UHGV virus genome: UHGV-0230703
From: a virus
Reading direction: 5' to 3' (one strand)
Length of the DNA stretch: 37,329 nt
Shown: in pieces, positions 1 to 37,329 of the stretch
Position numbering within the stretch: position 1 is the stretch's first letter
Layout of the letters: the number at the start of each line of letters is the position of its first letter
Program-made: the position numbers and the translations under genes
Notes under the pieces: generated by a model
Seen by the model: only the letters and a program-made list of their open reading frames with translations
What the model was told of the DNA's origin: nothing
Database searches by the model: none

Positions 1-262
1 ACATGAATTGGGACACGCTTCTAAACATCATGATAATTATTTTTTATATAACTTAGCATTCTCTCTACATTCAAAAATGGAATATGAAGCTGATCGCTTT
101 ATGATTGAAAATTTATTAGATAGCTATATTGCAAAATCTGAATTGGAACCACACAACATCAATTACATGAAATTTATCGAAGATAATAATTTAAGTGTTC
201 GCTTCGAACCGCTTGTGAAAGAATTATTAAAAGCTCGCATTTATTGTTATGTAGCTCTCTAA
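1..262 (+). CDS. immA: ImmA/IrrE-family zinc metallopeptidase, C-terminal part (continues from 37178..37329 across the window junction)
   Basis: Frame of ORF 8..262 is open back to nt 2 (cat gaa ttg gga cac = H E L G H); joined to the window end it reads ...KYRRQRTL-L-HELGHASKHH, an HEXXH motif; position directly downstream of an XRE repressor is typical of ImmA. Confidence 0.8.
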   Translation, partial: HELGHASKHHDNYFLYNLAFSLHSKMEYEADRFMIENLLDSYIAKSELEPHNINYMKFIEDNNLSVRFEPLVKELLKARIYCYVAL

Positions 263-283
263 TATTTTTTTAAACAAAAAAAA

Positions 284-295
284 GAACATATGTTC
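284..295. promoter_or_regulatory. perfect 12-bp palindrome GAACATATGTTC flanked by A-runs, between immA and orf103/int
   Basis: seen directly; no loop so not an RNA hairpin, more likely a dimeric protein-binding site. Confidence 0.3.
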
Positions 296-316
296 AAAAA
301 AGAAAGGTGAACTAAA

Positions 317-628
317 ATGATATATCCAGAATTCAAAGAATGGTTAGAAAAAAACACAATCGGATACGAAACATTTATCATCAAAGCTACTAATTATCAA
401 ATTGAAAAAAATAAAAATAGACCCCCAAAAAAACGCTGGGATGATAAGAAAATAGATAAAGCTGTATTAGAAATGTGGAAACAAGTCGTGACTAACTTGT
501 ATCAAACAATTCGTAAAGAAAAAGGAGTTCCATTAATTAACGGGAAGGAAATATGGCTTGAATTTATAGAGGAACAAGGACTGATCGAATTTTTCAATGA
601 TAGCATGGCAGAATTAGAATTTGAATAG
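317..628 (+). CDS. hypothetical Lys-rich 103-aa protein immediately upstream of int (same operon as cI-immA)
   Basis: ORF with RBS AAAGGTGA 7 nt upstream of ATG; ends 8 nt before int start. Confidence 0.6.
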   Translation: MIYPEFKEWLEKNTIGYETFIIKATNYQIEKNKNRPPKKRWDDKKIDKAVLEMWKQVVTNLYQTIRKEKGVPLINGKEIWLEFIEEQGLIEFFNDSMAELEFE

Positions 629-636
629 GGGTAATA

Positions 637-1788
637 TTGATGGCAATGATAAAACAATATAAAAAGAAAAATGGCGAAAAAGCATGGTACTTTAAAACTT
701 ATCTCGGTATTGATCCGCTAACAGGAAAGAAAAAATATACTACTAAACGAGGATTTAGAACACAAAAAGAAGCAAAAACAGCACTTTCTAGGTTAGAACT
801 AGAATTACAAAAAACAGGAATGCCCACAAGTACAAATACTACTTTCAAAGAAGCAGCAGAATTATGGCTAGAAAGCTACAAAAAAACTGTAAAAGAAAGT
901 TCATATTCAAGGACTAAAATAATCTTTAATAAACATATATATCCCAAATTTGGAAATATTAAGCTTTCTAAAATTAATACGGCATATTGTCAAAAGGTAG
1001 TAAATGATTGGAGTGAAAAAGGAACTTCAAAGCAGTACCCTCTTTTCATAAACTATATGAATAAAGTTTTTAAGTATGCTATAAATATTGGTTTAACATC
1101 TGATAATCCAACATTAAATTTACTTATTCCAAAGCCACAAATTAAAACAGAAAAGAAATTAAAATTATATACAAAAGAACAGTTGGAATTATTTCTAGAT
1201 GAAGTATCTCAAGAACAGAATCCATATTTTAAAAACAGAGACTATACGCTCTTTAGACTATTAGCATTCAGCGGATGTAGAATCGGCGAAATATTAGCAC
1301 TCACTTGGGACAATATTAATTTTAAAACAAATGAAATGGCCATTAAAAAAACTGTAGCTCGTTCAGATAAATACTATATATCTGAAACTCCTAAAACCAA
1401 AAAATCAAATCGAATAATTTATTTAGATGAAAAAACTATAAAGCAACTAAAATTTTGGAAGCTCGAACAAAGAAAGTACTTATTTCAATTAGGATTTACC
1501 AAAGCTAATTATTTGTTTACCAATGACGAAAATAATTTCACAATTAATCAGTCAGTGGCAGAAAGATACAATATATATCGTGAGCGTGCCGGCTTACCTT
1601 ATATCGGTCTGCATGGTTTTAGACATACACATGCATCAATGCTATATGAGGCAGGCGCAGATCACAAAGAAGTCCAAGAAAGAATGGGCCACGCAAATAT
1701 AAAAACTACTATGGACACATATACACACATTACTAACAGCAAAAAAGAAGAAACAACACAAAAACTAACAAATTATATTAACTTCTAA
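637..1788 (+). CDS. int: tyrosine-type site-specific integrase with AP2-like N-terminal arm-binding domain
   Basis: N-terminus KAWYFKTYLGIDPLTGKKKYTTKRGFRTQKEA (phage integrase arm-binding domain); catalytic signature R (GCRIGEILAL), HxxR (LHGFRHTHAS), Y (TMDTYTHI). Confidence 0.9.
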   Translation: MMAMIKQYKKKNGEKAWYFKTYLGIDPLTGKKKYTTKRGFRTQKEAKTALSRLELELQKTGMPTSTNTTFKEAAELWLESYKKTVKESSYSRTKIIFNKHIYPKFGNIKLSKINTAYCQKVVNDWSEKGTSKQYPLFINYMNKVFKYAINIGLTSDNPTLNLLIPKPQIKTEKKLKLYTKEQLELFLDEVSQEQNPYFKNRDYTLFRLLAFSGCRIGEILALTWDNINFKTNEMAIKKTVARSDKYYISETPKTKKSNRIIYLDEKTIKQLKFWKLEQRKYLFQLGFTKANYLFTNDENNFTINQSVAERYNIYRERAGLPYIGLHGFRHTHASMLYEAGADHKEVQERMGHANIKTTMDTYTHITNSKKEETTQKLTNYINF

Positions 1789-1791
1789 GAA

Positions 1792-1815
1792 AGTATGGTC
1801 AAAAGTATGGTCAAA
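1792..1815 (+). repeat. tandem direct repeat AGTATGGTCAAA x2 (putative integrase arm-type site)
   Basis: exact 12-bp period seen in sequence. Confidence 0.6.
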
Positions 1816-2018
1816 AAAAATCCCATAATTTACAAAAAAGCTCCATCCCTTGCCACACAAGAGATAGAGCAGTTTATTTATTAAGCTTCTTGAGCTACTG
1901 GATAAACAGACACTTCAATTATACTGTTTCCTGATAAGCTCTCAATTCTTCTGAACCCATGATGTTAGTGCTTTTCTTCTATTATTAAATATCTTGGAAT
2001 TTTCTATTCTTTCTAAAA

Positions 2019-2039
2019 AGTATGGTCAAAGTATGGTCA
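2019..2039 (+). repeat. tandem direct repeat AGTATGGTCA(A) x2, same orientation as 1792..1815 (putative arm-type site)
   Basis: AGTATGGTCAAAGTATGGTCA, 11-bp period; 215 bp from first pair. Confidence 0.6.
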
Positions 2040-2092
2040 CTATTGATAGAATGTTAATAGTAGTAGAAAGCTGATATCTAGGAGGAACTAAT

Positions 2093-2887
2093 GTGAGTAA
2101 ACAATGTGCAAAGTGCGGAGGTAAAATTGGCTTAACTTCATATAAAATCAAAGATAAACAAATTGTTTGCGGCAATTGTATGAAAAAAGCTGGTTACGGT
2201 ATGACTACTCCTTATAAAATAATAAGATCTTTGAATTTAGAAGATTTAGATAAGGATCCATCAGAAAAAAGAAAATTAAACATATCTGATCATACTGCAC
2301 ATAACAATCATGATATAGGTAATGATAGAATGAGAACCACTGAAGAGATGGTAGAATTTTGTCTTAAATACGGCTACGGTAAAGGAATGACTAAAAAATG
2401 GACAACTCATCATTTTAACTTAATATCAGATCAACTTAACAGTGACGAATACGTAATCTTCTGCTTTGTAGGATTGCATAATTATATCTCATCAACTAAG
2501 CATGACAATAATTATGCATACGCATTAACTAATAAACGTTTAATTGTAGCTCAACAAAAAATGATAGGCAATAATGTACAAAGTATTATATTAGACAATT
2601 TAAATAATATTAGTAAAAAAAGAGGAATGCTGTTGGGTACATTAACTATTGATACTCTTGGTAAAGTATTGAATGTTGCAGTTGATAAAGATACTGTTGA
2701 TAGGATAAGTGATTCTTTAAACGAAATTATTTATAATTTAAAAAGAAGAAATATTTCTGCTACAAATTCCAATACATCAACAATTTCCTCAGCTTCAGAA
2801 ATAAGAAAATATAAAGAACTATTGGATGATGGAATCATTACAGAAGAAGAATTTAATAAAAAGAAACAAGAATTATTAGATTTATAA
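2093..2887 (+). CDS. accessory protein: N-terminal CxxC..CxxC zinc ribbon, central bacterial PH-like domain, C-terminal SHOCT domain
   Basis: GTG start with RBS AGGAGG 7 nt upstream; MSKQCAKCGG...VCGNCMKK; ...ALTNKRLIVAQQKMIG... PH-like; C-terminus IRKYKELLDDGIITEEEFNKKKQELLDL matches the SHOCT consensus. Confidence 0.75.
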   Translation: MSKQCAKCGGKIGLTSYKIKDKQIVCGNCMKKAGYGMTTPYKIIRSLNLEDLDKDPSEKRKLNISDHTAHNNHDIGNDRMRTTEEMVEFCLKYGYGKGMTKKWTTHHFNLISDQLNSDEYVIFCFVGLHNYISSTKHDNNYAYALTNKRLIVAQQKMIGNNVQSIILDNLNNISKKRGMLLGTLTIDTLGKVLNVAVDKDTVDRISDSLNEIIYNLKRRNISATNSNTSTISSASEIRKYKELLDDGIITEEEFNKKKQELLDL

Positions 2888-2933
2888 TATCTATCAAAGA
2901 AGATGGGCATTTAATTTAGCTCATCTTTTTCTA

Positions 2934-2962
2934 TTTACAATACAAACATTTGTTCGTATACT
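2934..2962 (+). promoter_or_regulatory. sigma-A-like promoter TTTACA-17-TATACT for the 100-aa gene
   Basis: -35 TTTACA 2934..2939, 17-nt spacer, -10 TATACT 2957..2962, then RBS GAGGTGA and ATG 2982. Confidence 0.45.
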
Positions 2963-2981
2963 CTTTTTGAGGTGAACTTTT

Positions 2982-3284
2982 ATGCTGATGGAAGGAAAAA
3001 CACAATTATGGTTTAAATTTGATCCTTTGAATAGATTTATCAAAGATTTTTATAAAGTATGGGATTCAGAAGTTTTCTTTTTAGCAATCGAAGACAGTTT
3101 ATTAATCAATCTCTACTATTCTAATAAGAACTACTTTAAAATTCCTGCTGCGAAAACGAGAATGAAGAAGGATGTATACTTTTTATTTGATGTGGTGACT
3201 GACGTGCCGGACGCACGTAGCGATCATCGGCGTTATGACTATATAAAGTATACTTTCGTTGATCCAGAAAGGTATAAAGATTAA
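2982..3284 (+). CDS. hypothetical 100-aa protein, second gene of the plus-strand accessory cassette
   Basis: ATG with RBS GAGGTGA; own promoter upstream and hairpin terminator downstream. Confidence 0.7.
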   Translation: MLMEGKTQLWFKFDPLNRFIKDFYKVWDSEVFFLAIEDSLLINLYYSNKNYFKIPAAKTRMKKDVYFLFDVVTDVPDARSDHRRYDYIKYTFVDPERYKD

Positions 3285-3288
3285 AGTA

Positions 3289-3308
3289 GGCTACCTAAAA
3301 AGGTAGCC
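3289..3308 (+). terminator. hairpin GGCTACC-taaaaa-GGTAGCC after the accessory cassette
   Basis: perfect 7-bp inverted repeat 5 nt after the stop codon; U-tract weak (ttttat). Confidence 0.45.
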
Positions 3309-3513
3309 CGGAACGGATTTTATCACCATACTTATGAAAGGAGATATTTTTAAGTTAGTATTAAGATTGTGTAATATGATGATATCTATATTTTATAGTA
3401 TCAGTGCTATAAAATCAAAAATAAGTCACTAATTAACTATCACTCCAATTATAAGTCTTTTTTCCATTATTTTTTACAGTTATATGGTATGCTTTTTAAT
3501 GGCTTCAAATATA

Positions 3514-3575
3514 AAAGAGTTTAAAGCGTAACACACTTATTGGGGAGTGGTTTTTGGGGAACGCTTTAAACTCTT
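3514..3575. other. long hairpin: 15-bp perfect stem (AAGAGTTTAAAGCGT / ACGCTTTAAACTCTT) enclosing a 31-nt G-rich loop containing TTTTTGGGGAA
   Basis: seen directly; no coding potential; a related element is at 4059..4116. Confidence 0.5.
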
Positions 3576-3698
3576 CTTTATTATTATCTCACAATATAAC
3601 TCAAATGTCTTTCTATTTAAAAATCAAAGTAAAACTTTTCAAATATACAGAAGTATAACTATGTGAAACATCCTTTCATTAATCCATAAAAGGATACA

Positions 3699-3723
3699 TA
3701 AAAAAGCCACTCATTTGAGTGGC
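3699..3723 (-). terminator. rho-independent terminator downstream of the tRNA-like gene
   Basis: stem GCCACTCA/TGAGTGGC followed on the minus strand by TTTTTT. Confidence 0.6.
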
Positions 3724-3798
3724 AATGAAGAAAAGCTTTAGCTTGTATAATACTCTTCAAAAAATTCTAACACAGAACAATTCAATTGGCTACGTTAA

Positions 3799-3872
3799 TG
3801 TACCCTGTAGGACTCGAGCCTACGACCGGACGGTTATGAGCCGTCTGCTCTAACCAACTGAGCTAAGGGTAT
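3799..3872 (-). tRNA. tRNA-like gene, anticodon CAT (Met, or Ile via lysidine), with non-canonical A1/C72 and C54
   Basis: minus-strand cloverleaf ATACCCT-TA-GCTC-AGTTGGTTA-GAGC-A-GACGG-CTCATAA-CCGTC-CGGTC-GTAGG-CTCGAGT-CCTAC-AGGGTAC-A; D arm and anticodon arm canonical; CCA not encoded; followed by terminator 3699..3723. Confidence 0.5.
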
Positions 3873-4058
3873 GGAAAGCCACCACAACTCCTGCAAACAA
3901 AAAGAATGGACCTGAGAAAAGATAAATTATTTTTTTCATTCTTTACGTTGCGGTGGCATCTTTATTATTACATATTTAATAGCAAAAAACTAGATTGTAC
4001 TTATTCTTTGTAAAATATATTATTTTATGCTATTATTTCCAAGTCATAAAAAGAAAAA

Positions 4059-4116
4059 AGCTTCAGATACTTATCTTTTTGGGGAAAGACTCTAGGGTGA
4101 GGGAGTATCTGAAGCT
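4059..4116. other. long hairpin: 12-bp perfect stem (AGCTTCAGATAC / GTATCTGAAGCT) with 34-nt loop containing TTTTTGGGGAA, A-run before and T-run after
   Basis: seen directly; shares loop motif and architecture with 3514..3575. Confidence 0.5.
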
Positions 4117-4260
4117 TTTTTCTATGTTTATTATCTCACATAGTTATTTTTTAGTCTATTATTTGCTTAATTTTTTATATTATAATAATTTTATTTGATC
4201 CTTAATTAGTAACGAACTACTCTAAATTGCTAGCAATAATTACGGTATCTAGCTTAAAAT

Positions 4261-4286
4261 AAAAAAACACCTCAAATGAGGTGTTT
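4261..4286 (-). terminator. rho-independent terminator of csp
   Basis: stem AACACCTC/GAGGTGTT followed on the minus strand by a 7-T run, 12 nt after the csp stop. Confidence 0.65.
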
Positions 4287-4297
4287 AAAGTTCAACA

Positions 4298-4495
4298 TTA
4301 TTTTACAATATTTACTGCTTGAGGGCCACGTTGACCTTCTTCAATATCATAAGTAACTGCTTGGCCTTCATCTAAAGACTTGAAGCCTTCTCCCTGGATC
4401 GCTGAGAAATGTGCAAATACGTCATTTCCATCTTCTCCAGTGATAAATCCAAAACCTTTGTCTGAGTTAAACCATTTTACTGTACCGTTATTCAT
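4298..4495 (-). CDS. csp: cold-shock protein, CspA family (65 aa)
   Basis: [18 protein letters not shown]...DVFAHFSAI contains RNP1 (KGFGFI) and RNP2 (VFAHF) motifs; RBS GGAGGA. Confidence 0.95.
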
Positions 4496-4710
4496 ATATA
4501 TTTCCTCCTAATACGTATATAATACGTGTTTTGTTGCAATTAATATTACTTTGTAAAAGGAGTTTTTATAGTGTGAATATATCGCTCAGATTACGTTTCA
4601 AATTAGATTACTTATTTACTATAACATGGATGTAATGCTAACACAAGGATAAATATTCAATATGCGGTTTAATACAAAGAAGTAGGGTTAACATTTAAAA
4701 GAGTTAATAG

Positions 4711-4857
4711 CAGAACAAAAAAAGTTGTCAATATATAAAGCGAACCTATTTAGCTCATCGCAGCACTGCTCGTGGTTTTATTAGAAACAAGGCTACTCTT
4801 GAGGATTTGGAAGAATTAAAGAAGCTAATTGAAGAAAGAGAAAAATCCCTCACCTAA
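4711..4857 (+). pseudogene. start-less 48-codon ORF, apparent 3' gene remnant (…YLAHRSTARGFIRNKATLEDLEELKKLIEEREKSLT*) ending at the bidirectional terminator
   Basis: open frame bounded upstream by TAA/TAG with no ATG/GTG/TTG start until near its end; C-terminus-like sequence. Confidence 0.3.
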
Positions 4858-4876
4858 TATTGTAGTGAGGGATTTT
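4842..4876. terminator. bidirectional rho-independent terminator (AAAATCCCTCAC / GTGAGGGATTTT) between the membrane-protein gene and the csp region
   Basis: 12-bp perfect stem with an 11-nt loop; T-runs follow on both strands. Confidence 0.65.
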
Positions 4877-4883
4877 TTGTATG

Positions 4884-6254
4884 CTATCTGTTCATAACCG
4901 TTAATATCAAGGTACAAATACCTAGCATGGTTAACCCAAATTGCAACAATTCTTTTTTTTGTACACTCATACTTTTCATTAGCTCTTTAACTCCCATTAG
5001 TACTAAGATGGTAATAACAACGTAAAGTATATAGTACGTTCGCATTCCTGAAGCCCAGACCGTGGGAGAAAATCCCATAATTAATCTTGAGCAAAATCCC
5101 ATTATCATCAAAATAACTAAGAAAGTAGCAGTTCTTTTATTGTCAAAACTTAAATAAATTCCAACAACTAAACATAGTAACAACCCCAAAACTGCTAAAG
5201 TGGCTATCCAGGTACCAGGATAAAAAAGTGACAGTTTCGTTCCTCCCTCTGTAAAGAGATTATTCAGGTTACTACTACTCCAAATCATTGCTCTTTTATT
5301 TCCATGAACATAAGTAAAACTTTGTCCCATTGTATTGCCAAAATAAATAATCAAATTTAAGAAAAACGGCAATGCAGTCAATATACGTACATAGTAGTTT
5401 TGACATTTCCTATATGTTAAAAGGAATACTAGGAAAAATAGCAATAAAAATAAAATATTCGTGTCTAAAAAAAATGGCTTTCCAAATGATGAAATACCTA
5501 AGTCTAGCTTATTAAGAAAGTTGAAATCTTTATATTCAGGAAACCATTTATTAATTTCATGCGTAGCACGTAATGCATTCCCTGGAGTTGTCAAAGAGAA
5601 AATCAATTCTGCTAAACTTATTAGTGAAAATACTGATAACTTATAATTGTATCGCCTATTAGCAATCAAATACAGACTAACTATGCTTGTTAGAACAAAA
5701 AAACAGGAGTTGACTTGTTCTTGATTAGTTGAAAATATCAACAGAGGAATACTTACCCAATATATTTTTCTAGTTATTTCTCCCCCTCTTAAAAGTTGGA
5801 AAAACGGATAAAAGGCTAGTAAACTAAACGCTACTGGCCACTGATAGTTTAATGTAGTTGCTCTCCAACCCGTTTCCCCCATTACTGTTAATGGTATTAA
5901 ACAGTATATAGAACAAACTAATAACAAATTTTTAACATTTGTTTTCTCAAAAACATATTTGCAGAGTAATACTACAGTCCCTAACATAATCGTAGAATTT
6001 AATATTTTCCATAGCATAAAGTGTTTAGAAAAAAACATTAAGAATAGTTCCACAATAATTCTTGAACTCCATGTTTTGTAATGTTCTATCGAAGCACCCA
6101 AATAGCCAAGTTTATCTAATCTACTTGCGTAAGCTAAATCATCTGCTCTAATAGTCGGCATATACATATTAAAGAGCAAAAAGACAACCCAAATCCCTAA
6201 TAGCATCACGATCAGTTCTTTATTGTACATTATTTTTCTATTATGTTTGTTCAT
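4884..6254 (-). CDS. polytopic (about 12 TM) membrane protein with GT-C-like features; lysogenic-conversion / surface-glycosylation candidate
   Basis: start moved to ATG 6254 (RBS AAGGAG 8 nt upstream) from the track's TTG 6281; many hydrophobic helices; acidic RADDLAY motif in the first loop as in GT-C glycosyltransferases. Confidence 0.8.
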   Translation of the reverse strand: MNKHNRKIMYNKELIVMLLGIWVVFLLFNMYMPTIRADDLAYASRLDKLGYLGASIEHYKTWSSRIIVELFLMFFSKHFMLWKILNSTIMLGTVVLLCKYVFEKTNVKNLLLVCSIYCLIPLTVMGETGWRATTLNYQWPVAFSLLAFYPFFQLLRGGEITRKIYWVSIPLLIFSTNQEQVNSCFFVLTSIVSLYLIANRRYNYKLSVFSLISLAELIFSLTTPGNALRATHEINKWFPEYKDFNFLNKLDLGISSFGKPFFLDTNILFLLLFFLVFLLTYRKCQNYYVRILTALPFFLNLIIYFGNTMGQSFTYVHGNKRAMIWSSSNLNNLFTEGGTKLSLFYPGTWIATLAVLGLLLCLVVGIYLSFDNKRTATFLVILMIMGFCSRLIMGFSPTVWASGMRTYYILYVVITILVLMGVKELMKSMSVQKKELLQFGLTMLGICTLILTVMNR

Positions 6255-6352
6255 TTTTATACTCCTTATTATATTTCCCAATAGAGTATAACATAGCTTT
6301 AAGCGTTACTTAAAGATAACTTTTAAGTTATTTTTTAAATACTTGTATGTAT

Positions 6353-6368
6353 CCCCTCATGTGAGGGG
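6353..6368 (-). terminator. hairpin CCCCTCA-tg-TGAGGGG just downstream of the endolysin stop
   Basis: 7-bp G/C-rich inverted repeat; no clear T-tract. Confidence 0.35.
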
Positions 6369-6372
6369 CTAA

Positions 6373-7347
6373 TTATAGCGTCAAATAAATATCAGAAATC
6401 CGCACGTCATTTACTGCGCCTTCACCGTTTGACTGATTGCATCGGCGCAAAATGATATCAATCTTCTTCCCTTTCATCCAACTAGAATCAAAAGTAACAT
6501 CAAAACCTAGCGCATCGCCACCTTGATAGCCGTATGCCTTTTTGACATCTGGCCGAGCAATCCCTTGAGATTGGATACGTGTTAATTCTTTAGGTGTCCC
6601 ATGTTCCATCACAAGTACGTAAGCATAAGTTCCAATTGCACCTTGTGGTTTATCAGGAACCAACCAACCAGCTACACGAACTGTTTTATCTGTTACCTTT
6701 TTGAAAATATCTAGTTTGCCATAAGCATTTCCCTGATGCGTTGGCGTGCTTGCTGATACTTTATCGTCATGATTTTGATCTTCTGTACTGCCATCAGGTT
6801 TCAATGCGGAATTATCATGGTATTTCTTGATTTGTGAAATAAAGTAATCTTGCATTTGAACAGTGATGGCTGCAGGAACTGCTAACGTAGAATCATAGCC
6901 ACAATGTTCCATCAGTGAACGCTTAGGGCATTCAGTTGCTGAAAATTGATGATGGCATTTGACTGTATCTCGGTTGACTGGCAATCCGTAAAAACGAAGA
7001 TCTTCTGCTGCTTGCCAGAAAGCATTTTGTTCTGCTTGTAGGAAAACTGCTTTTGGTGTTTCACGATTTCCACGCACTTCATATCCGATATAGCTATTAT
7101 TACCATCAGAATTAGCGACATGCCAAGCACGATTATAAGTATCTTCTGTGCGAATAATCGTGTTTTCATCACAGTAATAATGAGCAAATCCTGCTTCTAA
7201 CTGTTTATCTGTCATTCCTGCTAAACGATTCATTTCTTGTTCTGCAGTCGTGTTTGTCCAAGTATTATGGATGACTACACCCTTCACGTCTCCTACACGT
7301 CTACCTGCTACACCACGACATACTGAATTATTGATAATATTGACCAT
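6373..7347 (-). CDS. endolysin: N-acetylmuramoyl-L-alanine amidase (amidase_2/PGRP-like) with C-terminal cell-wall-binding region
   Basis: N-terminal amidase_2-like region (GVVIHNTW...YYCDEN...H...C) and position directly after the holin. Confidence 0.9.
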   Translation of the reverse strand: MVNIINNSVCRGVAGRRVGDVKGVVIHNTWTNTTAEQEMNRLAGMTDKQLEAGFAHYYCDENTIIRTEDTYNRAWHVANSDGNNSYIGYEVRGNRETPKAVFLQAEQNAFWQAAEDLRFYGLPVNRDTVKCHHQFSATECPKRSLMEHCGYDSTLAVPAAITVQMQDYFISQIKKYHDNSALKPDGSTEDQNHDDKVSASTPTHQGNAYGKLDIFKKVTDKTVRVAGWLVPDKPQGAIGTYAYVLVMEHGTPKELTRIQSQGIARPDVKKAYGYQGGDALGFDVTFDSSWMKGKKIDIILRRCNQSNGEGAVNDVRISDIYLTL

Positions 7348-7760
7348 TATTTTTTTCCTCCTAAAGTATTATTTTTGTCTTTTCCTTGTTCTTCAGATGA
7401 ATCTTTTAATTTGCTGAATCGATCTTTCACAAAATCTGGAATTGGGATCCCTAATTGACCTAAATTCTCGATCACCGAGATTCCATAAACAGCAATGTAT
7501 GAAAGCACAAAAGCTGTTGCGACTCCTTCAAAGTTCATGATTTTAAGATAGGGATACGCAATCAGCACAAGCGCCACGACCAGCAAATGCTTTACTACCC
7601 CCATCAGTCCTTTAGTACTATTTGTTTCTTTTCCAGCAAGTCCCTTACAAACTCCTGTAATGATATCCGCAATGACAATCCAAACAAAAATTTGAATATA
7701 AACGTTGCTTACTAGATTTTTAAACTCTGATAACAAAACTAAATTATCAATGATCACCAT
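7347..7760 (-). CDS. holin
   Basis: small protein with TM helices and charged C-terminal tail; ATG 7760 with RBS GGGTGGA; ends 1 nt into the lysin start. Confidence 0.8.
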   Translation of the reverse strand: MVIIDNLVLLSEFKNLVSNVYIQIFVWIVIADIITGVCKGLAGKETNSTKGLMGVVKHLLVVALVLIAYPYLKIMNFEGVATAFVLSYIAVYGISVIENLGQLGIPIPDFVKDRFSKLKDSSEEQGKDKNNTLGGKK

Positions 7761-7792
7761 GTTTCCACCCTTCACTTTCTATTTTTAGCCAT

Positions 7793-7821
7793 AAAAAAGC
7801 GCACTCGTTTGAGTACGCGCT
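7793..7821 (-). terminator. rho-independent terminator between the tail/XkdX genes and the lysis cassette
   Basis: stem AGCGC(GT)ACTC / GAGTGCGCT then TTTTTT on the minus strand. Confidence 0.6.
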
Positions 7822-7948
7822 AACTCTCTTTATCAATAATTTTGTCAGCTTCTTCTTGCGTGATGCATAAAGGAATAAATTGTTTCACTTGGTCAGCAGT
7901 AAAGCAATTCCAATCATACATCATCTTGATATCATCATAAGAATACAT
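7820..7948 (-). CDS. XkdX-like small protein (42 aa), below the ORF-track cutoff
   Basis: MYSYDDIKMMYDWNCFTADQVKQFIPLCITQEEADKIIDKES; RBS GGGGGAG inside the 3' end of the upstream gene; ATG 3 nt after its TAA. Confidence 0.6.
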   Translation of the reverse strand: MYSYDDIKMMYDWNCFTADQVKQFIPLCITQEEADKIIDKES

Positions 7949-7949
7949 A

Positions 7950-8324
7950 TTATTCTCCCCCTTCAAGTTGTTCTTTGATAGTAGCAATGTCTTTTGTTTT
8001 TTGAAGGGATGTCAGCATGGTTTTAGAATTGATTTGTGCTAGTGATTCCGCTTTTGAAGCAAGCTCTTCATTTGCTTTTTTTAAAGCTTCATTATCTACT
8101 TGTAAACCTGTAGATAAATTTTCTAGTAGTTCCAATTTTTTAGAATAATCTTGTGTAACTGCTTCTTCCCATTTATTTTCAGTAAAATTGAAAAACTGGG
8201 ATTGAGAATCGCTCAAACTTTCTAAAGGTTTAATCTCAACAAATGGTAAAGTTGTTGGAAACCCCTCTTCTACTTCGTGTTCTTCATATCCTAATGGATA
8301 AAGTACCTTATAAATTAATTTCAT
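7950..8324 (-). CDS. XkdW-like protein (124 aa) preceding XkdX/holin
   Basis: position and N-terminal IYKVLYP...W pattern resembling the PBSX XkdW family; C-terminal coiled coil. Confidence 0.5.
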   Translation of the reverse strand: MKLIYKVLYPLGYEEHEVEEGFPTTLPFVEIKPLESLSDSQSQFFNFTENKWEEAVTQDYSKKLELLENLSTGLQVDNEALKKANEELASKAESLAQINSKTMLTSLQKTKDIATIKEQLEGGE

Positions 8325-8343
8325 TTTATAATCCTCCTTTTTA

Positions 8344-8895
8344 TTATTTGCGACGTCTTACGCCAATTTCACGAAAAACAAATTTTTTATTTGCATCATT
8401 CATTGTATTGATTGGATCCCCTGTAATAATCAAAGATGTTCCTGATTTTGATAAGGAAATACGTTTTACACCAATAGTCGAGTTGCCAGAAGCGGAACCT
8501 TCCCACGCTACTCCCATCATGTCATACTTCAATTTTGTAATATTGGGTGTAACAGGAAATGAATAGATTATTCCGCTATAATTAGCATTATAACGAGACA
8601 ACGTGAATACAATTTCGTCTACTGTTTCGATGTTAGGTATAGTAACGGATTGGTTTTCGCTTAGATACACACCAGTTCCATCCCAATAATCAATGATCCT
8701 TTCGTATGTCGTTGCGGCAGCAATTGCTACAGATTGACCTGCAATTTGAATACCATCTTGAAAGTTTTTAGTACCCAAAATAGTTTCATTCCCCGTAGCT
8801 TTAACTAATTTTCCATCTACACCGTCTATGGCATCTGCATGTGTCTTGAGATACTTAGCAACTCCGTCTTCTTTTAATTGAACAATATCTGGCAT
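8344..8895 (-). CDS. tail fibre / receptor-binding module protein (183 aa) sharing the N-terminal motif with the 122-aa and 252-aa proteins
   Basis: MPDIVQLKEDGVAKYLKTHADAIDG vs MTDIVKVKQNDVQVYPQTHWDAVEG; start overlaps upstream stop (TAATG). Confidence 0.6.
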   Translation of the reverse strand: MPDIVQLKEDGVAKYLKTHADAIDGVDGKLVKATGNETILGTKNFQDGIQIAGQSVAIAAATTYERIIDYWDGTGVYLSENQSVTIPNIETVDEIVFTLSRYNANYSGIIYSFPVTPNITKLKYDMMGVAWEGSASGNSTIGVKRISLSKSGTSLIITGDPINTMNDANKKFVFREIGVRRRK

Positions 8896-9263
8896 TATAC
8901 GGTCCCCACTTTCTCAAATGTAATATTTGCTAATCCATCGAGTTTAGCTTTATCTTCCTTGGACATCAAACCATTAGCTGTAGTTGTAGCCACAGCTGTC
9001 GTTGTTGCATTTGTTCCAGGATCTCCCTTGTCTCCTTTATCCCCTTTAGGCAATACAAAATTAAACTTCGCTGCACTTGCAGTACCAGCATTTGTGACAC
9101 TAGCTGTTGTACCACTCGTTACTGTCCCTACAGTAATTGTGGCAGCCTGTCCAGGATCTCCTTTATCTCCCTTAATAGTTTCCGGCTTCCCCTCAACAGC
9201 ATCCCAATGAGTTTGGGGGTAAACCTGAACATCATTCTGTTTTACTTTTACAATATCTGTCAT
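8895..9263 (-). CDS. collagen-like (G-X-Y repeat) tail fibre protein, 122 aa
   Basis: GDKGDPG and GDKGDKGDPG repeats; shared N-terminal THxDAV motif and C-terminal FEKVG motif. Confidence 0.7.
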   Translation of the reverse strand: MTDIVKVKQNDVQVYPQTHWDAVEGKPETIKGDKGDPGQAATITVGTVTSGTTASVTNAGTASAAKFNFVLPKGDKGDKGDPGTNATTTAVATTTANGLMSKEDKAKLDGLANITFEKVGTV

Positions 9264-9267
9264 TTCT

Positions 9268-10026
9268 CTATACCTCCCCTACTTTTTCAAACGACACACT
9301 TGGTATTTTTGAATCTGTATAAGCTTGTGCATTTTGGTAAGCTTCACTCATTTTTTGGTCAACATATTCTTGAGTGACACCGCCACCTTCTCCACCACCA
9401 GTTGCAGAGATTACTCCTGTATTTGAAATACTGATATTAGCTCCGGCAGTATAGTTGAATTGCTTATCAGCAGACAAAACATCATCAGTCATCGTTAATC
9501 CTTCGCCAACGCGAATACCACCTTTTACAAATTCGGAGGCAGTGGGTAAAACGTAAAAACCAGTCACATCTGCATTTATTTTTCCATCTTCATCAATAGT
9601 GATATTTTCTCCTGCAGTGTAATTTTTCAGTGAATCGAGCTTTTCTTTTAACTCTAGTGAGAAATTAACATCAGATTGTCTGACTGCAGAGACTTTTCCT
9701 GTCTCATCAATCGTCAATAATTCACCAATTTTTATGCCACCCAAACGGTCGACAGTGGCAATTGGCAACACATAGTCACCTTCTCCACTGTTTAAAATTT
9801 TTTGATACATTTCTGCAGTGATAATTCCGTCATTCTCTTCACTTGCATAGGGCAATTCTGTGATAGCATTTCCTAATCCTAGATCTTCTTTAGTAATAAC
9901 AACAGCGCCAATTTTCCCATTGACAGATAGAACTTTTGCATCACCAGCCATAAATTCCTCTAACCCAAGAACTGCAGAAACATGAGTGATTGGGAAAAAA
10001 CTGTCGTTGTACGCCCGTTTTTTCAT
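9268..10026 (-). CDS. tail fibre protein with internal repeats (252 aa)
   Basis: internal repeats TAGENITIDEDGKINA / TAGANISISNTGVISA; N-terminal FPITHVSAV motif; C-terminal FEKVGEV. Confidence 0.6.
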   Translation of the reverse strand: MKKRAYNDSFFPITHVSAVLGLEEFMAGDAKVLSVNGKIGAVVITKEDLGLGNAITELPYASEENDGIITAEMYQKILNSGEGDYVLPIATVDRLGGIKIGELLTIDETGKVSAVRQSDVNFSLELKEKLDSLKNYTAGENITIDEDGKINADVTGFYVLPTASEFVKGGIRVGEGLTMTDDVLSADKQFNYTAGANISISNTGVISATGGGEGGGVTQEYVDQKMSEAYQNAQAYTDSKIPSVSFEKVGEV

Positions 10027-10056
10027 CCGTTTCCATCATGCGTTTTGTTTTAGCCA

Positions 10057-10965
10057 TTAGATCCCCCCTACTTTCTCAAGAGTGAAAACATTCTGTTTTG
10101 GATCATCTACGGTTGCAATAATCAAAGCTCCTTCTTCAATTGGAAATTCTACTGTTCCGATCTTTTCGACTTCGTGATTATCTGAAAAAAGATCATCCTG
10201 TAAAATGTCAGTCACTTCAATTTCACCGTATTCAATCGTGAAAAGTGCTGCTTTCATTTTTTGATACAAATAGTTTAGATCGGCTAGGAAACGTTCAGAA
10301 ATCGACTCATGGCGTACACCTTGAAGATCTACACGCGCATCCATTAATTCGGCTAACATTACTCCACCTGGATCGATAGACTTCAAAATATCTTTGATTG
10401 ATTCAAACCAGTTCAAATAATCGGTTTCTTGTCCGTCTCTCCATGCTTCAAATGTATTTTGTTGGTCTTGACGCCATTGTTCAAATTCCTTTTTACGTGC
10501 ATTCATCCAATCTGTGAAGTCGCCTTTGTTTTCATTGATAAAAGCTGTCATATCCGCAATTAAATCTTCGACTGTCTGCCAATACGATCCCATTTCGCCC
10601 TCTGTTTTTGAGACGGCTTTAATAACAAAATAGGAGAAGTCTTGCGTCGTAGCAATTAACTCATCCTCTTTATAAATGATGAAATCTGCTATTTGGCGAT
10701 GTAGGCATTGCATCGAATACTGATCAAATGTGTACTGAATTTTTCCTTTTTTTGCATCGATAACTTTAGTACCTAATTGAACTGGATATTTGTCTCCGAC
10801 AACTGATTCAAAATAGACTTTACAACTAGTTAAATCATATGGCATTCCATTTTCAGTAATAGTTGCTTCCATAGTTTCTGAATTCTTATTGCCTTGTCGT
10901 ACCTGGATCATACCGACATAATTATAAGGTTCAGTTGTGCTGAGTACTACGTTCCACTTTGCCAT
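10057..10965 (-). CDS. baseplate upper protein (BppU)-like tail protein (302 aa)
   Basis: position after Tal and the CHAP peptidase; N-terminus MAKWNVVLSTTEPYNYVGMIQV resembles BppU_N; ends LEKVGGI. Confidence 0.55.
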   Translation of the reverse strand: MAKWNVVLSTTEPYNYVGMIQVRQGNKNSETMEATITENGMPYDLTSCKVYFESVVGDKYPVQLGTKVIDAKKGKIQYTFDQYSMQCLHRQIADFIIYKEDELIATTQDFSYFVIKAVSKTEGEMGSYWQTVEDLIADMTAFINENKGDFTDWMNARKKEFEQWRQDQQNTFEAWRDGQETDYLNWFESIKDILKSIDPGGVMLAELMDARVDLQGVRHESISERFLADLNYLYQKMKAALFTIEYGEIEVTDILQDDLFSDNHEVEKIGTVEFPIEEGALIIATVDDPKQNVFTLEKVGGI

Positions 10966-11449
10966 TAATTACCACTCCTTTCTCAAAATCAGGTGGGATA
11001 CAAATAGAGGCTATCTGACCAGATCCGAAGAATTCACGATCATATTCCGCCACAATTCCACCTGATTCTGCATTTTGTTCATAGGTTTGAATACGCCCAT
11101 TTTCTAGACCTTTGATTACACCTGTGTGGCCGTAATATTCATGGCTTTCAAATGTATCACTGATTTTTGCGTTTCTTTCCCAATTGATAATTGAACCAAC
11201 AACTAGCTGGTCATACTCAGGATGAGCGATAACCGTCCATAAATACAATGACCATGGATAGGCTCGTCCAATTTCTGCAGCGGAAAATACATTGCCATGA
11301 CGTACTTTAATCTCATATTTAGTGCCAGCTCCCATGTCAGGACCAATCATCACACCGGAATATTCCGCAGATAATGCATAACATTGATGATTTCCGATAG
11401 GTTGATTCAACAAACTTTTCAAATGATTTAATCCTTTTTCTTCGATCAC
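10931..11449 (-). CDS. CHAP-domain peptidoglycan peptidase (tail-associated), GTG start
   Basis: conserved Cys (NHQCYALS) and His (GHTGV) of CHAP; start moved to GTG 11449 with RBS GAGGTGA abutting the Tal stop. Confidence 0.7.
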   Translation of the reverse strand: MIEEKGLNHLKSLLNQPIGNHQCYALSAEYSGVMIGPDMGAGTKYEIKVRHGNVFSAAEIGRAYPWSLYLWTVIAHPEYDQLVVGSIINWERNAKISDTFESHEYYGHTGVIKGLENGRIQTYEQNAESGGIVAEYDREFFGSGQIASICIPPDFEKGVVINGKVERSTQHN

Positions 11450-11459
11450 AAAATCACCT

Positions 11460-14357
11460 CTATTTCTTCGCTCTGGCGAAACAAACATCGCCACCGTTTA
11501 ACAAATAACCGAAAGACCAGTCTACGCGACCGATACCAACACCATTGGAATTCATACCGCCCATTTCAACAATAGACGTGCTATATCCCTTCCAATCCTC
11601 TGCTAAAATAGCGGTATGGCCATCATTACCAACGCCTGCACCTAAATTAACAATGATGATATCTCCGGCTTTCGCTTCATTTGGGGATATTTCAGTAAGA
11701 TACTGACGTGCTCCTCTTGCATCTGCAGCCATTGAACCCGTGTACCATAGAGTCCCACGTGTTGCGGTTTTATATCCCGCTTTTGTCAAAGCTAGCCAAA
11801 CAAAAGAAGAACAGTCAGCATATCCATTACGATCAGGGTTCTCGACACTGCCAAAATTCCAACGCAATGGTTGAGAATAATGGAAATAACCCATCAAGCT
11901 TTTGGCTGTACTGAGAATACTGCCAGCAGATGGGACTTGAAGATCTCTAAATTTGTTATACCAATTAACTGCCCATCCTTGTCGTTCTGGATGAGTCGTG
12001 GCTGGTCTTTCATAATTTCGTTCAAATGTATAAGCAGCAGCTGCTGGATCCGTCATTGCTTTAAATCCAGAAACACTTGTCGGTTGAACAATTCCTAACC
12101 ATTGACCGTTATACATCGTCCAATCTAATAACTTTCCTTGAGCTGACATGGTTCGATAATCTTCTGTAATTCCTGCAGCTCTCATCAGGTTCTGGACATA
12201 AGTCCTGCCATCCCATGTTGCTGGAAGAACCAAAGGATATGCTGAACCATCCCATTGAACGATTCCATAAGCTGAACCGCCGACTTGTGCAACATCTGGA
12301 TTCATTGCAGCACCGGCTTCTCCTTGAACATTTCCAAGGATTCCAGCAATGGATGCTTTGGAATACCCTCTAGAAAGAAGCATGACCCATAATTCCCAAG
12401 CAAATTTGTCTGCTTGACTGGTAACCTCTGGTGGATACATGCCATTCCAACTACCGCCATCATTATTTCCACTTCCGCCTTGTCCAGGGAATACTTCTTG
12501 TCCGTTAATTGTTAGTTTTCCGCGAATATTAACGTTTTTCATAAATTCCGCATCACCAAAGGCATTTAGCTTTTCCTGTAGATTTAAACTTCCAAATAAT
12601 ATAGAAGTTCCATTCCCAAGGATTACCCAACCTTTTCCTTCTTTTGGTGAAATGAGAATATATTTTCCATCGCCGTTTGTTCGAATGACTAACGAATTAT
12701 CTTCTAACGGTGTAGGAGTGGATGCGCCAGGAAAAGGATTACCTGCAGAATCAGTAGTACCAATTGTGCCAATGGATTCTTTGGTGTTCCAGAACTCCAT
12801 CCCTTTTTTGGTTAGCTCCATGATTTTTTTGTTGCTGTTCACAATTTGCAAAGCTCCTTTTACTAGCTTGAGCTGATCACCCACAGCGTTAAATGAAGTT
12901 TCAAAAATATCTGCTCTAATACGTCCAGATTGGATATAATTGGCATTGAAGTTTCCATCAATCGTCCATGCCGTTTTGAAATTTGACTCATTGAATTTCC
13001 CATCAATAAAACCAATCCCTTCCGAATTAGCTACAAGAAAATGGTTAGAAGTATCAATACTATCCCCATTCATCCAAACCATCTGATATGGTTGACGACT
13101 TTCGCCTTTACCAGTATCCCAAGGATTCATCATGATAATTGATCCACCCTTTGCTCCGCGAATGATATCCGACTGCCATTTAGAAACTTCGGTGGACTCA
13201 TAAAAGGTCATCTTCTTCTCATCAAGAGTCTGTATGGCAGTTTGAGTATTTGAAGCTTGACGTGTTGATGAAGTATTTAAATTATCACCTAAGCCAGTTT
13301 CGACTTTTCCTGTTAATCGATCAATCTTCACACTGAAAATTCTAGTCTCGTAATGATAGCCGCGGTCATCACGATGAATACGTATAATATTACCTAAACT
13401 ATCTGCTCCGAAAATAGTTGCTTTAAATTGAACTAGCGGACGTGAACAGTTAACCAATTCTTGATAGGTAAGCTGAATTAGTTCAACAGGATCTTCGCAG
13501 TCTTCGAATATAATTACCTTCTCACGCTTACGACGTTTTCCGTTTTTAGTAGGAATACCATATTTTTCAGTCATCTCAGGGATTTCCAAATATATCTGGC
13601 CAGTAGGCTTGTTTAACGGATCCCCTTTTGATTTGGACCAGTATACTTGATCAAACTCAATTCGACGACCATAACCATCTCCAACCTCTTCACCACGACC
13701 GCGGCCGATTAGAGAAGTATAGATGTTACTTCGATTCACTTCTTTTTCAATTGTCAAGGCTTTATCACCGTACTCATATCGCTCATTACTGTATTCGCCA
13801 ATCTGCTTGTAAACTTCTATCCATTTATCTGTGATGCCTTCTCCACTTAGATTGCACCTAAAAACAATCTCGCATCCTAACGTTTGTAGATTTTTTAAGG
13901 CTTCGCGGATACTACAGTAGTAAAAAGTCATAGAAACTGCTGGCAGTGTTGAATCTAAATGACCAACTCGCCACTCACCTAATGTAAAATCTATGACTCT
14001 CTGGATGGTTTTCTGAAAAAACTCGTTAGCCGGACGAATATCATTAATGATATAAGCATCCAATTCATCAGGACCAAAATTAATCCCAGTAAATATCAAC
14101 AATGAACCCGGATCAGCAATTCCGATAATTTTATACATAGAAAAAGACGACTCACTTTCACGAACCGCCATATAAGCTGATTCTTTAATTTCGTCATCAA
14201 ACTCCATGCTAACTGCTAACTTATCATTAATTAACTCATCTTTACTTGGTGTGATTTCCTTTTCTTGAACTACAGAAAAAAGTTTATCTTCCCCTACTAT
14301 TTTTATAAGTTTTTGGCTTTCATCGAAAAAATAAACATCTTTGTCCATTACAACCAC
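11460..14357 (-). CDS. tail-associated lysin (Tal): N-terminal prophage tail endopeptidase fold, central lysozyme-like domain, C-terminal NlpC/P60 peptidase
   Basis: 965 aa after Dit; GILGNVQGEAG lysozyme-like motif; C-terminal YADCSSFV...GHTAI NlpC/P60 Cys/His. Confidence 0.85.
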   Translation of the reverse strand: MVVMDKDVYFFDESQKLIKIVGEDKLFSVVQEKEITPSKDELINDKLAVSMEFDDEIKESAYMAVRESESSFSMYKIIGIADPGSLLIFTGINFGPDELDAYIINDIRPANEFFQKTIQRVIDFTLGEWRVGHLDSTLPAVSMTFYYCSIREALKNLQTLGCEIVFRCNLSGEGITDKWIEVYKQIGEYSNERYEYGDKALTIEKEVNRSNIYTSLIGRGRGEEVGDGYGRRIEFDQVYWSKSKGDPLNKPTGQIYLEIPEMTEKYGIPTKNGKRRKREKVIIFEDCEDPVELIQLTYQELVNCSRPLVQFKATIFGADSLGNIIRIHRDDRGYHYETRIFSVKIDRLTGKVETGLGDNLNTSSTRQASNTQTAIQTLDEKKMTFYESTEVSKWQSDIIRGAKGGSIIMMNPWDTGKGESRQPYQMVWMNGDSIDTSNHFLVANSEGIGFIDGKFNESNFKTAWTIDGNFNANYIQSGRIRADIFETSFNAVGDQLKLVKGALQIVNSNKKIMELTKKGMEFWNTKESIGTIGTTDSAGNPFPGASTPTPLEDNSLVIRTNGDGKYILISPKEGKGWVILGNGTSILFGSLNLQEKLNAFGDAEFMKNVNIRGKLTINGQEVFPGQGGSGNNDGGSWNGMYPPEVTSQADKFAWELWVMLLSRGYSKASIAGILGNVQGEAGAAMNPDVAQVGGSAYGIVQWDGSAYPLVLPATWDGRTYVQNLMRAAGITEDYRTMSAQGKLLDWTMYNGQWLGIVQPTSVSGFKAMTDPAAAAYTFERNYERPATTHPERQGWAVNWYNKFRDLQVPSAGSILSTAKSLMGYFHYSQPLRWNFGSVENPDRNGYADCSSFVWLALTKAGYKTATRGTLWYTGSMAADARGARQYLTEISPNEAKAGDIIIVNLGAGVGNDGHTAILAEDWKGYSTSIVEMGGMNSNGVGIGRVDWSFGYLLNGGDVCFARAKK

Positions 14358-15133
14358 ACTCCTCTATATCGTATTAAGGGAGTGCCGTTATCACACTCAA
14401 CTAGATCACCGGTCCTAACCATAAAGTTTTTAAAGGAGCTAGTAAGATCAAGAATTCTCGTTTTATTCACTCCATTTACAAAAACTTTTCCCTCAGCTAT
14501 GTCCATCTCGATAAAGTCACCTTTTTTTATCATTGAGTTAGTCACACTAATATTTTGACGGCCATTTGTAATTCTTAAGCTCCCATCATTATTAGCCTTT
14601 AAACTAATTGAAATCGGAGCTACTTCATACGGAAGATATTCTGCGACTATGCCGTTTGTTTCAAATATACGTGTATATTTTCTGGGATCAGAACAGATTA
14701 TAGAGAAACTAGATATTACACTATGAACGTTTCCTGGAATATTATCACAGGTCTGATACCTTCCGTAATAATACATATCCAACTCATCGTTAAAGTGAAT
14801 TTCTACATCTTTATCCCTGTAAAGCAGCCTCATCAATTTATTAAAGCTTCGTTGAAATTCAATAGGATTCTTTTCTTCTAATTTAAAATGTATAGTTAAA
14901 ATCCTCTCTGGAAGTCTTTGAGAACTAATACGAACACCTATGCTCACCGCTTCACTCTCAATCTCTAAAGAAACCATTTCTCTACCTTCCACATACAAAG
15001 TCTGGTACCCTTTTATATAATTCTCGATAAACTTCCCATCATAATTCAATGCAGACGTCGGTATCCATGTTTTCTGACTGTCGTTTTTAATCGTGTCTCT
15101 GAATTCATACATTGGATTATGCCACTCCATCAT
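14348..15133 (-). CDS. distal tail protein (Dit, siphovirus tail component)
   Basis: 261 aa directly after the TMP, overlapping the Tal start. Confidence 0.75.
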   Translation of the reverse strand: MMEWHNPMYEFRDTIKNDSQKTWIPTSALNYDGKFIENYIKGYQTLYVEGREMVSLEIESEAVSIGVRISSQRLPERILTIHFKLEEKNPIEFQRSFNKLMRLLYRDKDVEIHFNDELDMYYYGRYQTCDNIPGNVHSVISSFSIICSDPRKYTRIFETNGIVAEYLPYEVAPISISLKANNDGSLRITNGRQNISVTNSMIKKGDFIEMDIAEGKVFVNGVNKTRILDLTSSFKNFMVRTGDLVECDNGTPLIRYRGVWL

Positions 15134-15147
15134 ATTTCCCTCACTTT

Positions 15148-17970
15148 CTAGAACAATAAATTAATATCCGCCTCTTTACCTTGAATGTTTGAAATATCCT
15201 CAACAAACGCTTCAAACACTTGATTTCCTATGCGAATATTGAAAACTGCAGGACGTTTATTTTTGCCGTAGTTAACACTATGCTCTATTTGTGTTGTGAA
15301 ATTTCTATTTGCATTTTTTAAATTCTCTGAAAGATCAATACTAGGTGTACGAGTAAAACTATCTGCAATCATATTAGCCATGTTTCCTACATTGCTTTGG
15401 ACACTGGCAAAGCCATTAGTTAAACCTGCGTTTAGTCCATTCATGATTGCTTGCCCAGCTGGGATTAACAATTTTCTATCGTATCGAATAGGTCCTTTGT
15501 GTTCCCTAATCCAGTCACCAATACCTCCAACAAAATCTTGGACTCTTTTCCATTTTTCTTTCAGTCCATCAAATAAGCTGTCCATGATTGCTTTACCAGC
15601 TTCCCAAAGGTTAATATCTTTAATTTTATTAAACCAACGCTTCACCTTATCAACCGTATCACTAACAGCATTTACTAAATTATCCCATGCCTCTTGAGCA
15701 CCATTTACTAAATTGTTGAAAGTATCTATAGTACCTTGTTTTAGGTTTTCCCATCCCTGAATGATGTTATCCTTAGTTCCAATAACTAGATTAATAAACC
15801 AAGCTTTGAAAGAATTCCATAAATCTTTCGCTCCTTGAATCATATTATTAAACAGATCGATTGTCCCTTGTTTTAGGTTATTCCATCCCTGTTTAATACT
15901 ATTTACAATATTGTTAGTTGTCTCTTTAATCCATGTAGTAAAAGAATTCCACATATCTTTGATGGTAGAAGTTAACACATTCCAGATATTTATCACAGTA
16001 TCCTTTAAGGATGTGTAATAACCAATAACTATATCTACAAACGTTGTGATAATGTTTTGGATATTTGTAGTTAATGTAGTCCACAGCATCGAAGCATCTT
16101 CTTTTAACTGATTAAAATTACCTGTTATCAAATCAATCAAAAGTAGAATTGGACCCATTACAACAGTTTTTATAATTTCCCATGCAGAGCCTGCGATTGA
16201 TCCAATTTGAGACCATAGGTTCGTAAAGAAATCAATCATTGGCTGAAAAACATTTTTTATGGCAATAACATACGGTGCTAGAATGTTTACAATTTCTTCC
16301 CAAGCGGAACTAGCAGCTTCTTTGATGCCATCCCATATACTCGAAAAGAATTCTTTTGTTTCAGTCCATTTATTCTTGATCCAATCTGCCGCTTTTCCAG
16401 GAGCTTCTTGAATTGTAGTCCAAACATTGTCTGCACCTTCTTTAATGGACTTCCATAAATTGTTAAACCATTCTCCTGTAGATTTCCATGCATTCTGAAT
16501 CCATTCTACTGCCGAGCTTACAGCAGACTTGATTCCCTCCCATAAGCCAATCCAAAAGTTTCTAAAATCTTCACTCGTATTCCAAAGATAGATGAAACCT
16601 ACAACAAGTAGTGCTACCGCAGCTATAACCAATCCGACTGGACTGGTAAGAAAACCTATGGCGGAACCTAATTTCTTGAACAAAGAGATTCCGTTACCTA
16701 ATACACCTAACCCCACTTTCATGGTTTGAAACGCTTTAACCAGCATTCCTAATGCATACAATACTGGCCCAATTGCAATAGCGATTGCTCCTATGGCTAC
16801 TACTAATCTTTGAGTTGATTCTGGAGCACTTACAAATTTTTCTACTAAGCCGGATATGGCATCTGCTACTTTTTTGATGGATGGTGCTAGAATCTTTTGA
16901 ATTACAATAGCTGCTGACTCAAAAGCTCCAAACATTTGCTCGATGGAAGAATTCATATTATCTTGCATGGTCCGAGCCATATCGTCAGCTGCACCATCAG
17001 AATCTTTCAGAGATTTTGTTAATTTGCCCAATGAATCAGGTCCTTTATCAATCAAAGCCATCATCCCTGATAATGATTCTTGCCCATATAGTGTTACTAA
17101 AGCATTTTGTTGTTGTTCAGGCGTCAGGCCTTCAAAAGCTTTTTTAAGTAATTCTACTTGAGTTTTTAAAGGTTTCATTTTACCGTCAGCATCATAAAAC
17201 GAAACACCTAAATTATCCATTGTATCTTGCATAGCCTTTGTTGGCCTTGCTAACCTAGACAATGCTCCTCGCAACGTTGTACCTGCTTGAGAACCCTTAA
17301 TACCTGCGTCACTCATAATACCAATAGCTGCTGCAGTTTCTTCCAAAGAAATACCCATTGAATTGGCTACAGGAGCAACATACTTCAATGCCTCTCCCAT
17401 GTCTCCAACTTCAGCATTGGTATCCGCAGCAGCACGAGCAAATACATCAGCGACATGTCCTGCTTCACTTGCTTCTAAACCAAATCCTCTCAAAGCAGTA
17501 GCAGTATTTTCAGAAGCTAGAGCCACATCCCCTCCAGATACAGCTGCTAAGTCTAAAAGACCCGGCATTGCTTTCATGATTTCTTGTGCGCTAAATCCAG
17601 CAGAAGCAAGATTTTCCATGCCGGCAGCCGATTCTTTTGCGCTAAAAGCAGTTTTTGCTCCTAGATCAATCGCTTGCTGTTTCATCTGTTCAAATGTGTC
17701 GCCTGTTGCTCCTGATATAGCTTTTACACGACTCATTTGTTCTTCGAAGTCGCCACCAACTTTAGCAGCTGCTACGCCTACTCCTATAAGAGGAGTGGTA
17801 ATATACTTTGTCATTGCGGCACCAGTACCTTGCATCACTTTACCTACAGCGGTTGTCATACTATTTGATTTCTCTTCAAAAGTCTTAACAGCATCTTGCG
17901 CATCTTTAAAAGTCTTTACAAATCCACTATCTGTGGCTTTTAATAAGGCTTCAACAGAAAATTGTTCCAT
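15148..17970 (-). CDS. tape measure protein (940 aa)
   Basis: Ala/Gly-rich N-terminal half, central TM segments, C-terminal periodic W/F repeats; position after gpG/gpGT. Confidence 0.9.
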   Translation of the reverse strand: MEQFSVEALLKATDSGFVKTFKDAQDAVKTFEEKSNSMTTAVGKVMQGTGAAMTKYITTPLIGVGVAAAKVGGDFEEQMSRVKAISGATGDTFEQMKQQAIDLGAKTAFSAKESAAGMENLASAGFSAQEIMKAMPGLLDLAAVSGGDVALASENTATALRGFGLEASEAGHVADVFARAAADTNAEVGDMGEALKYVAPVANSMGISLEETAAAIGIMSDAGIKGSQAGTTLRGALSRLARPTKAMQDTMDNLGVSFYDADGKMKPLKTQVELLKKAFEGLTPEQQQNALVTLYGQESLSGMMALIDKGPDSLGKLTKSLKDSDGAADDMARTMQDNMNSSIEQMFGAFESAAIVIQKILAPSIKKVADAISGLVEKFVSAPESTQRLVVAIGAIAIAIGPVLYALGMLVKAFQTMKVGLGVLGNGISLFKKLGSAIGFLTSPVGLVIAAVALLVVGFIYLWNTSEDFRNFWIGLWEGIKSAVSSAVEWIQNAWKSTGEWFNNLWKSIKEGADNVWTTIQEAPGKAADWIKNKWTETKEFFSSIWDGIKEAASSAWEEIVNILAPYVIAIKNVFQPMIDFFTNLWSQIGSIAGSAWEIIKTVVMGPILLLIDLITGNFNQLKEDASMLWTTLTTNIQNIITTFVDIVIGYYTSLKDTVINIWNVLTSTIKDMWNSFTTWIKETTNNIVNSIKQGWNNLKQGTIDLFNNMIQGAKDLWNSFKAWFINLVIGTKDNIIQGWENLKQGTIDTFNNLVNGAQEAWDNLVNAVSDTVDKVKRWFNKIKDINLWEAGKAIMDSLFDGLKEKWKRVQDFVGGIGDWIREHKGPIRYDRKLLIPAGQAIMNGLNAGLTNGFASVQSNVGNMANMIADSFTRTPSIDLSENLKNANRNFTTQIEHSVNYGKNKRPAVFNIRIGNQVFEAFVEDISNIQGKEADINLLF
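15705..15965 (-). repeat. about 129-bp (43-aa) tandem duplication inside the tape measure gene
   Basis: DNA: ccttgttttaggttttcccatccctgaatgatgtt vs cccttgttttaggttattccatccctgtttaatact; protein: IKQGWNNLKQGTIDLFNNMIQGAKDLW / IIQGWENLKQGTIDTFNNLVNGAQEAW. Confidence 0.6.
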
Positions 17971-17986
17971 GATTTTCCTCCTTTCC

Positions 17987-18280
17987 TCAAGAGTTAGCTT
18001 TAGTTAGTAAGCTTTGGAATTTTTTATCTTGTTTTGAAAGTTCGGAAACTCCCATGATTGAATCTTCGATTTTTTGATAATTAAAGAATTCTTCAAAGGA
18101 TCGATATACAGGAACTGTCTTTTTGCCTACTTTTTTCTCCGCTTGGACTTGCTGATTTGCCCACGCTAATTCGTGAATCAACTTTTCTTTGTCAAGCCAG
18201 GATAACTGGGCTGCAGTCATACGAATGTTGTATTCATATAAAGTCATTCTTTCGATATCTGAAATATTGGTCATTCCCAA
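17987..18280 (-). CDS. gpT-like extension of tail assembly chaperone, expressed as a gpGT fusion by -1 frameshift from 18328..18696
   Basis: frame is open upstream (no start needed) back to the slip site 18388..18394; ends overlapping the TMP start. Confidence 0.75.
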   Translation of the reverse strand: MGMTNISDIERMTLYEYNIRMTAAQLSWLDKEKLIHELAWANQQVQAEKKVGKKTVPVYRSFEEFFNYQKIEDSIMGVSELSKQDKKFQSLLTKANS

Positions 18281-18327
18281 ATATCGAAAGGAATTTATAA
18301 GAATTTGTTCATATGCAAGCGCAGAAT

Positions 18328-18696
18328 CTATTCCGCCTGTTGTTTTTCCGCTTCTTTCAATTTCTGATTCAGGTTTCGGACCGCTAACTTTCCCGCATTT
18401 GACTCTGCTAATTCTTTTAAGACGTTATCAAACAATTTTTCAATGTCTTTAACTTCATCGATGTAATCATCCAATTCATCTAATGTAATAGATTCATCTT
18501 CAGTTCTATTTGCTATTTCCAGAACTCGTGACAACGTGTTGACATTATAAGAACGTAATTCCGGTAAGACTTTTGCTGAGAGTCCCATTCCAAATTCCAT
18601 ATTTCCATCGATGAAAGGCATCACTTTGTCTAATTCACGTACAAATTTAGTGCCAAATTTAAACGAATATTCTTTACCTTTAATTTTTAATTTCAA
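18328..18696 (-). CDS. tail assembly chaperone (gpG-like)
   Basis: 122 aa between major tail and TMP; contains the slippery heptamer G_GGA_AAG 20 codons before its stop. Confidence 0.8.
   Translation of the reverse strand: MKLKIKGKEYSFKFGTKFVRELDKVMPFIDGNMEFGMGLSAKVLPELRSYNVNTLSRVLEIANRTEDESITLDELDDYIDEVKDIEKLFDNVLKELAESNAGKLAVRNLNQKLKEAEKQQAE
18388..18394 (-). other. -1 programmed frameshift site GGGAAAG (identical to lambda G/GT)
   Basis: minus strand ...GCG GGA AAG TTA...; the -1 frame (GGG AAA GTT AGC...) stays open into ORF 17987..18280. Confidence 0.75.
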
Positions 18697-18741
18697 TGTT
18701 TTTCATCCTCCTAAAATAAAAAAGAGAGCATCTAAGCCCTC

Positions 18742-19254
18742 TTATGCTCCTGTCGAAGTTGCTTTCACGGTATCTTTGAATGCATATTGAACAACATCGG
18801 CTTGATCTTCTGTCAAGGTTGCATAACCATCTTGACCAACACCATTTACTGCAAATGATAAACTTAATTCAACGTTATCCTCTGCAGCAGCCGATGGAGT
18901 AAATTCAGACACATATGCTTGGTAATAAGTAGCTTTGTACTTATTTGCATTATCATCTGTTCCCTGTTCTGCTTTGTTGATTTCCCAAATTTCAATGATA
19001 TCGCCATTTAATAAGGCTTGTTTCATTTCATCTACATGAGAATCTCCTTTAGCAACTATTGAAGTAGCCGAAAAATCATATTCAACTGGACTTAAACTTT
19101 GAACGTTTCCGTCTTTTGTCACTGTAGAGTCTGAATCTCTTGATAAACCATTTTCGTGTTCTGTTTGAAATGCCATTTTCCAAGCAGCTTCCTGAGTTTC
19201 TTTTTTCAATAAGCGATAAAGCAAAATGACATCAATACCTTTTAGTGCTTCCAT
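18742..19254 (-). CDS. major tail protein
   Basis: start moved to ATG 19254 (RBS AGGAGG, 6-nt spacer); position before the chaperones. Confidence 0.8.
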   Translation of the reverse strand: MEALKGIDVILLYRLLKKETQEAAWKMAFQTEHENGLSRDSDSTVTKDGNVQSLSPVEYDFSATSIVAKGDSHVDEMKQALLNGDIIEIWEINKAEQGTDDNANKYKATYYQAYVSEFTPSAAAEDNVELSLSFAVNGVGQDGYATLTEDQADVVQYAFKDTVKATSTGA

Positions 19255-19264
19255 GTTCTTCCTC

Positions 19265-19660
19265 CTATCTAATTCTAAATTCAAGTGTGACAACCGCCCG
19301 CTTTAGCGGTGTATTCGTTGTTGTGTCGTCCATCACTTGAATTCCACTTGCTTGATAATTTAAAGCCCAATAATAGCCTTCTGTGGCTTCTATCAATCTA
19401 GCTTCATTAAAAAGAGCAGATGCCATATTTGACACCTGCTTTCGTTTCTTCTGTAATCCCCAAACGGATAAAACCACAATCACGGACCCTTTAATGTCAG
19501 TTTTATTTACTTCATGGATGGTCTGAGTGTTCTCAAATTCCACAAAGGGATAACCAACATCCTCTAAAGTTTTGTAATCGTATGTTTTATATCCAAGTTT
19601 GTTTTGGGATATTTTAAAAAGTTCATCAAAAATCGACTGATCTCTTGTCTTAATCATCAT
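19265..19660 (-). CDS. tail terminator / tail completion protein (131 aa)
   Basis: gene order connector-adaptor-gp10-like-terminator-major tail. Confidence 0.5.
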
Positions 19661-19995
19661 TTCACCAAGGCTTTCATTTCAGCCATAAATTTGACTTTTT
19701 GATAATTAAAAGCTGGTCTAACATAAGGCTGTGCCGACATAAAGCGAGTTCCATGTTCTACATAAGGAGCATAGTCTGCTGTCGGTCCTACAATACCAGT
19801 TAAACCAGCTTCTAAAAGATTCATGTTTATTGATCTTCGTAAGTGACCTGTATCCACTGGCGCACCTTTTTGCATTCGTTCAGTCATTTCAGCAGTATTA
19901 CTTTTCACGACTTTTTGAACGTCATTAAGCGTTGCTGCTTTTTTCAGATGTCGCATCAGCTGATCGATTCCTTTATATTCAAGTTGTGCCTTCAT
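19657..19995 (-). CDS. HK97 gp10-family tail component
   Basis: start at ATG 19995 (RBS AGAGGTGG); [21 protein letters not shown] motif typical of the gp10 family. Confidence 0.65.
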
Positions 19996-20305
19996 CAAGA
20001 ACCACCTCTTGCACAATTAAACTATTTCTATATGCTGGATTTCTAGCTGTTTTTTGTTGCCAAGTCTTTCCTTCAATCTCGATATAGTCAAATGTAGGGA
20101 TAGAAAAAAGAGGCTGCGTCCTAATGACCTTCGCCCCTTCTTCCACACTACCAAAAATAGTCACACTTCTATCAGTGCCAATATCCGTCACGTTTGCCTC
20201 TGTTCTTGTTCTTTCTGGTTTGCCTTCAACCCACTCACCGAGATCTGGATCATATTTAGAGTCAGATGAACGTTTAACAAATATAATTTCATCTGTAAAT
20301 CTCAT
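19979..20305 (-). CDS. head-tail adaptor / head closure protein (SPP1 gp16-like)
   Basis: 108 aa, position after the gp6-like connector. Confidence 0.6.
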   Translation of the reverse strand: MRFTDEIIFVKRSSDSKYDPDLGEWVEGKPERTRTEANVTDIGTDRSVTIFGSVEEGAKVIRTQPLFSIPTFDYIEIEGKTWQQKTARNPAYRNSLIVQEVVLDEGTT

Positions 20306-20631
20306 ATAAATTTAAACCTCCCTCGATTTGGCTTGTACAACTCTTCCTGATCTTTACGCTTAAATTCGTCAATCTCATTTTGATACTCTGAAAAATCCGA
20401 ATCAGGAAAAGCCATAGATAAACCTTCTTGAGAATATGACTGCATACCTTCTTGACCAATTCTATTGAATCTTTTCAACGATACTTCATATACAACTGTT
20501 TCAAATTCTTTAGGAACTTCTTGCGTATTTAACAAGGTTTTCATACGCTCATTCGTTCTTCGCTCAATAACTTCAAGCTTTTCATCTAGTGTTCCTTTAA
20601 GAAGTTTTTTAATATCCTCTGCAATCGTCAT
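20302..20631 (-). CDS. head-tail connector protein (gp6-like)
   Basis: 109 aa directly after MCP/Ig; helical N-terminus typical of phage gp6-like connectors. Confidence 0.65.
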   Translation of the reverse strand: MTIAEDIKKLLKGTLDEKLEVIERRTNERMKTLLNTQEVPKEFETVVYEVSLKRFNRIGQEGMQSYSQEGLSMAFPDSDFSEYQNEIDEFKRKDQEELYKPNRGRFKFI

Positions 20632-20642
20632 ATTTTTACTTC

Positions 20643-20906
20643 CTAACTAGCAGGTTGACCTGTCACATTGATTGAAGTAGTGAATTCTCCAGAAGTAAAT
20701 GTGAATGTTGCTGATCCTTCTGCTGCAATCGTTCCATCAAAACCACCATTTTCATTTTTGGTCACTGTTGCGATAGCTCCATCACTTGAAGTTGCTGTAG
20801 TAGCTGCAACAACAGTAGCTGCATCGCTAGCATCTGCAGGCACAGCTGAAATAGTAAATGTTTTAGTATCGCCTACTTTACCGGTCCATGTCTTTTGATT
20901 TGGCAC
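20643..20906 (-). CDS. Ig-like (Big_2-type) domain ORF; most likely a C-terminal extension of MCP via -1 frameshift, not independently initiated
   Basis: no RBS, GTG only; frame open upstream to the CCCAAAA slip site inside the MCP 3' end; Thr/Ala-rich beta-sandwich-like sequence. Confidence 0.7.
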   Translation of the reverse strand: MPNQKTWTGKVGDTKTFTISAVPADASDAATVVAATTATSSDGAIATVTKNENGGFDGTIAAEGSATFTFTSGEFTTSINVTGQPAS

Positions 20907-20923
20907 AATACCGGTAGCAGGCG

Positions 20924-21847
20924 TTACGCTTTTGGGGAAATCTTCCCAAATGCTTCATCTTTTACAATCATAAATCCAACATCCATTGTTGCACGCAAAG
21001 CAATCAGTTCTTGCTCAAACAAGTTAACTGGGGTTCCATCTTCATTATTTAAAGTAGACAATTGGGCTTCTTCAGAAATCTTAAATGAAATATTATATGG
21101 GATCCCATAAAACATGTAGTTGAAGTCTCCAGCGTAAAGAGTCCCTTTATCTAAAGACTTAAGGTCTACTACTGGTAATCCGTCAATTGTATTAGCAGAG
21201 CGATCATAAATAAACTCAACATTTGACCCGACTGTTTGAGCTGCAGAACGTAATTCTGTACGATTTTTTCGGTTTGAAATAAACGCATTAGGTTCGAATT
21301 CATTTTCTGCTAACTTGTCTTCTAAGGCTAGGATATTATCATAAGTCAATCCGCCTTCAACCACATTCCCCGCACTAATAACTGATTCGTCTAGTGACTG
21401 AGGAAATGGATTTTCTTTATTTAATAAGGCAGCTGCATCAAATTTTTTATAGAAAGCTTCAGCAATTTTTGGCTGCATCTCAGCAAAGAAATCTGATAAT
21501 TTATAATTTAAATATTCACGAGAAACCGGAAGAATGACACCGAGTTTTTTTGCAGTCATCGTAGCTTCTATCCATTTAGGTTTAGATGTTTTAATTTTTT
21601 CACCTTCACCCACCCAATATGCGCCTGGTCCTTCTGCAAAGTATTCAAATTTCTTTTCTTTGTCAGTCATTTCTTCGTATTTTGCTAACTGCATGATCTT
21701 AGAGTTTTCCATAACTTCACTCAAAATGAGCGTATTATATTTATCAGGAATTTTTCCCTCTTTCGTTTCATATACCATAACATTATCTGGATCCCATGTT
21801 TGAGCAAACATTTGCAAGTTCATTGGTAAAAGTTGTTTCTTTTTCAT
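20924..21847 (-). CDS. major capsid protein (HK97 fold)
   Basis: 307 aa after scaffold; RBS AGGAGG; N-terminal MNLQMFA L27-like motif. Confidence 0.9.
   Translation of the reverse strand: MKKKQLLPMNLQMFAQTWDPDNVMVYETKEGKIPDKYNTLILSEVMENSKIMQLAKYEEMTDKEKKFEYFAEGPGAYWVGEGEKIKTSKPKWIEATMTAKKLGVILPVSREYLNYKLSDFFAEMQPKIAEAFYKKFDAAALLNKENPFPQSLDESVISAGNVVEGGLTYDNILALEDKLAENEFEPNAFISNRKNRTELRSAAQTVGSNVEFIYDRSANTIDGLPVVDLKSLDKGTLYAGDFNYMFYGIPYNISFKISEEAQLSTLNNEDGTPVNLFEQELIALRATMDVGFMIVKDEAFGKISPKA
20930..20936 (-). other. -1 programmed frameshift site C_CCA_AAA, 2 codons before the MCP stop
   Basis: MCP frame ...ATT TCC CCA AAA GCG TAA; -1 frame CCC AAA AGC GTA ACG CCT... continues 94 codons through the Ig-like ORF to 20643. 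Confidence 0.65.
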
Positions 21848-21859
21848 TAAGTTTTCCTC

Positions 21860-22462
21860 CTATTTGATAATTCGATTTTTAGCAGCTAGCTTAGCCACTG
21901 TTTCTTTAGTATTTTTCGATGCTGTAAATTGTCCACCTTCATTTGGTGGTGTTTGTCTTGCGTTTTCTCTCTTAATCAAAGAAGCAAAGTTAGCGATGAC
22001 TGCTACAGCTTGTTTTGTGGCATCTGCATCATCAGAAACAATCAGCCCAAGTAAATCATCATCGTGTGGTAAATTTGCATCTGTTAGCATTTTAGAAGCT
22101 TCTTTCGTCATTTCAGATAGTGCCTGTCCACGCTTTAATTCAGCGATTTCAGCTTCTTTTTGTTCCAACTCATGCTGTAGTTTTTCTTCCGCATTCATTT
22201 TTGCCAGCTTTTTAGCTTCTTCTTTTTTTGCTTCTAGTTCTTTTTCCCACGCTGCTTTTGCTTTATTCGTTTCAGCAGCGATCATTTTCGCTACTTCATC
22301 ACGAGAAAATGTTTTGCCAGTATTGTTTTCTTCTTTTGCTTCGGTCGGTGTCTCTTGTGAGCCAGCTGGTAGGTTTCCTTGTTGTCCCTCATCACCAGAT
22401 CCACCATCTCCTGGTTCAAAAAAAAATTGTAAGTTCATTGGCATAAATAAACGTTTTTTCAT
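21860..22462 (-). CDS. scaffolding protein
   Basis: 200 aa, Ala/Glu/Lys-rich coiled coil; RBS GGAGGA; N-terminal MNLQFFF motif shared with MCP. Confidence 0.75.
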   Translation of the reverse strand: MKKRLFMPMNLQFFFEPGDGGSGDEGQQGNLPAGSQETPTEAKEENNTGKTFSRDEVAKMIAAETNKAKAAWEKELEAKKEEAKKLAKMNAEEKLQHELEQKEAEIAELKRGQALSEMTKEASKMLTDANLPHDDDLLGLIVSDDADATKQAVAVIANFASLIKRENARQTPPNEGGQFTASKNTKETVAKLAAKNRIIK

Positions 22463-22577
22463 GATTAATCCTCCACGGTTACGCCGCTACCCGATAAATT
22501 TGACCAGTTACGCCGGTCAGCCGAAAAATAGCTTTCTCTTTAACGCCTGTAAGCTGTAAGAAGGCACAATAAAAAGC

Positions 22578-22595
22578 CGTTAATTCGTATTAACG
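22578..22595 (-). terminator. hairpin CGTTAAT-tcgt-ATTAACG followed by CTTTTTATT after the minor head gene
   Basis: overlaps the stop codon of 22590..23516; partial terminator before scaffold/MCP. Confidence 0.45.
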
Positions 22596-23516
22596 ACTTG
22601 TTATTCGTTCTATATATGGCGCTGTACTGCATCGACAAAATGGATGCATGTTAGGAGCGTTACTTCCTGGCTGCATATCGGCAACATCAAAAACTTGATT
22701 ATTTAACGGTATACATAGTTTGCACGCCGTTGGTTCTGCTATATAGATGTACTGGGTAATGCCTGCATCTCTGTAACTTCGTTCTTGGATTCCTACCTGA
22801 ACTCTAGTCGTTTCAGTCACCATCAAACGTTGAGTGTTGAACTTAGTGTTTTCTCGTCCTTCAGCTGTTAAATATTCTGCCAATTTAGATGCAAGTTGCT
22901 TGGGATTTTTCCCCATCGTTATACTTCTCAGTAACAACCTATCTAATTCTGATTTCAATTCAGATTGATACATCCATAAGCGATCACTAAAAGACACGTC
23001 ATCACTCAAAAAGGAGCTGTTTATTACTAGTTCTATCAGCTTTGCATATCCACTTGAAGTAATAGTCATTTCTAAAATACCGGCTTGTCTCTTCAATTCA
23101 GCTAAACCAGCTTTTGTTAATTCATTCGAAAAGTACTTATCCAATTCATTAAACAGTGAAATCAATTCAAGCCCGATATTAGCTTTTAAGAGCTCTAATC
23201 TATTTACACGCATCGTAAGATTGTATAGCTTTAACTCTTGGTTTGCTGTAGGAGAAAAATCTTTCTCTTCGACATACTTCTTTGCTTTGCGAGCGAATGC
23301 TTTGACATCCATTTCACTAGCACGCTTCATCGCTTCGCTACGAGTGATTTTCTGACCATTGGAGAAACTGTCCCACTGCGCGTCTATTTCTTTTTGTATC
23401 GCATCTTGTGCGTATTGCATGCGACTTTTAATTTCTGCCATGCGCTTTTTATCATCTTTAATTTGTTGCTTTTGCCATTCCTTTTCCCGTTTGATCCAAT
23501 ATTCTTGGGAGTTCAT
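22590..23516 (-). CDS. minor head / head morphogenesis protein (Mu F-like, SPP1 gp7 family)
   Basis: 308 aa after the portal; C-terminal HPFCRC Cys/His cluster typical of the F-like family. Confidence 0.8.
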   Translation of the reverse strand: MNSQEYWIKREKEWQKQQIKDDKKRMAEIKSRMQYAQDAIQKEIDAQWDSFSNGQKITRSEAMKRASEMDVKAFARKAKKYVEEKDFSPTANQELKLYNLTMRVNRLELLKANIGLELISLFNELDKYFSNELTKAGLAELKRQAGILEMTITSSGYAKLIELVINSSFLSDDVSFSDRLWMYQSELKSELDRLLLRSITMGKNPKQLASKLAEYLTAEGRENTKFNTQRLMVTETTRVQVGIQERSYRDAGITQYIYIAEPTACKLCIPLNNQVFDVADMQPGSNAPNMHPFCRCSTAPYIERITSR

Positions 23517-23520
23517 TTAA

Positions 23521-25020
23521 TCACTCCCCTGTTTCATCTTTTTTGTTGTTAATTACTTCTTCACCATCTGAATCAAAAATGCCAATCTGCTTTTGCGTTT
23601 CTTTATTTACTCGTTTTAATTCTGCCTGTACATCTGGAACAAAAGAAGCGAGTCCTAAGATCGTCTCTTGACTGAGTTCAGCTCCAGCATCAACCAAAGA
23701 TTTCAACTCTTCCAGAATGGCTTTAGGTAGATTAGGCGTAAATATTACACGTAAGCCTTTCAAATCGGAGTTATCCATTTCAGAAATACTTGATTTTAGG
23801 CTAAATAAAAGACGATAACGCCGCATAAGACCCTTTTTGAATAGCCTTTGCTTTGTTGCCGTCATTTGTTCAAATCCAAATAATTTATATTTCATCGCTT
23901 CTCCTGATTGCACTCCGGAAAAATTGTCATCAGTAAGATCAGGAACCATTGAGATTTCGTGGATATCCTTGCGTACTCTGTCTTTGTATGCTTCCACACC
24001 GTTCACATCATATTGTTTGTAAATATATCCTGCAGTCACACTTGTTTTATTACCGTTCACATCAGTTCCAGATTCAAGCAAAAGCATATTCGCTTCTTTC
24101 TGCTTGATGGCGTCCTCTGTGGACAGTCCTGATGCTTCAATATCGCCACTAATAACTAGGAGAGCATCGTTTAAATCAGTCATATAGTTGGCTGTATCAG
24201 ACTGTCCTGCATCATATAGATCAATCAAGGATAGCACATCTTCATACAAGCCCATTCGGAAACGATTAGGAGAATACTCTGTAATAGGTACCTCTTTATA
24301 TTCATGCGGTTCATCTTGAGGATTCTTTAACTCAATTGCTGTTAGTGTCGTCTCATCATAAGTGATACTTTTTTCTTTTGTGTATACGATTGGTTGAATG
24401 TACTGTTTATCAGCATCCTTGTTGAATCTTGTCTTAGGATACCGTACAGCCAAAATAGGCTCTCGCTTTACTGTAGTATCATATACAACAAACGTTTCAA
24501 ATACATTAGCCAAATCAACATAATCTGTATCATCTGAATCTCGATAGATAATCTCATAGGCTCTCCCATACTTATCCATATCAAGCCAGAGTTCAGCATT
24601 TAACCCATCTATGTCATTATTAGTATTAAACTCTTCGATTTCTTTTTGTTGATTTGTGTCCTCGATTTGCACTTTTATAGGATTGCCTGTGTTGTACCCA
24701 ACATCAAACGTACAAAGAACTTTTCCAAAGTTATGTGCTGATCGATGATCCGCTTTTTCCTTTTCTCTACGTCTACGGTTATCCATGATATTTGTATTTC
24801 TAGCTTTGTAATAATCATCTAATACACTAAGCCGCTTTACCTGATATTCATGATGATGTTTTATCATTGCTGCTAAAGTATCTGAATCGTTTAGTAAATC
24901 TTCTGCTGAGCTAAATCTATAGTGAAGATTGGAATCTACGCTAAACTTTACATAATTTGTGTTCACGTCGTTAGAATAATGTATATCAGCACCGTATTCA
25001 AATTCGTTTACCTTATCCAT
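23521..25020 (-). CDS. portal protein
   Basis: 499 aa between terL and the minor head gene. Confidence 0.85.
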   Translation of the reverse strand: MDKVNEFEYGADIHYSNDVNTNYVKFSVDSNLHYRFSSAEDLLNDSDTLAAMIKHHHEYQVKRLSVLDDYYKARNTNIMDNRRRREKEKADHRSAHNFGKVLCTFDVGYNTGNPIKVQIEDTNQQKEIEEFNTNNDIDGLNAELWLDMDKYGRAYEIIYRDSDDTDYVDLANVFETFVVYDTTVKREPILAVRYPKTRFNKDADKQYIQPIVYTKEKSITYDETTLTAIELKNPQDEPHEYKEVPITEYSPNRFRMGLYEDVLSLIDLYDAGQSDTANYMTDLNDALLVISGDIEASGLSTEDAIKQKEANMLLLESGTDVNGNKTSVTAGYIYKQYDVNGVEAYKDRVRKDIHEISMVPDLTDDNFSGVQSGEAMKYKLFGFEQMTATKQRLFKKGLMRRYRLLFSLKSSISEMDNSDLKGLRVIFTPNLPKAILEELKSLVDAGAELSQETILGLASFVPDVQAELKRVNKETQKQIGIFDSDGEEVINNKKDETGE

Positions 25021-25032
25021 TTCTCACACTCC

Positions 25033-26340
25033 TTAAAACATTCTTCTGATTTTGTTCCGCTGCTCTTTAGTAACGGTTGATTTCTTTTTGGCCCACATGT
25101 CTTCGTTGAAGGCGTATCTTGTCGCATCAATCGTATGGTTATCTTTATCCTCTAACCTTGGCTTAGGATTTCCATCACGATCTGTTTGATAGTCGATGTT
25201 CTCGAATTCCTTAGCAATATTCGGAGTGCGTAGTGGATCAATACAAATAAAAGCCAAATCATCTAGCCACTGTTCACCGTACTCAACAGAATCAGGTCCT
25301 TTTTTCACGCCTTTTATTCCTTTCATGCCATGTTCATTAACTAATTCAGCATTACTCTTTGGCTCTGCGCTATCTGAAAATATCTCCTCATTTTGGTAAC
25401 CTTTAGATTTAGCTTTGTTTGCAAATTCTCTATTGCTGATCTTCACGCCGTAAATTTCATCGATTGCATAAATACCGTTTTTCTTTTTGTCATAATGCCA
25501 TCTGACGAACGCTAAAGGATCCGTTGCATATCCATAGTCCAAACCGTTGCGGATGTTATCAAAGTTAGAGATCATTTCATCTGTAATAGAACCTTTCTTA
25601 ACTTGTAGATTATCAAAAGGTACAACTCCTGACCCCACAGCTTTACCATCATATTCCCACTCAGCCCTTCTTGGATTCCTTGCTCTAGTTGCCTCAACTT
25701 CTTTCAGAAATTCCTTAGAGATGAATGGATTATCCCGATAGGTCGAGTGATGAATAAAAGTGTTGTCTGGTTGAAAAGAAGTCTCATATTTTTTATTTAC
25801 CCAAGATTGTTTTCTCTTAGGTGGATTGTAGCTGTAAAAAAACTTATAAAAAAGACCATCATCTAATTCTCCACGTAAAAGGGAGTTCGTGATAGTCGTG
25901 ACTTCATCTTCTGTTTTAAATTCTGCTAATTCTTCAATCCAACCTATAGCAAATGGAAACTTGCTATCTTTTAAAGACTTGATTCGTTCTGGGTTTTGAG
26001 CACCACGAAATATCATATAATTCCCTCTTGGAAGATAAGTAATTTTAAGTGGTGACTTATTAAACTTAAATAGGCGCGATACTCCCTGCTTCTCAATTGC
26101 CCATTTCATTTGTTCGTAAATAGATTGCTCAAGTGTATTATCAACATAACGTATACCTACAGCATTCACTGCATATCTCATAAGTAACTGAGTAACGATG
26201 TGCGCTATATCTGATGATTTTCCTGAACCCCGGCCACCTTTACAAACTATATTAAGAATATCTTGATTTAAAGTTGCTCTCCATACTGAATGAAACTTCG
26301 GCGGAAGAAATTCAGATAGTTTTTTAGCCATCATCATCAC
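25033..26340 (-). CDS. terL: terminase large subunit
   Basis: Walker A CKGGRGSGKS near the N-terminus; 435 aa; overlaps the terS end. Confidence 0.9.
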   Translation of the reverse strand: MMMMAKKLSEFLPPKFHSVWRATLNQDILNIVCKGGRGSGKSSDIAHIVTQLLMRYAVNAVGIRYVDNTLEQSIYEQMKWAIEKQGVSRLFKFNKSPLKITYLPRGNYMIFRGAQNPERIKSLKDSKFPFAIGWIEELAEFKTEDEVTTITNSLLRGELDDGLFYKFFYSYNPPKRKQSWVNKKYETSFQPDNTFIHHSTYRDNPFISKEFLKEVEATRARNPRRAEWEYDGKAVGSGVVPFDNLQVKKGSITDEMISNFDNIRNGLDYGYATDPLAFVRWHYDKKKNGIYAIDEIYGVKISNREFANKAKSKGYQNEEIFSDSAEPKSNAELVNEHGMKGIKGVKKGPDSVEYGEQWLDDLAFICIDPLRTPNIAKEFENIDYQTDRDGNPKPRLEDKDNHTIDATRYAFNEDMWAKKKSTVTKEQRNKIRRMF

Positions 26341-26779
26341 TACTTATATCATCAATGAAAGTAGGTATTTCAGAAATTTCAACTTTCTGCTTATCTACAA
26401 ATGCTGCGTTTATTTTATAATAGTGCTCAAGTGCTTGGTTACGTTCTTTGAAACCTGCTGAATATTCACTCACTTCACGCTCTATGATTTCGTTTGTATA
26501 AGGATCTCTCTTAACAACTTCAAAGCGTTGTGGTTCTCCTTTTGCAATAGAAGCAGTAATAGCCAAAGCTTCTTCCATTGTTAAATGCCTCTTAGTTTGA
26601 ACTTCTTTTAGCTTCTCTTGAATGTAGTCGGATACTTTTCCACCTTTTTCCACCAATTTTTCTTGTGCGTTCTTAGCGTAGTTTTCTTTATAGCCAGCTT
26701 TCAGCGCTGACTGATAAGCATTGCCTGTGATGATGTACTCATCAGCAAAGGCTTGTTGCTTAGGATTCAACTTACTCAT
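26324..26779 (-). CDS. terS: terminase small subunit
   Basis: 151 aa with N-terminal HTH (KQQAFADEYIITGNAYQSALKAGY) typical of Terminase_2. Confidence 0.8.
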   Translation of the reverse strand: MSKLNPKQQAFADEYIITGNAYQSALKAGYKENYAKNAQEKLVEKGGKVSDYIQEKLKEVQTKRHLTMEEALAITASIAKGEPQRFEVVKRDPYTNEIIEREVSEYSAGFKERNQALEHYYKINAAFVDKQKVEISEIPTFIDDISSDDDG

Positions 26780-26797
26780 TTTCCATCACCACCTTTG

Positions 26798-27028
26798 TTA
26801 TATGTTAATGATATTTTTTATATTTGTCTGTATGTTCTGCTCACTAAAATATCCATGGCCACAGTAACGAAGATTGTACTTATCGATCTCTTTCGGTGTA
26901 GCTTCTCTGGTCATTTCAATGATGGAGTACTTCTTTTTGATTTGTACAGAACGCACAACACGCACTGAACAATCATCAATGGTTCGAGGATATTCATTAG
27001 TTAGCGATATATACCAGTAGTTTCTCAT
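26798..27028 (-). CDS. hypothetical 76-aa protein upstream of terS
   Basis: ORF only. Confidence 0.5.
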   Translation of the reverse strand: MRNYWYISLTNEYPRTIDDCSVRVVRSVQIKKKYSIIEMTREATPKEIDKYNLRYCGHGYFSEQNIQTNIKNIINI

Positions 27029-27034
27029 TATGTA

Positions 27035-27247
27035 TCACTCTTTCTGTTGGTTATTGGCAGAAAAGGTTCGCATCATAAATTCCATAGCCTGTCCTTCATT
27101 AAACCCTTGTAGAATAAGCTGGTCATAGAAATACTTAGCTTGTTTTGCGATTAACGCTAAGCTTTTTTGAGTTTCATAGAATGTCGCCTCCATGGTTTGA
27201 TTTGCTTCATTCGTTTTAAATAACTCTCTTAATTGGTTTTCATTCAT
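27035..27247 (-). CDS. hypothetical 70-aa protein (start trimmed to ATG 27247)
   Basis: RBS AAAGGAG 9 nt upstream of the internal ATG; the track's upstream extension overlaps another gene and a terminator. Confidence 0.55.
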   Translation of the reverse strand: MNENQLRELFKTNEANQTMEATFYETQKSLALIAKQAKYFYDQLILQGFNEGQAMEFMMRTFSANNQQKE

Positions 27248-27264
27248 AGATAAAACTCCTTTCA

Positions 27265-27287
27265 AAATAAAAAGACCGCTCAGCGGT
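27265..27287 (-). terminator. rho-independent terminator (ACCGC-tga-GCGGT + CTTTTTATTTT)
   Basis: seen on the minus strand; same flanking 14-mer AAAATAAAAAGACC as terminator 27493..27521. Confidence 0.5.
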
Positions 27288-27296
27288 AGTTTCTCA

Positions 27297-27470
27297 TTAG
27301 AAGTCCTTCTCTTCAGTCGCATTTAGATCATTGTAAATAGCCTTTGCTGTCTCTAATCCGACCCGCAGTCTTCGTTGAATGACTCCAACAGTTAGCTCCA
27401 TATCAACTTCTTCATAGTCCTTCTTTAGTTGCTTCATTTCCTCGAAATCTTTAGTAGTATATTGTTTCAT
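27297..27470 (-). CDS. FtsK-gamma-like winged-helix small protein (57 aa), below the track cutoff
   Basis: MKQYTTKDFEEMKQLKKDYEEVDMELTVGVIQRRLRVGLETAKAIYNDLNATEEKDF; GV.QRRLR.G...A..I matches the FtsK gamma motif; RBS AAAGGAG. Confidence 0.55.
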   Translation of the reverse strand: MKQYTTKDFEEMKQLKKDYEEVDMELTVGVIQRRLRVGLETAKAIYNDLNATEEKDF

Positions 27471-27492
27471 ATAATTATTCTCCTTTTAAATA

Positions 27493-27521
27493 AAATAAAA
27501 AGACCACTCAACGAGTGATCC
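27493..27521 (-). terminator. rho-independent terminator (GGATCACTC-gttg-GAGTGGTC + TTTTTATTTT)
   Basis: minus strand; 8-bp stem with one mismatch, then a T-run. Confidence 0.5.
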
Positions 27522-27534
27522 TAACATCTTTTAT

Positions 27535-27882
27535 TTACATAACGTAATACCTTAACTCGGCTAATGCGTTATCAATATTGTCAGATAGTTCTTTTTTGGG
27601 AGCTTTTATATTTTGTTTTGCTACAGTTTCCAACATCAATATAGCATATCCATCAAAAAAGAAACTATTTTCATTCTTTTTCTCCGTTCGTACTAATTTT
27701 GTTTCATTTTGAATCAATTTCAACTCATCATATACTTCTTTCCACTGGTCATAAGCTTTATTTAGTTCCTTATTTATCAAATAAGAATTTGCATTTTCTA
27801 ATTTCTGTATAAATCCATTAATTTGATTTTCAATATCTTTTTTTGTGAAAACTTTTTGTCTTAAATACATTTTGTCTTCCAT
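27535..27882 (-). CDS. hypothetical 115-aa protein, first gene after the ArpU-proximal gene-free region
   Basis: RBS AAAGGGGTGAGAG; ATG 27882. Confidence 0.65.
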   Translation of the reverse strand: MEDKMYLRQKVFTKKDIENQINGFIQKLENANSYLINKELNKAYDQWKEVYDELKLIQNETKLVRTEKKNENSFFFDGYAILMLETVAKQNIKAPKKELSDNIDNALAELRYYVM

Positions 27883-28198
27883 GCACTCTCACCCCTTTCG
27901 TAATATTTTTATTATATCATTTTTTACTATGTACAAATAGGAACAGCTTACATCTACAAACAACAGTTTTTTTAAGTTGAGTAAATACTCAATAAAACCG
28001 AAAGAGTTGCAATTAATAGACAGCAACACATGAACTAACTGTAGGAGCTGACCCCCACATCCTTTAGTTTATTTGCTGCTGTCTATCGAAGCTTAATTAA
28101 ACGATGAGGGAGATTTCCTCCCTTACATTTTATTTTGTCGAGGTCCTGTTTCCTAATCTTTCGACACTACCATAATAACACTGGTAAATGTCTAAAAA

Positions 28199-28226
28199 CC
28201 GCCATCATTCCGCCAAAAAACCGCCA
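28199..28226. repeat. three CCGCCA (minus: TGGCGG) motifs phased at 11 bp, immediately 3' of the arpU stop
   Basis: AAAAACCGCCAtcattCCGCCAaaaaaCCGCCAaatt; GC-rich in an AT-rich context; helical-turn spacing. Confidence 0.5.
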
Positions 28227-28228
28227 AA

Positions 28229-28642
28229 TTATTTATAAGCAATTATTTTTCCGTGTTTATATGCTTCTGCAAACTCTATTAGAGCTTCCGACTTCATCCG
28301 TTGTATACTTCTTTCTGAATAACCCACTTCACGGCTAATTCTGTAATTTGAGAAGCTATCTGGCACACAGAAGCTGTAGTAGAGTATCTGACGACTAATC
28401 AGACTAAGAGCCATCAAAGCCGCTAAAATCGCATCTCTCTCTGCTTCTATGTCCATCATCTGAATGATTGCGTCCTCTGCCTTATTGCCGTGCTTCGGTG
28501 CCTTCGGCATATCGGTTATGATAGGCGACTTAATATCTATCAAAGAGCGACCTGCCATCCGCTCCAAACGCCGAAAGTTTTTCAGCACATCTCTCGCATT
28601 ACATCTTGTCTGTTTGAAATCTACCTCTCGTAACAATTTCAT
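28229..28642 (-). CDS. arpU: ArpU-family late transcription regulator (sigma-70 region-4-like)
   Basis: C-terminus ...ISREVGYSERSIQRMKSEALIEFAEAY; start trimmed to ATG 28642 (or TTG 28645) after RBS AAAGGAG; the track start 28750 is a GTG without RBS. Confidence 0.8.
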   Translation of the reverse strand: MKLLREVDFKQTRCNARDVLKNFRRLERMAGRSLIDIKSPIITDMPKAPKHGNKAEDAIIQMMDIEAERDAILAALMALSLISRQILYYSFCVPDSFSNYRISREVGYSERSIQRMKSEALIEFAEAYKHGKIIAYK

Positions 28643-28752
28643 CAAGTCAAACCGCTCCTTTATGTGATATAATAAACTTGTCGGATTTATTACATCAGTC
28701 GAAGTGGTTTGGCTCTTTCGATAATTAATTTTTCTAATGAGGAGTGACACAA

Positions 28753-29097
28753 TTGTTATTTGTAATATGTTTATGTCTTTCTGTTTACTTGATGAATCTT
28801 GAATATAAAGAATATGGAAAACTTGTTCCTGGCTCAGCTGTTACTAATAAAACAAGTACACTAAAAGTCTTTCTTCTAATTGTTCAAAGAGTTGCAACAG
28901 TAGGAGTAATCTCGTATTTATATCCTTTCTTTGACCAATTTAATAATATCTTTTTAGATTTAGTAGATTTTATACTTTTAATTGTTATGTCATATTTTGG
29001 TATAAAAGCTCTTTTTCTTTTGACTCTTTTTTTATTGCGGCTCCTATCTAAAATAGGAAAAACCTTTTTAGATGATGATCATAAACCGTATGAATAA
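28753..29097 (+). CDS. small 3-TM membrane protein on the opposite strand to the early operon (moron / exclusion candidate)
   Basis: TTG 28753 with RBS GAGGAG 9 nt upstream; three hydrophobic helices; own plus-strand terminator. Confidence 0.5.
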   Translation: MLFVICLCLSVYLMNLEYKEYGKLVPGSAVTNKTSTLKVFLLIVQRVATVGVISYLYPFFDQFNNIFLDLVDFILLIVMSYFGIKALFLLTLFLLRLLSKIGKTFLDDDHKPYE

Positions 29098-29103
29098 TTT
29101 ATT

Positions 29104-29139
29104 CAGACAGGAAGTAATTACTGACTTTCTGTCTTTTTA
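29104..29139 (+). terminator. rho-independent terminator (CAGACAG ... CTGTCT + TTTTT) for the plus-strand membrane protein gene
   Basis: stem encloses the palindrome AGTAATTACT; overlaps the 3' end of minus-strand gene 29118..29468. Confidence 0.5.
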
Positions 29140-29468
29140 TTAATTAGTTCAATATCCACCAATCTCGCTACAGCTAAATTCTCTTTGCTTTTCGCTAACC
29201 GCTTGTCACATTCCATCGTGTTTTCAATGCGAATGATCGCTGAGTGATTATAGAGATGCTCTACATATCCACGAAACGGATAGATGAACCCTTCTGCTTC
29301 GCAGCGAACCATGTCACCGACTTTGAATTTTTGTTTCTGACGTGTTTTAGAGTTCTTTGTCGGCATATCTAGCATTAAACCGCCGATACCATGACTACTA
29401 GCGTAAAATCCGTCTTTTAGTTTCATTCCGCTTCCTCCTGTTTTAATTTTCTCCCACACATCGGACAA
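29118..29468 (-). CDS. hypothetical 116-aa protein
   Basis: ORF in the early operon. Confidence 0.6.
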   Translation of the reverse strand: MSDVWEKIKTGGSGMKLKDGFYASSHGIGGLMLDMPTKNSKTRQKQKFKVGDMVRCEAEGFIYPFRGYVEHLYNHSAIIRIENTMECDKRLAKSKENLAVARLVDIELINKKTESQ

Positions 29469-29629
29469 TAATTAATATAAGTAGCGACATCGCTATATAT
29501 ATCTTCCTGTCCAAACTCTGTTTCAATATAATAACCGTCTTCATCTTTATCTATTGCGATAGCAAAGTTAGATTCCGCTACATCGTTTAAAACTTCTCCA
29601 CCGTCGCAAAATTGACACTCTTTATTCAT
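29423..29629 (-). CDS. small zinc-ribbon protein (CxxC...CxxC), 68 aa
   Basis: CQFCDG ... CPMCGRK. Confidence 0.6.
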   Translation of the reverse strand: MNKECQFCDGGEVLNDVAESNFAIAIDKDEDGYYIETEFGQEDIYSDVATYINYCPMCGRKLKQEEAE

Positions 29630-29972
29630 CTGCTTCCTCCTGCTCTTGTACCCACGCTATGAATGCTACTAGAACTTCTTTGCGTTGAATACTATTCATA
29701 TTCCTAAAAACTTCTAATTCATGTACAACAGGTTCATCTGTGCCGAAGGCGTCAAGTGTCCACCACAAAGCAAATTCGAAACCATGATTTTCTTCAATTG
29801 TTTTTTCTTTCATCCAATCAAGAACGATTTTCTGGTTGTCGTTGAGTTGTAATTGATTGACCCGCGGAAATTTTGGCACATAGCCTTCAAATTTCACAGT
29901 GTTATCAGCTATGATCGCATTTACTGCTTTACCGTCAAATTCTCCATTGATAAAAACATATAATTCACTCAT
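29622..29972 (-). CDS. hypothetical 116-aa protein
   Basis: ORF; overlapping starts/stops with neighbours. Confidence 0.6.
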   Translation of the reverse strand: MSELYVFINGEFDGKAVNAIIADNTVKFEGYVPKFPRVNQLQLNDNQKIVLDWMKEKTIEENHGFEFALWWTLDAFGTDEPVVHELEVFRNMNSIQRKEVLVAFIAWVQEQEEADE

Positions 29973-30571
29973 CCTTCTACCACCTCTTCCACTGGCACAG
30001 CAAATGCCCAGTATCTTTCATCTGCTGATTTGATTGTGATTTCATTTAATTTTGTGCTAAATCCTCTTCTAGATTCTTTTGTAGGAAAAAACCTGGTTTC
30101 GTCACTGGTGAGATCATAAGCTAAGTACAAAAATTCTTTTTTAAGCTCTGCTGCCTCTTCATCCCAAACTTCATATGGTAGCGGGACATAATACAACGGT
30201 TCTTTCTCGACCTCGTAGCCAACAAAACAAGCTTTCTCGAAATCATAGCGACAATAAGCTTTTTCAAAGTATTCGCTCAACTTGTCTAATTCTAAATCAC
30301 GAGGCAACTTAGCTAAGTCCCCATTATCGTGCAAATCTCGTATAACATCACTTGGCGCACACTGCATTTTATTTGTCCAGTCAACGAGATCAGCTACAAA
30401 TTGTTGAATAACTGGCTTTTGCGGTTCGTCTAGTTGTTTTGCCAAGCCAACTGTATTGACATACGCTTCTGTTTTTCCTTGCCAGAAGTCCTTATATTTA
30501 GATATCTCCATGGAGCGTTTGGCATTTTCCTTAAGCTCTTCTAATGCCTCAATCAATTCCTGTTTATTCAT
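29969..30571 (-). CDS. hypothetical 200-aa protein
   Basis: ORF. Confidence 0.6.
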   Translation of the reverse strand: MNKQELIEALEELKENAKRSMEISKYKDFWQGKTEAYVNTVGLAKQLDEPQKPVIQQFVADLVDWTNKMQCAPSDVIRDLHDNGDLAKLPRDLELDKLSEYFEKAYCRYDFEKACFVGYEVEKEPLYYVPLPYEVWDEEAAELKKEFLYLAYDLTSDETRFFPTKESRRGFSTKLNEITIKSADERYWAFAVPVEEVVEG

Positions 30572-30945
30572 CGCTGTTCATCCCCCAATAACTCTGGATT
30601 CTCGTATATATTGCCTAAAATAGTGATGTAATAGCAGTTAACTAACCATCGAACCTCATCAGCTGTATATTCAAATGGATTCTTAAGCACAATTATGTGA
30701 GAATGATATTCTCCTGTTTCATCGGACCAACCAACTTCTACGATGTCACCTTCCCAACTTTCACACTTTGCACCATTGATGTCTTCACAGTTTTTCAGTC
30801 CTGTGGATTGCATGAGAACGACTTTATCTAATTCGTGTTCAATCGCTCCACCACAAGTTCCAACTATTCCTAAAGGCCAATCAATCTCTGCAACTTCTCG
30901 AATTTTTTGATCTGATGGATCATATAATCTAAACTTCGGTATCAT
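30568..30945 (-). CDS. YopX-family protein
   Basis: C-terminal GNIYENPELL signature of the YopX family; RBS GAGGAGGA. Confidence 0.8.
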   Translation of the reverse strand: MIPKFRLYDPSDQKIREVAEIDWPLGIVGTCGGAIEHELDKVVLMQSTGLKNCEDINGAKCESWEGDIVEVGWSDETGEYHSHIIVLKNPFEYTADEVRWLVNCYYITILGNIYENPELLGDEQR

Positions 30946-31047
30946 TTGCTGTCCTCCTCGTAAGCTCTCTTACTCCGTCTCGTCTTACTTTTGATAGGAC
31001 AATGTTCCTGGAATCACTGGTAATTCGATAATCTTCGATTTTCATGT

Positions 31048-31353
31048 CTAGCATTTTTTCTCCTCCACATACCTAAACTGTCGTCCTTTTGAATCAATCC
31101 ATAAGCTCCTAGCTCTGTCCCAGATAATGTTTTTGCTTAATCCAGTAATTTCAGATAACTGTTCAGCGGTACCCGTTACTAGAATACGGTCACCATGCCA
31201 GATTGCGATTTTTCTCGGCGTTCTCCGTTTGGTTTTTTCAGTCCACATTGATTTACCGAGCTTTTGGACTTCTGCAACTATTTCTTTGTCTTCTTGCCAA
31301 TTCTCAGAATATGTCAGTTCAATGATTCGTTTCATTGCCGCTTTCTTATCCAC
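31048..31353 (-). CDS. HTH (sigma region-4-like) protein, paralog A of a tandem pair
   Basis: GTG start with RBS GGAGGAA; about 60 percent identity to 31514..31816 (MDKKAAM.RIIELTYSE.W...RKIAIWHGD..LVTGTAEQL). Confidence 0.7.
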   Translation of the reverse strand: MDKKAAMKRIIELTYSENWQEDKEIVAEVQKLGKSMWTEKTKRRTPRKIAIWHGDRILVTGTAEQLSEITGLSKNIIWDRARSLWIDSKGRQFRYVEEKKC

Positions 31354-31355
31354 GT

Positions 31356-31517
31356 TTATTCCTCCAATCTACGAATTTCCCTTCTTAAATTCTCTATGTG
31401 CAAATCGATTGCCTTTCTCGCCGTTTCATTGACCATCACTGCCTTTGTTCGTTCTAGATCGTCAATTTCACGCTGAATGTTTCGAATACGCATTTGAATC
31501 ACTTCTTCTGTTGTCAT
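31356..31517 (-). CDS. 53-aa coiled-coil small protein between the paralogs, translationally coupled (ATGA overlap with upstream stop)
   Basis: MTTEEVIQMRIRNIQREIDDLERTKAVMVNETARKAIDLHIENLRREIRRLEE; RBS GGAGGA; below the track cutoff. Confidence 0.5.
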   Translation of the reverse strand: MTTEEVIQMRIRNIQREIDDLERTKAVMVNETARKAIDLHIENLRREIRRLEE

Positions 31518-31816
31518 GATGATTCCTCCACGTATCTAAACGTTCTCTTCTTAACGTCTGTGTATCCACACCTAGCTCTTTTTCTCACGATTTTCTCGTG
31601 CAAGCCTGTGAGACTTGCTAACTGTTCAGCTGTCCCTGTCACTAGAAGTTTGTCACCGTGCCAAATTGCGATTTTTCGTGGTCTTGGCTTGTTGCTCTTG
31701 TCTGCCCACATCGCTCTTCCAAGCCTCATCACTTCTGAAGCAGTTTCTTTTTCATTTTGCCAATCTTCTGAATAAGTCAATTCGATAATTCGCTGCATTG
31801 CCGCTTTCTTATCCAT
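31514..31816 (-). CDS. HTH (sigma region-4-like) protein, paralog B
   Basis: ATG with RBS AAAGGAGAA; paralogous to 31048..31353 also at DNA level. Confidence 0.7.
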   Translation of the reverse strand: MDKKAAMQRIIELTYSEDWQNEKETASEVMRLGRAMWADKSNKPRPRKIAIWHGDKLLVTGTAEQLASLTGLHEKIVRKRARCGYTDVKKRTFRYVEESS

Positions 31817-31973
31817 CCCGACATTCTCCTTTCAGTAATTTGAGTACTTGATCAAGTGCGCTCTCACGTCCGCCATGAAACGTGTTGAGCCACTTGTCTT
31901 CGTACGATACACTTTGTCTTAAAGCTTCTTGATGCATTAATTCGATCTGTGCTGTAAATGTCTTTAGGTCCAT
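31809..31973 (-). CDS. 54-aa small ORF coupled to paralog B (stop overlaps ATGGATAA start)
   Basis: MDLKTFTAQIELMHQEALRQSVSYEDKWLNTFHGGRESALDQVLKLLKGECRDG; RBS AGGTG. Confidence 0.4.
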   Translation of the reverse strand: MDLKTFTAQIELMHQEALRQSVSYEDKWLNTFHGGRESALDQVLKLLKGECRDG

Positions 31974-31978
31974 CTTGT

Positions 31979-32248
31979 TTACACCTGCTCAAGTTCATTA
32001 AGATGTTTTTGCAAGCCTTTAACACAATCAACAAATAATAATTTGGTATATGCTAAATTTCTTAATTGCGTTCCATCGATATAGAGTGCGAAATAGTATC
32101 TAAGTTTACTCCAACTCGAACGATCATTCTTAATTCCTTCAATTCCAGCTTCTTCGAGTTGATCATATACGTCTCTCAGAATTTCTATTTCCTCACCAGT
32201 TTTATACTTTGCTATTTCATTAATTAGTTCTAGATAATCGATCTTCAA
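31979..32248 (-). CDS. hypothetical 89-aa protein
   Basis: ORF. Confidence 0.6.
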   Translation of the reverse strand: MKIDYLELINEIAKYKTGEEIEILRDVYDQLEEAGIEGIKNDRSSWSKLRYYFALYIDGTQLRNLAYTKLLFVDCVKGLQKHLNELEQV

Positions 32249-32259
32249 TTTTCCACCTC

Positions 32260-33006
32260 TTAGAATGGTGCTTTTGATTGTCTATTAGCTCGTTCTAGCG
32301 CTTTTTTCTTAAGATAGGCTTCTTGGTCGATTGCCCATTCAGGAAGCTTCTCTCGTCTTCCTGTGCGCTTGTATCCACTGCTTGCGTTCTTAGGTTCACT
32401 TTTTTCTTTCCTTGCCCAACTTCGAATAGTTGCCAAATAGTTTTTATAAGTCTTACCAGATGATTCACAATACTCAGATAGCCGTTCTATTCGCTCTTGG
32501 TAATCATTAGGGAATTCTGTTTTGAGTTTCTCCATCTGCTCATCTGACAAAAGAACATTTTTATACTCTCCGTATTTATGACGGATGGGCTTAGCCTTCG
32601 ATTTTTTCGAAGGCGGTAACTCTCTTATATATTCTTTTGTATTATTAAATGTATTATTAATAGATGTATTATTATCTTGATAGATTTCTTGGTGACCCCT
32701 CACCAAATTTTCTTGGCGACCCCCACCAAGAATTCTTATATACCTAGCCTCGATTTCTTTACTACCCTCTTTGTACTTAACTTCTCTATAGATATAGCCC
32801 TTTTCTTCAAGTGACTTTAGCCAATTCTGAATGGTTGGTTTGCTTACTTTATATTGATTGGCAAAGTACTCATTGCTAGCCCAGCAATAACCTTTCTCAT
32901 TACATAGAGCTGTGATTTCTCCATAAAGAAGTTTTGCACTAGGTATCAAAGAATCGTCATATCTAACATTTGCAGGTATGATGGCGTAATAACTTCTGTG
33001 ATCCAC
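32260..33006 (-). CDS. replisome organiser / DnaD-like replication initiation protein
   Basis: N-terminal winged-helix (AIIPANVRYDDSLIPSAKLLYGEITALCNEKGYCWASNEYFANQY), C-terminal YKNYLATIRSWARKE DnaD-like segment; ori-like repeats in the linker. Confidence 0.75.
   Translation of the reverse strand: MDHRSYYAIIPANVRYDDSLIPSAKLLYGEITALCNEKGYCWASNEYFANQYKVSKPTIQNWLKSLEEKGYIYREVKYKEGSKEIEARYIRILGGGRQENLVRGHQEIYQDNNTSINNTFNNTKEYIRELPPSKKSKAKPIRHKYGEYKNVLLSDEQMEKLKTEFPNDYQERIERLSEYCESSGKTYKNYLATIRSWARKEKSEPKNASSGYKRTGRREKLPEWAIDQEAYLKKKALERANRQSKAPF
32638..32730. repeat. candidate origin of replication inside the replication gene: TGTATTATTA x3 iterons plus two copies of a palindromic TCTTGGTGACCCCTCACCAA-like unit
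   Basis: iterons at about 32638, 32650, 32665; TTGGTGA-cccc-TCACCAA perfect palindrome and TTGGCGACCCCCACCAAG. Confidence 0.55.
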
Positions 33007-33009
33007 TTT

Positions 33010-33696
33010 TTATCCTCCGATTCTTAATTTCTTGATTGTCTCCTGATTTAACTTGATCCCTTTGATTTGATACTTATTTTTGAAATTGATCACACCTATC
33101 TTGTGCTTCTCTGTGTGATGGATTCTGCAGAGTGCTGCAAATGTGTACTCTGAATGATTAACTTCTTTGCGCTTTCGTCTTCCCAGCGCTTTGTCAAAGT
33201 GATCGATATCAGCTCCTGTTTTGCCACAGATGCAACAGACTCTTTTTGTAATGCATTTGTAGAAGTAATATTCTTGATTCGCTGGTAAAATCTCATAACC
33301 TTCTTTGAAAGGAATATGGTGTTCAAAGATGAAATCTAAGATGATATTTGCTAAGACGTTAGCATCACTCACAGTCGTATTCGATTCATCTTTGAGGCTT
33401 ATTTTGCGCCCTGTGACACCTTCAAAACGGAAGTAGAAGAATTCCTTCCAGAAGTCCGTTGGCATGCCTGTATCGATGAAAATATCGCCTATGAGCGCAT
33501 AGATGAAGTTTCGTTGCTGTGCGGTGAACCGACGTGGATCAATAAAACGAATTTCAATGATTCGATCGCCATCATAGCCGTCATACATCGTTTTCAGCCG
33601 TTCGATATTTACTTCTTCGTTGATTGTTGCACCAATGTCGTTACCTTTAAATTTCTTTAGTACCGCCGAGTATGAATCTATTAGTGGTTTAAACAC
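33010..33696 (-). CDS. protein with C-terminal HNH-nuclease-like motif
   Basis: CCICGK...DIDH...N...LCRIHHTEKH. Confidence 0.65.
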   Translation of the reverse strand: MFKPLIDSYSAVLKKFKGNDIGATINEEVNIERLKTMYDGYDGDRIIEIRFIDPRRFTAQQRNFIYALIGDIFIDTGMPTDFWKEFFYFRFEGVTGRKISLKDESNTTVSDANVLANIILDFIFEHHIPFKEGYEILPANQEYYFYKCITKRVCCICGKTGADIDHFDKALGRRKRKEVNHSEYTFAALCRIHHTEKHKIGVINFKNKYQIKGIKLNQETIKKLRIGG

Positions 33697-33701
33697 TCAT
33701 A

Positions 33702-34448
33702 TCACTTCTCTTTTGTTTCTTCTCTGTACTGATCTTCAAGCCAATTAACGCCTCGTTTTAGAATGCCCAAGTCTCTCTTGGTCCATTTACTGTCATCAGC
33801 GGTTATAGAAGCCGCATCAGTCAATGCAACAATTGCTTCATCAATTGATTTTTCGTACTTGTTAGCAACCAGTTGTAAAGCATCCAAGAATAGCTTTTTG
33901 CTTCTTTGAGTAGCTGGTTCAAGCATCGAGACATCTTCTGGCATATCTTCGCCAGCAAATATATATAGCCCTAGCCCAAACATTGCTAGATTTTTTACAA
34001 GACAGCGCATGATCGTTTTGTTGATATCAAACATAGTTGCTGCTTCAACTCGCTTTTCGATTTTTCCAACAATCTCTTTTTTCTTCGTTTCGTTATTCCA
34101 CTGATAATCATTGACTTCGTAGGTATATGGCTCATCTTTCATTGCCTTGTTTGCACCATCCATGACTGGTAACCACATGTCACGCTTTACTCCGTTGACT
34201 GTGATACTGGTAAAAACCATATAGCCTGTTTTTTCATCAAAGAGGTATGGACGATGCGTTTCTGGATCACGATAGATTTCATAATCTACTGCCTCACACA
34301 CTTTGCTAACTTCTGCCCAAGCCCATGCCCACGAAAGATAAGTGAGGTTATTTCGTTTTTCAGTAACACCTTTCACATTTATTTTGTATAAGCTATTAAA
34401 AAGCGTATTATCACTTCTATTTTTCAAAGGTTGTTCCTTTTCACTCAT
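33702..34448 (-). CDS. sak: Sak-type single-strand annealing protein (RAD52-like, DUF1071)
   Basis: LTYLSWAWAWAEVSK signature; start trimmed to ATG 34448 (RBS GGAGG, 9-nt spacer). Confidence 0.8.
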   Translation of the reverse strand: MSEKEQPLKNRSDNTLFNSLYKINVKGVTEKRNNLTYLSWAWAWAEVSKVCEAVDYEIYRDPETHRPYLFDEKTGYMVFTSITVNGVKRDMWLPVMDGANKAMKDEPYTYEVNDYQWNNETKKKEIVGKIEKRVEAATMFDINKTIMRCLVKNLAMFGLGLYIFAGEDMPEDVSMLEPATQRSKKLFLDALQLVANKYEKSIDEAIVALTDAASITADDSKWTKRDLGILKRGVNWLEDQYREETKEK

Positions 34449-34782
34449 CAAATTCTGCCTCCATTTCAGCGATGTATTTTTTGCCTTGTCCGTAATAAGA
34501 GATATCAATCAAGTTATCCCTTTCGTACTCTTCGAGCGCATCAATCAAGCCATCTTCGGCGACATAAATATATTCAGGTTTATTCGAATGTTTCGATAGA
34601 TGGATAAGGTAAACATGATCCCAAATACTCACAAAGTTTCCCAAGTCATCTTGATCACATGCTAGTTCTTCATTTGTCAAAAGATTTCGTCTGATTTTTC
34701 GGTTGTTTGTTTCCTTACTATTCGATTTGCCCCAATCAGGATCGGCCAAATATTGATCTAGAGTGGAAAGTTCATTTTCCAT
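34441..34782 (-). CDS. hypothetical acidic 113-aa protein upstream of sak
   Basis: ORF; stop overlaps the sak start. Confidence 0.6.
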   Translation of the reverse strand: MENELSTLDQYLADPDWGKSNSKETNNRKIRRNLLTNEELACDQDDLGNFVSIWDHVYLIHLSKHSNKPEYIYVAEDGLIDALEEYERDNLIDISYYGQGKKYIAEMEAEFDE

Positions 34783-34840
34783 ATGTTAAAATCTCCTTAG
34801 TTATGATTTTTTGAGTGACTCATTGCTTTGGTCGGCGGAG

Positions 34841-34969
34841 TCACTTTTTTATTTGTTGCCATGCTTTTTTCTTTTCGATATGTTGCTTGCTTAAAATAAT
34901 AGAACGGCTATTTGCCCACCAATTATCAGCAATCACTTTACCGATTTTTAGCGCTTCTTCTCGTGCCAT
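34841..34969 (-). CDS. 42-aa small ORF with RBS GAAAGGAG
   Basis: MAREEALKIGKVIADNWWANSRSIILSKQHIEKKKAWQQIKK. Confidence 0.3.
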   Translation of the reverse strand: MAREEALKIGKVIADNWWANSRSIILSKQHIEKKKAWQQIKK

Positions 34970-35111
34970 AGTTGCTCCTTTCTTTTGAATCAAGCAGATT
35001 GATTAAAACCATCAATGCTGCGAACAAACTTCCCCCGATAATACTTTGGTGTGCTACTATCACTAATAGCCCTAGGATGAATCCTATAAAAAGTGTGTCT
35101 GTCTTCTTCAT
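34938..35111 (-). CDS. 57-aa two-TM small membrane protein (below track cutoff), ATGA-coupled to the upstream gene
   Basis: MKKTDTLFIGFILGLLVIVAHQSIIGGSLFAALMVLINLLDSKERSNYGTRRSAKNR. Confidence 0.4.
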   Translation of the reverse strand: MKKTDTLFIGFILGLLVIVAHQSIIGGSLFAALMVLINLLDSKERSNYGTRRSAKNR

Positions 35112-35296
35112 AATCTAATCTCCCTATTTTTTATTTCTAGCATTCTCAAATCCTCAAGTTCAGAAGCGATTAGTTCAGCTTGTCTATCTGGTAGCTCATC
35201 GGCTTTTCTAAGCGCTTCACGATCATCTTGTAATTGTTTCCTGCGTTGTTTAATTAAACGGAGAGTTTGATGTTCTTGTTGCAATGTGTAGGACAT
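35108..35296 (-). CDS. hypothetical 62-aa coiled-coil protein
   Basis: RBS AAAGGAGAA. Confidence 0.55.
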   Translation of the reverse strand: MSYTLQQEHQTLRLIKQRRKQLQDDREALRKADELPDRQAELIASELEDLRMLEIKNREIRL

Positions 35297-35316
35297 AAAC
35301 TCATTCTCCTTTGCCT

Positions 35317-35601
35317 TTAGAACTCAAAGTTTTCTTTCAAAAATCTTTGGAGCTCCGATCGTTCAATTCTGATGTCTAACTTACTCCACTGCTGTGTTTT
35401 TAAGCCTAGGTTTATCCAATGTGTTAATTTGTCATCACCAATGCCTAAAACTTTTTTTACCTCTGATTTGTTTGGATATGGAGGAAGCTCCACTGATTTG
35501 TTCATAAGGCGCAATCGTTCGTCCAACGAATTAAGCACAGCATTCGTAATCTGTGTAGTTAATTCTGAAACTACTAAATTATCTGGAATTGTTATTTGCA
35601 T
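35317..35601 (-). CDS. excisionase-like / MerR-type HTH DNA-binding protein
   Basis: KSEVKKVLGIGDDKLTHWINLGL...IRIERSELQRFLKE pattern; strong RBS AAAGGAG. Confidence 0.5.
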   Translation of the reverse strand: MQITIPDNLVVSELTTQITNAVLNSLDERLRLMNKSVELPPYPNKSEVKKVLGIGDDKLTHWINLGLKTQQWSKLDIRIERSELQRFLKENFEF

Positions 35602-35791
35602 AATTTTTCTCCTTTTCTAATTCTGCTAGCACTGCCTCAATTGGCTTGATTTGTTTATCTGGCTTTCTACGTCCATTCATAATATCCGACATGTAAGCTG
35701 TTGAAATATCAAGCTGTTCAGCTAACCAAGCTTGACTCTTGTCATGCGTAGCTAACGCCACACGTACTTTTAAAATGAAGTCCTGCGACAT
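35579..35791 (-). CDS. Cro-like XRE-family HTH regulator (70 aa)
   Basis: HTH: SQAWLAEQLDISTAYMSDIMNGRRKP. Confidence 0.8.
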   Translation of the reverse strand: MSQDFILKVRVALATHDKSQAWLAEQLDISTAYMSDIMNGRRKPDKQIKPIEAVLAELEKEKNYANNNSR

Positions 35792-35803
35792 AACTAACTC
35801 CTC

Positions 35804-36514
35804 CTAAACATCCATTCTTGTTTGTCTTAATTCGAATTTCGTTACACTAGATGGTTCCCAACTATTAATAAAGTCCATCACCTTTTCGTAGTGTTTGGCT
35901 CTCAGTTGAGTCCGTGCTCCTACACCTGAAATCTTTTTGACTCCACTGTTTATATCTTTGAAAAGTAATCCAATAGTTTTACGATTTGAGCGATTAATTG
36001 AGTAGGCATCCGCTACTTCGTACACTCTTTTATTAATTCGAGAAGAAATAATGCTGTATTCACCTTGTGGTAACGGCTGATTTTCTTTTAAATCGAAAAC
36101 TTCTTGTTCAATGACATCCACTCGTTGATTAGTTTCCTCACTTGCTTCTAAAGCTAGTAGTGCCAATCCTCTTTTTGTAGTTGGAATGGATACTGATTTC
36201 TCTTTTATTGTTTTTTCCATTTCATTGAATGCGTTTATATACTGCAATTTAAATTGCAATGCTTTCTTTCCAGTAAATCCCATAGCAAGCAATGTAAATC
36301 CATCACGATTCATAATTATTTGACGATATTTTTGTTTGTTTTGGGGATGAATATAAGTATCTTCGTAAAATAGGTCTGCATAATTTTGTGCCACCCCTTC
36401 TTTCAGCTCATCGATGGCTTTTAGAACAACTTTATGTTCTTTCCCGAACACCTCCGCTACTTGCAAACTAGTCGTTACTGCTTGTTGATCTTTCATAATT
36501 ACTAAGTTTGTCAT
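35804..36514 (-). CDS. Rha-family phage regulatory protein / antirepressor, first gene of the leftward lytic operon
   Basis: N-terminal Rha domain (LVIMKDQQAVTTSLQVAEVFGKEHKVVLKAI); RBS GGGAGAG. Confidence 0.75.
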   Translation of the reverse strand: MTNLVIMKDQQAVTTSLQVAEVFGKEHKVVLKAIDELKEGVAQNYADLFYEDTYIHPQNKQKYRQIIMNRDGFTLLAMGFTGKKALQFKLQYINAFNEMEKTIKEKSVSIPTTKRGLALLALEASEETNQRVDVIEQEVFDLKENQPLPQGEYSIISSRINKRVYEVADAYSINRSNRKTIGLLFKDINSGVKKISGVGARTQLRAKHYEKVMDFINSWEPSSVTKFELRQTRMDV

Positions 36515-36541
36515 ATGTGTATCTCTCCCTTGTTAAATTCT

Positions 36542-36564
36542 GTAAGCTAATAAAATTAGCTAAT
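36542..36564. promoter_or_regulatory. operator-like site GTAAGCTAAT-aaaa-TTAGCTAAT
   Basis: inverted partner with the same GTAAGCTAAT half at 36699..36721. Confidence 0.45.
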
Positions 36565-36568
36565 TTTG

Positions 36569-36597
36569 TTGACACTTTCTACAAAGTTTTGTAGAAT
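36569..36597 (+). promoter_or_regulatory. rightward consensus promoter TTGACA-17-TAGAAT with palindrome CTACAAAgtTTTGTAG (36579..36594) in the spacer
   Basis: seen directly; points toward cI about 215 bp away. Confidence 0.5.
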
Positions 36598-36698
36598 AAG
36601 TGCATAGTTAAATAAGCGCAGAATTACCCTATAAATTAACATTCTAAGTTTCCCGACCTCGAATTTGTTTACTTTATTAGGTGTCTTTCTTATTGCTT

Positions 36699-36721
36699 GT
36701 TAGCTTATTAAATTAGCTTAC
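36699..36721. promoter_or_regulatory. operator-like site (minus strand GTAAGCTAAT-ttaa-TAAGCTAAC)
   Basis: inverted copy of site 36542..36564. Confidence 0.45.
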
Positions 36722-36727
36722 GAACAT

Positions 36728-36756
36728 ATATTATTATAAAGTTTTGTAGATGTCAA
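36728..36756 (-). promoter_or_regulatory. leftward consensus promoter TTGACA-17-TAATAT with TTTGTAGA / TCTACAAA half-sites around it
   Basis: minus strand; faces the rightward promoter, so the transcripts would overlap by about 150 nt. Confidence 0.5.
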
Positions 36757-36812
36757 CGATTATCTACAAAGTTTTTAAGATATGTTTTAGGCATGATCGG
36801 AGAATCATTATT

Positions 36813-37160
36813 ATGACAACATTTGAGAGAGTAAAAATGTTAGCAGATAAACGCAAAATATCTATTGTCGAATTGGAAGAAAAACTTAATTTTAGTAAAA
36901 ATTCACTTTACGCGTGGAAAAAAAGTAAGCCATCCATTGATAAACTAAATGCAGTTGCTGACTATTTTAATGTCTCAACTGATTATTTGTTAGGACGCAC
37001 AGATGATCCCGACATAGGAGTTGCACCAGAGGAAAGAAAACTAACCGTGGAAGAAGCTTTAGCATCTGTTATGAGTAGCGACGGAAAACCGCTCACCGAT
37101 AATGATAGGGAAATACTATCAGCTATGATTGAAGCATATTTAGAGAAAAAAGATAACTAA
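36813..37160 (+). CDS. XRE-family lysogeny repressor (ImmR/CI-like) without an S24 autopeptidase domain
   Basis: start trimmed to ATG 36813 (RBS GGAGAA); HTH ISIVELEEKLNFSKNSLYAWKKSK; followed by immA. Confidence 0.85.
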   Translation: MTTFERVKMLADKRKISIVELEEKLNFSKNSLYAWKKSKPSIDKLNAVADYFNVSTDYLLGRTDDPDIGVAPEERKLTVEEALASVMSSDGKPLTDNDREILSAMIEAYLEKKDN

Positions 37161-37177
37161 ATAAGTAGGTGAGTCAG

Positions 37178-37329
37178 TTGGACAATCAAATTGAAATGAT
37201 AATTAATGAACTCGGCGTTAAGGTGGAAGAAAAAGAACATCTTGACGCAGATGGTCATTATATCGCATGTATGAATACCATAGTAATAAAAGCTAATTTA
37301 TCTAAGTATAGAAGACAAAGAACCTTATT
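37178..37329 (+). CDS. immA: ImmA/IrrE-family metallopeptidase, N-terminal part (TTG start, RBS AGGTGA; runs off the window end and resumes at nt 1)
   Basis: MDNQIEMIINELGVKVEEKEHLDADGHYIACMNTIVIKANLSKYRRQRTL then in-frame junction to LHELGH at 1..17. Confidence 0.8.
   Translation, partial: MDNQIEMIINELGVKVEEKEHLDADGHYIACMNTIVIKANLSKYRRQRTL

What the first reader, a model, noticed from the sequence alone, without database searches (positions are those of the whole stretch)
3514..4116. Two look-alike long-stem / large-loop hairpins with a shared TTTTTGGGGAA loop motif bracketing the tRNA-like gene
3514..3575 has a 15-bp perfect stem and a 31-nt loop (...ttggggagtggTTTTTGGGGAAcgc). 4059..4116 has a 12-bp perfect stem and a 34-nt loop (ttatcTTTTTGGGGAAagactctagggtgaggga). 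The stem sequences differ but the architecture and the G-rich loop motif are shared, and they sit about 540 bp apart on either side of the tRNA-like gene and its terminator. These are not ordinary intrinsic terminators because the loops are far too large. Read on the minus strand, the loops are C-rich (UCCCUCACCC, CCCCAAAAA), like the anti-Shine-Dalgarno seed regions of Firmicutes sRNAs such as RsaE/RoxS. Candidates are a small-RNA family, protein-binding structured elements, or processing signals.
Basis: seen in the sequence. Interest (0 to 1): 0.55.

Follow-up and report, generated by a model that had tools for sequence, protein, structure and literature searches.

The report
Paired prophage small-RNA hairpin genes

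Summary
Both hairpins exist and are far from chance. HP1 has a 15-bp perfect stem (22 bp with two mismatches) and a 31-nt loop. HP2 has a 20-bp perfect stem, not 12, and a 32-nt loop. The 11-mer TTTTTGGGGAA occurs only in these two loops (0.03 expected).

The window is a temperate Enterococcus phage. The hairpins lie in the non-coding accessory region between the lysogeny and lysis genes.

HP1 corresponds to sRNA_078 of E. faecium AUS0004 (Michaux 2020). That RNA is 86 nt, has a mapped start site, was probed by northern blot and ranks 10th of 128 sRNAs by coverage. It reads on the window's plus strand, so the loop is G-rich, not C-rich. The hairpin is the body and terminator of the RNA.

HP2 has the same layout: a plus-strand extended -10, a stem of different sequence, the shared loop motif and the shared 3' flank. 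It is most likely an unreported paralogue.

Over 150 copies occur, all in E. faecium-group prophages. The stems never vary and the loops do.

A well-formed minus-strand promoter also faces each hairpin, so a C-rich antisense RNA is not excluded.

Function is unknown. This is a modest finding: a known kind of element with one new member.

The parts
3485..3493 (+). Extended -10 promoter (TGGTATGCT) of the HP1 small RNA
   Evidence: TATGGTATGC is unchanged in 123 of 125 HP1 copies, although the sequence further upstream falls into three different classes. It lies 8-9 nt upstream of the start site inferred from the published TSS.
3501..3588 (+). HP1 small RNA, homologue of E. faecium AUS0004 sRNA_078 (about 86 nt)
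   Evidence: Published coordinates are 1821289-1821375 (+), TSS 1821289, coverage rank 10 of 128. The northern probe equals the window's minus strand, so the RNA is plus. The coordinate offset was checked against the end of the DUF5960 gene and the tRNA terminator. The fold has z = -4.5.
3515..3575 (.). HP1 hairpin: 15-bp perfect stem (3515-3529 / 3561-3575) and 31-nt loop containing an inner hairpin and two G-runs
   Evidence: The stem arms are invariant in 129 copies and all variation lies in the loop.
3583..3611 (-). Predicted minus-strand promoter (AAGACA-17-GATAAT with TG) facing HP1
   Evidence: Promoter scan. A -35-like WAGACN sits at 17-nt spacing in three flank classes with unrelated spacers. 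No transcript has been shown.
4008..4036 (+). Predicted promoter (TTGTAA-17-TATTAT with TG) of the HP2 small RNA
   Evidence: Promoter scan. TATGCTATTAT is conserved in 37 of the 38 HP2 copies with enough upstream sequence. It aligns with the HP1 -10.
4043..4130 (+). Predicted HP2 small RNA (about 85-90 nt), paralogue of HP1
   Evidence: Same layout as HP1. MFE -37.4 kcal/mol, z = -7.3. No direct expression data.
4052..4123 (.). HP2 hairpin: 20-bp perfect stem (4052-4071 / 4104-4123) and 32-nt loop, with an A-tract and a U-tract that give it the shape of a bidirectional terminator
   Evidence: Variation, including 1-nt indels, is concentrated in the loop.
4130..4158 (-). Predicted minus-strand promoter (TAGACT-17-GATAAT with TG) facing HP2 and the tRNA beyond it
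   Evidence: Promoter scan. Homology between phages commonly ends at about 4170-4180, so this promoter belongs to the HP2 module.
3274..3384 (-). Context: homologue of sRNA_077, divergent neighbour of the HP1 RNA. A 12-bp stem encloses a 40-nt loop carrying the CU-rich AUCUCCUUUCA
   Evidence: The probe GTAGCCCGGAACGG... begins at plus-strand 3303. The published RNA is 110 nt, minus strand, and overlaps the end of the DUF5960 gene by 11 nt. Fold.
3799..3872 (-). Context: phage tRNA (anticodon CAT), with its terminator at 3706-3723 (-)
   Evidence: ARAGORN and Rfam, 60.8 bits. Terminator scan.

Best explanation
HP1 and HP2 are two paralogous, self-contained small-RNA genes in the accessory (moron) region of a temperate Enterococcus faecium-group phage.

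Each unit consists of four parts:
- a plus-strand extended -10 promoter;
- a short 5' tail;
- one long helix that doubles as the intrinsic terminator;
- a roughly 32-nt partly folded cap that displays G-runs (UUGGGG, UUUUUGGGGAA) in unpaired positions.

The product is an RNA of about 85 nt made constitutively in lysogens.

What is shown: the structure, its conservation, and, for the HP1 orthologue, the start site, strand, length and high abundance.

What is inferred: that HP2 is expressed in the same way, and that the RNA acts in trans through its exposed G-rich loop. It could do so by pairing with C/U-rich RNA, either as a regulator or as a sponge. Candidate partners include any transcript made from the opposite strand of these same cassettes.
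For: Structure and shared motifs.

Identity with a published RNA. The Michaux 2020 northern probe for sRNA_078 (TTAAAGCGTTCCCCAAAAACCACTTCCCCA) matches HP1's minus strand, and matches 16 related loci exactly. sRNA_078 is 1821289-1821375 (+), TSS-mapped, 86 nt and ranked 10 of 128. It is listed among the northern-validated RNAs.

Strand assignment. sRNA_077 and sRNA_078 are divergent in AUS0004. Only the plus-strand assignment for HP1 fits that geometry. The two promoters predicted independently in the window are 118 nt apart, as are the two published start sites.

Terminator role. Paralogues sRNA_036, 059 and 080 have a short form of about 84 nt ending at the hairpin. For sRNA_036 the hairpin (860326-860385) was called a terminator.

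Conservation. There are 125-135 HP1 and 32-39 HP2 copies in IMG/VR and GTDB, all in Enterococcus. The stems are invariant. Indels in the loop exclude coding.

Variant pairs. Variable pairs in and next to the inner helix stay paired through G-U on the plus strand (410 of 415 cells) more often than on the minus strand (395 of 415).

HP1 and HP2 share the promoter, loop motif and 3' flank, but their stems are entirely different and both are perfect.
Against: There are no expression data for HP2.

No target or phenotype is known. The published IntaRNA hits are weak (-12 to -15 kcal/mol). My scan of the phage genome found no duplex better than shuffled loops gave.

Within each class there is no compensatory change (0 of 26 pairs). 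Structural support therefore rests on thermodynamics and on the HP1-versus-HP2 comparison.

The loop varies most, which is unexpected for a strict seed sequence.

The G-U asymmetry is biased, because the structure used was predicted on the plus strand.

A conserved minus-strand promoter is not explained by this model alone.
Confidence: 0.68

Rival explanations
1. The hairpins are mainly bidirectional intrinsic terminators, or insulators, at the boundaries of mosaic modules where lysogenic and lytic transcription converge. The short RNAs would be by-products of nearby promoters with no function of their own.
For: HP2 has the classic A-tract, stem and U-tract on both strands. The published RNA ends at the hairpin, and a paralogue's hairpin was called a terminator. 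Homology breakpoints between phages cluster next to the hairpins, at about 3590 and about 4170. The stems are invariant while the loops drift.
Against: Each hairpin carries its own conserved promoter immediately upstream, so it terminates almost nothing except itself. The RNA is among the ten most abundant sRNAs. The two loops share an 11-mer that chance does not explain, and the G-runs are retained across alleles. The neighbouring genes already have ordinary terminators (3288-3309, 3706-3723, 4265-4286).
Confidence: 0.17
2. One reading: the functional RNAs come from the minus strand and carry C-rich loops (UCCCCAAAAA, UCCCUCACCC). They would act like UCCC-seed Firmicute sRNAs on ribosome-binding sites, or form the 5' leader of the phage tRNA transcript. 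The plus-strand RNA might then serve as their antisense antidote.
For: A well-formed promoter (WAGACN-17-TGnGATAAT) faces each hairpin. It is kept in three flank classes with unrelated spacers. The same -10 type precedes a plus-strand gene at 28663-28675. The minus-strand folds are equally stable and are followed by U-tracts. In related phages the tRNA leader begins with a similar large-loop hairpin whose loop is C-rich in the commonest alleles.
Against: The dRNA-seq list for AUS0004 contains only plus-strand-equivalent RNAs at all four copies and no antisense partner. Minus-strand coverage at the adjacent tRNA terminator is more than 100-fold lower. Rfam shows no match to RsaE/RoxS. The best Listeria rli hit scores 17.6 bits against a threshold of 100. 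The C-run in the related tRNA-leader hairpin is not conserved (CACTCATAA alleles), and no co-variation with HP1 alleles was seen.
Confidence: 0.12
3. The hairpins act at the DNA level, as cruciform or single-strand hairpin sites for recombination, integration, packaging or a DNA-binding protein.
For: The stem sequences are strictly invariant and the hairpins sit at module junctions.
Against: In AUS0004 the prophage junction lies between ssrA and the DUF5960 gene, not at the hairpins. The hairpins are far from the terminase region. Transcription of HP1 is documented. No recombinase-type repeats surround them.
Confidence: 0.03

Closest known systems
E. faecium AUS0004 sRNA_078 and its in-genome paralogues sRNA_036, sRNA_059 and sRNA_080 (Michaux et al. 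2020, PMC7724050)
   Same: HP1 is this RNA. The probe sequence matches. The neighbours are the same (DUF5960 gene, divergent sRNA_077, tRNA terminator). The 118-nt spacing between start sites matches, as do the length and the terminator hairpin.
   Different: The paper lists it as one of 128 candidates. It assigns no family, structure, prophage origin or function. HP2 has a different stem and is not in that list.
Small promoter-plus-terminator RNAs of temperate phages (lambda oop RNA, P22 sar RNA) - comparison from general knowledge
   Same: These are RNAs of about 70-90 nt made from their own constitutive promoter and ended by their own hairpin. They lie in a phage region where opposing transcription meets.
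   Different: oop and sar act as antisense RNAs on a defined overlapping mRNA. No overlapping mRNA is known here. There is no sequence relationship.
Prophage-encoded sponge or anti-sRNAs (EHEC AgvB/AsxR) and G-track sRNAs such as S. aureus RsaI - comparison from general knowledge
   Same: These are abundant accessory-element RNAs, or RNAs with exposed G-rich tracts, that could titrate C/U-rich seed RNAs.
   Different: No partner RNA has been identified, Enterococci lack Hfq, and nothing was tested here. This is an analogy only.
UCCC-seed sRNAs of Firmicutes (RsaE/RoxS, Listeria LhrC/Rli22)
   Same: If the minus strand were transcribed, C-rich motifs would sit in unpaired loops, including the terminator loop as in LhrC.
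   Different: The documented transcript is the opposite strand. There is no Rfam match at gathering score.
Bidirectional intrinsic terminators
   Same: The helix is flanked by A- and U-tracts, and the RNA 3' end lies at the hairpin.
   Different: Dedicated promoters sit immediately on both sides.

Membership tests
E. faecium sRNA_078 family (Michaux 2020) | Sequence identity with the published RNA or its probe | tested here: met
   The 30-nt probe matches HP1's minus strand at 28 of 30 positions in the window. It matches 16 related loci exactly.
E. faecium sRNA_078 family (Michaux 2020) | Same genomic context and transcript geometry | tested here: met
   The DUF5960 gene end, the divergent sRNA_077, the 118-nt spacing between start sites and the tRNA terminator all coincide after a single coordinate offset.
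E. faecium sRNA_078 family (Michaux 2020) | HP2 belongs to the family (shared promoter, loop motif, 3' flank and architecture) | tested here: inconclusive
   The shared 11-mer and 13-mer are significant and the module alignment scores 49 against 25 +/- 4. However, one unrelated segment scored 50, the stems are unrelated, and there are no expression data.
Intrinsic (Rho-independent) terminator | Stable stem directly followed by a U-tract | tested here: met
   HP2 has GCUUUUUU on both strands. HP1 has CUUCUUUAUUAUU on plus and UUUUAUAUUU on minus. The simple scan missed both only because it limits the loop to 8 nt.
Intrinsic (Rho-independent) terminator | Transcript 3' ends map at the hairpin | tested here: met
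   From the published data: sRNA_078 ends 86 nt after its start site, and the hairpin of sRNA_036 is annotated as a terminator. This was not measured for this phage.
RsaE/RoxS or LhrC-type C-rich seed sRNAs | Match to the family covariance model | tested here: not met
   No Rfam hit at gathering score. The best related hit, rli24, scores 17.6 bits against a threshold of 100.
RsaE/RoxS or LhrC-type C-rich seed sRNAs | Transcription of the C-rich strand | not testable with these tools
   The promoter is predicted, but no minus-strand sRNA is listed at the four AUS0004 copies. The published TSS table for E. faecium was truncated in the held copy.
Trans-acting base-pairing sRNA or sponge | A defined RNA partner with seed complementarity | tested here: inconclusive
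   No duplex in the phage genome beats shuffled loops. The host genome was not available. Published predictions are weak.
Protein-coding small ORF | Open frame preserved among copies | tested here: not met
   Alleles differ by 1- and 2-nt indels inside the loop. No ribosome-binding site and start codon are conserved between HP1 and HP2.

The most novel reading that the evidence does not exclude
Each cassette is a convergent-promoter switch around one hairpin. In lysogens the plus promoter makes the abundant G-rich RNA. On induction, or through read-in from the lytic strand, the minus promoter makes the perfectly complementary C-rich RNA. For HP2 this C-rich RNA would also head the phage tRNA transcript.

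The pair would form a phage-borne sRNA and anti-sRNA toggle. The shared 11-nt loop motif would allow cross-talk between HP1 and HP2. The toggle could control expression of the phage tRNA, or host mRNAs whose ribosome-binding sites are targeted by C-rich seeds.
Probability: 0.1. Interest if true: 0.6.

Novelty: new member of a known kind. Interest (0 to 1): 0.36.

Why it matters
Vancomycin-resistant E. faecium carries several of these prophages. AUS0004 alone has four copies of the HP1-type gene, and its product is among the ten most abundant small RNAs in the cell, yet no function is known.

This analysis adds four things: the RNA is a phage-borne family; it has a second paralogue (HP2); its architecture is defined; and it is restricted to E. 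faecium-group prophages. That gives a concrete handle for testing whether prophages reprogram this pathogen, or exclude other phages, through RNA. The gain is incremental, because the kind of element is familiar.

Tried and rejected
- Rfam at gathering score and at permissive thresholds found only the tRNA. The miRNA, CRISPR-repeat and rli hits are far below threshold.
- A duplex scan of both loops against both strands of the phage found nothing better than shuffled loops gave. The 1-mismatch site at 20929 is within the chance expectation.
- I looked for further stem classes with the same loop or flank. IMG/VR yielded only HP1, HP2 and one coding-region coincidence. About 20 GTDB hits outside Enterococcus do not form the hairpin and are taken as chance.
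- Within-class covariation is absent.
- I tested whether HP1's apical loop co-varies with the C-rich tRNA-leader hairpin of related phages. The C-run there is not conserved and no co-variation was seen.
- attP at the hairpins was rejected, because the AUS0004 junction lies next to ssrA, upstream of the DUF5960 gene.
- The neighbouring proteins have no PADLOC match to a defence system.
- Small ORFs crossing the hairpins were rejected on the indel evidence.
- Follow-up literature (the Grad-seq study and Sinel 2017) does not mention this RNA.

Full report
**Setting.** The window is a temperate Enterococcus siphophage genome.
- The lysogeny genes are on the plus strand: integrase 637-1788, a PH/SHOCT protein 2093-2887 and a DUF5960 protein 2982-3284.
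- The lytic genes are on the minus strand: holin and amidase at 6373-7775, followed by the structural and replication genes.
- The closest records are Enterococcus phages and E. faecium "plasmids" of 37-41 kb, at 91-96% identity.
- The finding lies in a 1-kb non-coding stretch (3285-4297) where the two transcription directions meet. This stretch also holds a genuine tRNA with anticodon CAT (3799-3872, minus strand) and its terminator. A cold-shock protein gene follows at 4298-4495.

**The observation.** Both hairpins are real.
- HP1 has a 15-bp perfect stem (3515-3529 / 3561-3575) and a 31-nt loop. The helix continues to 22 bp with two mismatches.
- HP2 has a 20-bp perfect stem (4052-4071 / 4104-4123) and a 32-nt loop.
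- Folding z-scores are -6.0 to -8.5 on both strands.
- TTTTTGGGGAA occurs only in the two loops, against 0.03 expected.
- A second motif, TTATTATCTCACA, follows each hairpin; chance predicts only 0.10 matches even with one mismatch allowed.
- A local alignment of the two modules runs from a plus-strand extended -10 (TATGGTATGCT / TATGCTATTAT) to CTCACA. It scores 49, against 25 +/- 4 for shuffles. One unrelated window segment reached 50.
- The upper stems have unrelated sequences, yet both are perfect.

**What HP1 is.** The supplement of Michaux et al. 2020 (PMC7724050) reports dRNA-seq and northern blots of E. faecium AUS0004.
- It lists a probe for sRNA_078, TTAAAGCGTTCCCCAAAAACCACTTCCCCA. 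This is HP1's minus strand: 28 of 30 positions in the window and an exact match in 16 related loci.
- sRNA_078 is at 1821289-1821375 (+). Its start site is mapped, it is 86 nt long and intergenic, and it ranks 10 of 128 by coverage.
- Its divergent neighbour sRNA_077 (1821061-1821171, minus) overlaps the end of a CDS by 11 nt.
- The sRNA_077 probe equals the window's plus strand from 3303.

**Strand assignment for HP1.** Probes are complementary to their RNAs, and the two RNAs diverge in AUS0004. The only consistent assignment is therefore sRNA_077 on the window's minus strand and sRNA_078 on its plus strand.
- A single offset anchored on the DUF5960 stop codon places sRNA_077 at about 3274-3384 and sRNA_078 at about 3502-3588.
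- The same offset places the published tRNA terminator (1821484-1821512) on the window's 3706-3723 hairpin.
- The two promoters I predicted independently imply start sites 118 nt apart, exactly the published spacing.
- sRNA_078 appears in the sheet of northern-validated RNAs.
- Three further AUS0004 copies (sRNA_036, 059, 080) have a short form of about 84 nt plus longer forms of 160-200 nt. For sRNA_036 the authors' pipeline called the 60-nt hairpin a terminator.
- HP1 is therefore the body and terminator of a known, abundant RNA of unknown function, read so that the loop is G-rich.

**HP2.** There are no expression data for HP2. It has a good plus-strand promoter (TTGTAA-17-TATTAT with TG, 4008-4036) at the same distance from the stem as in HP1. 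It also has a U-tract and a very stable fold (-37.4 kcal/mol, z = -7.3). I read it as a paralogous gene producing an RNA at about 4043-4130. This is an inference.

**Conservation.**
- Pattern scans of IMG/VR recovered 125-135 HP1 and 32-39 HP2 copies.
- A GTDB scan found the element only in E. lactis, E. durans, E. villorum, E. mundtii, E. thailandicus and Ca. E. wittei. About 20 hits elsewhere do not form the hairpin.
- When copies were collected by their flanks alone, the stem arms were identical in 129 HP1 copies, apart from rare changes at the loop-closing pairs.
- All substitutions and 1-2-nt indels lie in the loop, which rules out a coding function. The G-runs are largely kept.
- There are two main HP1 alleles...UUUUUGGGGAAC and ...UUUGGGGUGC.
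- RNAalifold finds no compensatory pair within HP1 (0 of 26).
- The variable pairs in and next to the inner helix stay paired through G-U on the plus strand (410 of 415 cells) more often than on the minus strand (395 of 415). This is a weak, plus-biased indicator.
- Homology breakpoints between phages show that DUF5960, sRNA_077 and HP1 travel together (about 2980-3600). HP2 is a separate module (about 4000-4175). Most HP1 copies have no HP2, so bracketing the tRNA is incidental.

**The other strand.**
- TTATTATCTCACA is the reverse complement of an extended -10, TGTGAGATAAT.
- A -35-like hexamer (AAGACA, TAGACC or TAGACT) sits 17 nt away in three flank classes whose spacers are unrelated.
- The same type of -10 precedes a plus-strand gene at 28663-28675.
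- A minus-strand RNA starting at the base of each stem, with C-rich loops, is therefore plausible. For HP2 it would head towards the tRNA.
- It is not among the sRNAs listed at any AUS0004 copy.
- Minus-strand coverage at the neighbouring tRNA terminator is over 100-fold lower than the plus-strand coverage at the hairpin.

**Function.** Nothing is known.
- Published target predictions are weak.
- I found no target inside the phage.
- There is no Rfam family, no adjacent PADLOC-recognised defence gene and no later literature on this RNA.
- The most likely mode of action is a trans-acting RNA that uses its exposed G-runs to pair with C/U-rich RNA or to titrate a factor. A by-product of a terminator or insulator is the main rival.

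**Verdict.** HP1 is already on record and HP2 is a probable new paralogue.

Noticed in passing
window 3274-3384 (-): Homologue of published sRNA_077. It also has a long stem with a 40-nt loop, and the loop carries an anti-Shine-Dalgarno-like AUCUCCUUUCA. It overlaps the 3' end of the DUF5960 gene and always travels with that gene and HP1, which hints at a functional three-part module.
   Followed up: partly
window about 3385-3588 (+): In two AUS0004 paralogues a 200-nt long form starts back-to-back with the sRNA_077 start site and ends at the HP1 hairpin. The window may make this long form as well.
   Followed up: no
window 3880-3959 (-): A third large-loop hairpin (GCCACCGCAAC / GUUGUGGUGGC, loop of about 58 nt) lies within about 8 nt of the 5' end of the tRNA, so the tRNA has a long structured leader.
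   Followed up: no
L002 4576-4700; L099 5749-5870: In related phages the tRNA leader is different. A promoter TTGACA-18-TAAAAT is followed by two large-loop hairpins (arms GTTATCGCATA and TTGTTGCCACA). The first has a C-rich loop in the commonest alleles.
   Followed up: partly
window 3799-3872 (-): The CAT-anticodon tRNA has an A1-C72 mismatch at the top of the acceptor stem. Homologues are annotated as tRNA-Met in some records and tRNA-Ile in others.
   Followed up: no
L003 2036-2122: Three tandem 29-bp copies of the stretch that contains the HP1 plus-strand -10 (ATATGGTATGCTTCTTAGTGAATTCAAAT). In this allele the promoter is triplicated.
   Followed up: no
Phage records OR846730.1, OR848098.1, PQ554527.1: Records named Listeria phage LM 4-11-1 / LM 4-14-1 and Acinetobacter phage D2SVT are 91-95% identical to this Enterococcus phage region. 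The host attribution looks doubtful.
   Followed up: no
window 27589-27663 and 28016-28086: Two more long inverted repeats (27- and 23-nt arms, loops of 21 and 25 nt) lie in the gap between the early and late genes.
   Followed up: no
AUS0004 1820183-1821071 (literature): The AUS0004 copy lies directly downstream of the tmRNA gene ssrA. This suggests that this phage group integrates next to ssrA and that attP lies between the integrase and DUF5960 genes.
   Followed up: no

Follow-up and report, generated by a model that had tools for sequence, protein, structure and literature searches.

A probable G/GT-type -1 frameshift at GGGAAAG in the tail assembly chaperone genes of a temperate Enterococcus siphovirus

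The tail assembly chaperone gene (G) of a temperate Enterococcus siphovirus is probably expressed in two forms, gpG and a C-terminally extended gpGT, the latter being made by a -1 slip of the ribosome at GGGAAAG; judged from the sequence, we give this reading a probability of about 0.9. The window, i.e., the whole stretch of 37,329 nucleotides of UHGV virus genome UHGV-0230703 that was analysed, covers the tail module of this phage. At the sequence level, every feature of the conserved G/GT programmed -1 frameshift is present: two ORFs lie between the major tail protein and tape measure protein (TMP) genes, an in-phase X_XXY_YYZ heptamer is found inside their overlap, the downstream -1 ORF (T) overlaps the 3' end of the upstream one and has no start signal of its own, and both the arrangement and a slippery site are kept among diverged relatives. 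The frameshift is an ordinary, already-known feature, and the G/GT site itself does not look new. What it would change is the annotation: the T ORF (97 aa; 86 aa in GenBank relatives) should be regarded as the C-terminal part of a ribosomal_slippage product, to be entered as the join given in Table 1, which the records PQ283533 and PQ554527 miss.

As read from the sequence, most ribosomes translating G would terminate at 18328 and release a 14-kDa gpG. By analogy with lambda and TP901-1, a minority (a few percent) would slip back one base at G_GGA_AAG, with tRNA-Gly in the P site shifting its pairing from GGA to GGG and tRNA-Lys in the A site doing so from AAG to AAA, and would then read GTT AGC GGT... 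as far as the TGA at 17987, giving a 27-kDa gpGT (...SNAGK-VSGPKPE...). By the same analogy, the G part may bind the tape measure protein and the T part may recruit the major tail (tube) protein, both chaperones departing from the finished tail, and functional tails would need a fixed, low GT:G ratio set by the efficiency of the slip.

Organization of the tail module

All genes of the region lie on the minus strand and are transcribed in the order MTP, G, T, TMP (Table 1). The major tail gene, whose 170-aa ATG start follows the annotation of PQ283533, is directly upstream of G. The TMP gene is directly downstream and has a strong Shine-Dalgarno (SD) sequence of its own, GGAAAGGAGG, located in the 16-nt spacer that separates the T stop (17989..17987) from the TMP ATG (17970). 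The two reading frames therefore do not overlap, as they had been said to do in the original prediction. Between the major tail gene and G there is a terminator-like hairpin with a T run behind it.

Table 1. Features of the tail module and of the G/T region, in coordinates of the window
Feature	Coordinates	Strand	Remarks
Capsid	21847..20924	(-)	Pfam Phage_capsid
Four small head-tail connector ORFs	between capsid and major tail gene	(-)	
Major tail (tube) protein gene	18742..19254	(-)	Pfam Phage_tail_2 E=5e-17; phrog_238 E=3e-64
Terminator-like hairpin, then T run	18722..18743	(-)	8-bp stem, TTTTATTTT tail; consensus match only
Shine-Dalgarno AGGAGG of gene G	18707..18712	(-)	10 nt before TTG
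Gene G, tail assembly chaperone	18328..18696	(-)	122 aa, 14.0 kDa, TTG start
Dual-open window (zero frame = G C-terminus, and -1 frame)	18328..18424	(-)	97 nt
Slippery heptamer G_GGA_AAG, proposed -1 slip site	18388..18394	(-)	phase checked
T segment, predicted -1 frame coding after slip	17987..18388	(-)	133 aa + stop
Predicted GT fusion coding region	17987..18696	(-)	join(18696..18388, 18388..17987), 236 aa, 27.1 kDa
T ORF, 97 aa	18280..17987	(-)	phrog_441
Tape measure protein gene, 940 aa	15148..17970	(-)	Pfam PhageMin_Tail E=2.8e-59; phrog_58 E=3e-177
Dit	15133..14348	(-)	
Tail lysin, 965 aa	14357..11460	(-)	

Enterococcus phage vB_ElaS_B1578 (PQ283533) shares 96.6% identity with the region, as does PQ554527, a record named 'Acinetobacter phage D2SVT'. 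Both records carry the same G CDS and a separate 86-aa T CDS (the equivalent of a start at 18247), with no slippage join. Several database records appear to be mislabelled or contaminated.

The window resembles an integrated prophage, in that the matching phage records include an integrase and some relatives are located in bacterial chromosomes. It might then be imagined that the gene pair is a relic in a decaying prophage and that neither T nor GT is made. This is the least probable of the readings considered here, since the whole structural module consists of intact long ORFs, PQ283533 was deposited as a complete genome of an Enterococcus phage, and the variation within T points to purifying selection (see below).

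Gene G and the slippery site

The product of G matches Pfam PF12363 (Phage_TAC_12) with E=3.3e-31 and 108.5 bits (cut-off 26.2) over profile positions 1-110 of 111, and phrog_183 with E=4e-35; it also covers positions 1-120 of phrog_441. T matches phrog_441 with E=4.9e-51 at positions 119-235 of 257, so that the two proteins take up successive parts of one profile, which suggests that some phrog_441 members may be fused products. With matches above the curated threshold over the full domain (PF12363, PHROGs 183 and 441), G and T belong, as far as their sequences can tell, to the TP901-1-type Phage_TAC_12/phrog_441 family. A conserved 'spiral' fold has been described for TAC proteins (Pell et al. 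2013, as cited in PMC4493119). The single-sequence AlphaFold (AF2) model of G is poor (pLDDT 62.8); a Foldseek comparison of this low-confidence model with the PDB gave no match with E below 1, and a phmmer search of PDB sequences for the fold membership of the chaperone returned nothing relevant.

Direct reading of the sequence confirmed the position and phase of the heptamer that had been predicted: base 18394 occupies the third position of a zero-frame codon, and the zero frame runs GCG GGA AAG (Ala-Gly-Lys). In the -1 frame, no stop is met between 18424 and the TGA at 17989..17987; the 97-aa ORF (TTG 18280) lies in this frame. Because both frames are open only within the 97-nt overlap, a slip would be confined to 18328..18424, where GGGAAAG is the sole in-phase X_XXY_YYZ heptamer. 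After a -1 slip, the reading GGG AAA GTT AGC GGT CCG... continues to 17987, as predicted; the 136 codons counted earlier correspond to 135 sense codons, beginning with GGG, and the stop. The junction of the simulated fusion is SNAGKVSGPKPE, or ...ELAESNAGK/VSGPKPESEIER... with the slash marking the junction, in agreement with the junction peptide (...SNAG-KVSGPKPE...) proposed beforehand. Trypsin cleavage falls exactly at this point and would yield ELAESNAGK and VSGPKPESEIER, neither of which spans the junction; the VSGPKPESEIER peptide is, however, encoded in the -1 frame upstream of any start codon.

The bare 7-mer GGGAAAG occurs in the window at the frequency expected by chance (four copies vs. 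3.77 expected, i.e., no enrichment), and it is the phase and place of the copy in G that are unusual. In-phase X_XXA_AAG occupies only two of the 9521 in-phase positions in long minus-strand ORFs, which corresponds to about 0.007 expected occurrences in a 32-codon overlap, and when the codons of G were shuffled, X_XXA_AAG fell within the last 32 codons in 1.9% of trials (P = 0.019). The other in-phase X_XXA_AAG in a long ORF, T_TTA_AAG at 14603, was rejected as a candidate: its -1 frame closes after one codon. ORFs 100 aa or longer hold 88 in-phase X_XXY_YYZ heptamers, whose -1 extensions have a median of 7 codons, as against 133 for the site in G. Only four run at least 50 codons past the zero-frame stop: the G site, a site at the capsid 3' end, one in a plus-strand shadow ORF and one at the holin/endolysin junction (7356). 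The last of these, an A_AAA_AAA with a 325-codon -1 extension, was set aside, as the gene that follows brings a GGAGG and an ATG of its own.

Conservation among relatives

The heptamer is invariant in 59 of 60 close loci. These 59 loci are at least 94% identical, and the probability of seeing no change in seven columns is about 0.35; the invariance was therefore not taken as evidence. More is learned from diverged relatives. In TP901-1, Tuc2009, IME197 and five further loci (L068, L069, L071, L072 and L073; the first two, although both counted, are identical in the chaperone region), G_GGA_AAG stands in phase at the aligned position, within the motif ESN[AT]GK, and it is retained down to 31% identity in G (L073). 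EH-TP1 and L075 have an in-phase A_AAA_AAG within the G/T overlap instead. Relative to G, T occupies the -1 frame in every diverged locus where both parts could be placed in register. Thus, the conserved G/GT arrangement that had been predicted is supported by the gene order, the -1 overlap and homologues, including TP901-1, that keep a slippery heptamer.

Two diverged loci (L058 and L070) carry G_GGG_AAG and no other canonical heptamer. The difference is a synonymous change of GGA to GGG, which keeps re-pairing in the P site and weakens it in the A site. It follows that either the exact heptamer is dispensable or those copies are impaired. Since L058 and L070 keep the two-frame architecture without a canonical heptamer, and since the run of six A in EH-TP1 and L075 could in principle permit some slippage of RNA polymerase, it may be asked whether the fusion arises by another kind of recoding, either at a different slip site in the 97-nt overlap or by transcriptional slippage. 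Polymerase slippage requires runs of about 7 or more, whereas the homopolymer runs within GGGAAAG are only 3 nt long. Together with the lack of any second in-phase X_XXY_YYZ heptamer in the overlap and a +1/-2 frame that is full of stops, this makes other recoding very improbable, though slightly less so than a decayed prophage relic, and leaves ribosomal slippage at GGGAAAG as the preferred reading.

At the protein level, an exhaustive HMMER search with the fusion, covering 1.84 billion representatives, yielded 579 relatives. The best 150 of these 579 comprise about 37 that match G only, about 111 that match T only and 2 that span the junction, and none of these 150 is a full-length in-frame G-T fusion. 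Two candidates for a natural in-frame fusion were discarded: P0010 also continues into the N-terminus of TMP and has the look of an indel-bearing assembly, and P0089 is a fragment. A separate homologous-protein search with the 236-aa fusion gave only three matches, two of them frame-erroneous, and was uninformative.

Status of the T reading frame

The most serious alternative is that T is an independent gene with its own start (ATG 18247, 86 aa, or TTG 18280, 97 aa), translated possibly through re-initiation after the G stop, and that the heptamer is incidental. The annotation of an 86-aa CDS in PQ283533 and PQ554527, the T-only proteins given by gene callers across the family and the short distance of just 48 nt from the G stop to TTG18280 would all fit such a gene. 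However, no SD sequence was found at any of three candidate starts: the anti-SD duplex energies are +0.6 (TTG18280), 0.0 (ATG18274) and -0.5 kcal/mol (ATG18247), weaker than the background median of -2.4 kcal/mol and far from the values for G (-10.7), TMP (-16.3) and capsid (-10.2). An RBS-driven start of this kind, along with the lack of a detectable fusion protein, had been named beforehand as what would refute the frameshift. Moreover, the T proteins called among the best 150 of the 579 representatives begin anywhere in query residues 110-168, many of them aligning from 110-129. Because the called starts scatter in this way, there is no conserved T start. ATG18274 is replaced by an Ile codon in several haplotypes.

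The pattern of variation argues in the same direction. Among 57 close relatives, 32 distinct haplotypes were compared. Six of the seven columns that vary between the G stop and TTG18280 are third positions of the -1 frame (binomial estimate about 0.007); when the stretch is extended to ATG18247, such positions make up 10 of 14 (about 0.004). Over the remainder of T, third positions of the -1 frame account for 26 of 33 variable sites, and because they dominate the variation, T appears to be under purifying selection. Within the 97-nt overlap, 12 of the 17 sites that vary among close relatives are zero-frame third positions, and the C-terminus of G is therefore the more constrained reading there. 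The first ~20 residues after the slip behave as a loose, poorly conserved linker, and the conserved T domain begins only at about fusion residue 125 in the alignment with TP901-1, IME197, EH-TP1 and L058. Its motif S..xYExILINxFRYLG spans fusion residues 125-141, with Y129 and R138 invariant. The first possible start of T is L140, the conserved motif begins upstream of it, and GenBank relatives are annotated with M151 as the start. Both conserved residues and third-position-biased variation thus reach upstream of every candidate T start. A further point against a separate gene is that in TP901-1 mutation of the slip site alone abolishes tails (PMC4493119). An independent T is hence very improbable, although the least so of the alternatives weighed here. 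The sequence supports the view, already taken in the original prediction, that the 97-aa ORF is not a gene of its own, and it gives no sign of independent translation.

Stimulatory elements

A search for a downstream stimulatory stem-loop, proposed as a check on the frameshift, came out negative: the region after the heptamer folds no better than its shuffles (MFE z = 0.24 for 58 nt and 0.29 for 98 nt), RNAalifold found 0 consensus pairs in 9 relatives (a weak alignment, in which two sequences are mis-registered), and the sequences downstream of the heptamer are not conserved in diverged relatives. A search for an SD-like stimulator upstream of the heptamer likewise found none: the 17 nt preceding it give an anti-SD duplex of -2.4 kcal/mol, equal to the background median. 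The slip thus appears to depend on the heptamer alone, without RNA structure or an upstream SD-like stimulator.

The capsid 3' end and less ordinary readings

The last codons of the capsid gene are ...ATT TCC CCA AAA GCG TAA; they hold an in-phase C_CCA_AAA (20936), three codons short of the stop. Downstream lies an 87-aa Ala/Thr-rich ORF (20906..20643), which is in the -1 frame, open from 20954, and has no SD. C_CCA_AAA is present in 38 of 39 relatives, and A_AAA_AAA is at the same place in one. A slip at this site would yield a 401-aa capsid variant. A similar capsid-extension frameshift was proposed for MCP3 of TP901-1, but Western blots did not show it (PMC4493119). It is conceivable, at somewhat less than even odds, that one of two less ordinary readings holds, namely a second programmed -1 frameshift at C_CCA_AAA or a family that tolerates the non-canonical G_GGG_AAG of L058 and L070. 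If the former is true, the 87-aa ORF would be appended to a fraction of the capsid subunits; if the latter is true, slippage would be driven mainly by P-site re-pairing.

Comparison with known systems

The frameshift cassettes of dnaX and insertion sequences (IS) place A_AAA_AAG between an SD-like element upstream and a hairpin downstream. The site in G resembles them in being a tandem-slippage heptamer ending in A_AAG, and heptanucleotide slippage sites with this ending are shift-prone in bacteria (PMC5009743). It differs in that neither a stem-loop or pseudoknot 5-9 nt downstream nor an SD-like element ~10 nt upstream was found. An efficiency of a few percent, inferred from lambda, would be expected here, compared with about 50% for the dnaX/IS type.

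The programmed -1 frameshift in the G/G-T genes of lambda was reportedly described by Levin, Hendrix and Casjens in 1993 and by Xu, Hendrix and Duda in 2004, 2013 and 2014, and its conservation as a tail assembly chaperone frameshift in long-tailed phages is said to go back to the 2004 work of Xu, Hendrix and Duda. In lambda the slip site is GGGAAAG, and reading stays in the zero frame about 96% of the time (PMC3296357); the lambda G:GT ratio of 30:1 is critical, and G_GGA_AAG is highly shift-prone in E. coli (PMC5009743). The site had been described as lambda-identical. This holds for the slip sequence, as the nine bases of the context GCG GGA AAG (Ala-Gly-Lys) are the same as those read from NC_001416, but it does not hold for the proteins: a blastp comparison of the 236-aa fusion with lambda GT (279 aa, from NC_001416) gave a best E of 10, i.e., no detectable similarity, and G, unlike lambda gpG, is a Pfam Phage_TAC_12 protein. 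Membership of the lambda gpG/gpT family is thus not indicated, only the nucleotide slip context being shared. In both phages the gene pair sits between the genes for the major tail and tape measure proteins and follows the logic of a C-terminally extended chaperone at a low ratio, with no RNA structure evident. Differences concern the distance from the heptamer to the G stop (22 nt in lambda vs. 64 nt here) and the 3' end of T, which overlaps the H start in lambda, whereas here it stops 16 nt short of the TMP start.

The closest studied relative is the gpG/gpGT pair (orf43/orf44) of the Lactococcus phage TP901-1 (and Tuc2009). The simulated GT fusion is 48% identical to that of TP901-1, with similarity at the DNA level in G, and the two phages share the gene order MTP, G, T, TMP, the GGAAAGGAGG SD before the TMP gene, and GGGAAAG in equal phase at the aligned position (ESN[AT]GK). 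They differ in host (Lactococcus vs. Enterococcus), in the distance from the heptamer start to the G stop (64 nt here vs. 31 nt), in the dual-frame window (97 vs. 43 nt) and in the length of G (122 vs. 111 aa, i.e., 11 residues longer here); the post-slip linker is likewise of another sequence and length. When GGGAAAG is replaced in TP901-1, tails are abolished, and fusing G and T permanently results in particles that are morphologically normal but non-infectious (PMC4493119). Such mutagenesis has shown that both the slip site and the G:GT ratio are needed for functional tails (PMC4493119). Only for lambda (PMC5009743, PMC3296357) and, through this mutagenesis, for TP901-1 has it been established that a fusion made at a low, fixed ratio is needed to assemble tails and is missing from the virion. 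The present case raises no new question; it adds one more Enterococcus prophage lineage to those that probably use a conserved mechanism already tested in the homologous genes of TP901-1.

A possible second frameshift site and related heptamers

A second programmed -1 frameshift is possible at the 3' end of the capsid gene (window 20643..20954, minus strand), where the gene reads ...TCC CCA AAA GCG TAA and the -1 frame is open from 20954. The Ala/Thr-rich ORF that follows the capsid gene is not preceded by a Shine-Dalgarno (SD) sequence, and no Pfam match was found for it. Slippage at C_CCA_AAA (underscores mark zero-frame codons) would yield a 401-aa capsid protein with a C-terminal extension. 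The heptamer is kept in 38 of 39 relatives, and the remaining one carries A_AAA_AAA at the equivalent position. A capsid-extension frameshift has likewise been proposed for MCP3 of TP901-1 but was not confirmed in that phage (PMC4493119).

Features discussed in this section (positions are those of the window unless another record is named)
Feature	Position	Strand	Remarks
Heptamer C_CCA_AAA	20936..20930	-	In phase, three codons ahead of the capsid stop
87-aa ORF after capsid, rich in Ala/Thr	start GTG 20906	-	-1 frame
Terminator-like hairpin	18722..18743, T run to about 18713	-	8-bp stem, then TTTTATTTT
Holin/endolysin junction	7347..7360	-	
tRNA-Met gene	3799..3872	-	Anticodon CAT; within segment 3000..4818
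G_GGG_AAG site, L058 (IMGVR_UViG_2654587504_000002)	about 2224..2232		
G_GGG_AAG site, L070 (Enterococcus phoeniculicola)	about 1800..1810		

An in-phase A_AAA_AAA also occurs at the end of the holin gene (...GGA GGA AAA AAA TAA), where it overlies the GGAGG SD of the endolysin gene, whose ATG shares one base with the holin stop codon (TAATG). This candidate was rejected as a frameshift site; it is an ordinary coupled gene junction.

In two diverged relatives, the loci L058 and L070, the G_GGA_AAG of the tail assembly chaperone gene (G) is replaced by G_GGG_AAG (GCG GGG AAG), and no canonical heptamer was found elsewhere in their G/T overlap. This site in L070 lies just two codons after the point where the -1 frame opens. 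Either G_GGG_AAG slips via P-site re-pairing alone, or these copies are impaired.

Record labels and genome context

PQ554527.1 (locus L002) is labelled 'Acinetobacter phage D2SVT', with A. baumannii AB5075 as its stated host; its sequence shares 96.6-97.4% identity with both Enterococcus phage vB_ElaS_B1578 and the window, a low-GC phage of Enterococcus type. Misassignment of the host, or contamination of the sample, is the probable explanation. Relatives of the G/T region are also encoded on five genome contigs (L065, L066, L067, L069, and L072) from assemblies labelled as Dysosmobacter MAG, Colwellia ponticola, Flavobacterium petrolei, Streptomyces sp. NPDC093111, and Veillonella MAG. The Veillonella MAG contig spans 30.7 kb and the other four 489-3207 bp. 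Three of the five share 92-96% identity with the window, one agrees with the E. spodopteracolus locus (L068) over the printed stretch, and one resembles the diverged phage IME197. Mis-binning or assembly contamination is likely in these cases.

The 1.8-kb segment that carries the tRNA gene shares 96.6% identity with two Listeria phage records that lack annotation (LM 4-11-1 and LM 4-14-1); outside it, the window matches Enterococcus phages. This 1.8-kb stretch could represent a mobile or mosaic module.

The terminator-like hairpin lies directly past the major tail protein stop codon and upstream of the SD of G. It could reduce expression of G, of the GT fusion, and of the tape measure protein relative to that of the tail tube protein. 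The annotation of Lactococcus phage B1 (X84706) includes a terminator at the corresponding position.

Follow-up and report, generated by a model that had tools for sequence, protein, structure and literature searches.

In Lactobacillus casei phage A2, the major head proteins gp5A/gp5B reportedly arise by programmed -1 ribosomal frameshifting (PRF) at C_CCA_AAA, in work attributed to Garcia et al. 2004 (J Bacteriol 186:1714), and Rodriguez et al. 2005 are said to have dealt with the major tail protein gp10A/gp10B of the same phage. Frameshifted Ig extensions of capsid and tail proteins, viz. those of T3 (-1), Listeria A118, A500 (-1) and PSA (+1), are reportedly covered by Fraser et al. 2006 under the title 'Ig-like domains on bacteriophages'. 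A review states that in A2 -1 frameshifting is required for an essential head component and a tail protein and that the extension is Ig-like; it describes these events as -1 frameshifting, citing a paper titled 'A -1 ribosomal frameshift...' (PMC5009743). In the major head genes of L. casei-group phages, the slippery sequence on record is CCCAAAA (PMC6950654). Further, the Ig domain is in frame in some phage relatives and out of frame in others, and in the published view its frame relation is due to chance, following from non-homologous recombination, with selection for frameshifting coming afterwards (PMC5009743). No link between Enterococcus major capsid proteins (MCPs), frameshifting and Ig-like domains was found in the papers searched. 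The locus described here lies in the genome of an Enterococcus faecium-group phage (UHGV-0230703), of which a stretch of 37,329 nucleotides (the window) was analysed. Very probably, programmed -1 ribosomal frameshifting of the A2 type at C_CCA_AAA yields in this phage a 401-aa capsid-Ig fusion beside the 307-aa MCP. The mechanism is already known from A2, and the window phage adds another case of it, which the earlier note had called correctly. All of the features concerned are on the minus strand and they are as follows.

20924..21847, minus strand: MCP gene, zero frame, 307 aa, HK97 fold; its TAA stop (20926..20924) is included
20936..20930, minus strand: slippery heptamer C_CCA_AAA (X_XXY_YYZ), zero frame, within the overlap; P site Pro CCA, A site Lys AAA
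20646..20930, minus strand: predicted C-terminal extension, -1 frame, 95 new residues (SVTPATG...TGQPAS)
20655..20912, minus strand: predicted Ig-like (Big_2-type) beta-sandwich, from an AlphaFold2 model and Foldseek
20904..20906, minus strand: GTG used as a start by gene callers for an 87-aa 'hypothetical protein' (separate CDS in PQ283533 and PQ554527)
20870..20923, minus strand: predicted 3' stimulatory hairpin, beginning 6 nt past the heptamer, with a loop of 24 nt
CGCCUGCU (20923..20916) with AGUAGGCG (20877..20870), minus strand: outer helix of the predicted hairpin
ACCGGU (20915..20910) with ACCGGU (20885..20880), minus strand: inner helix of the predicted hairpin
18394..18388, in the same window: frameshift site G_GGA_AAG of the tail assembly chaperone

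The MCP gene, whose ATG is preceded by AGGAGG at 8 nt, matches Phage_capsid in Pfam (PF05065, 1.7e-33) and phrog_10 in PHROGs (1e-58), and its 3' end reads ...GGG AAG ATT TCC CCA AAA GCG TAA in the zero frame, so that the stop sits one codon past C_CCA_AAA. The overlapping -1 frame is limited upstream by a TGA (20957..20955) and is open from 20954 to a TAG (20645..20643), i.e. for 103 codons, of which it shares the last 9 codons of the MCP gene. A -1 slip at the heptamer gives in translation ...GKISPK-SVTPATGIVPNQKTW..., and from the heptamer to the -1 stop there are 97 residues, 95 of them new relative to the MCP. The predicted masses are 44.0 kDa for the frameshifted product of 401 aa and 34.8 kDa for the MCP of 307 aa, or 42.3 and 33.0 kDa, respectively, with N-terminal cleavage after F14. 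The -1 frame relation, the CCCAAAA heptamer and the ...ISP- junction are thus read directly from the sequence as the earlier note had described them.

The stretch of 97 residues beginning at the heptamer, whose 87-aa domain the earlier note had described as beta-sandwich-like, does model as an Ig-like fold, the AlphaFold2 model of the extension having a pLDDT of 89.3 and a pTM of 0.78. The matches of this model in the PDB (Foldseek) are headed by Big_2-CBM56 (7r3t, E 7e-5), the C-terminal Ig domain of lambda gpV (7t4f, TM 0.81) and LigA and also include SbsC and the capsid Ig domains of N4 and phi29, and in PHROGs the extension matches phrog_215, 'structural protein with Ig domain' (4e-15). 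The -1 extension of A2 orf5 is 41% identical to that of the window (BLASTP, E 1e-15). However, a direct match to Pfam Big_2 (PF02368) was not found at E<=1, either for the extension or for two close variants. Members of the same cassette family do score above the Big_2 gathering cut-off of 22.8 bits (30.5 bits for the A2 orf5 extension, 63.7 for that of A2 orf10 and 38-70 for others). Because Pfam gives no direct match, the Big_2 label is taken from the predicted fold, from transitive homology and from phrog_215; the 'Big_2-type' assignment of the earlier note hence stands on these and not on the Pfam scan, and the model indicates that the extension has a Big_2-type Ig-like beta-sandwich fold. 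A match of the extension to PEX6_vert_N in Pfam (E 0.033) was rejected as spurious. When the Ig domain was used in a word-indexed protein search, only stand-alone Enterococcus calls of 66-104 aa and no annotated fusion were obtained; the Rosetta-stone fusion evidence comes from the MCP-based genome scan and not from this search.

In regard to the heptamer, X_XXY_YYZ sequences occur in frame at 0.62% of the codon positions of the window's long ORFs, among which CCCAAAA in frame is found a single time, and the chance of having such a heptamer inside an overlap of 9 codons is about 5.6% (about 1 in 18) for a single locus. Because of this chance value, the heptamer at a single locus is only suggestive; once the comparative evidence is added, its presence is much more than chance. 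The 19-nt signal CCCAAAAGCGTAACGCCTG is identical in 19 of 19 nt at the end of the A2 major head gene orf5, and C_CCA_AAA is present in A2 orf10 as well as orf5, identical to the window site. Precedents in phages of Gram-positive bacteria had been invoked earlier in general terms, and that of A2 is closer than was claimed, the signal being nucleotide-identical and the extension homologous. Within Enterococcus, C_CCA_AAA is retained in diverged lineages, with A_AAA_AAA in its place in two others. In Enterococcus phages, the same Ig module also stands in the -1 frame behind three further MCP families, all unrelated; A_AAA_AAA takes the place of CCCAAAA in two of the three, and in all of these Enterococcus cases the heptamer is followed by GCG TA(A/G) CGCC. 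The relative EFC-1 has neither the Ig ORF nor the heptamer and reads CAA CCA AAA there. The homopolymer runs at the slip site of the window are C4 and A4 only; an A7 run is found in the cassette variants L047 and phiFL4A, and the database variant P0001 has a C-run shorter by one C. In phage AE4_2, the label 'tail tube protein', which would hint at movement of the domain between head and tail in Enterococcus, is probably an annotation error, because the matching region of phiFL4A follows the capsid gene gp39.

The hairpin predicted 3' of the heptamer has 14 bp and is interrupted, and its computed minimum free energy is -26.4 kcal/mol (z = -2.5). Across 12 sequences, pairing in the outer helix is complete (100% of cells), all changes in it being wobble-compatible. 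The inner helix is lost in phiFL4A, and when both sides of the pairs were checked for covariation, the close Enterococcus set held no double compensatory change. Support for the structure is drawn from the conservation of synonymous sites and from the broader family of cassettes. In the slip site and the outer arms, 5 out of 5 codons for an invariant amino acid with fourfold degeneracy are single-codon across 28 unique sequences, while all 28 comparable codons in the rest of the ORF vary in the same sequences (Fisher estimate about 4e-6); judged by this codon usage, the RNA of the slip site and the hairpin arms is under selection. In the wider family, 49 unique cassette contexts were compared with shuffled sequences; in 26 of them the helix that begins precisely at +6 nt outdoes 95% or more of the shuffles, and about one third of the 49 are without a simple anchored helix. 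The inner arms covary across the cassette contexts (viz. CGCCACC/GGUGGCG, CGCCAUC/GAUGGCG, CGCCGAC/GUCGGCG, CGCCAGCCU/AGGUUGGCG and others). An RNA structure is thus predicted 3' of the heptamer, as is characteristic of sites of the A2 type, and a stimulatory role is predicted for it.

If the Ig-like ORF were instead an independent gene for a small decoration protein, then its translation should begin at GTG 20906, the ribosomes either initiating there directly or reinitiating after termination at the MCP stop. This GTG is the sole early start codon of the -1 ORF and lies 17 nt downstream of the MCP stop; PQ283533 and PQ554527 give the ORF a CDS of its own, and about 29 database clusters consist of stand-alone calls of 66-104 aa. 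However, the GTG has no Shine-Dalgarno motif in the sequence that precedes it, TAACGCCTGCTACCGGTATT, in agreement with what the earlier note had said of the ribosome-binding site, whereas GGAGG, AGGAGG, AGGAAG or GGGAGG precedes the real genes nearby. Further, the GTG is confined to the lineage of the window, and the other five of the six lineages examined have GCT, GTT or ACG at this position. None of the six has ATG anywhere in the -1 ORF, nor any start codon before the GTG position; the first ATG/GTG/TTG in the other five is at codon 33-85, and a start there would truncate the beta-sandwich. Upstream of the GTG the peptide SVTPATGIVPNQK is encoded, and the 10 codons before the GTG (PKSVTPATGI) are conserved as protein back to phage A2, which is unexpected if they are untranslated. 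A decoration gene similar to Hoc or gpD would have its own conserved start codon and a ribosome-binding site, and these are lacking here. An independent gene is, on these grounds, quite improbable, and GTG 20906 most likely codes for an internal Val.

Still less probable is transcriptional slippage, in which RNA polymerase slips on the A or C run and some of the mRNAs become one base short. The A7 run of L047 and phiFL4A is of a length within its reach, but the C4 and A4 runs of the window are too short for efficient polymerase slippage. The conserved and covarying hairpin located 6 nt downstream marks ribosomal frameshifting and not slippage of the polymerase, and the A2 events are described in the review as -1 frameshifting (PMC5009743). 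It is similarly hard to credit that the ORF is a relic without expression, or that an error of sequencing or assembly has put an in-frame MCP-Ig fusion out of frame. Orthologues with in-frame Ig-like fusions exist and P0001 has one C fewer, but the frame relation and the placement of the stop one codon past the heptamer are shared by isolated phages and by more than 40 independent contigs, the -1 ORF shows many synonymous differences with its protein sequence kept, its fold model is confident, and the exact cassette is present at 102 sites behind at least 15 unrelated proteins.

According to ribosomal frameshifting of the A2 type, most ribosomes on the capsid mRNA would stop at the TAA to give the 307-aa MCP. 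Some ribosomes would pause at the hairpin with tRNA-Pro on CCA and tRNA-Lys on AAA, slip one base in the 5' direction (CCA_AAA to CCC_AAA) and then read the -1 frame, giving a product of 401 aa, MCP(1-306)-SVTPATG..., in which a flexible linker leads to a Big_2-type Ig-like domain. The short and long MCPs would co-assemble, so that the capsid surface would carry substoichiometric Ig-like domains, which probably adhere weakly to cell-surface or environmental carbohydrate. Slippage in the window phage, its efficiency, the incorporation of the long form into virions and the function of the domain are what we infer from this comparison; most likely, a minority of the capsid subunits are longer by about 9 kDa and bear an antibody-like surface domain.

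The recoding signal may also be considered in a broader context. The exact 17-mer CCCAAAAGCGTARCGCC occurs at 102 sites in IMG/VR, behind at least 15 proteins that are unrelated by BLAST, and the proteins upstream of it, which all end in ...PKA*, belong to 8 major-head and 3 major-tail PHROGs. The domain in the cassette usually has a Big_2 Ig-like fold, and in about one fifth of the cases it is a short helical domain. We lean, by a modest degree, to the interpretation that the recoding signal is part of a portable cassette (consisting of the heptamer, one codon, the stop, a hairpin with a 5' arm starting CGCC, a PKSV(T/A)P linker and a decoration domain), which has been recombined onto the 3' ends of many unrelated major head and tail genes in Firmicutes phages. 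In contrast to the published view based on chance, domain and slip site here seem to move together. If this is true, then a shell or tube protein which receives the cassette gains a ready-made, substoichiometric display of a surface domain. That an identical cassette stands behind many unrelated head and tail genes points to a recoding module that can be transferred, one that could be used for substoichiometric capsid display and whose sharp sequence signature could serve frameshift-prediction tools.

For annotation, what is listed at such a position as a 'hypothetical protein' of 87 aa, or as a second 'major head protein', most likely represents the C-terminal portion of a capsid protein made by frameshifting, and this re-annotation reaches the window phage, isolates that are 98% identical and about 40 related prophage contigs. 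The capsids of these phages would bear Ig-like domains, which elsewhere have been proposed as weak adhesins for glycans or mucus, and this bears on the use of Enterococcus phages in the gut or in therapy, for which they are being considered.

Among the known systems, the tail assembly chaperone G/GT of the lambda type likewise depends upon -1 PRF at X_XXY_YYZ in a phage structural operon, but the gene, the signal and the purpose are different, the product being an assembly chaperone outside the virion. In phi29 gp8, an MCP that is among the fold matches of the window extension, a BIG2 domain is fused in frame on every subunit and no recoding is involved. The MCP orthologues of Lachnospiraceae/Dorea prophages (67-69% identity) carry an in-frame Ig-like domain (PF18316) straight after VKDEAFAKL, and because of this the MCP C-terminus can be taken to tolerate such a domain. 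These orthologues share the MCP family and the attachment point with the window phage, but each of their subunits carries the domain without recoding, and the domain families differ (S-l_SbsC_C there, Big_2-like in the window). They also mirror the published variation between in-frame and out-of-frame domains. In T3, A118, A500 and PSA, recoding equips some copies of a major virion protein with a C-terminal Ig-like domain, as it would in the window phage, but the slip sites and directions are others. From phage A2 itself the window phage differs in its host (Enterococcus rather than Lactobacillus), in the distal part of the hairpin, in a tail tube gene without the Ig-type extension that A2 orf10 has, and in its MCP body, which is of the 80alpha/EFC-1 lineage and lacks a phage-encoded protease, A2 orf5 having 400 aa and a processed mature peptide; frameshifting has been demonstrated in A2 and is predicted in the window phage. 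In both of them, however, the extension is at the C-terminus of an HK97-fold MCP and in the -1 frame, its linker is PKSVTP (with which the A2 -1 ORF begins), and the two phages agree to the letter in the heptamer, the GCG TAA stop after it and the CGCCTG that opens the hairpin.

Every gene of this region lies on the minus strand, and the gene for the major capsid protein (MCP) lies between a scaffold gene upstream and a head-tail connector gene downstream. In the zero frame the 3' end of the MCP gene reads GGG AAG ATT TCC CCA AAA GCG TAA, and it is overlapped by an ORF in the -1 frame (the Ig ORF). The features at this junction are:

21847..20924, minus strand: MCP gene, HK97-fold, 307 aa (Pfam Phage_capsid PF05065, E 1.7e-33; phrog_10 'major head protein', 1e-58)
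20954 (directly after a TGA) to the TAG at 20645..20643, minus strand: -1 frame open for 103 codons, by translation
20936..20930, minus strand: slippery heptamer C_CCA_AAA

This heptamer is the sole site in the 9-codon overlap that allows two-tRNA re-pairing after a one-base backward slip, and the predicted product is MCP(1-306) followed by SVTPATGIVPNQKTW...TGQPAS (401 aa and 44.0 kDa; MCP, 34.8 kDa). The coordinates, junction peptide and description in the earlier note all agree with our reading of the sequence. However, an in-frame X_XXY_YYZ heptamer is expected by chance in about 5.6% of such overlaps (at rates from the window) and, due to this, the window's locus taken alone is suggestive only. 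The sequence analysis establishes the anatomy of the junction, its conservation and its homology to a validated case. From these we consider it very probable that tandem tRNA slippage occurs at C_CCA_AAA, that it is stimulated by a downstream hairpin, and that its efficiency would be such as to yield a minority of MCP-Ig subunits, which would co-assemble with MCP. A database protein cluster, P0001 (104 aa, 3 member sequences, contigs up to 1152 nt), reads MKHLGRFPKSVTP..., implying that the C4 run of its slip site is shorter by one C; such a loss would change the frame relation of the Ig ORF to MCP, and this variant could reflect either a sequencing error in the homopolymer or a natural mutation of the slip site.

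If the Ig ORF were instead translated by independent initiation, then the GTG at 20906 would have to serve as its start. As claimed in the earlier note, there is no RBS and only this GTG: it is preceded by TAACGCCTGCTACCGGTATT, whereas the real neighbouring genes carry, at normal spacing, GGAGG, AGGAGG, AGGAAG or GGGAGG. The GTG is kept in 22 of 28 unique homologous sequences, all 22 from the window's own lineage, and outside this lineage the position is GTT, GCT or ACG. An ATG is absent from the -1 ORF in every lineage examined, and in five other lineages the first ATG/GTG/TTG falls at codon 33, 42, 51, 59 or 85, within the beta-sandwich. Despite the variable GTG, the ten residues 5' of it (PKSVTPATGI) are conserved at the protein level. 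Judged from its sequence, the Ig ORF is without an independent start, and initiation of this kind is poorly supported. The GenBank entries of two 98%-identical phages give MCP and the Ig ORF as separate CDSs, the latter as an 87-aa product called 'hypothetical protein' or a second 'major head protein', with a frameshift annotation in neither entry. An entry matching window positions 20500..22000, PQ554527.1 (L002), is named 'Acinetobacter phage D2SVT' with A. baumannii AB5075 as its host, and its head module is 98.2% identical both to the window and to an Enterococcus phage; this host assignment looks doubtful, and the sequence could come from contamination or from induction of an Enterococcus prophage.

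The Ig module is encoded at 44 IMG/VR loci (Enterococcus lineages), and in all Enterococcus lineages compared the Ig ORF occupies the -1 frame and the zero-frame stop falls one codon past the heptamer. In five viral loci (L052-L056) the same MCP family is diverged, the Ig domain is ~72% identical and the nucleotides flanking the junction differ, with CCCAAAAGCGTA(A/G)CGCC unchanged. In L049 and L050 an unrelated upstream MCP (phrog_267, Pfam Phage_capsid_4) also ends ATT TCC CCA AAA GCG TAG. A third MCP type is found in L047 (a phrog_840 match) and in Enterococcus phage phiFL4A, whose gp39 is a 'capsid protein' by annotation; these genes end ...AAA AAA GCG TA(G/A) and therefore have a different canonical heptamer, A_AAA_AAA. 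The phiFL4A Ig ORF 3' of gp39 (L058, 1501..1776) is annotated just as a truncated 50-aa gp40, and the homologous region of AE4_2 (MT747435) is named 'tail tube protein'; both labels seem to have arisen because annotators missed the same frameshift, here at A_AAA_AAA. In phage EFC-1 the MCP gene is 75% identical and the connector gene follows directly; its MCP end reads CAA CCA AAA GCT GCG GGG GAG TAA, with no heptamer and no Ig ORF. MCP orthologues from Lachnospiraceae/Dorea prophages (67-69% identity over 304 residues) carry, from exactly the same point (…VKDEAFAKL-TSGGLGKLTV…), an in-frame extension of ~95 residues matching the Ig-like domain S-l_SbsC_C (Pfam PF18316, 4e-15). Most of the best 120 MCP homologues show this in-frame architecture, and the others have an in-frame domain of ~125 aa, a tail of ~45 aa, or nothing. 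It follows from these varied additions that this MCP family tolerates, and often uses, the attachment of surface domains at its C-terminus.

The AlphaFold2 prediction for the 97-residue extension, based on a 15-sequence alignment, is confident (pLDDT 89.3, pTM 0.78) and shows mainly beta-strand with one short helix. Its Foldseek matches in the PDB include Big_2-CBM56 (7r3t, E 7e-5), the phage SU10 tail, Leptospira LigA, SbsC and the C-terminal Ig domain of the lambda tail-tube protein gpV (7t4f, TM 0.81; 2l04), and, at lower ranks, Ig domains of the phage N4 capsid and phi29 MCP; phrog_215 'structural protein with Ig domain' also matches (4e-15). The earlier designation of this domain as Ig-like is thus upheld, whereas its 'Big_2-type' label rests on fold and transitive homology rather than on an HMM, because Pfam Big_2 gave no match to the window's extension sequence. 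The domain may have an adhesive role.

Six nt 3' of the heptamer, a spacer within the usual range for stimulators of -1 frameshifting, the RNA is predicted to fold as CGCCUGCU-ACCGGU-(24-nt loop)-ACCGGU-AA-AGUAGGCG (MFE -26.4 kcal/mol, z = -2.5). All 12 Enterococcus sequences compared retain full pairing of the 8-bp outer helix; its three variable pairs show wobble-compatible changes alone (C-G to U-G, G-U to A-U, U-A to U-G), with no double compensatory change. The inner helix is absent in phiFL4A. Stronger evidence comes from two other tests. Where the amino acid is invariant and its codons are at least 3-fold degenerate in 28 unique sequences, 5/5 tested codons in the slip site and outer arms are single-codon (V GTA, P CCT, V GTA, G GGC, T ACT), whereas 28/28 elsewhere in the Ig ORF vary, including those between both arms (Fisher estimate ~4e-6, the sequences being phylogenetically related). 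Further, in a wider family sharing this junction a helix with its 5' arm beginning exactly at CGCC recurs, and its inner sequences are diverse yet mutually complementary (CGCCACC/GGUGGCG, CGCCAUC/GAUGGCG, CGCCGUC/GACGGCG, CGCCGAC/GUCGGCG, CGCCUGA/UCAGGCG, CGCCAGCCU/AGGUUGGCG, CGCCGGCUU/AAGUCGGCG), with loops of 4 to 52 nt. Among the matches listed, 26 of 49 unique contexts beat at least 95% of shuffles (expected ~2.5), and these are spread over 11 of 15 upstream-gene clusters; a simple ungapped helix is missing in about one third of the 49. Slippage during transcription, as an alternative to ribosomal slippage, is poorly supported.

This wider family was identified by scanning IMG/VR for the exact 17-mer CCCAAAAGCGTARCGCC, which occurs in at least 118 stretches at no fewer than 121 sites. 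At least 102 sites combine a zero-frame ORF (100 aa or longer, ending ...PKA*) with a -1 ORF (50 codons or longer, starting PKSV(T/A)P). Among the matches listed, the upstream proteins form at least 15 clusters mutually unrelated by BLASTP, with at least 8 major-head PHROGs (10, 2263, 247, 422, 840, 29, 267 when L049 is included, and 3270; protease-MCP fusions account for two) and at least 3 major-tail PHROGs (88, 820, 238). Downstream, at least 81 domains belong to one Ig-like cluster, several matching Pfam Big_2 (38-70 bits); at least 19 are of ~60 residues and end ...TVAQITAWLDAHSI.H.GVT.KADLLALVPAE, none of the 19 listed matching a Pfam family, and 2 further listed domains are of neither type. 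The ~60-residue module (…TVAQITAWLDAHSISHTGVTAKADLLALVPAE) is found in L063, L074, L081, L089, L166, L177, L138 and other IMG/VR loci, and the Enterococcus MCP homologues L008 and P0065 have an in-frame tail of ~45 aa (…KSEIKAILDEQGIEYTDKETKDELLAKLGE) with weak helix-extension-helix-like matches. These patterns suggest that slip site, stop, hairpin start and linker move with the decoration domain as one module; however, as the 17-mer is fixed by the search design, the scan is blind to the module's variability, and convergence is also possible. That the Ig ORF is a remnant or an assembly error is poorly supported.

The tail assembly chaperone pair (17987..18696, minus strand) carries a putative second canonical -1 frameshift signal:

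18696..18328, minus strand: gene G
18388..18394, minus strand: in-frame heptamer G_GGA_AAG, the same as in lambda G-T

An open -1 frame of 145 codons extends here from 18424 to 17987 and enters an ORF listed as a separate hypothetical protein in PQ283533. Additionally, the N-termini of MCP (MKKKQLLPMNLQMF|AQ; 21806..21847, minus strand) and scaffold (MKKRLFMPMNLQFFFE; 22400..22462, minus strand) share the motif xMNLQ(M/F)F. This motif is similar to the F|A site in the capsid and scaffold proteins of staphylococcal phage 80alpha that is cut by Prp, a host protease also responsible for processing ribosomal protein L27 (PMC5744158). The 80alpha MCP gene has ~65% nucleotide identity to the window's, and the head module of the 98%-identical relative is annotated without any phage protease gene.

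Regarding significance, the mechanism is already known; what is new is the host group, the MCP lineage, the mis-annotation in current records and, tentatively, a recoding cassette common to many unrelated head and tail genes. The precedent in Gram-positive phages invoked in the earlier note is confirmed by Lactobacillus phage A2, in which -1 frameshifting has been shown experimentally: phages of the L. casei group have CCCAAAA as the slippery sequence of their major head genes (PMC6950654), and recoding similar to that of A2 occurs in T3 and the Listeria phages A118, A500 and PSA (review PMC5009743). Viral contig L137 has the exact 17-nt cassette twice (5846..5862 and 8240..8256, 2.4 kb apart), one copy behind a head gene of phrog_10/2263 type and the other behind a major tail gene of phrog_88. 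The arrangement is like that of A2, where the major tail gene orf10 ends GCC CCA AAA GCG TAG followed by an 89-codon -1 ORF. The A2 (NC_004112) major head gene orf5 ends ACC CCA AAA GCG TAA CGCCTG..., with a -1 frame of 99 codons reading PKSVTPDGVTLSQKT...; thus, 19 consecutive nt are common to the window and A2, viz. heptamer, spacer and stop plus the six bases that begin the hairpin, and the two extensions are 41% identical (E 1e-15), so that the window's system is homologous to this textbook example.

Follow-up and report, generated by a model that had tools for sequence, protein, structure and literature searches.

The DNA analysed here, referred to below as the window, is a stretch of 37,329 bases from an Enterococcus temperate siphophage or prophage; vB_ElaS_B1578 and 4995_1, both Enterococcus phages, are its closest records. 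On the minus strand lie the early and late genes of the window. The genes that matter for this analysis are the following:

637-1788, plus strand: integrase gene
32260..33006, minus strand: rep gene, a 248-aa ORF for a replication initiator, containing the origin candidate
33010..33696, minus strand: HNHc_6 putative nuclease gene (Pfam PF16784, E 1e-31)
33702..34508, minus strand: gene for a Sak-family single-strand annealing protein (Pfam SSAP_Sak, E 2e-45; PHROG 659)
36750-37160, plus strand: cI-like repressor gene

The Sak gene belongs to the replication and recombination module and is located upstream of rep in the operon, while the HNHc_6 gene stands directly upstream of rep in the same operon. 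Adjacency to HNHc_6 was considered as a rule of the family and rejected, as it is present in only 7 of 75 loci. A preliminary description of this DNA had stated that the replication module has no helicase or loader of its own, which holds for the early-region ORFs scanned against Pfam and PHROGs, a set comprising all but a few ORFs shorter than 70 aa: no helicase, loader or SSB is recognisable among them. The ORFs downstream of rep (89, 54, 100, 53 and 101 aa) include no helicase loader of the P or DnaC type. Since no helicase-loader gene is adjacent, the module has the 'initiator-solo' arrangement of P335-group phages, as in TP901-1 and Tuc2009.

The protein encoded by rep matches HTH_36 at aa 22-72 (E 4e-16, 58.9 bits for a cutoff of 25) and falls into PHROGs 19658/270, 'replication initiation protein', and 678, 'replication initiation O-like'. 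RepA_N (PF06970), Bac_RepA_C and Phage_rep_org_N (PF09681) are all absent from its Pfam matches. Its parts are encoded as follows:

32731..33006, minus strand: N-terminal winged-helix DNA-binding domain, aa 1-92
32578..32718, minus strand: disordered inter-domain linker, aa 97-143, overlapping the cis elements
32263..32577, minus strand: C-terminal domain, with the conserved core RHKYGEYKNVLLSD...YKNYLATIRSWARK

Modelling with AlphaFold2 on a 50-sequence alignment predicted a winged helix with confidence (pLDDT 80-92) at aa 6-95; its topology is H-H-H-beta-hairpin, the recognition helix spanning aa 56-68 and the wing aa 72-92. Foldseek searches with this domain recovered regulators with a winged helix and, at E ~0.02, RepA_N plasmid initiators, matched in their N-terminal domains, with 4pql, 4pt7 and 5kbj among the neighbours. 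Weak tblastn matches also link it to the O proteins of Stx phages (34% over aa 22-79, E 1e-4). The pLDDT drops below 50 at aa 97-143, which identifies this segment as a linker. The C-domain is modelled as a small helical domain with helices at 155-202 and 223-244. It matched nothing in Pfam up to E 10, DnaB_2 included, and PDB sequence searches with the protein or its profile found nothing related. Presumably, it serves as a host-replisome recruitment module.

The preliminary description had called this protein DnaD-like, a name supported by PHROG family names only. As the C-domain has no DnaB_2 match, the name is a label rather than a tested membership. Moreover, alignment of the C-domain profile with the DnaB_2 region of TP901-1 ORF13 by hhalign gave a non-significant probability of 0.9%, and assignment to the DnaD-like proteins (DnaB_2, PF07261) is not supported. 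Judged by its domain matches, the protein belongs to the HTH_36/O-like initiators, its C-domain being uncharacterised.

The cis elements lie where the N-terminal domain gives way to the linker:

32709..32732, no strand assigned: iteron unit 1, promoter-proximal in the gene, with the dyad TTGGCG-ACCCC-CACCAA at 32713-32729
32685..32708, no strand assigned: iteron unit 2, with the perfect dyad TTGGTGA-CCCC-TCACCAA at 32689-32706
32638..32674, no strand assigned: three AT-rich boxes TGTATTATT(A), starting at 32638, 32650 and 32665; on the coding strand AATAATACA, encoding Asn-Asn-Thr
32626..32685, no strand assigned: least stable 60-bp duplex of the whole window (nearest-neighbour dG, rank 1)
32594..32614, no strand assigned: perfect 8-bp inverted repeat GCCTTCGA-AAAAA-TCGAAGGC, where homology among four N-domain classes begins

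The dyad units and AT boxes together encode aa 93-123, with the two dyad units accounting for aa 93-108, and the cis elements thus sit in DNA coding for the disordered linker. Their placement in the linker of the 248-aa ORF is as the preliminary description had it, and so are their basic layouts. The TGTATTATTA repeats are exact on the plus strand at all three box starts, with spacings of 12 and 15. The 37,329 bases contain only one further exact copy, and three copies within 37 bp are therefore not due to chance. Both palindromes are capable of forming hairpins: TTGGTGACCCCTCACCAA at 32689-32706 is a perfect 7-bp dyad with a 4-nt spacer, and TTGGCGACCCCCACCAA at 32713-32729 is a dyad with one arm mismatch. 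In single-stranded folding, both strands form both hairpins (z -4.7 to -5.9; 0-1 of 200 shuffles as good).

The two units are in-frame 24-bp direct repeats sharing the general dyad TTGGTG-N5/6-CACCAA. The mismatch in unit 1 is a private A>G change (coding strand) at 32717 that breaks one arm; this arm is intact in 13 of 13 other loci of the window's subtype, and the N-domain DNA of the window is otherwise identical (0 of 276 positions different) to that of the loci L027, L029, L030 and L036. One relative, L085, has a single dyad unit. Neither dyad was found elsewhere in the window with up to 2 mismatches, and a second origin or operator copy within it was rejected on that basis.

The boxes fall within the least stable 60-bp duplex, whose dG is -57.1 kcal/mol where the window averages -74.1 kcal/mol (z 3.7). 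Other very AT-rich stretches are located at 28937-28996 and 27444-27503. The inverted repeat at 32594-32614 may have arisen by chance; as a selected element it was rejected for want of support, its variants breaking the pairing without compensation.

Comparison with relatives, using a set of 160 related loci, indicates what has been conserved in this segment. Codon usage was counted in 73 non-redundant genes, at the linker positions and at two invariant control residues of the same proteins:

Box Thr: ACA 141/141
Box Asn: AAT 250/250
Thr of the 'TP' encoded by the dyads: ACC 41/41
Dyad Pro: CCT 76/78
Control, invariant Thr of LLYGEIT: ACA 36, ACT 18, ACG 11, ACC 8
Control, invariant Pro of IPA: CCT 27, CCG 20, CCA 15, CCC 9

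The control codons are scrambled and the linker codons fixed, meaning that synonymous sites are saturated elsewhere in these genes and frozen in the linker. Across the genes compared, this usage shows selection acting on the linker DNA and not on the peptide. The arms of the dyads also change in concert. Cognate arm pairs among homologues include TTTAATA/TATTAAA, TTCCATA/TATGGAA, CGTCAATA/TATTGACG, TGGGCATA/TATGCCCA and TTGGTGA/TCACCAA, and in the peptide this pairing leaves its trace as reverse-complement codon pairs (N/I, H/M, F/K and V/D). Covariation was counted in 45 distinct units with a CCCC spacer, which are phylogenetically related and in which G-T was scored as a pair. In these related units, pairing cells amounted to 72.2%; shuffles gave 60.3% (0/500), and sliding the partner column gave no more than 43.5%. 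Double-sided changes occupied 49 cells for 19 expected (0/500), and the covariation score was 0.284 versus 0.127 in shuffles. A separate count of arm pairing restricted to Watson-Crick pairs agrees.

The sites also co-vary with the protein. Subtypes A1 and A2 are separated by four residue differences in aa 1-92 (20/276 nt), of which K53G, S55G and P57S are located in the turn and first turn of the recognition helix and K83R in the tip of the wing. The sites of the two subtypes differ in a single symmetric base pair, which is changed in each arm of each unit (TTGGTG/CACCAA to TGGGTG/CACCCA), a switch that costs the peptide Q>P and L>W. Two further lineages repeat this pairing of helix and site independently: the E. 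casseliflavus locus L165 combines an 'SKPT' helix with TTGGTG/CACCAA, and L166 combines a 'GKST' helix with TGGGTGA-CCCC-TCACCCA. In each of these two lineages, the spacer flips its polarity between a G-run and a C-run, changing the peptide from RG to TP and leaving the dyad in place. Across genera, the arm sequence goes with the motif of the recognition helix:

Helix 'KETISRW': arms CAATA/TATTG
Helix 'SKVSISKW': arms TTTAATA/TATTAAA
Helix 'KKSISKW': arms TTCCATA/TATGGAA
Helix 'SKRTISTW': arms TTCGTGA/TCACGAA

Such covariation of helix and arm is the pattern expected if the N-domain binds the dyads of its own gene, and from it we infer that Rep does so.

Relatives further reveal that N-domain and repeats are exchanged together. 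In an alignment of rep from the window, B1578 and 4995_1, the 3' halves are near-identical and the 5' halves unrelated, and each of these three Enterococcus phage genes carries its own repeat set exactly at the junction. Among 80 IMG/VR viral contigs encoding the same C-domain at 93% identity or more, this domain is joined to four N-domain classes, each with its own repeats:

Class A: N-domain of the window type, HTH_36; junction repeats TTGGTG..CACCAA dyads
Class B: HTH_36, 64% identical to class A over aa 1-92; TCAATA-CCC-TATTGA twice
Class C: Phage_rep_org_N; GGACAAATGTC three times plus 18-bp repeats
Class D: Tuc2009-Rep-like; GGTATACC twice plus 15-bp repeats

Phage 4995_1 is a class C relative, with a Phage_rep_org_N N-domain and the C-domain it has in common with the window protein. 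Class D shares an RLGKD peptide repeat with Tuc2009 Rep. The C-domain was also found joined to DUF6291 N-domains. Conversely, the N-domain family is large (952 proteins from one search) and was surveyed in 80 loci from one-genome-per-species contigs covering Enterococcus, Bacillaceae, Clostridia and Lactobacillaceae. Most of these loci have the same layout, with a winged helix, 1-4 units of ~24 nt, a 'DNNTxxNNTxNNT' box and variable C-domains. The window itself displays the layout of HTH_36 (PF13730) Bacillota initiators, namely HTH_36, 1-4 dyad units and AATAnTACA boxes.

This comparison reassigns the parts played by the two kinds of repeats. The TGTATTATTA copies had been described as the iterons; the roles are in fact reversed, because these boxes are unchanged across initiator specificities and the palindromic units vary with specificity. 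Classes A and B have the same AT boxes though their dyads differ, and the specificity-linked elements are thus the palindromic units and not TGTATTATTA. By this comparison, the TGTATTATTA repeats are a common AT box independent of specificity, and the two palindromic units are probably the initiator-binding iterons. By analogy with lambda, SPP1 and pSK41, the TGTATTATT boxes likely represent a DNA-unwinding element next to the initiator sites. The box is conserved as AATAnTACA, and the ACT codon, which also ends in A/T, is never used. Such strict invariance exceeds the needs of a passive unwinding element, for which AT-richness alone would be an insufficient explanation, and part of the mechanism is therefore missing from this account. 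A reading of the boxes as DnaA boxes was rejected, because by inspection only 3 of 9 positions agree with the consensus TTATCCACA, and a literature search for the motif strings returned nothing relevant. We tentatively raise the possibility that AATAnTACA is a sequence-specific core motif that thousands of Bacillota prophage origins with HTH_36-family initiators have in common, read either by a second DNA-contact surface of the initiator or by a universal host replisome factor. The basis for this suggestion is the 141 of 141 usage of ACA across genera whose dyad arms and C-domains differ. If the reader were a second surface of the initiator, it would be conserved and act on double- or single-stranded DNA. 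If the core-motif reading were true, the dyads spaced by C- or G-runs and their recognition helices would constitute a natural 'recognition code' on a large scale, made up of cognate protein-site pairs.

We consider it quite likely that positions 32626-32732 are the phage origin of theta replication, lambda-like and embedded in the linker-coding part of the initiator gene. The constraint on DNA, the compensatory changes of the arms, the co-variation with the recognition helix and the adjoining stability minimum all support this reading, and from these comparative data we infer origin activity. The intragenic origin proposed in the preliminary description thus gains strong comparative support, and what needs correcting is the roles of its repeats and the DnaD-like name. 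Several features of a lambda-type intragenic origin are present: a two-domain initiator, intragenic dyad repeats at the inter-domain junction, sites that co-vary with N-domain specificity and an easily melted AT tract adjoining them. What is lacking is an adjacent helicase-loader gene of the lambda P or DnaC type.

The gene order suggests that the early leftward operon would express Sak, HNHc_6 and Rep. The N-terminal winged helix of Rep would bind the two TTGGTG-N5/6-CACCAA sites, 24 bp apart, probably as dimers, as their co-evolution suggests. The resulting nucleoprotein complex would open the adjoining AT stretch with its three TGTATTATT boxes, by analogy with the melting attributed to lambda O, SPP1 gp38 and pSK41 Rep. 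The C-domain would then recruit the helicase-loading or priming machinery of the host, given that no helicase, loader or SSB can be recognised among the phage's own genes. Later, Sak may support the switch to concatemer synthesis, by analogy with 80alpha.

Other readings of the same elements have to be weighed against an origin. The dyads could be an autoregulatory operator or a transcriptional roadblock by which Rep limits its own or downstream expression, with replication starting elsewhere. Co-variation indeed points to binding by the N-domain and not to the consequence of binding, and according to Foldseek the winged-helix proteins of this fold are mostly regulators; the window also contains the other very AT-rich stretches mentioned above. 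Those stretches carry no copy of the dyad, however, and the fixed order of dyads and then an invariant AT box persists across the family ahead of many different C-domains and matches that of proven origins. An operator would not need the adjoining stability minimum, and the PHROG families name the protein a replication initiator. We therefore regard this reading as unlikely. A role mainly as a recombination junction for shuffling initiator modules, the repeats being kept as promoters of exchange and the true origin lying elsewhere, would account for the homology breakpoints between classes at the AT box or the 32594-32614 palindrome, and for the truncated or rearranged variants P0087, P0091 and P0105, which break inside the box. 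Mosaic junctions are equally expected if the origin-binding domain and the origin form one cassette, as in the pPR9 swap, and shuffling leaves both the compensatory changes of the dyad arms and their match to the recognition helix unexplained, making this a very unlikely account.

Being in frame and coding for a disordered segment, the repeats could in principle be a mere low-complexity peptide linker (LGGGxQEN twice, NNT three times) without function at the DNA level. This is already contradicted by the codon, arm-pairing and A1/A2 site-switch data: synonymous codons are fixed here and scrambled elsewhere in the same genes, residue pairs obey reverse-complement codons, and the DNA dyad persists through drastic changes of the peptide (Q>P, L>W, RG>TP), which leaves such an explanation barely credible. 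The hairpins could instead act in RNA, as a plus-strand (antisense) terminator formed by 32689-32706 and the following ATTTTCTT, or as an mRNA structure regulating rep translation. A consensus scan does flag one terminator-like site on the plus strand at 32689-32706; one hit is nevertheless the average in shuffles (mean 1.0), and the stems are AT-rich in most relatives (TTTAATA and others), making them poor terminators. The flips of spacer polarity between units and between relatives favour a double-stranded dyad over a strand-specific RNA, and Rfam returned nothing at E up to 1. An action in RNA appears extremely improbable.

Viewed as an origin, the element locates the probable start of replication of this phage and identifies the repeats that its initiator reads. 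The rule 'winged-helix domain, C-run-spaced dyads, AATAnTACA boxes' can serve as a sequence-only origin finder for a large family of Bacillota prophages, with a range extending over Enterococcus, Staphylococcus, Lactobacillaceae, Bacillus and Clostridia. Origin-binding domain and origin appear to travel as one cassette ahead of interchangeable host-recruitment domains, and the mobility of this cassette bears on phage incompatibility, on origin-in-trans ('Per'-type) resistance and on the building of Enterococcus vectors. Finally, the many cognate pairs of helix and dyad are a ready dataset on winged-helix specificity.

Several systems have established origins within their initiator genes, and the element in the window is accordingly of an already known kind. 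In lambda and Stx phages, iterons and an AT tract lie in the middle of the O gene (PMC7466680). As in these O genes, the origin candidate of the window is placed mid-gene, with dyad iterons that would be bound by the N-terminal domain, an AT tract next to them and a C-terminal part for recruitment of the host replisome (PMC7466680). Unlike lambda, the window has 2 sites instead of 4-6 and no P-type loader gene follows; its C-domain is unrelated, its AT tract is a repeated 9-mer of invariant sequence, and its hosts are Gram-positive. In Bacillus phage SPP1, oriL is located in gene 38 and comprises direct repeats as well as an AT-rich unwinding element (PMC6316719). The window resembles SPP1 and Tuc2009 in having its candidate origin within the replisome-organiser gene, and the class C and D relatives from Enterococcus carry those N-domain types on the C-domain of the window. 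It departs from SPP1 in that its N-domain is HTH_36 and not Phage_rep_org_N, and in that SPP1 encodes its own loader and helicase; Tuc2009, for its part, has a Rep_Org_C C-domain.

According to PMC8965321, ORF13 of Lactococcus phage TP901-1 and Rep2009 of Tuc2009 each bind repeats in the gene that encodes them, and phage resistance results from cloning these origins. ORF13 is a replication protein defined by experiment, and its intragenic sites are direct repeats. ORF13 reaches 24.5 bits for HTH_36, just under the 25-bit cutoff, and also has a DnaB_2 domain. The DNA of its linker contains TTTTCCAGATGTGG twice, followed by an AT-rich stretch, and, as in the window, both TP901-1 and Tuc2009 have the Sak-to-Rep gene order with no helicase or loader. 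In contrast, TP901-1 possesses an SSB gene and a DnaB_2 (DnaD-type) C-domain, and its repeats are direct, whereas those of the window are dyads around a C-run; BLASTP found no similarity between the window protein and ORF13. In 80alpha, the origin was inferred to lie within ORF20 (PMC5499656).

Staphylococcal plasmids provide another parallel. The winged-helix N-terminal domain of pSK41 Rep binds boxes located centrally in rep that code for a dispensable linker, and its C-terminal domain is genus-specific and contacts host DnaG (PMC5703833). The pPR9 chimera, into which a PF13730 (HTH_36) N-domain was swapped together with the origin, replicates (PMC5703833). A protein search for chimeric Rep of the pPR9 type returned only C-terminal fragments; pUSA03 and CP030400 carry ordinary RepA_N genes, and the pUSA03 gene contains 4 copies of GTGTC-AAAAG-GACAC followed by AT-rich repeats. 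The N-domain of the window protein resembles those of RepA_N initiators in structure only, as noted above, and its context is that of a phage and not of a plasmid. With a layout known from lambda, lactococcal phages and staphylococcal plasmids, the element is well supported but ordinary, and an origin at this place is what a specialist would expect; the grammar of the repeats across the family, the natural switch of specificity and the strict invariance of the boxes nonetheless add some value.

At window position 32717, within iteron unit 1, the window carries a private A>G substitution (coding strand) that replaces a histidine by an arginine and disrupts one arm of the dyad. This arm is intact in 13 of the 13 other loci of the same N-domain subtype (A1), and apart from 32717 the N-domain DNA of the window is identical to that of four related loci (L027, L029, L030 and L036). 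The substitution could have weakened the site, or could stem from a sequencing error.

Many relatives are frameshifted where the dyads carry G/C homopolymers, or show truncations and rearrangements whose breakpoints fall within the AT box (loci L039, L125, L139, L143 and L162; proteins P0007, P0079, P0087, P0091 and P0105), so that the origin region resembles a hotspot of slippage and recombination, or else a site of assembly errors. The Rep proteins of some relatives, P0006 (146 aa) and P0005 (175 aa), end shortly past the AT box and lack the C-domain (short Rep loci L165 1501-1941 and L166 1501-2028). In L166, the short Rep is found together with Sak, DUF1351 and HNHc_6, adjoining an integrase. 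Degenerate prophages, satellites and split initiators are possible explanations for relatives of this kind.

At 32594-32614 the window carries a perfect inverted repeat with 8-bp arms, GCCTTCGA-AAAAA-TCGAAGGC, which coincides with the exact start point of homology among all four N-domain classes. Variants in L035, L080-82 and L072/L079 disrupt this repeat, and no compensating change accompanies them; hence it bears no sign of selection. The repeat may mark the junction at which modules are exchanged, or may have arisen by chance.

Other features of the window, both around rep and in the lysogeny and cargo region (637-6281), are as follows.

637-1788, integrase, lysogeny/cargo region
2093-2887, bPH_3/SHOCT/DUF4428 protein, lysogeny/cargo region
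2982-3284, DUF5960 protein, lysogeny/cargo region
~3300-4200, very AT-rich, mostly ORF-poor stretch that includes the least stable 40-mer of the window
4884-6281, minus strand, DUF6056 membrane protein, lysogeny/cargo region
31048-31353 and 31514-31816, minus strand, pair of ORFs (~100 aa each) paralogous to one another, phrog_5224 (unknown function)
33010-33696, putative HNHc_6 nuclease gene, directly upstream of rep

The phrog_5224 paralogs, located shortly downstream of rep on either side of a 53-aa ORF, look like a tandem duplication. An HNHc_6 gene also lies directly 5' of such rep genes in several phages of Enterococcus, Latilactobacillus and Staphylococcus (L165, L166; phage matches H6 and H34). 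Adjacency to HNHc_6 was rejected as a rule of the family, since phmmer detected the gene at no more than 7 of the 75 genome loci.

Records named 'Acinetobacter phage D2SVT' and 'Listeria phage LM 4-x' (matches H1, H4 and H5) share 92-95% identity with the Enterococcus phage of the window, and the C-domain of its Rep also occurs in partial proteins attributed to S. aureus and Vibrio parahaemolyticus (P0126 and P0134). The host labels of all these records look like the product of contamination or mislabelling.

The origin grammar of the window rep is the same as that of the RepA_N gene of plasmid pUSA03 (L167 500-640). The latter contains four boxes of 22-23 bp, each with the dyad GTGTC-AAAAG-GACAC, followed by AT-rich TACTGATTTTATTGA repeats, all within the central linker-coding section of the gene. 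Whereas a review lists pUSA03 as a pPR9-type hybrid (PMC5703833), the gene in the L167 record scores as an ordinary RepA_N + Bac_RepA_C protein.

Follow-up and report, generated by a model that had tools for sequence, protein, structure and literature searches.

A putative convergent-promoter lysis/lysogeny switch built on ImmR/ImmA-like parts in an Enterococcus phage

The 298-bp gap between the leftward gene rha and the rightward gene of a cI-like repressor probably represents the lysis/lysogeny (immunity) switch of a temperate Enterococcus siphophage. It contains two near-consensus promoters, P_right and P_left, which face each other and whose predicted transcripts overlap by about 118 nt (36604-36721). 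These promoters are accompanied by two separate classes of sites: in comparisons of related loci class A follows the repressor (CI) and class B follows a small Cro-like protein, the binding being putative in both cases. The region is likely to be a Gram-positive variant of the convergent-promoter switch of coliphages 186 and P2, in which we infer transcriptional interference between P_right and P_left.

Genes and facing promoters

All coordinates refer to the window, the whole analyzed stretch of 37,329 nucleotides, which is a circularly permuted genome. The leftward (lytic) operon of this phage begins with rha (35804..36514, minus strand) encoding an anti-repressor-like protein of the Rha/ORF6C type (Pfam Phage_pRha, 4e-29, and ORF6C; PHROG 373, anti-repressor). 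A Shine-Dalgarno (SD) sequence, GGGAGAG (36523..36529, minus strand), was recognized 8 nt 5′ of the ATG at 36514. The second leftward gene (35579..35791, minus strand) codes for a 70-aa Cro-like protein with an XRE-type helix-turn-helix (Pfam HTH_31/HTH_3; PHROG 1468, 'transcriptional repressor'). An earlier sequence-only reading had called the left gene 'ant/cro'; the gene next to the gap is rha, and the cro-like gene is the second one. The same reading had made Rha, as first lytic gene, part of the switch logic. Rha does come first in this phage, but the first leftward gene varies among relatives and the cro-like gene holds the first place in many of them. Rha in the first position thus appears to be lineage-specific cargo in a variable slot outside the conserved logic.

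On the other side of the gap, the cI-like immunity repressor gene (36813..37160, plus strand; SD sequence GGAGAA at 36799-36804) encodes 115 amino acids with an N-terminal XRE helix-turn-helix and without an S24 peptidase domain; only HTH_19, HTH_26 and HTH_3 were found with Pfam. The best solved relative of the protein is the N-terminal domain of ICEBs1 ImmR (7t8i, E = 1e-4), and its homologue in B1578 is annotated as 'repressor'. The gene is followed by immA, coding for an ImmA/IrrE metalloprotease (PHROG 87, metallo-protease). Because the window is circularly permuted, only the 5′ part of immA is located at 37178..37329 (plus strand) and the remainder at 1-262. The joined open reading frame (ORF) of 137 aa contains the HELGH motif and matches B1578 ImmA at 130/138 positions (94% identity), so that the pairing of an S24-less repressor with ImmA, as read from the window before, holds. 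An integrase gene (637-1788) lies downstream of immA, and the operon order is cI-immA-orf-int.

Promoters were called as matches to the sigma-A consensus, scored out of 12. P_right (36569..36597, plus strand; TTGACA-17-TAGAAT), the predicted promoter of the cI-immA-orf-int operon, scores 11/12 and should start transcription at ~36604. P_left (36756..36728, minus strand; TTGACA-17-TAATAT), the predicted promoter of rha, the cro-like gene and the downstream genes of the early lytic operon, scores 10/12 with a start at ~36721. Only 9 sites on both strands of the 37.3-kb window reach at least 10/12, and these two are among them. Both promoters had been placed at exactly these positions by the sequence-only reading and proved to be conserved in relatives, but its transcript overlap of ~150 nt was too long. 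With the two starts predicted inside a facing layout, each mRNA would receive a leader of ~205-210 nt, and the leaders would be antisense to each other over the ~118 nt of overlap. In a terminator scan of 35700-37329, neither promoter proved to be separated from its gene by a terminator.

The same arrangement recurs in over 130 related loci of phages from Enterococcus, Vagococcus, Streptococcaceae, Listeria, Bacillus clarkii and Psychrobacillus, in which both promoters have 17-bp spacers and fixed positions and the start-to-start distance is nearly constant. One of them (L069) belongs to a prophage of Enterococcus ratti DSM 15687 that is almost identical to the present phage. All 52 distinct sequences retrieved with a DNA anchor keep both promoters, the 17-bp spacers and the positions (52/52). 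In this set, the -10 element of P_right ends 7-8 nt before a conserved block and that of P_left 5-6 nt before class-B site B2. A further 75 loci were retrieved through the Cro-like protein and are therefore free of DNA-anchor bias. Here, P_right reached at least 9/12 in 75/75 loci and P_left in 74/75 (the remaining P_left scored 8/12), and the start-to-start distance was 116-121 nt in 65/75, although such co-occurrence counts overstate independence because the loci are phylogenetically related. The comparison points to a conserved non-coding scaffold of ~250 bp that is common to many phages of Enterococcus, Listeria, Bacillus and relatives.

Two classes of sites

Three 18-bp class-A sites, the predicted CI operators, are arranged with start-to-start spacings of 155 and 30 bp. 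O_A1 (TCTACAAAGTTTTGTAGA, 36578..36595) consists of 9-bp arms around a 2-bp centre; it lies in the P_right spacer and covers the first 4 bases of the -10 element. O_A2 (ATTATAAAGTTTTGTAGA, 36733..36750) is located in the P_left spacer and O_A3 (TCTACAAAGTTTTTAAGA, 36763..36780) 7 bp upstream of the P_left -35 element. The two are 83% and 89% identical to O_A1, respectively. A search of both strands of the window with up to 3 mismatches gave 5 class-A matches compared with 0.5 expected by chance. Four of the 5 matches represent the three switch sites, as O_A1 scores on both strands; the remaining one, at 19562, has 3 mismatches.

The class-A sequence differs between phages: the anchor set comprises at least 14 types, and 23 spacer cores were counted among the Cro-retrieved loci. 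Within a phage, one type fills all three places, the spacers of both promoters and the stretch upstream of the P_left -35 element, and a site of matching type was present at the O_A3 position in every immunity group. The type co-varies with the N-terminal helix-turn-helix of CI (at least 14 types). Moreover, a natural chimera (L017), whose CI joins an EH-TP1-type N-terminus to a C-terminus of the type found in the window, carries EH-TP1-type operators. Since the sequence in both spacers changes together with the CI helix-turn-helix, the class-A sites are very probably immunity operators bound by CI.

Class-B site B1 (GTAAGCTAATAAAATTAGCTAA, 36542..36563) is composed of two T(T/A)AGCT(A/T)A units 13 bp apart, and B2 (TTAGCTTATTAAATTAGCTTAC, 36700..36721) occupies positions +1 to +22 of the predicted leftward transcript. 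Their 22-nt arms are 86% complementary. A class-B-like half site, B3 (TAGTTAAATAAGC, 36605..36617), is located at +2 to +14 of P_right and is 85% complementary to part of B2. Elsewhere in the window no further class-B-like sequence was detected, at an expectation of 0.03. Both site classes had been noticed in the sequence-only reading: the palindromes in the two spacers and upstream of P_left correspond to the class-A sites, and the two inverted sites of its second class were recovered as B1 and B2 within 1 bp.

The class-B sites are constant across immunity types. The B pair is 150-165 bp apart in 75/75 Cro-family loci with enough flanking sequence, and a relaxed B3 motif occurs in 73/75 of the Cro-retrieved loci. 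B2 is fixed at 5-6 nt from the P_left -10 element in all relatives. The centre of B1 lies at about -51.5 from the predicted rightward start, and its distance to the P_right -35 element ranges from 5 to 35 bp among relatives; this variation speaks against a precisely defined contact of polymerase at P_right with a protein on B1. Helically phased looping of the DNA between the two B sites was also considered. Their overall span, 180 to 200 bp among relatives, shows no 10.5-bp periodicity, and phasing is not a conserved constraint. An additional B-like pair in L129-L134 lies inside a 104-aa coding ORF with 2 mismatches per site and was treated as a chance match.

The Cro-like protein, 58-70 aa long among relatives, co-occurs with the class-B sites, and its recognition helix, (A/P)Y(L/M)SDIxNG(R/K)R, is conserved in Enterococcus, Listeria, Bacillus and Psychrobacillus phages. 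Of the 6 loci without the Cro motif, five have degenerate B sites; in L027, the sixth, the B sites are canonical, but the sequence extends only ~1.7 kb upstream and a cro-like gene may lie beyond it. In the L052/L068 lineage, near-canonical B sites stand beside a very different helix-turn-helix protein encoded by the first gene. From these comparisons the Cro-like protein emerges as a likely candidate for the class-B binder.

The central block and alternative readings

The block between the predicted starts (36603..36722) would be transcribed from both strands. Its sequence is ~70% identical among the phages of Enterococcus, Listeria, Bacillus and Psychrobacillus, and its ~118 bp stay constant across immunity types. 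This conservation of sequence and length is beyond the needs of simple interference, and the convergent-switch model leaves it unexplained. A small palindrome in the centre (36641..36664; CGTT-CCCC/GGGG-AACG in relatives) has a loop alternating between CCCC and GGGG among lineages. Its stem is the sole central helix returned by RNAalifold, with 3 pairs and a compensatory change at one pair in 12 sequences, and the case for the hairpin as a conserved structure is weak. A bidirectional terminator or attenuator in the block is unsupported, as no terminator was found within 35700-37329 and the central hairpin comprises just 3-4 bp. Conserved small ORFs were rejected as well, since the block contains only ORFs of 3-6 codons with variable length. 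At the right border of the block, a LexA (Cheo) box had been suspected by eye at CGAACATATATTAT (36721-36734), but its second half mismatches and relatives have CGAGATAAATAT or CGGACATAGTAT.

An alternative is that the class-B sites and the block operate chiefly at the RNA level. B2 at the 5′ end of the lytic mRNA would then pair with B1 near the ribosome binding site and close the leader to control mRNA stability or translation, and the 5′ part of the cI transcript would serve as cis-antisense RNA, as in prgQ/prgX of pCF10 or in plasmid countertranscripts. The positions of the sites are compatible with such a function. B2 begins at the predicted leftward start in all relatives, B1 is always found 17-32 nt upstream of the first start codon, whichever gene comes first, and the block boundaries match the two predicted starts. 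Furthermore, B1 and B2 are complementary at 19/22 positions in the leftward RNA and of equal length (21 or 22) within each phage, the non-palindromic variants L013 and L038 retain the inverted relation, and the leftward leader, closed by the B1/B2 helix, has a z-score of -4.4 against shuffled sequences. Palindromic DNA sites, however, yield equal complementarity and z-score for free, and the unit TTAGCTAA is itself a palindrome, typical of a site bound by a dimer.

Comparative folding argues against the RNA function. RNAalifold calculations with 43 sequences and with 23 non-redundant ones, on both strands, gave no meaningful consensus fold; the consensus energies were negligible (-7.1, -3.7 and -0.8 kcal/mol) and the covariation term was near 0. 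Paired cells were as frequent as in shuffled alignments, both for the long-range B2:B1 helix (80.5 vs 80.4%) and for local hairpins (73.6 vs 73.1%), with two-sided changes in only 3 cells and 1 cell, respectively. As these pair counts are no better than those of shuffles, an RNA structure is not supported. No Rfam family was assigned either: a scan of 36300-37000 at E <= 1 returned only a chance snoRNA match with 30.7 bits against a gathering score of 55. Overall, we regard an action of the class-B sites mainly at the RNA level as unlikely.

Less plausible still is a switch in which a single one of the consensus promoters is relevant in vivo. In one such case, cI would be expressed from a weak gene-proximal promoter placed back to back with P_left and sharing its -35 region, P_right being only a source of non-coding antisense RNA or permanently shut by CI. 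In L043, L052 and L062, the reversed P_left -35 region reads TTGTCA and is combined with a good -10 element (10/12). In addition, the best operator copy, O_A1, is located in the P_right spacer, for which reason P_right should be strongly repressed in the lysogen. In the window, however, no rightward site with at least 7/12 exists between P_left and cI (36735-36812), and the best cI-proximal scores across relatives are distributed as in shuffled sequence. P_right, on the other hand, has kept its position, a consensus-like -35 element and the 17-bp spacer in every locus, and no terminator separates it from cI. On the opposite side, the window scan found no leftward promoter above 7/12 next to rha, where B1, only 27 nt from the rha start codon, leaves no space for another one. 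The conservation of both promoters, the co-variation of class-A sites with CI and cI-proximal scores that do not exceed those of shuffles bear out the non-lambda, convergent layout of the 186/P2 style that the sequence-only reading had proposed.

Binding of the immunity repressor itself to the class-B palindromes, with the class-A repeats being incidental, is scarcely credible. No other inverted repeats in the region stand out as much as these palindromes, and their equivalents in the GenBank record of BCJA1c are both labelled 'protein_bind: repressor'. They are identical, however, where the CI recognition helices differ completely, whereas in every group each of the three class-A positions follows CI in its sequence, and invariant sites could not encode heteroimmunity.

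Proposed switch and related systems

In the convergent-switch model, the P_right transcript starting at ~36604 would pass the P_left region and continue into cI-immA-orf-int, and the P_left transcript from ~36721 would cross the region of P_right and go on to rha, the cro-like gene and the other genes of the early lytic operon. The ImmR-like CI would turn off P_left from O_A2 and O_A3 and limit its own promoter, P_right, from O_A1. Looping between O_A1 and O_A2, which are 155 bp apart, is conceivable. Once P_left is active, polymerases from the facing promoters may collide or occlude each other as in coliphage 186. If they interfere in this way, silencing of one promoter would boost the other and sharpen the choice. 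Upon induction, ImmA would cleave CI. The Cro-like protein made from P_left would then bind the immunity-independent class-B sites, that is B1 upstream of P_right, B3 just past its start and B2 at +1 to +22 of P_left, and might thereby shut off cI transcription and later dampen P_left.

A far more tentative extension, which we consider possible but doubtful, is that the scaffold serves as a switch chassis throughout the Bacilli. Immunity would be re-specified via the two 17-bp spacers, the one upstream site and the CI recognition helix, and the Cro-like protein, the class-B sites and the 118-bp zone would be universal. In that event, the Cro of a given phage should shut off cI transcription of a heteroimmune prophage in trans, which would provide a route to cross-induction or anti-immunity. 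A shared Cro/class-B circuit working in trans would also bear on prophage cross-induction in polylysogenic enterococci. Likewise, the central block with its constant length would not be a spacer but a functional module for collision or antisense action.

To our knowledge, the P2/186 coliphages are the only group in which a convergent-promoter switch has been dissected. An independent and widespread Gram-positive version assembled from unrelated proteins (ImmR/ImmA and an XRE-type Cro) could therefore be used to test transcriptional interference as a general design principle of lysis/lysogeny decisions. Furthermore, at least 20 repressor/operator pairs in one fixed promoter frame would offer a natural series for studying the evolution of immunity specificity and a source of orthogonal parts for the engineering of Enterococcus, Listeria and Bacillus.

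The layout resembles that of 186 pR/pL and P2 Pe/Pc, where lytic and lysogenic promoters face each other between divergent gene sets, the transcripts overlap at their 5′ ends and the immunity repressor sits on the lytic promoter; transcript overlap and repressor position are predictions in our case. The lytic-side regulators Apl and Cox bind sites distinct from those of the repressor. Promoter interference is said to belong to the 186 switch, in work by Callen, Shearwin and Egan from 2004. The proteins are not homologous: CI here is of the XRE/ImmR-like type and has 115 aa, and the Cro-like protein is a small XRE-type helix-turn-helix protein of PHROG 1468 and, unlike Apl and Cox, is not known to be an excisionase. 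The region would thus work like the 186/P2 family without being a homologous member. Further differences concern induction, presumably via the ImmA protease instead of Tum or LexA-type routes, the start-to-start distance (62 bp in 186, ~118 bp here) and promoter strength, as a strong lytic and a weak lysogenic promoter are replaced by two near-consensus ones. Here, a predicted repressor operator is also found inside the spacer of the repressor's own promoter.

The lambda CI/Cro switch is not matched, given the convergent promoters, the absence of an S24 domain and the two distinct site classes. Lactococcal TP901-1 (CI/MOR) likewise has a repressor without an autocleavage domain and three related operators, two close and one distant, which allow looping; repression of both promoters, as in TP901-1, is predicted for our region. 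The TP901-1 promoters PR and PL are divergent and back to back, and MOR acts as anti-repressor together with CI without DNA sites of its own. In contrast, the promoters described here are convergent, and the first lytic gene is rha, which varies in relatives. Convergent promoters with an antisense overlap of ~220 nt and two looping repressor sites are known from prgQ/prgX of the Enterococcus plasmid pCF10. That system is a conjugation switch which senses peptide pheromones and relies on defined antisense RNAs and a terminator, whereas our region has neither a terminator nor a conserved RNA fold.

With ICEBs1 of Bacillus subtilis, and also with phi105-type phages, the region shares the single operon of repressor, ImmA metalloprotease and integrase. 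The XRE-type repressor lacks an S24 domain in both cases, ImmR itself being the best solved homologue, and would act on its own and on the opposing promoter here as well. The ICEBs1 promoters PimmR and Pxis are back to back (PMC11318856). In our region, the promoters are face to face with a predicted leader overlap of ~118 bp and no back-to-back pair above background, and they are accompanied by a second, invariant class of sites and by a Cro-like gene. A similar published layout comes from a study of Clostridium clostridioforme LM41 that applied a promoter-prediction program to single genomes and contains no operator analysis, conserved scaffold or cross-genus comparison (PMC11318856). For the ImmR/ImmA-type prophages phi5 and phi12 of this strain, convergent intergenic promoters were predicted in silico and compared by the authors to phage 186 (PMC11318856). 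No experimental work on the present region, be it transcription-start mapping, binding or reporter assays in this phage or a relative, came to light in the literature, which was covered for enterococcal phage switches, for phiFL1A and BCJA1c, and for convergent promoters of Gram-positive prophages.

Predicted promoters of the lysogeny module

The window is a complete phage genome in circularly permuted form, so the lysogeny module of this temperate phage, located at the window end, wraps to the window start and immA is divided between both ends. The minus strand carries rha (35804-36514; Pfam Phage_pRha and ORF6C), the 70-aa cro-like helix-turn-helix gene (35579-35791) and then more early genes. 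The plus strand encodes the XRE-type repressor CI (115 aa, 36813-37160) and ImmA (37178-37329 joined to 1-262), with a small ORF (317-628) and then the integrase gene int (637-1788) downstream. The joined immA ORF encodes 137 aa, includes a HELGH motif and is 94% identical to ImmA of Enterococcus phage vB_ElaS_B1578. A domain search detected no S24 domain in CI; its best relative among solved structures is the ICEBs1 ImmR N-terminal domain. The sequence-only reading had proposed an S24-less repressor acting with ImmA, and both parts were recovered. The closest records are vB_ElaS_B1578, 95% identical to the window from 36522 onward, Enterococcus phage EH-TP1 and an Enterococcus ratti prophage. 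PQ554527.1 ('Acinetobacter phage D2SVT') is collinear with the window over the whole lysogeny module and matches as well as vB_ElaS_B1578; its Acinetobacter host label appears to reflect mis-assignment or contamination.

A promoter scan returned exactly the two facing near-consensus sites that had been proposed, P_right (36569-36597, plus strand, TTGACA-17-TAGAAT, 11/12) and P_left (36756-36728, minus strand, TTGACA-17-TAATAT, 10/12). Across the 37.3-kb window, both strands counted, only nine sites score at least 10/12. The window scan found no rightward candidate of at least 7/12 between P_left and cI, no leftward site above 7/12 near rha, and no terminator-like site between either promoter and its gene. 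The best cI-proximal matches had scores distributed as in shuffled sequence. With each start placed 7 nt past the -10 box, as is usual (~36604 for P_right and ~36721 for P_left), the predicted transcript overlap is ~118 nt, shorter than the ~150 nt estimated before.

EH-TP1, which is heteroimmune, keeps both promoters as TTGACA-17-TATATT. It is ~85% identical to the window between the promoters, while its spacers contain TTTCTATCCAACTGTCT and CATCTATCCAATTGGCT as compared with the CTACAAAG type of the window. Low-stringency blastn matched the non-coding region at ~70% identity in the E. faecalis phages phiFL1-3 and in Listeria phages; with the Listeria copy as query, it was also found in Bacillus clarkii phage BCJA1c, Psychrobacillus phage Spoks and Listeria phage LP-030-2. 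Scanning with exact anchors yielded 61 viral contigs and seven species genomes, namely five Enterococcus (including E. ratti, E. dongliensis and E. gallinarum), Vagococcus elongatus and a Streptococcaceae MAG. All 52 distinct anchor-retrieved sequences had both promoters at 9/12 or better with 17-bp spacers, the P_right -10 box ending 7-8 nt ahead of the conserved central block and that of P_left 5-6 nt ahead of site B2. A second set of loci was collected via the Cro-like protein, avoiding the bias of a DNA anchor (best 80 of 434 IMG/VR relatives). The same layout was present in 75/75 of these loci with enough flank, and the predicted starts were 116-121 nt apart in 65 of them. From this conserved layout, the shuffle-level matches near cI and the lack of an intervening terminator, the face-to-face predicted promoters are regarded as real and functional.

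Two classes of putative operators

Repeat finding identified three copies of an 18-mer, the class-A sites O_A1 (36578-95), O_A2 (36733-50) and O_A3 (36763-80), and a 22-nt inverted pair, the class-B sites B1 (36542-63) and B2 (36700-21). Both motifs are significantly over-represented and, in a search of the window, restricted to the switch region. O_A1, the symmetric copy, has its centre near -17.5 of P_right. O_A2 and O_A3, with centres near -20.5 and -50.5 of P_left, each retain the half site facing the -35 box. The anchor set contains at least 14 spacer sequence types, and the Cro set 23 spacer cores. Each phage has three copies of a single type, one in the spacer of each promoter and one 7-10 bp upstream of the P_left -35 box; the sharing of one operator type by both spacers, proposed for the window, is seen across the family. 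The type tracks the CI N-terminal helix-turn-helix; one chimeric locus (L017), with an EH-TP1-like CI N-terminus and a window-like C-terminus, has EH-TP1-type operators. This pattern is as expected of immunity operators. Sequence and comparison together thus show conserved convergent promoters, as predicted, with putative operators linked to CI, two within the spacers and one upstream of P_left.

B1 and B2 are each built from a pair of T(T/A)AGCT(A/T)A units at 12-13 bp spacing, and a half-site-like sequence (B3, TAGTTAAATAAGC) lies at +2 to +14 of P_right. A second operator class had been suggested from the sequence for this inverted pair. The GenBank record of BCJA1c labels both class-B palindromes as repressor-binding sites (2012-2027 and 2179-2194 of that locus). 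This assignment is unlikely, because B1 and B2 are unchanged in all immunity types and unchanging sites cannot encode heteroimmunity, which suggests that they are not immunity-specific operators.

The 70-aa Cro-like protein of the window is a member of a family that extends from Enterococcus to Bacillus and whose recognition helix, (A/P)Y(L/M)SDIxNG(R/K)R, hardly varies. Since almost all loci carry the gene, in many as the first one leftward, it is taken to occupy the functional 'cro' position. At least two canonical class-B units were found in 62/63 loci with the helix motif, and all four in 50. In loci without the motif, the B sites were degenerate in 5/6; the sixth (L027) has canonical sites and little upstream sequence. 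Given this correlation among related loci, class B is most simply read as a candidate set of operators for the conserved Cro-like protein. The comparison shows immunity-independent B sites with a putative link to Cro, and an ImmR/ImmA/int operon. The best solved-structure match of the family is PDB 8tac chain 'DBP48' (E = 9e-11), which outranks every chain named phage Cro or repressor.

The first gene beyond the switch (35804-36514 in the window; loci L001-L067) is a variable cargo slot, occupied by the cro-like gene, Rha, a Bro-N/Ant protein or one of at least five unrelated ORFs of 56-76 aa. All slot genes start 17-32 nt from B1; for rha, the distance to the start codon is only 27 nt. In the window lineage rha was inserted between switch and cro. 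The view of Rha as first lytic gene therefore holds for its position in the window, while among relatives that position is variable.

The conserved central block

The ~118-bp block is kept in sequence and length although the operators turn over. A leader-closing RNA helix or antisense control would fit the match of its boundaries to both predicted starts and the location of B2 in the first 22 nt and of B1 just upstream of the ribosome-binding site of the predicted lytic mRNA, but, though conceivable, it is unsupported: consensus folding is negligible on either strand, pair counts equal those of shuffled controls for the long-range helix and local hairpins alike, Rfam gave no match, and the single-sequence stabilities (z = -4.4 and -2.4) are values that DNA palindromes yield anyway. 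At the centre lies a small palindrome (36641-36664 and homologues), CGTT-NNNN-AACG in most relatives, with CCCC or GGGG in the middle depending on lineage.

Proposed switch and related systems

In a switch of convergent promoters, CI would repress P_left via O_A2 and O_A3 and limit its own synthesis via O_A1. As in phage 186, polymerases from both promoters would interfere with each other within the 118-bp overlap, and silencing either promoter would thereby favour the opposite one. Upon induction, CI may be removed by ImmA; Cro binding at B1/B3 and B2 would turn off cI transcription and later damp P_left.

By function, the 186/P2 switch is closest; by parts, it is the ICEBs1-type ImmR/ImmA module, which has back-to-back instead of face-to-face promoters. 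The class-A sites recall the three-operator geometry of TP901-1, and the predicted overlap recalls the long antisense overlap of pCF10 prgQ/prgX. The idea of a convergent ImmR/ImmA switch already has a precedent, because convergent promoters were predicted, with the same 186 analogy, in a 2024 genome paper for two ImmR/ImmA prophages of Clostridium clostridioforme (PMC11318856). In the literature on enterococcal phage switches, phiFL1A, BCJA1c and convergent promoters in Gram-positive prophages, we found neither an experimental study of the scaffold nor an earlier account of how it is conserved across genera or how its operators turn over as modules.

A tandem direct repeat (AAGTATGGTCA x2, 2018-2039), placed shortly after int and before an ORF at 2093-2887, possibly marks attP or a regulatory region of a cargo gene. 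Two 11/12 promoter-like sites on the minus strand, at 2508 and 1945 (TTGTCA-16-TATAAT and TTGAGA-16-TATAAT), are directed leftward to the int end, one of them inside ORF 2093-2887.

What the first reader, a model, noticed from the sequence alone, without database searches (positions are those of the whole stretch)
37178..37329. Window is a closed circle: immA is split across the ends and HELGH is rebuilt at the junction
The ORF from TTG 37178 runs off the 3' end in frame (...KYRRQRTL plus 'tt'). Bases 1-17 (a cat gaa ttg gga cac) complete that codon and continue the same frame into ORF 8..262, giving ...RTLLHELGHASKHH. A zinc-peptidase HEXXH motif therefore appears only when end is joined to start. 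The joined 134-aa protein is the ImmA/IrrE partner expected right after an XRE repressor. Consequences: the window is a complete circular (or circularly permuted) phage genome rather than a chromosomal prophage with flanks; cI-immA-orf103-int form one rightward operon; and the moron island with attP sits between int and the lysis end of the late operon.
Basis: seen in the sequence. Interest (0 to 1): 0.7.

Follow-up and report, generated by a model that had tools for sequence, protein, structure and literature searches.

The report
Circular Enterococcus phage, immA cut open
The window is the complete circular map of an ordinary Enterococcus faecium temperate phage whose record happens to be opened inside its ImmA-type repressor-cleaving protease gene, so the "split gene" comes from where the circle was cut and is not a biological oddity.

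Summary
Confirmed, and ordinary. Joining base 37329 to base 1 gives one open frame (TTG 37178 to stop 262, 137 aa). It passes Pfam Peptidase_M78 (41.8 bits, cut-off 22) and carries HELGH plus invariant Glu78/Glu80. A model of a 94%-identical homologue is closest in fold to COG2856-type domains (PrpR, IrrE/PprI).

The join is exact. It aligns without gaps to two phage genomes, about 30 IMG/VR contigs and Enterococcus chromosomes. Two chromosomal loci are 99.85-99.88% identical over 12 kb that run straight through the join. The exact joined protein is already public, in E. faecium and annotated ImmA/IrrE.

I located attP. It has a 36-bp core (1880-1915) identical to the 3' end of host rpmA (ribosomal protein L27). 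Paired AGTATGGTCA arm repeats flank it on both sides. Prophages in chromosomes are this circle opened at that core: int-core-rpmA on one side, host-core-PH-domain gene on the other. The window has an intact attP, no host flank and every phage module.

Small corrections: the protein is 137 aa, not 134, and HELGH lies wholly in bases 2-16, so the split codon is Leu51. The cI-immA-orf103-int operon is plausible but inferred. Novelty: already known. Interest: low.

The parts
37178..37329 (+). immA, 5' part (aa 1-50 plus the first two bases of the Leu51 codon). Alternative in-frame starts: GTG 37169 (140 aa) and ATG 37196 (131 aa).
   Evidence: The 140-aa and 137-aa forms both exist as exact public proteins, and the listed NCBI ImmA/IrrE-named cluster members are mostly 131 aa.
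1..262 (+). immA, 3' part (third base of Leu51, HELGH at bases 2-16, the MEYEADRF segment with Glu78/Glu80, stop at 260-262). The listed ORF 8..262 is an artefact of reading the circle as linear.
36813..37160 (+). cI-like XRE-family repressor, 115 aa (ATG 36813, RBS GGAGAA). N-terminal HTH, and a C-terminal ~65 aa that stays linked to ImmA across relatives.
   Evidence: Pfam HTH_19/HTH_3/HTH_26 and PHROG 8. Three HTH variants on one conserved C-terminal tail.
36515..36812 (.). Switch region. 18-nt palindromic boxes TCTACAAAGTTTTGTAGA at 36578, 36733 and 36763 (probable cI operators). Invariant 21-nt boxes at 36541 and 36698. Best promoter matches are + 36569-36597 (towards cI) and - 36756-36728 (towards ant and the early genes), arranged face to face.
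   Evidence: The 18-nt boxes change together with the cI HTH type at all three positions, while both -35 hexamers are conserved.
317..628 (+). orf103, a conserved gene of unknown function between immA and int.
   Evidence: PHROG 7823 E=1.9e-41, no Pfam or PADLOC match. Present at the same spacing in six chromosomal prophages.
640..1788 (+). Tyrosine integrase with an N-terminal arm-DNA-binding domain, 382 aa.
   Evidence: Pfam Phage_integrase, Phage_int_SAM_3, Arm-DNA-bind_4; PHROG 1. ATG 640 agrees with the annotated relatives.
1792..1813 (+). attP P-arm: two direct AGTATGGTCA repeats (probable integrase arm-type sites).
   Evidence: The window has four exact copies, all within attP.
1840..1870 (-). 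Strong hairpin followed by U6 on the minus strand, starting 11 nt after the phage-supplied rpmA stop codon (1881-1883). In the lysogen it would serve as a replacement terminator for the host L21-Prp-L27 genes. A weaker hairpin on the + strand lies downstream of int.
   Evidence: -23 kcal/mol, z = -4.45, on the minus strand; -14.9 kcal/mol, z = -3.47, on the plus strand.
1880..1915 (.). attP core, 36 bp: ATTAAGCTTCTTGAGCTACTGGATAAACAGACACTT. Its reverse complement encodes the last 10 codons and the stop of host rpmA (..VSVYPVAQEA*).
   Evidence: attL (P-core-rpmA) in L003 and L070-L075. attR (host-core-P') in L038 and L076-L079. attP (P-core-P') in the window, L001, L002, L005, L018 and L019.
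2019..2039 (+). attP P'-arm: two direct AGTATGGTCA repeats.
2093..6281 (.). Cargo ('moron') island between attP and the endolysin. It holds a DUF4428/bPH_3/SHOCT protein (2093-2887 +), DUF5960 (2982-3284 +), tRNA-Met (3799-3872 -), a cold-shock-domain protein (4298-4495 -) and a DUF6056/GT_STM0557_N membrane protein (4884-6281 -).
35804..36514 (-). Rha/ORF6C-type anti-repressor-like protein, first gene of the leftward early operon facing cI.
   Evidence: Pfam Phage_pRha + ORF6C; PHROG 373.

Best explanation
The window is the whole 37,329-bp circular map of a temperate siphovirus of Enterococcus faecium. It was written out starting at an arbitrary point inside the gene for an ImmA/IrrE-type (MEROPS M78, COG2856) zinc metallopeptidase.

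Shown here:
- The ends join exactly.
- The joined gene is a catalytically intact M78 family member placed directly after the cI-like XRE repressor.
- The circle carries an intact attP whose core is the 3' end of host rpmA.
- Chromosomal prophages are this same circle opened at that core.

Inferred by analogy with ICEBs1 ImmR/ImmA, Listeria MpaR and Deinococcus IrrE/DdrO:
- In the lysogen, cI binds the 18-nt palindromic boxes. It shuts off the leftward early promoter (ant and the cro-like genes) and autoregulates the rightward promoter, which transcribes cI-immA-orf103-int as one unit.
- On DNA damage or another signal, ImmA cleaves cI in its conserved C-terminal part. Repression is lost and the lytic genes are expressed.
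- Int, with its arm-binding domain and the four AGTATGGTCA arm sites, recombines attL and attR back to the attP seen here.
- Integration keeps L27 intact, because the phage core supplies its last 10 codons and stop codon, and the P arm supplies a new terminator.
For: Join and frame.

Contiguity of the join: two GenBank phages at 96.4% with an annotated ImmA/IrrE gene. Gapless 500-nt alignment. About 30 IMG/VR contigs and E. ratti. The exact 40-mer across the join occurs in an independent contig. The exact joined protein is on 44 contigs (137 aa) and 132 contigs (140 aa), including E. faecium accessions OTP00822.1 and OTP04509.1. L070 and L073 are 99.85-99.88% identical from window 27165 through 37329/1 to 1915.

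attP.

Completeness: small and large terminase, portal, capsid, tape measure, tail, holin, endolysin and replication genes.

Operon: no + strand terminator call between 36813 and 1788, and one 11/12 promoter match upstream. Gene spacing is identical in six chromosomes.

Operators: the boxes co-vary with the cI HTH type.

Mechanism precedent: PMC6872733; abstracts of PMC6868357 and PMC12828697.
Against: - No reads or physical data are available, so 'closed circle' is a statement about the map. It is not shown for the molecule.
- Proteolysis of cI by this ImmA, its trigger and the cleavage site are untested.
- Sequence-only searches of the PDB were not significant (E = 0.076 to an unrelated chain; E = 0.12-0.17 to IrrE with the family profile).
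- The total count of promoter-like sites is no higher than in shuffled sequence (7 found, 6.1 expected). Only the two best sites have comparative support.
- A weak promoter match just before int (591-620) leaves room for separate int transcription.
- The phage also encodes a Rha/Ant-like protein, so ImmA need not be the only route to induction.
Confidence: 0.92

Rival explanations
1. The window is a linear chromosomal or partial fragment, and the in-frame continuation across its ends is coincidence.
For: Nothing positive. Open stretches of 137 codons or more do span 1.5% of random positions in non-coding frames, so an open frame alone would be weak evidence.
Against: The join is reproduced base for base, without gaps, in independent phage genomes, viral contigs and chromosomes. 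The exact joined protein is public. The M78 profile alignment crosses the join. attP is intact and no host gene is present.
Confidence: 0.01
2. The map is circular, but the sequenced molecule was not a covalently closed circle. It could be a headful-packaged, circularly permuted and terminally redundant linear virion DNA, a cos-ended linear DNA, or an excised or tandem prophage whose assembly was closed and trimmed by software. This overlaps with the best explanation and does not replace it.
For: The start point lies inside a lysogeny gene, far from the terminase genes (25033-26779), as expected for an arbitrary cut of an assembler's circle. The related record PQ283533 is deposited as linear and PQ554527 as circular. 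No terminal repeat remains in the window.
Against: None from the sequence. The data cannot discriminate between these forms.
Confidence: 0.5
3. The cI/ImmA pair works mainly as a toxin-antitoxin-like or abortive stress module, as once predicted for XRE-COG2856 pairs, and not as the induction switch.
For: PMC6872733 notes that such pairs had been predicted to be toxin-antitoxin systems. CapP, a defence-system protease, is among the structural neighbours.
Against: The pair sits at the canonical immunity position, facing the early operon. The repressor's operators overlap both switch promoters and co-vary with its HTH. The experimentally studied homologous pairs (ImmR/ImmA, MpaR, IrrE/DdrO) are repressor-protease switches. 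PADLOC was run only on orf103 and the cargo genes, where its one match was the cold-shock protein, so it gives no evidence on cI or ImmA.
Confidence: 0.05
4. ImmA is dispensable or vestigial here, and induction runs through the Rha/Ant-type anti-repressor or through cI autocleavage.
For: A Rha/ORF6C anti-repressor-like gene is the first early gene. One homologue (P0044) has HELGY instead of HELGH.
Against: The catalytic residues are intact and invariant across the family. The cI protein has no S24 peptidase domain, only the HTH. ImmA and the cI C-terminal tail are kept together through three exchanges of the HTH. The ant gene is itself downstream of the repressed promoter.
Confidence: 0.08

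Closest known systems
ICEBs1 ImmR-ImmA-Int module of Bacillus subtilis (anti-repressor protease ImmA cleaves the XRE repressor ImmR)
   Same: Same gene order on one strand (repressor, M78 protease, integrase). Same family (PF06114) with HEXXH. The repressor appears to autoregulate its own promoter, since an operator lies in the promoter spacer. The precedent is described in PMC6872733; that immR-immA-int form one operon is from my own knowledge of the ICEBs1 literature.
   Different: This element is a phage, not a conjugative element. It has an extra conserved gene (orf103) between immA and int. The protease is shorter (137 aa; ImmA is about 170 aa, from memory). The switch promoters appear face to face and not back to back. 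Cleavage was not tested here.
Listeria MpaR and A118 gp35 (metalloprotease anti-repressors encoded directly after cI-like repressors)
   Same: A small stand-alone M78/DUF955 protease immediately downstream of a phage cI-like gene. PMC6872733 calls this arrangement typical of temperate phages.
   Different: MpaR acts in trans on repressors of several co-resident elements. Whether this ImmA does so is unknown, although three heteroimmune cI variants share its presumed target tail.
Deinococcus IrrE/PprI-DdrO
   Different: IrrE is about twice as long, with additional domains, is chromosomal and controls a radiation-response regulon. Sequence similarity is limited to the HEXXH segment (E = 0.12).
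Enterococcus phage vB_ElaS_B1578 (PQ283533) and the record named 'Acinetobacter phage D2SVT' (PQ554527)
   Same: 96-97% nucleotide identity over the lysogeny module and much of the late region. Same cI-ImmA-orf103-int order, the same attP, and an annotated ImmA/IrrE metallopeptidase.
   Different: Only about 55% of the window is covered. The terminase module, part of the early region and the cargo between tRNA-Met and the endolysin differ.
E. faecium chromosomal prophages at rpmA (for example in GCA_965283375.1 and GCA_038278675.1)
   Same: 99.85-99.98% identical to the window over the stretches fetched. These are the same phage in its integrated state.
   Different: They are opened at the attP core into attL and attR, with host flanks. 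Only the roughly 17 kb nearest the two prophage ends was compared.

Membership tests
Peptidase M78 / ImmA-IrrE (Pfam PF06114, COG2856) | Profile match above the curated threshold | tested here: met
   41.8 bits against a gathering score of 22, E = 1.1e-10, aa 11-102 to model positions 3-99. PHROG 87 at 4.5e-26. NCBIfam has no model that matches.
Peptidase M78 / ImmA-IrrE (Pfam PF06114, COG2856) | HEXXH zinc-binding and catalytic motif plus a downstream Glu as third ligand | tested here: met
   H52-E53-L-G-H56. E78 and E80 lie in MEYEADRF, 22-24 residues after H56. H52, E53, E78, E80 and A81 are invariant and H56 is kept in 30 of 31 homologues. Which of E78 or E80 binds the metal was not determined.
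Peptidase M78 / ImmA-IrrE (Pfam PF06114, COG2856) | Zincin fold of the IrrE type | tested here: met
Peptidase M78 / ImmA-IrrE (Pfam PF06114, COG2856) | Encoded next to, and on the same strand as, an XRE-family HTH repressor | tested here: met
   cI (36813-37160) ends 17 nt before the immA TTG. The same pairing is seen in all relatives.
Peptidase M78 / ImmA-IrrE (Pfam PF06114, COG2856) | Site-specific cleavage of the cognate repressor, stimulated by DNA damage or another signal | not testable with these tools
   Needs biochemistry or genetics. There is only indirect support: the cI C-terminal tail and ImmA stay linked through three exchanges of the HTH.
Complete circular genome (excised form) of a temperate tailed phage | Ends join exactly, without gap or overlap | tested here: met
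   Gapless 500-column alignment across the join. 99.85-99.88% identity over 12 kb through the join in L070 and L073. The exact protein is in public data.
Complete circular genome (excised form) of a temperate tailed phage | Intact attP (P arm, core, P' arm contiguous), while lysogens show attL and attR | tested here: met
   There is a single core copy in the window.
Complete circular genome (excised form) of a temperate tailed phage | All essential modules present once, and no host flank | tested here: met
   Packaging, head, tail, lysis, replication and lysogeny genes were identified. Every major ORF examined matched phage families or unknown families typical of phages.
Complete circular genome (excised form) of a temperate tailed phage | Physical evidence: reads spanning the join, or termini mapping | not testable with these tools
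   No read data are available.
Lambda-type tyrosine-integrase attP | Integrase with an arm-binding N-terminal domain, and arm-type repeats on both sides of a core shared with attB | tested here: met
   Arm-DNA-bind_4 at E = 3.9e-16. AGTATGGTCA occurs twice at 1792-1813 and twice at 2019-2039; these are the only exact copies in the window. The 36-bp core is identical in attP, attL and attR. An unoccupied attB was not retrieved.
ICEBs1-type repressor-protease-integrase operon | Co-transcription of repressor, protease and integrase from the autoregulated repressor promoter | tested here: inconclusive
   Short gaps (17, 54 and 11 nt). No + strand terminator call until the hairpin at 1840-1870. A TTGACA-17-TAGAAT promoter match at 36569-36597 with a cI box in its spacer. 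There are no transcript data, and a weak promoter match at 591-620 precedes int.

The most novel reading that the evidence does not exclude
The ImmA of this phage group may recognise the invariant C-terminal ~65 residues shared by at least three heteroimmune cI variants, which differ in their HTH and operators. If so, one ImmA could inactivate the repressors of several co-resident, mutually non-immune prophages. That would make it an MpaR-like cross-inducer coordinating polylysogens in E. faecium. Separately, the 3' end of rpmA, with a phage-supplied replacement terminator, may be an att site not yet described for Enterococcus phages. Nothing on it was found in the searched literature.
Probability: 0.3. 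Interest if true: 0.35.

Novelty: already known. Interest (0 to 1): 0.1.

Why it matters
It matters mainly for annotation. A record opened inside a gene hides that gene, here the induction protease, from linear ORF callers, and leaves a start-less fragment (8..262) that could be mis-annotated. Recognising the circle also fixes the phage's architecture: the lysogeny operon, attP at the rpmA 3' end, and the cargo island next to the lysis genes. It also identifies the host as E. faecium. There is no new biology in the finding itself. Repressor-ImmA pairs directly upstream of int are the standard arrangement in temperate phages and ICEs of Firmicutes, and this exact protein and prophage are already in public genomes.

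Tried and rejected
- Sequence-only search of solved structures with the single protein gave one insignificant, unrelated hit. With the family profile, IrrE came first, but only at E = 0.12. I used the 94%-identical P0001 instead.\n- NCBIfam has no model matching this ImmA.\n- PADLOC found no defence-system match for orf103 or the cargo genes, except a cold-shock-domain model.\n- Rfam found only the tRNA.\n- I considered the complete tRNA-Met (3799-3872) as the att site, as in tRNA-targeting phages. I rejected this because prophage boundaries map to 1880-1915 and the tRNA is internal to the prophage.\n- I looked for terminal redundancy and found none of 5 nt or more.\n- Literature searches for rpmA as an att site in Enterococcus phages returned nothing relevant.\n- My first attempt to extract the switch regions of the relatives with a fixed anchor failed. 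I replaced it with a direct alignment.

Full report
**Observation**

The last 152 bases of the window (37178-37329) read, from a TTG preceded by AGGTGAG, as LDNQIEMI...KYRRQRTL plus the dinucleotide TT. Base 1 is A and completes a Leu codon. The same frame then runs through bases 2-262 to a TAA.

- The joined ORF is 414 nt, which is 137 aa.
- HELGH is encoded wholly by bases 2-16. What the window ends split is the codon of Leu51 just before the motif, not the motif itself.
- The mechanical ORF 8..262 is simply the start-less C-terminal two thirds of this gene.
- Across the join, one frame is open for 140 codons and the other five for 7-32. In non-coding frames of this genome only 1.5% of random positions are spanned by 137 or more open codons.
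- The window has no terminal repeat.

**Identity of the joined protein**

- It passes Pfam Peptidase_M78 (PF06114) at 41.8 bits against a curated cut-off of 22. A single alignment (aa 11-102) runs through the join at aa 51.
- It matches PHROG 87 'metallo-protease' at 4.5e-26.
- All 67 database relatives carry PF06114. Those with source names are Enterococcus 'ImmA/IrrE family metallo-endopeptidase'.
- In an alignment of 31 sequences down to 34% identity, H52, E53, E78, E80 and A81 are invariant and H56 is kept in 30 of 31. This is the HEXXH-plus-Glu signature.
- Sequence-only comparison with the PDB was not significant.
- Membership in the ImmA/IrrE family is therefore met on profile, motif, fold and gene context. 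Proteolysis itself cannot be tested here.

**Is the join real?**

- A 1,564-nt query spanning the join is covered 100% at 96.4% identity by two GenBank phage records: Enterococcus phage vB_ElaS_B1578 and a record called Acinetobacter phage D2SVT. In both, an ImmA/IrrE or 'metallo-protease' gene is annotated exactly there, between the repressor and a hypothetical gene followed by the integrase.
- The 500 nt around the join align to both in 500 columns with no gap, and 59 consecutive identical bases straddle the joint. No base is missing or duplicated.
- An E. ratti genomic scaffold and about 30 IMG/VR contigs also cross it without a break. One independent contig has the exact 40-mer.
- The exact joined protein is in the public collection as an uninterrupted product. 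The 137-aa form is on 44 contigs (E. faecium OTP00822.1 and OTP04509.1) and the 140-aa GTG-start form is on 132 contigs, some of them chromosome-sized.
- Six chromosomal places were fetched. Two (L070, L073) are 99.85-99.88% identical to the window over about 12.08 kb that run from window 27165 through 37329/1 to 1915.

**attP and the integrated state**

In all chromosomal loci, similarity to the window stops exactly at 1915. It is followed by the body of rpmA (L27; TIGR00062 at 3.5e-39), then Prp and L21.

On the other side of the prophage, host DNA (PTS and LevR-like genes) meets the phage at window 1880, just upstream of the PH-domain gene. L080 there matches window 1880-6887 with one mismatch.

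The shared 36 bp (1880-1915, ATTAAGCTTCTTGAGCTACTGGATAAACAGACACTT) are the reverse complement of the last ten codons and the stop of rpmA. The three junction types are:

| Junction | Arrangement | Where seen |
|---|---|---|
| attP | P arm, core, P' arm | window, both phage records, some contigs |
| attL | P arm, core, rpmA | L003, L070-L075 |
| attR | host flank, core, P' arm | L038, L076-L079 |

- The window's only four exact copies of AGTATGGTCA sit as pairs at 1792-1813 and 2019-2039, flanking the core. This fits an integrase that has an arm-binding domain.
- A 14-bp-stem hairpin with a U6 tail on the minus strand (1870-1840; -23 kcal/mol, z = -4.45) starts 11 nt after the phage-supplied rpmA stop. 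It would terminate the host L21-Prp-L27 genes in the lysogen.
- IMG/VR prophage contigs from isolate genomes have int at one end and the PH-domain gene at the other. That is this circle opened at attP.

**Completeness**

The window encodes small and large terminase, portal, major capsid, tape measure, tail proteins, holin, endolysin, replication initiator, Sak annealase, HNH nuclease, a Rha/ORF6C anti-repressor-like protein, cI, ImmA and Int. It also has one tRNA-Met. No host flank is present. It is therefore a whole temperate siphovirus genome in its excised (attP) configuration.

The cut point lies far from the packaging genes, so it is an arbitrary linearisation. Whether the molecule was a true circle, permuted virion DNA or a software-closed contig cannot be decided without reads.

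**Regulatory module**

- cI (36813-37160, 115 aa) is an XRE-type HTH protein.
- The gaps are 17 nt (cI to immA), 54 nt (immA to orf103) and 11 nt (orf103 to int).
- No + strand terminator is called until the hairpin after int. The best promoter matches in the switch region are TTGACA-17-TAGAAT on the + strand (36569-36597) and TTGACA-17-TAATAT on the - strand (36756-36728). They face each other.
- Three copies of an 18-nt palindrome (TCTACAAAGTTTTGTAGA) lie in the spacer of the + promoter and around the -35 of the - promoter.
- Relatives carry three different cI N-terminal HTH variants on a nearly invariant C-terminal ~65 aa, followed by the same ImmA. In each variant the palindrome is replaced by a different one at all three positions, while both -35 hexamers and a second, 21-nt box family stay constant.
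- This covariation supports the boxes as cI operators and the two promoters as real. It also suggests that the conserved C-terminal tail, not the HTH, is what is coupled to ImmA.
- The single-operon claim remains an inference. [quoted passage not shown]

**Mechanism**

The mechanism is inferred. ImmA, activated after DNA damage or another signal, would cleave cI in its C-terminal part. That matches what ImmA does to ImmR, MpaR to Listeria cI-like repressors (PMC6872733) and IrrE to DdrO (abstracts). Cleavage would derepress the leftward early operon. Int would then excise the prophage to give the attP circle seen here.

**Verdict**

The observation and interpretation are correct, apart from two small slips (137 aa, and the motif not being split). 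The feature is a linearisation artefact of a known kind of phage with a known kind of switch. Near-identical prophages and the identical protein are already public. Interest is low and the novelty class is 'already known'. The side observations on operator/HTH covariation, the rpmA att site with its replacement terminator, and the mislabelled D2SVT record are more informative than the finding itself.

Noticed in passing
window 36723-36953, compared with L005, L008, L012-L015, L018, L019, L024, L035: Relatives carry three different cI N-terminal HTH variants (aa 1 to about 47) on a nearly identical C-terminal ~65 aa, followed by the same ImmA. Immunity specificity is exchanged as a cassette, while the tail presumed to be recognised by ImmA is retained.
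   Followed up: partly
window 36515-36812: The switch region has an 18-nt palindrome at 36578, 36733 and 36763 that changes together with the cI HTH type at all three positions. The two best promoter matches face each other (+ 36569-36597, - 36756-36728), so their transcripts would overlap by about 117 nt. This differs from the back-to-back arrangement of many phage switches.
   Followed up: partly
window 36541-36561 and 36698-36718: A second box family (TGTAAGCTAATAAAATTAGCT and TGTTAGCTTATTAAATTAGCT) is palindromic in each copy and invariant across all three immunity types. The two copies also form 22-nt inverted arms 136 nt apart inside the leader of the leftward early transcript. What binds them, or whether they act as RNA structure, is unknown.
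   Followed up: no
window 1840-1915: The phage integrates into the 3' end of rpmA (L27). It replaces the last 10 codons and stop with identical phage sequence and supplies a strong new terminator hairpin. The native host terminator ends up at attR. No report of rpmA as an Enterococcus phage att site was found in the searched literature.
   Followed up: partly
L002 (PQ554527.1, 'Acinetobacter phage D2SVT'): This record is deposited as a phage of A. baumannii AB5075, and a paper is cited with a title describing D2SVT as active against carbapenem-resistant A. baumannii (reference list of PMC13119066). It matches Enterococcus phage vB_ElaS_B1578 gene for gene over the compared region, including an integrase and an attP core equal to Enterococcus rpmA. 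The host assignment of the deposited sequence looks wrong, perhaps through a contaminating Enterococcus prophage.
   Followed up: partly
window 2093-6281: The cargo island next to attP holds a DUF4428 zinc-ribbon/bPH_3/SHOCT protein, DUF5960, tRNA-Met, a cold-shock-domain protein (matching the PADLOC model CSD_V) and a 465-aa DUF6056/GT_STM0557_N membrane protein. The last is possibly a GtrC-like cell-surface glycosyltransferase, which is my inference from the family name. The cargo beyond about 3285-3994 varies between relatives.
   Followed up: partly
window 3000-4818: This stretch (DUF5960, tRNA-Met, cold-shock gene) is 96.6% identical to records named Listeria phage LM 4-11-1 and LM 4-14-1. 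Parts of the early region match them at 93.6%. This is either cross-genus sharing of modules or another host-label problem.
   Followed up: no
window 25033-26779: The terminase genes are not shared with the otherwise close relative vB_ElaS_B1578. Their best nucleotide match is Brochothrix phage BtpYZU01 at about 74%, which points to mosaic replacement of the packaging module.
   Followed up: no
L072 9646-9992 (GCA_034807745.1): In one chromosomal prophage the cI gene is called as two ORFs (44 and 81 aa) instead of 115 aa, while ImmA is identical to the window's. This is either a frameshifted repressor or a sequencing error.
   Followed up: no
L080 about 3788-3823 (attR of E. faecium GCA_038278675.1): The only mismatch to the window across 1880-6887 is inside the core (ATTGAGC instead of ATTAAGC), at the position of the rpmA stop codon in the non-functional attR copy.
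   Followed up: no
L018/L039 and L019/L040 (IMG isolate-genome contigs 2728369004_000002 and 2728369003_000007): These contigs from isolate genomes carry the contiguous attP-type junction (int, core, P' arm, PH-domain gene) and not attL or attR. This suggests an episomal, excised or tandem copy in those cultures.
   Followed up: no
window 317-628: orf103 is conserved at fixed spacing between immA and int in every relative and forms its own PHROG (7823). It has no Pfam, NCBIfam-type or PADLOC match, and its role in the lysogeny operon is unknown.
   Followed up: partly
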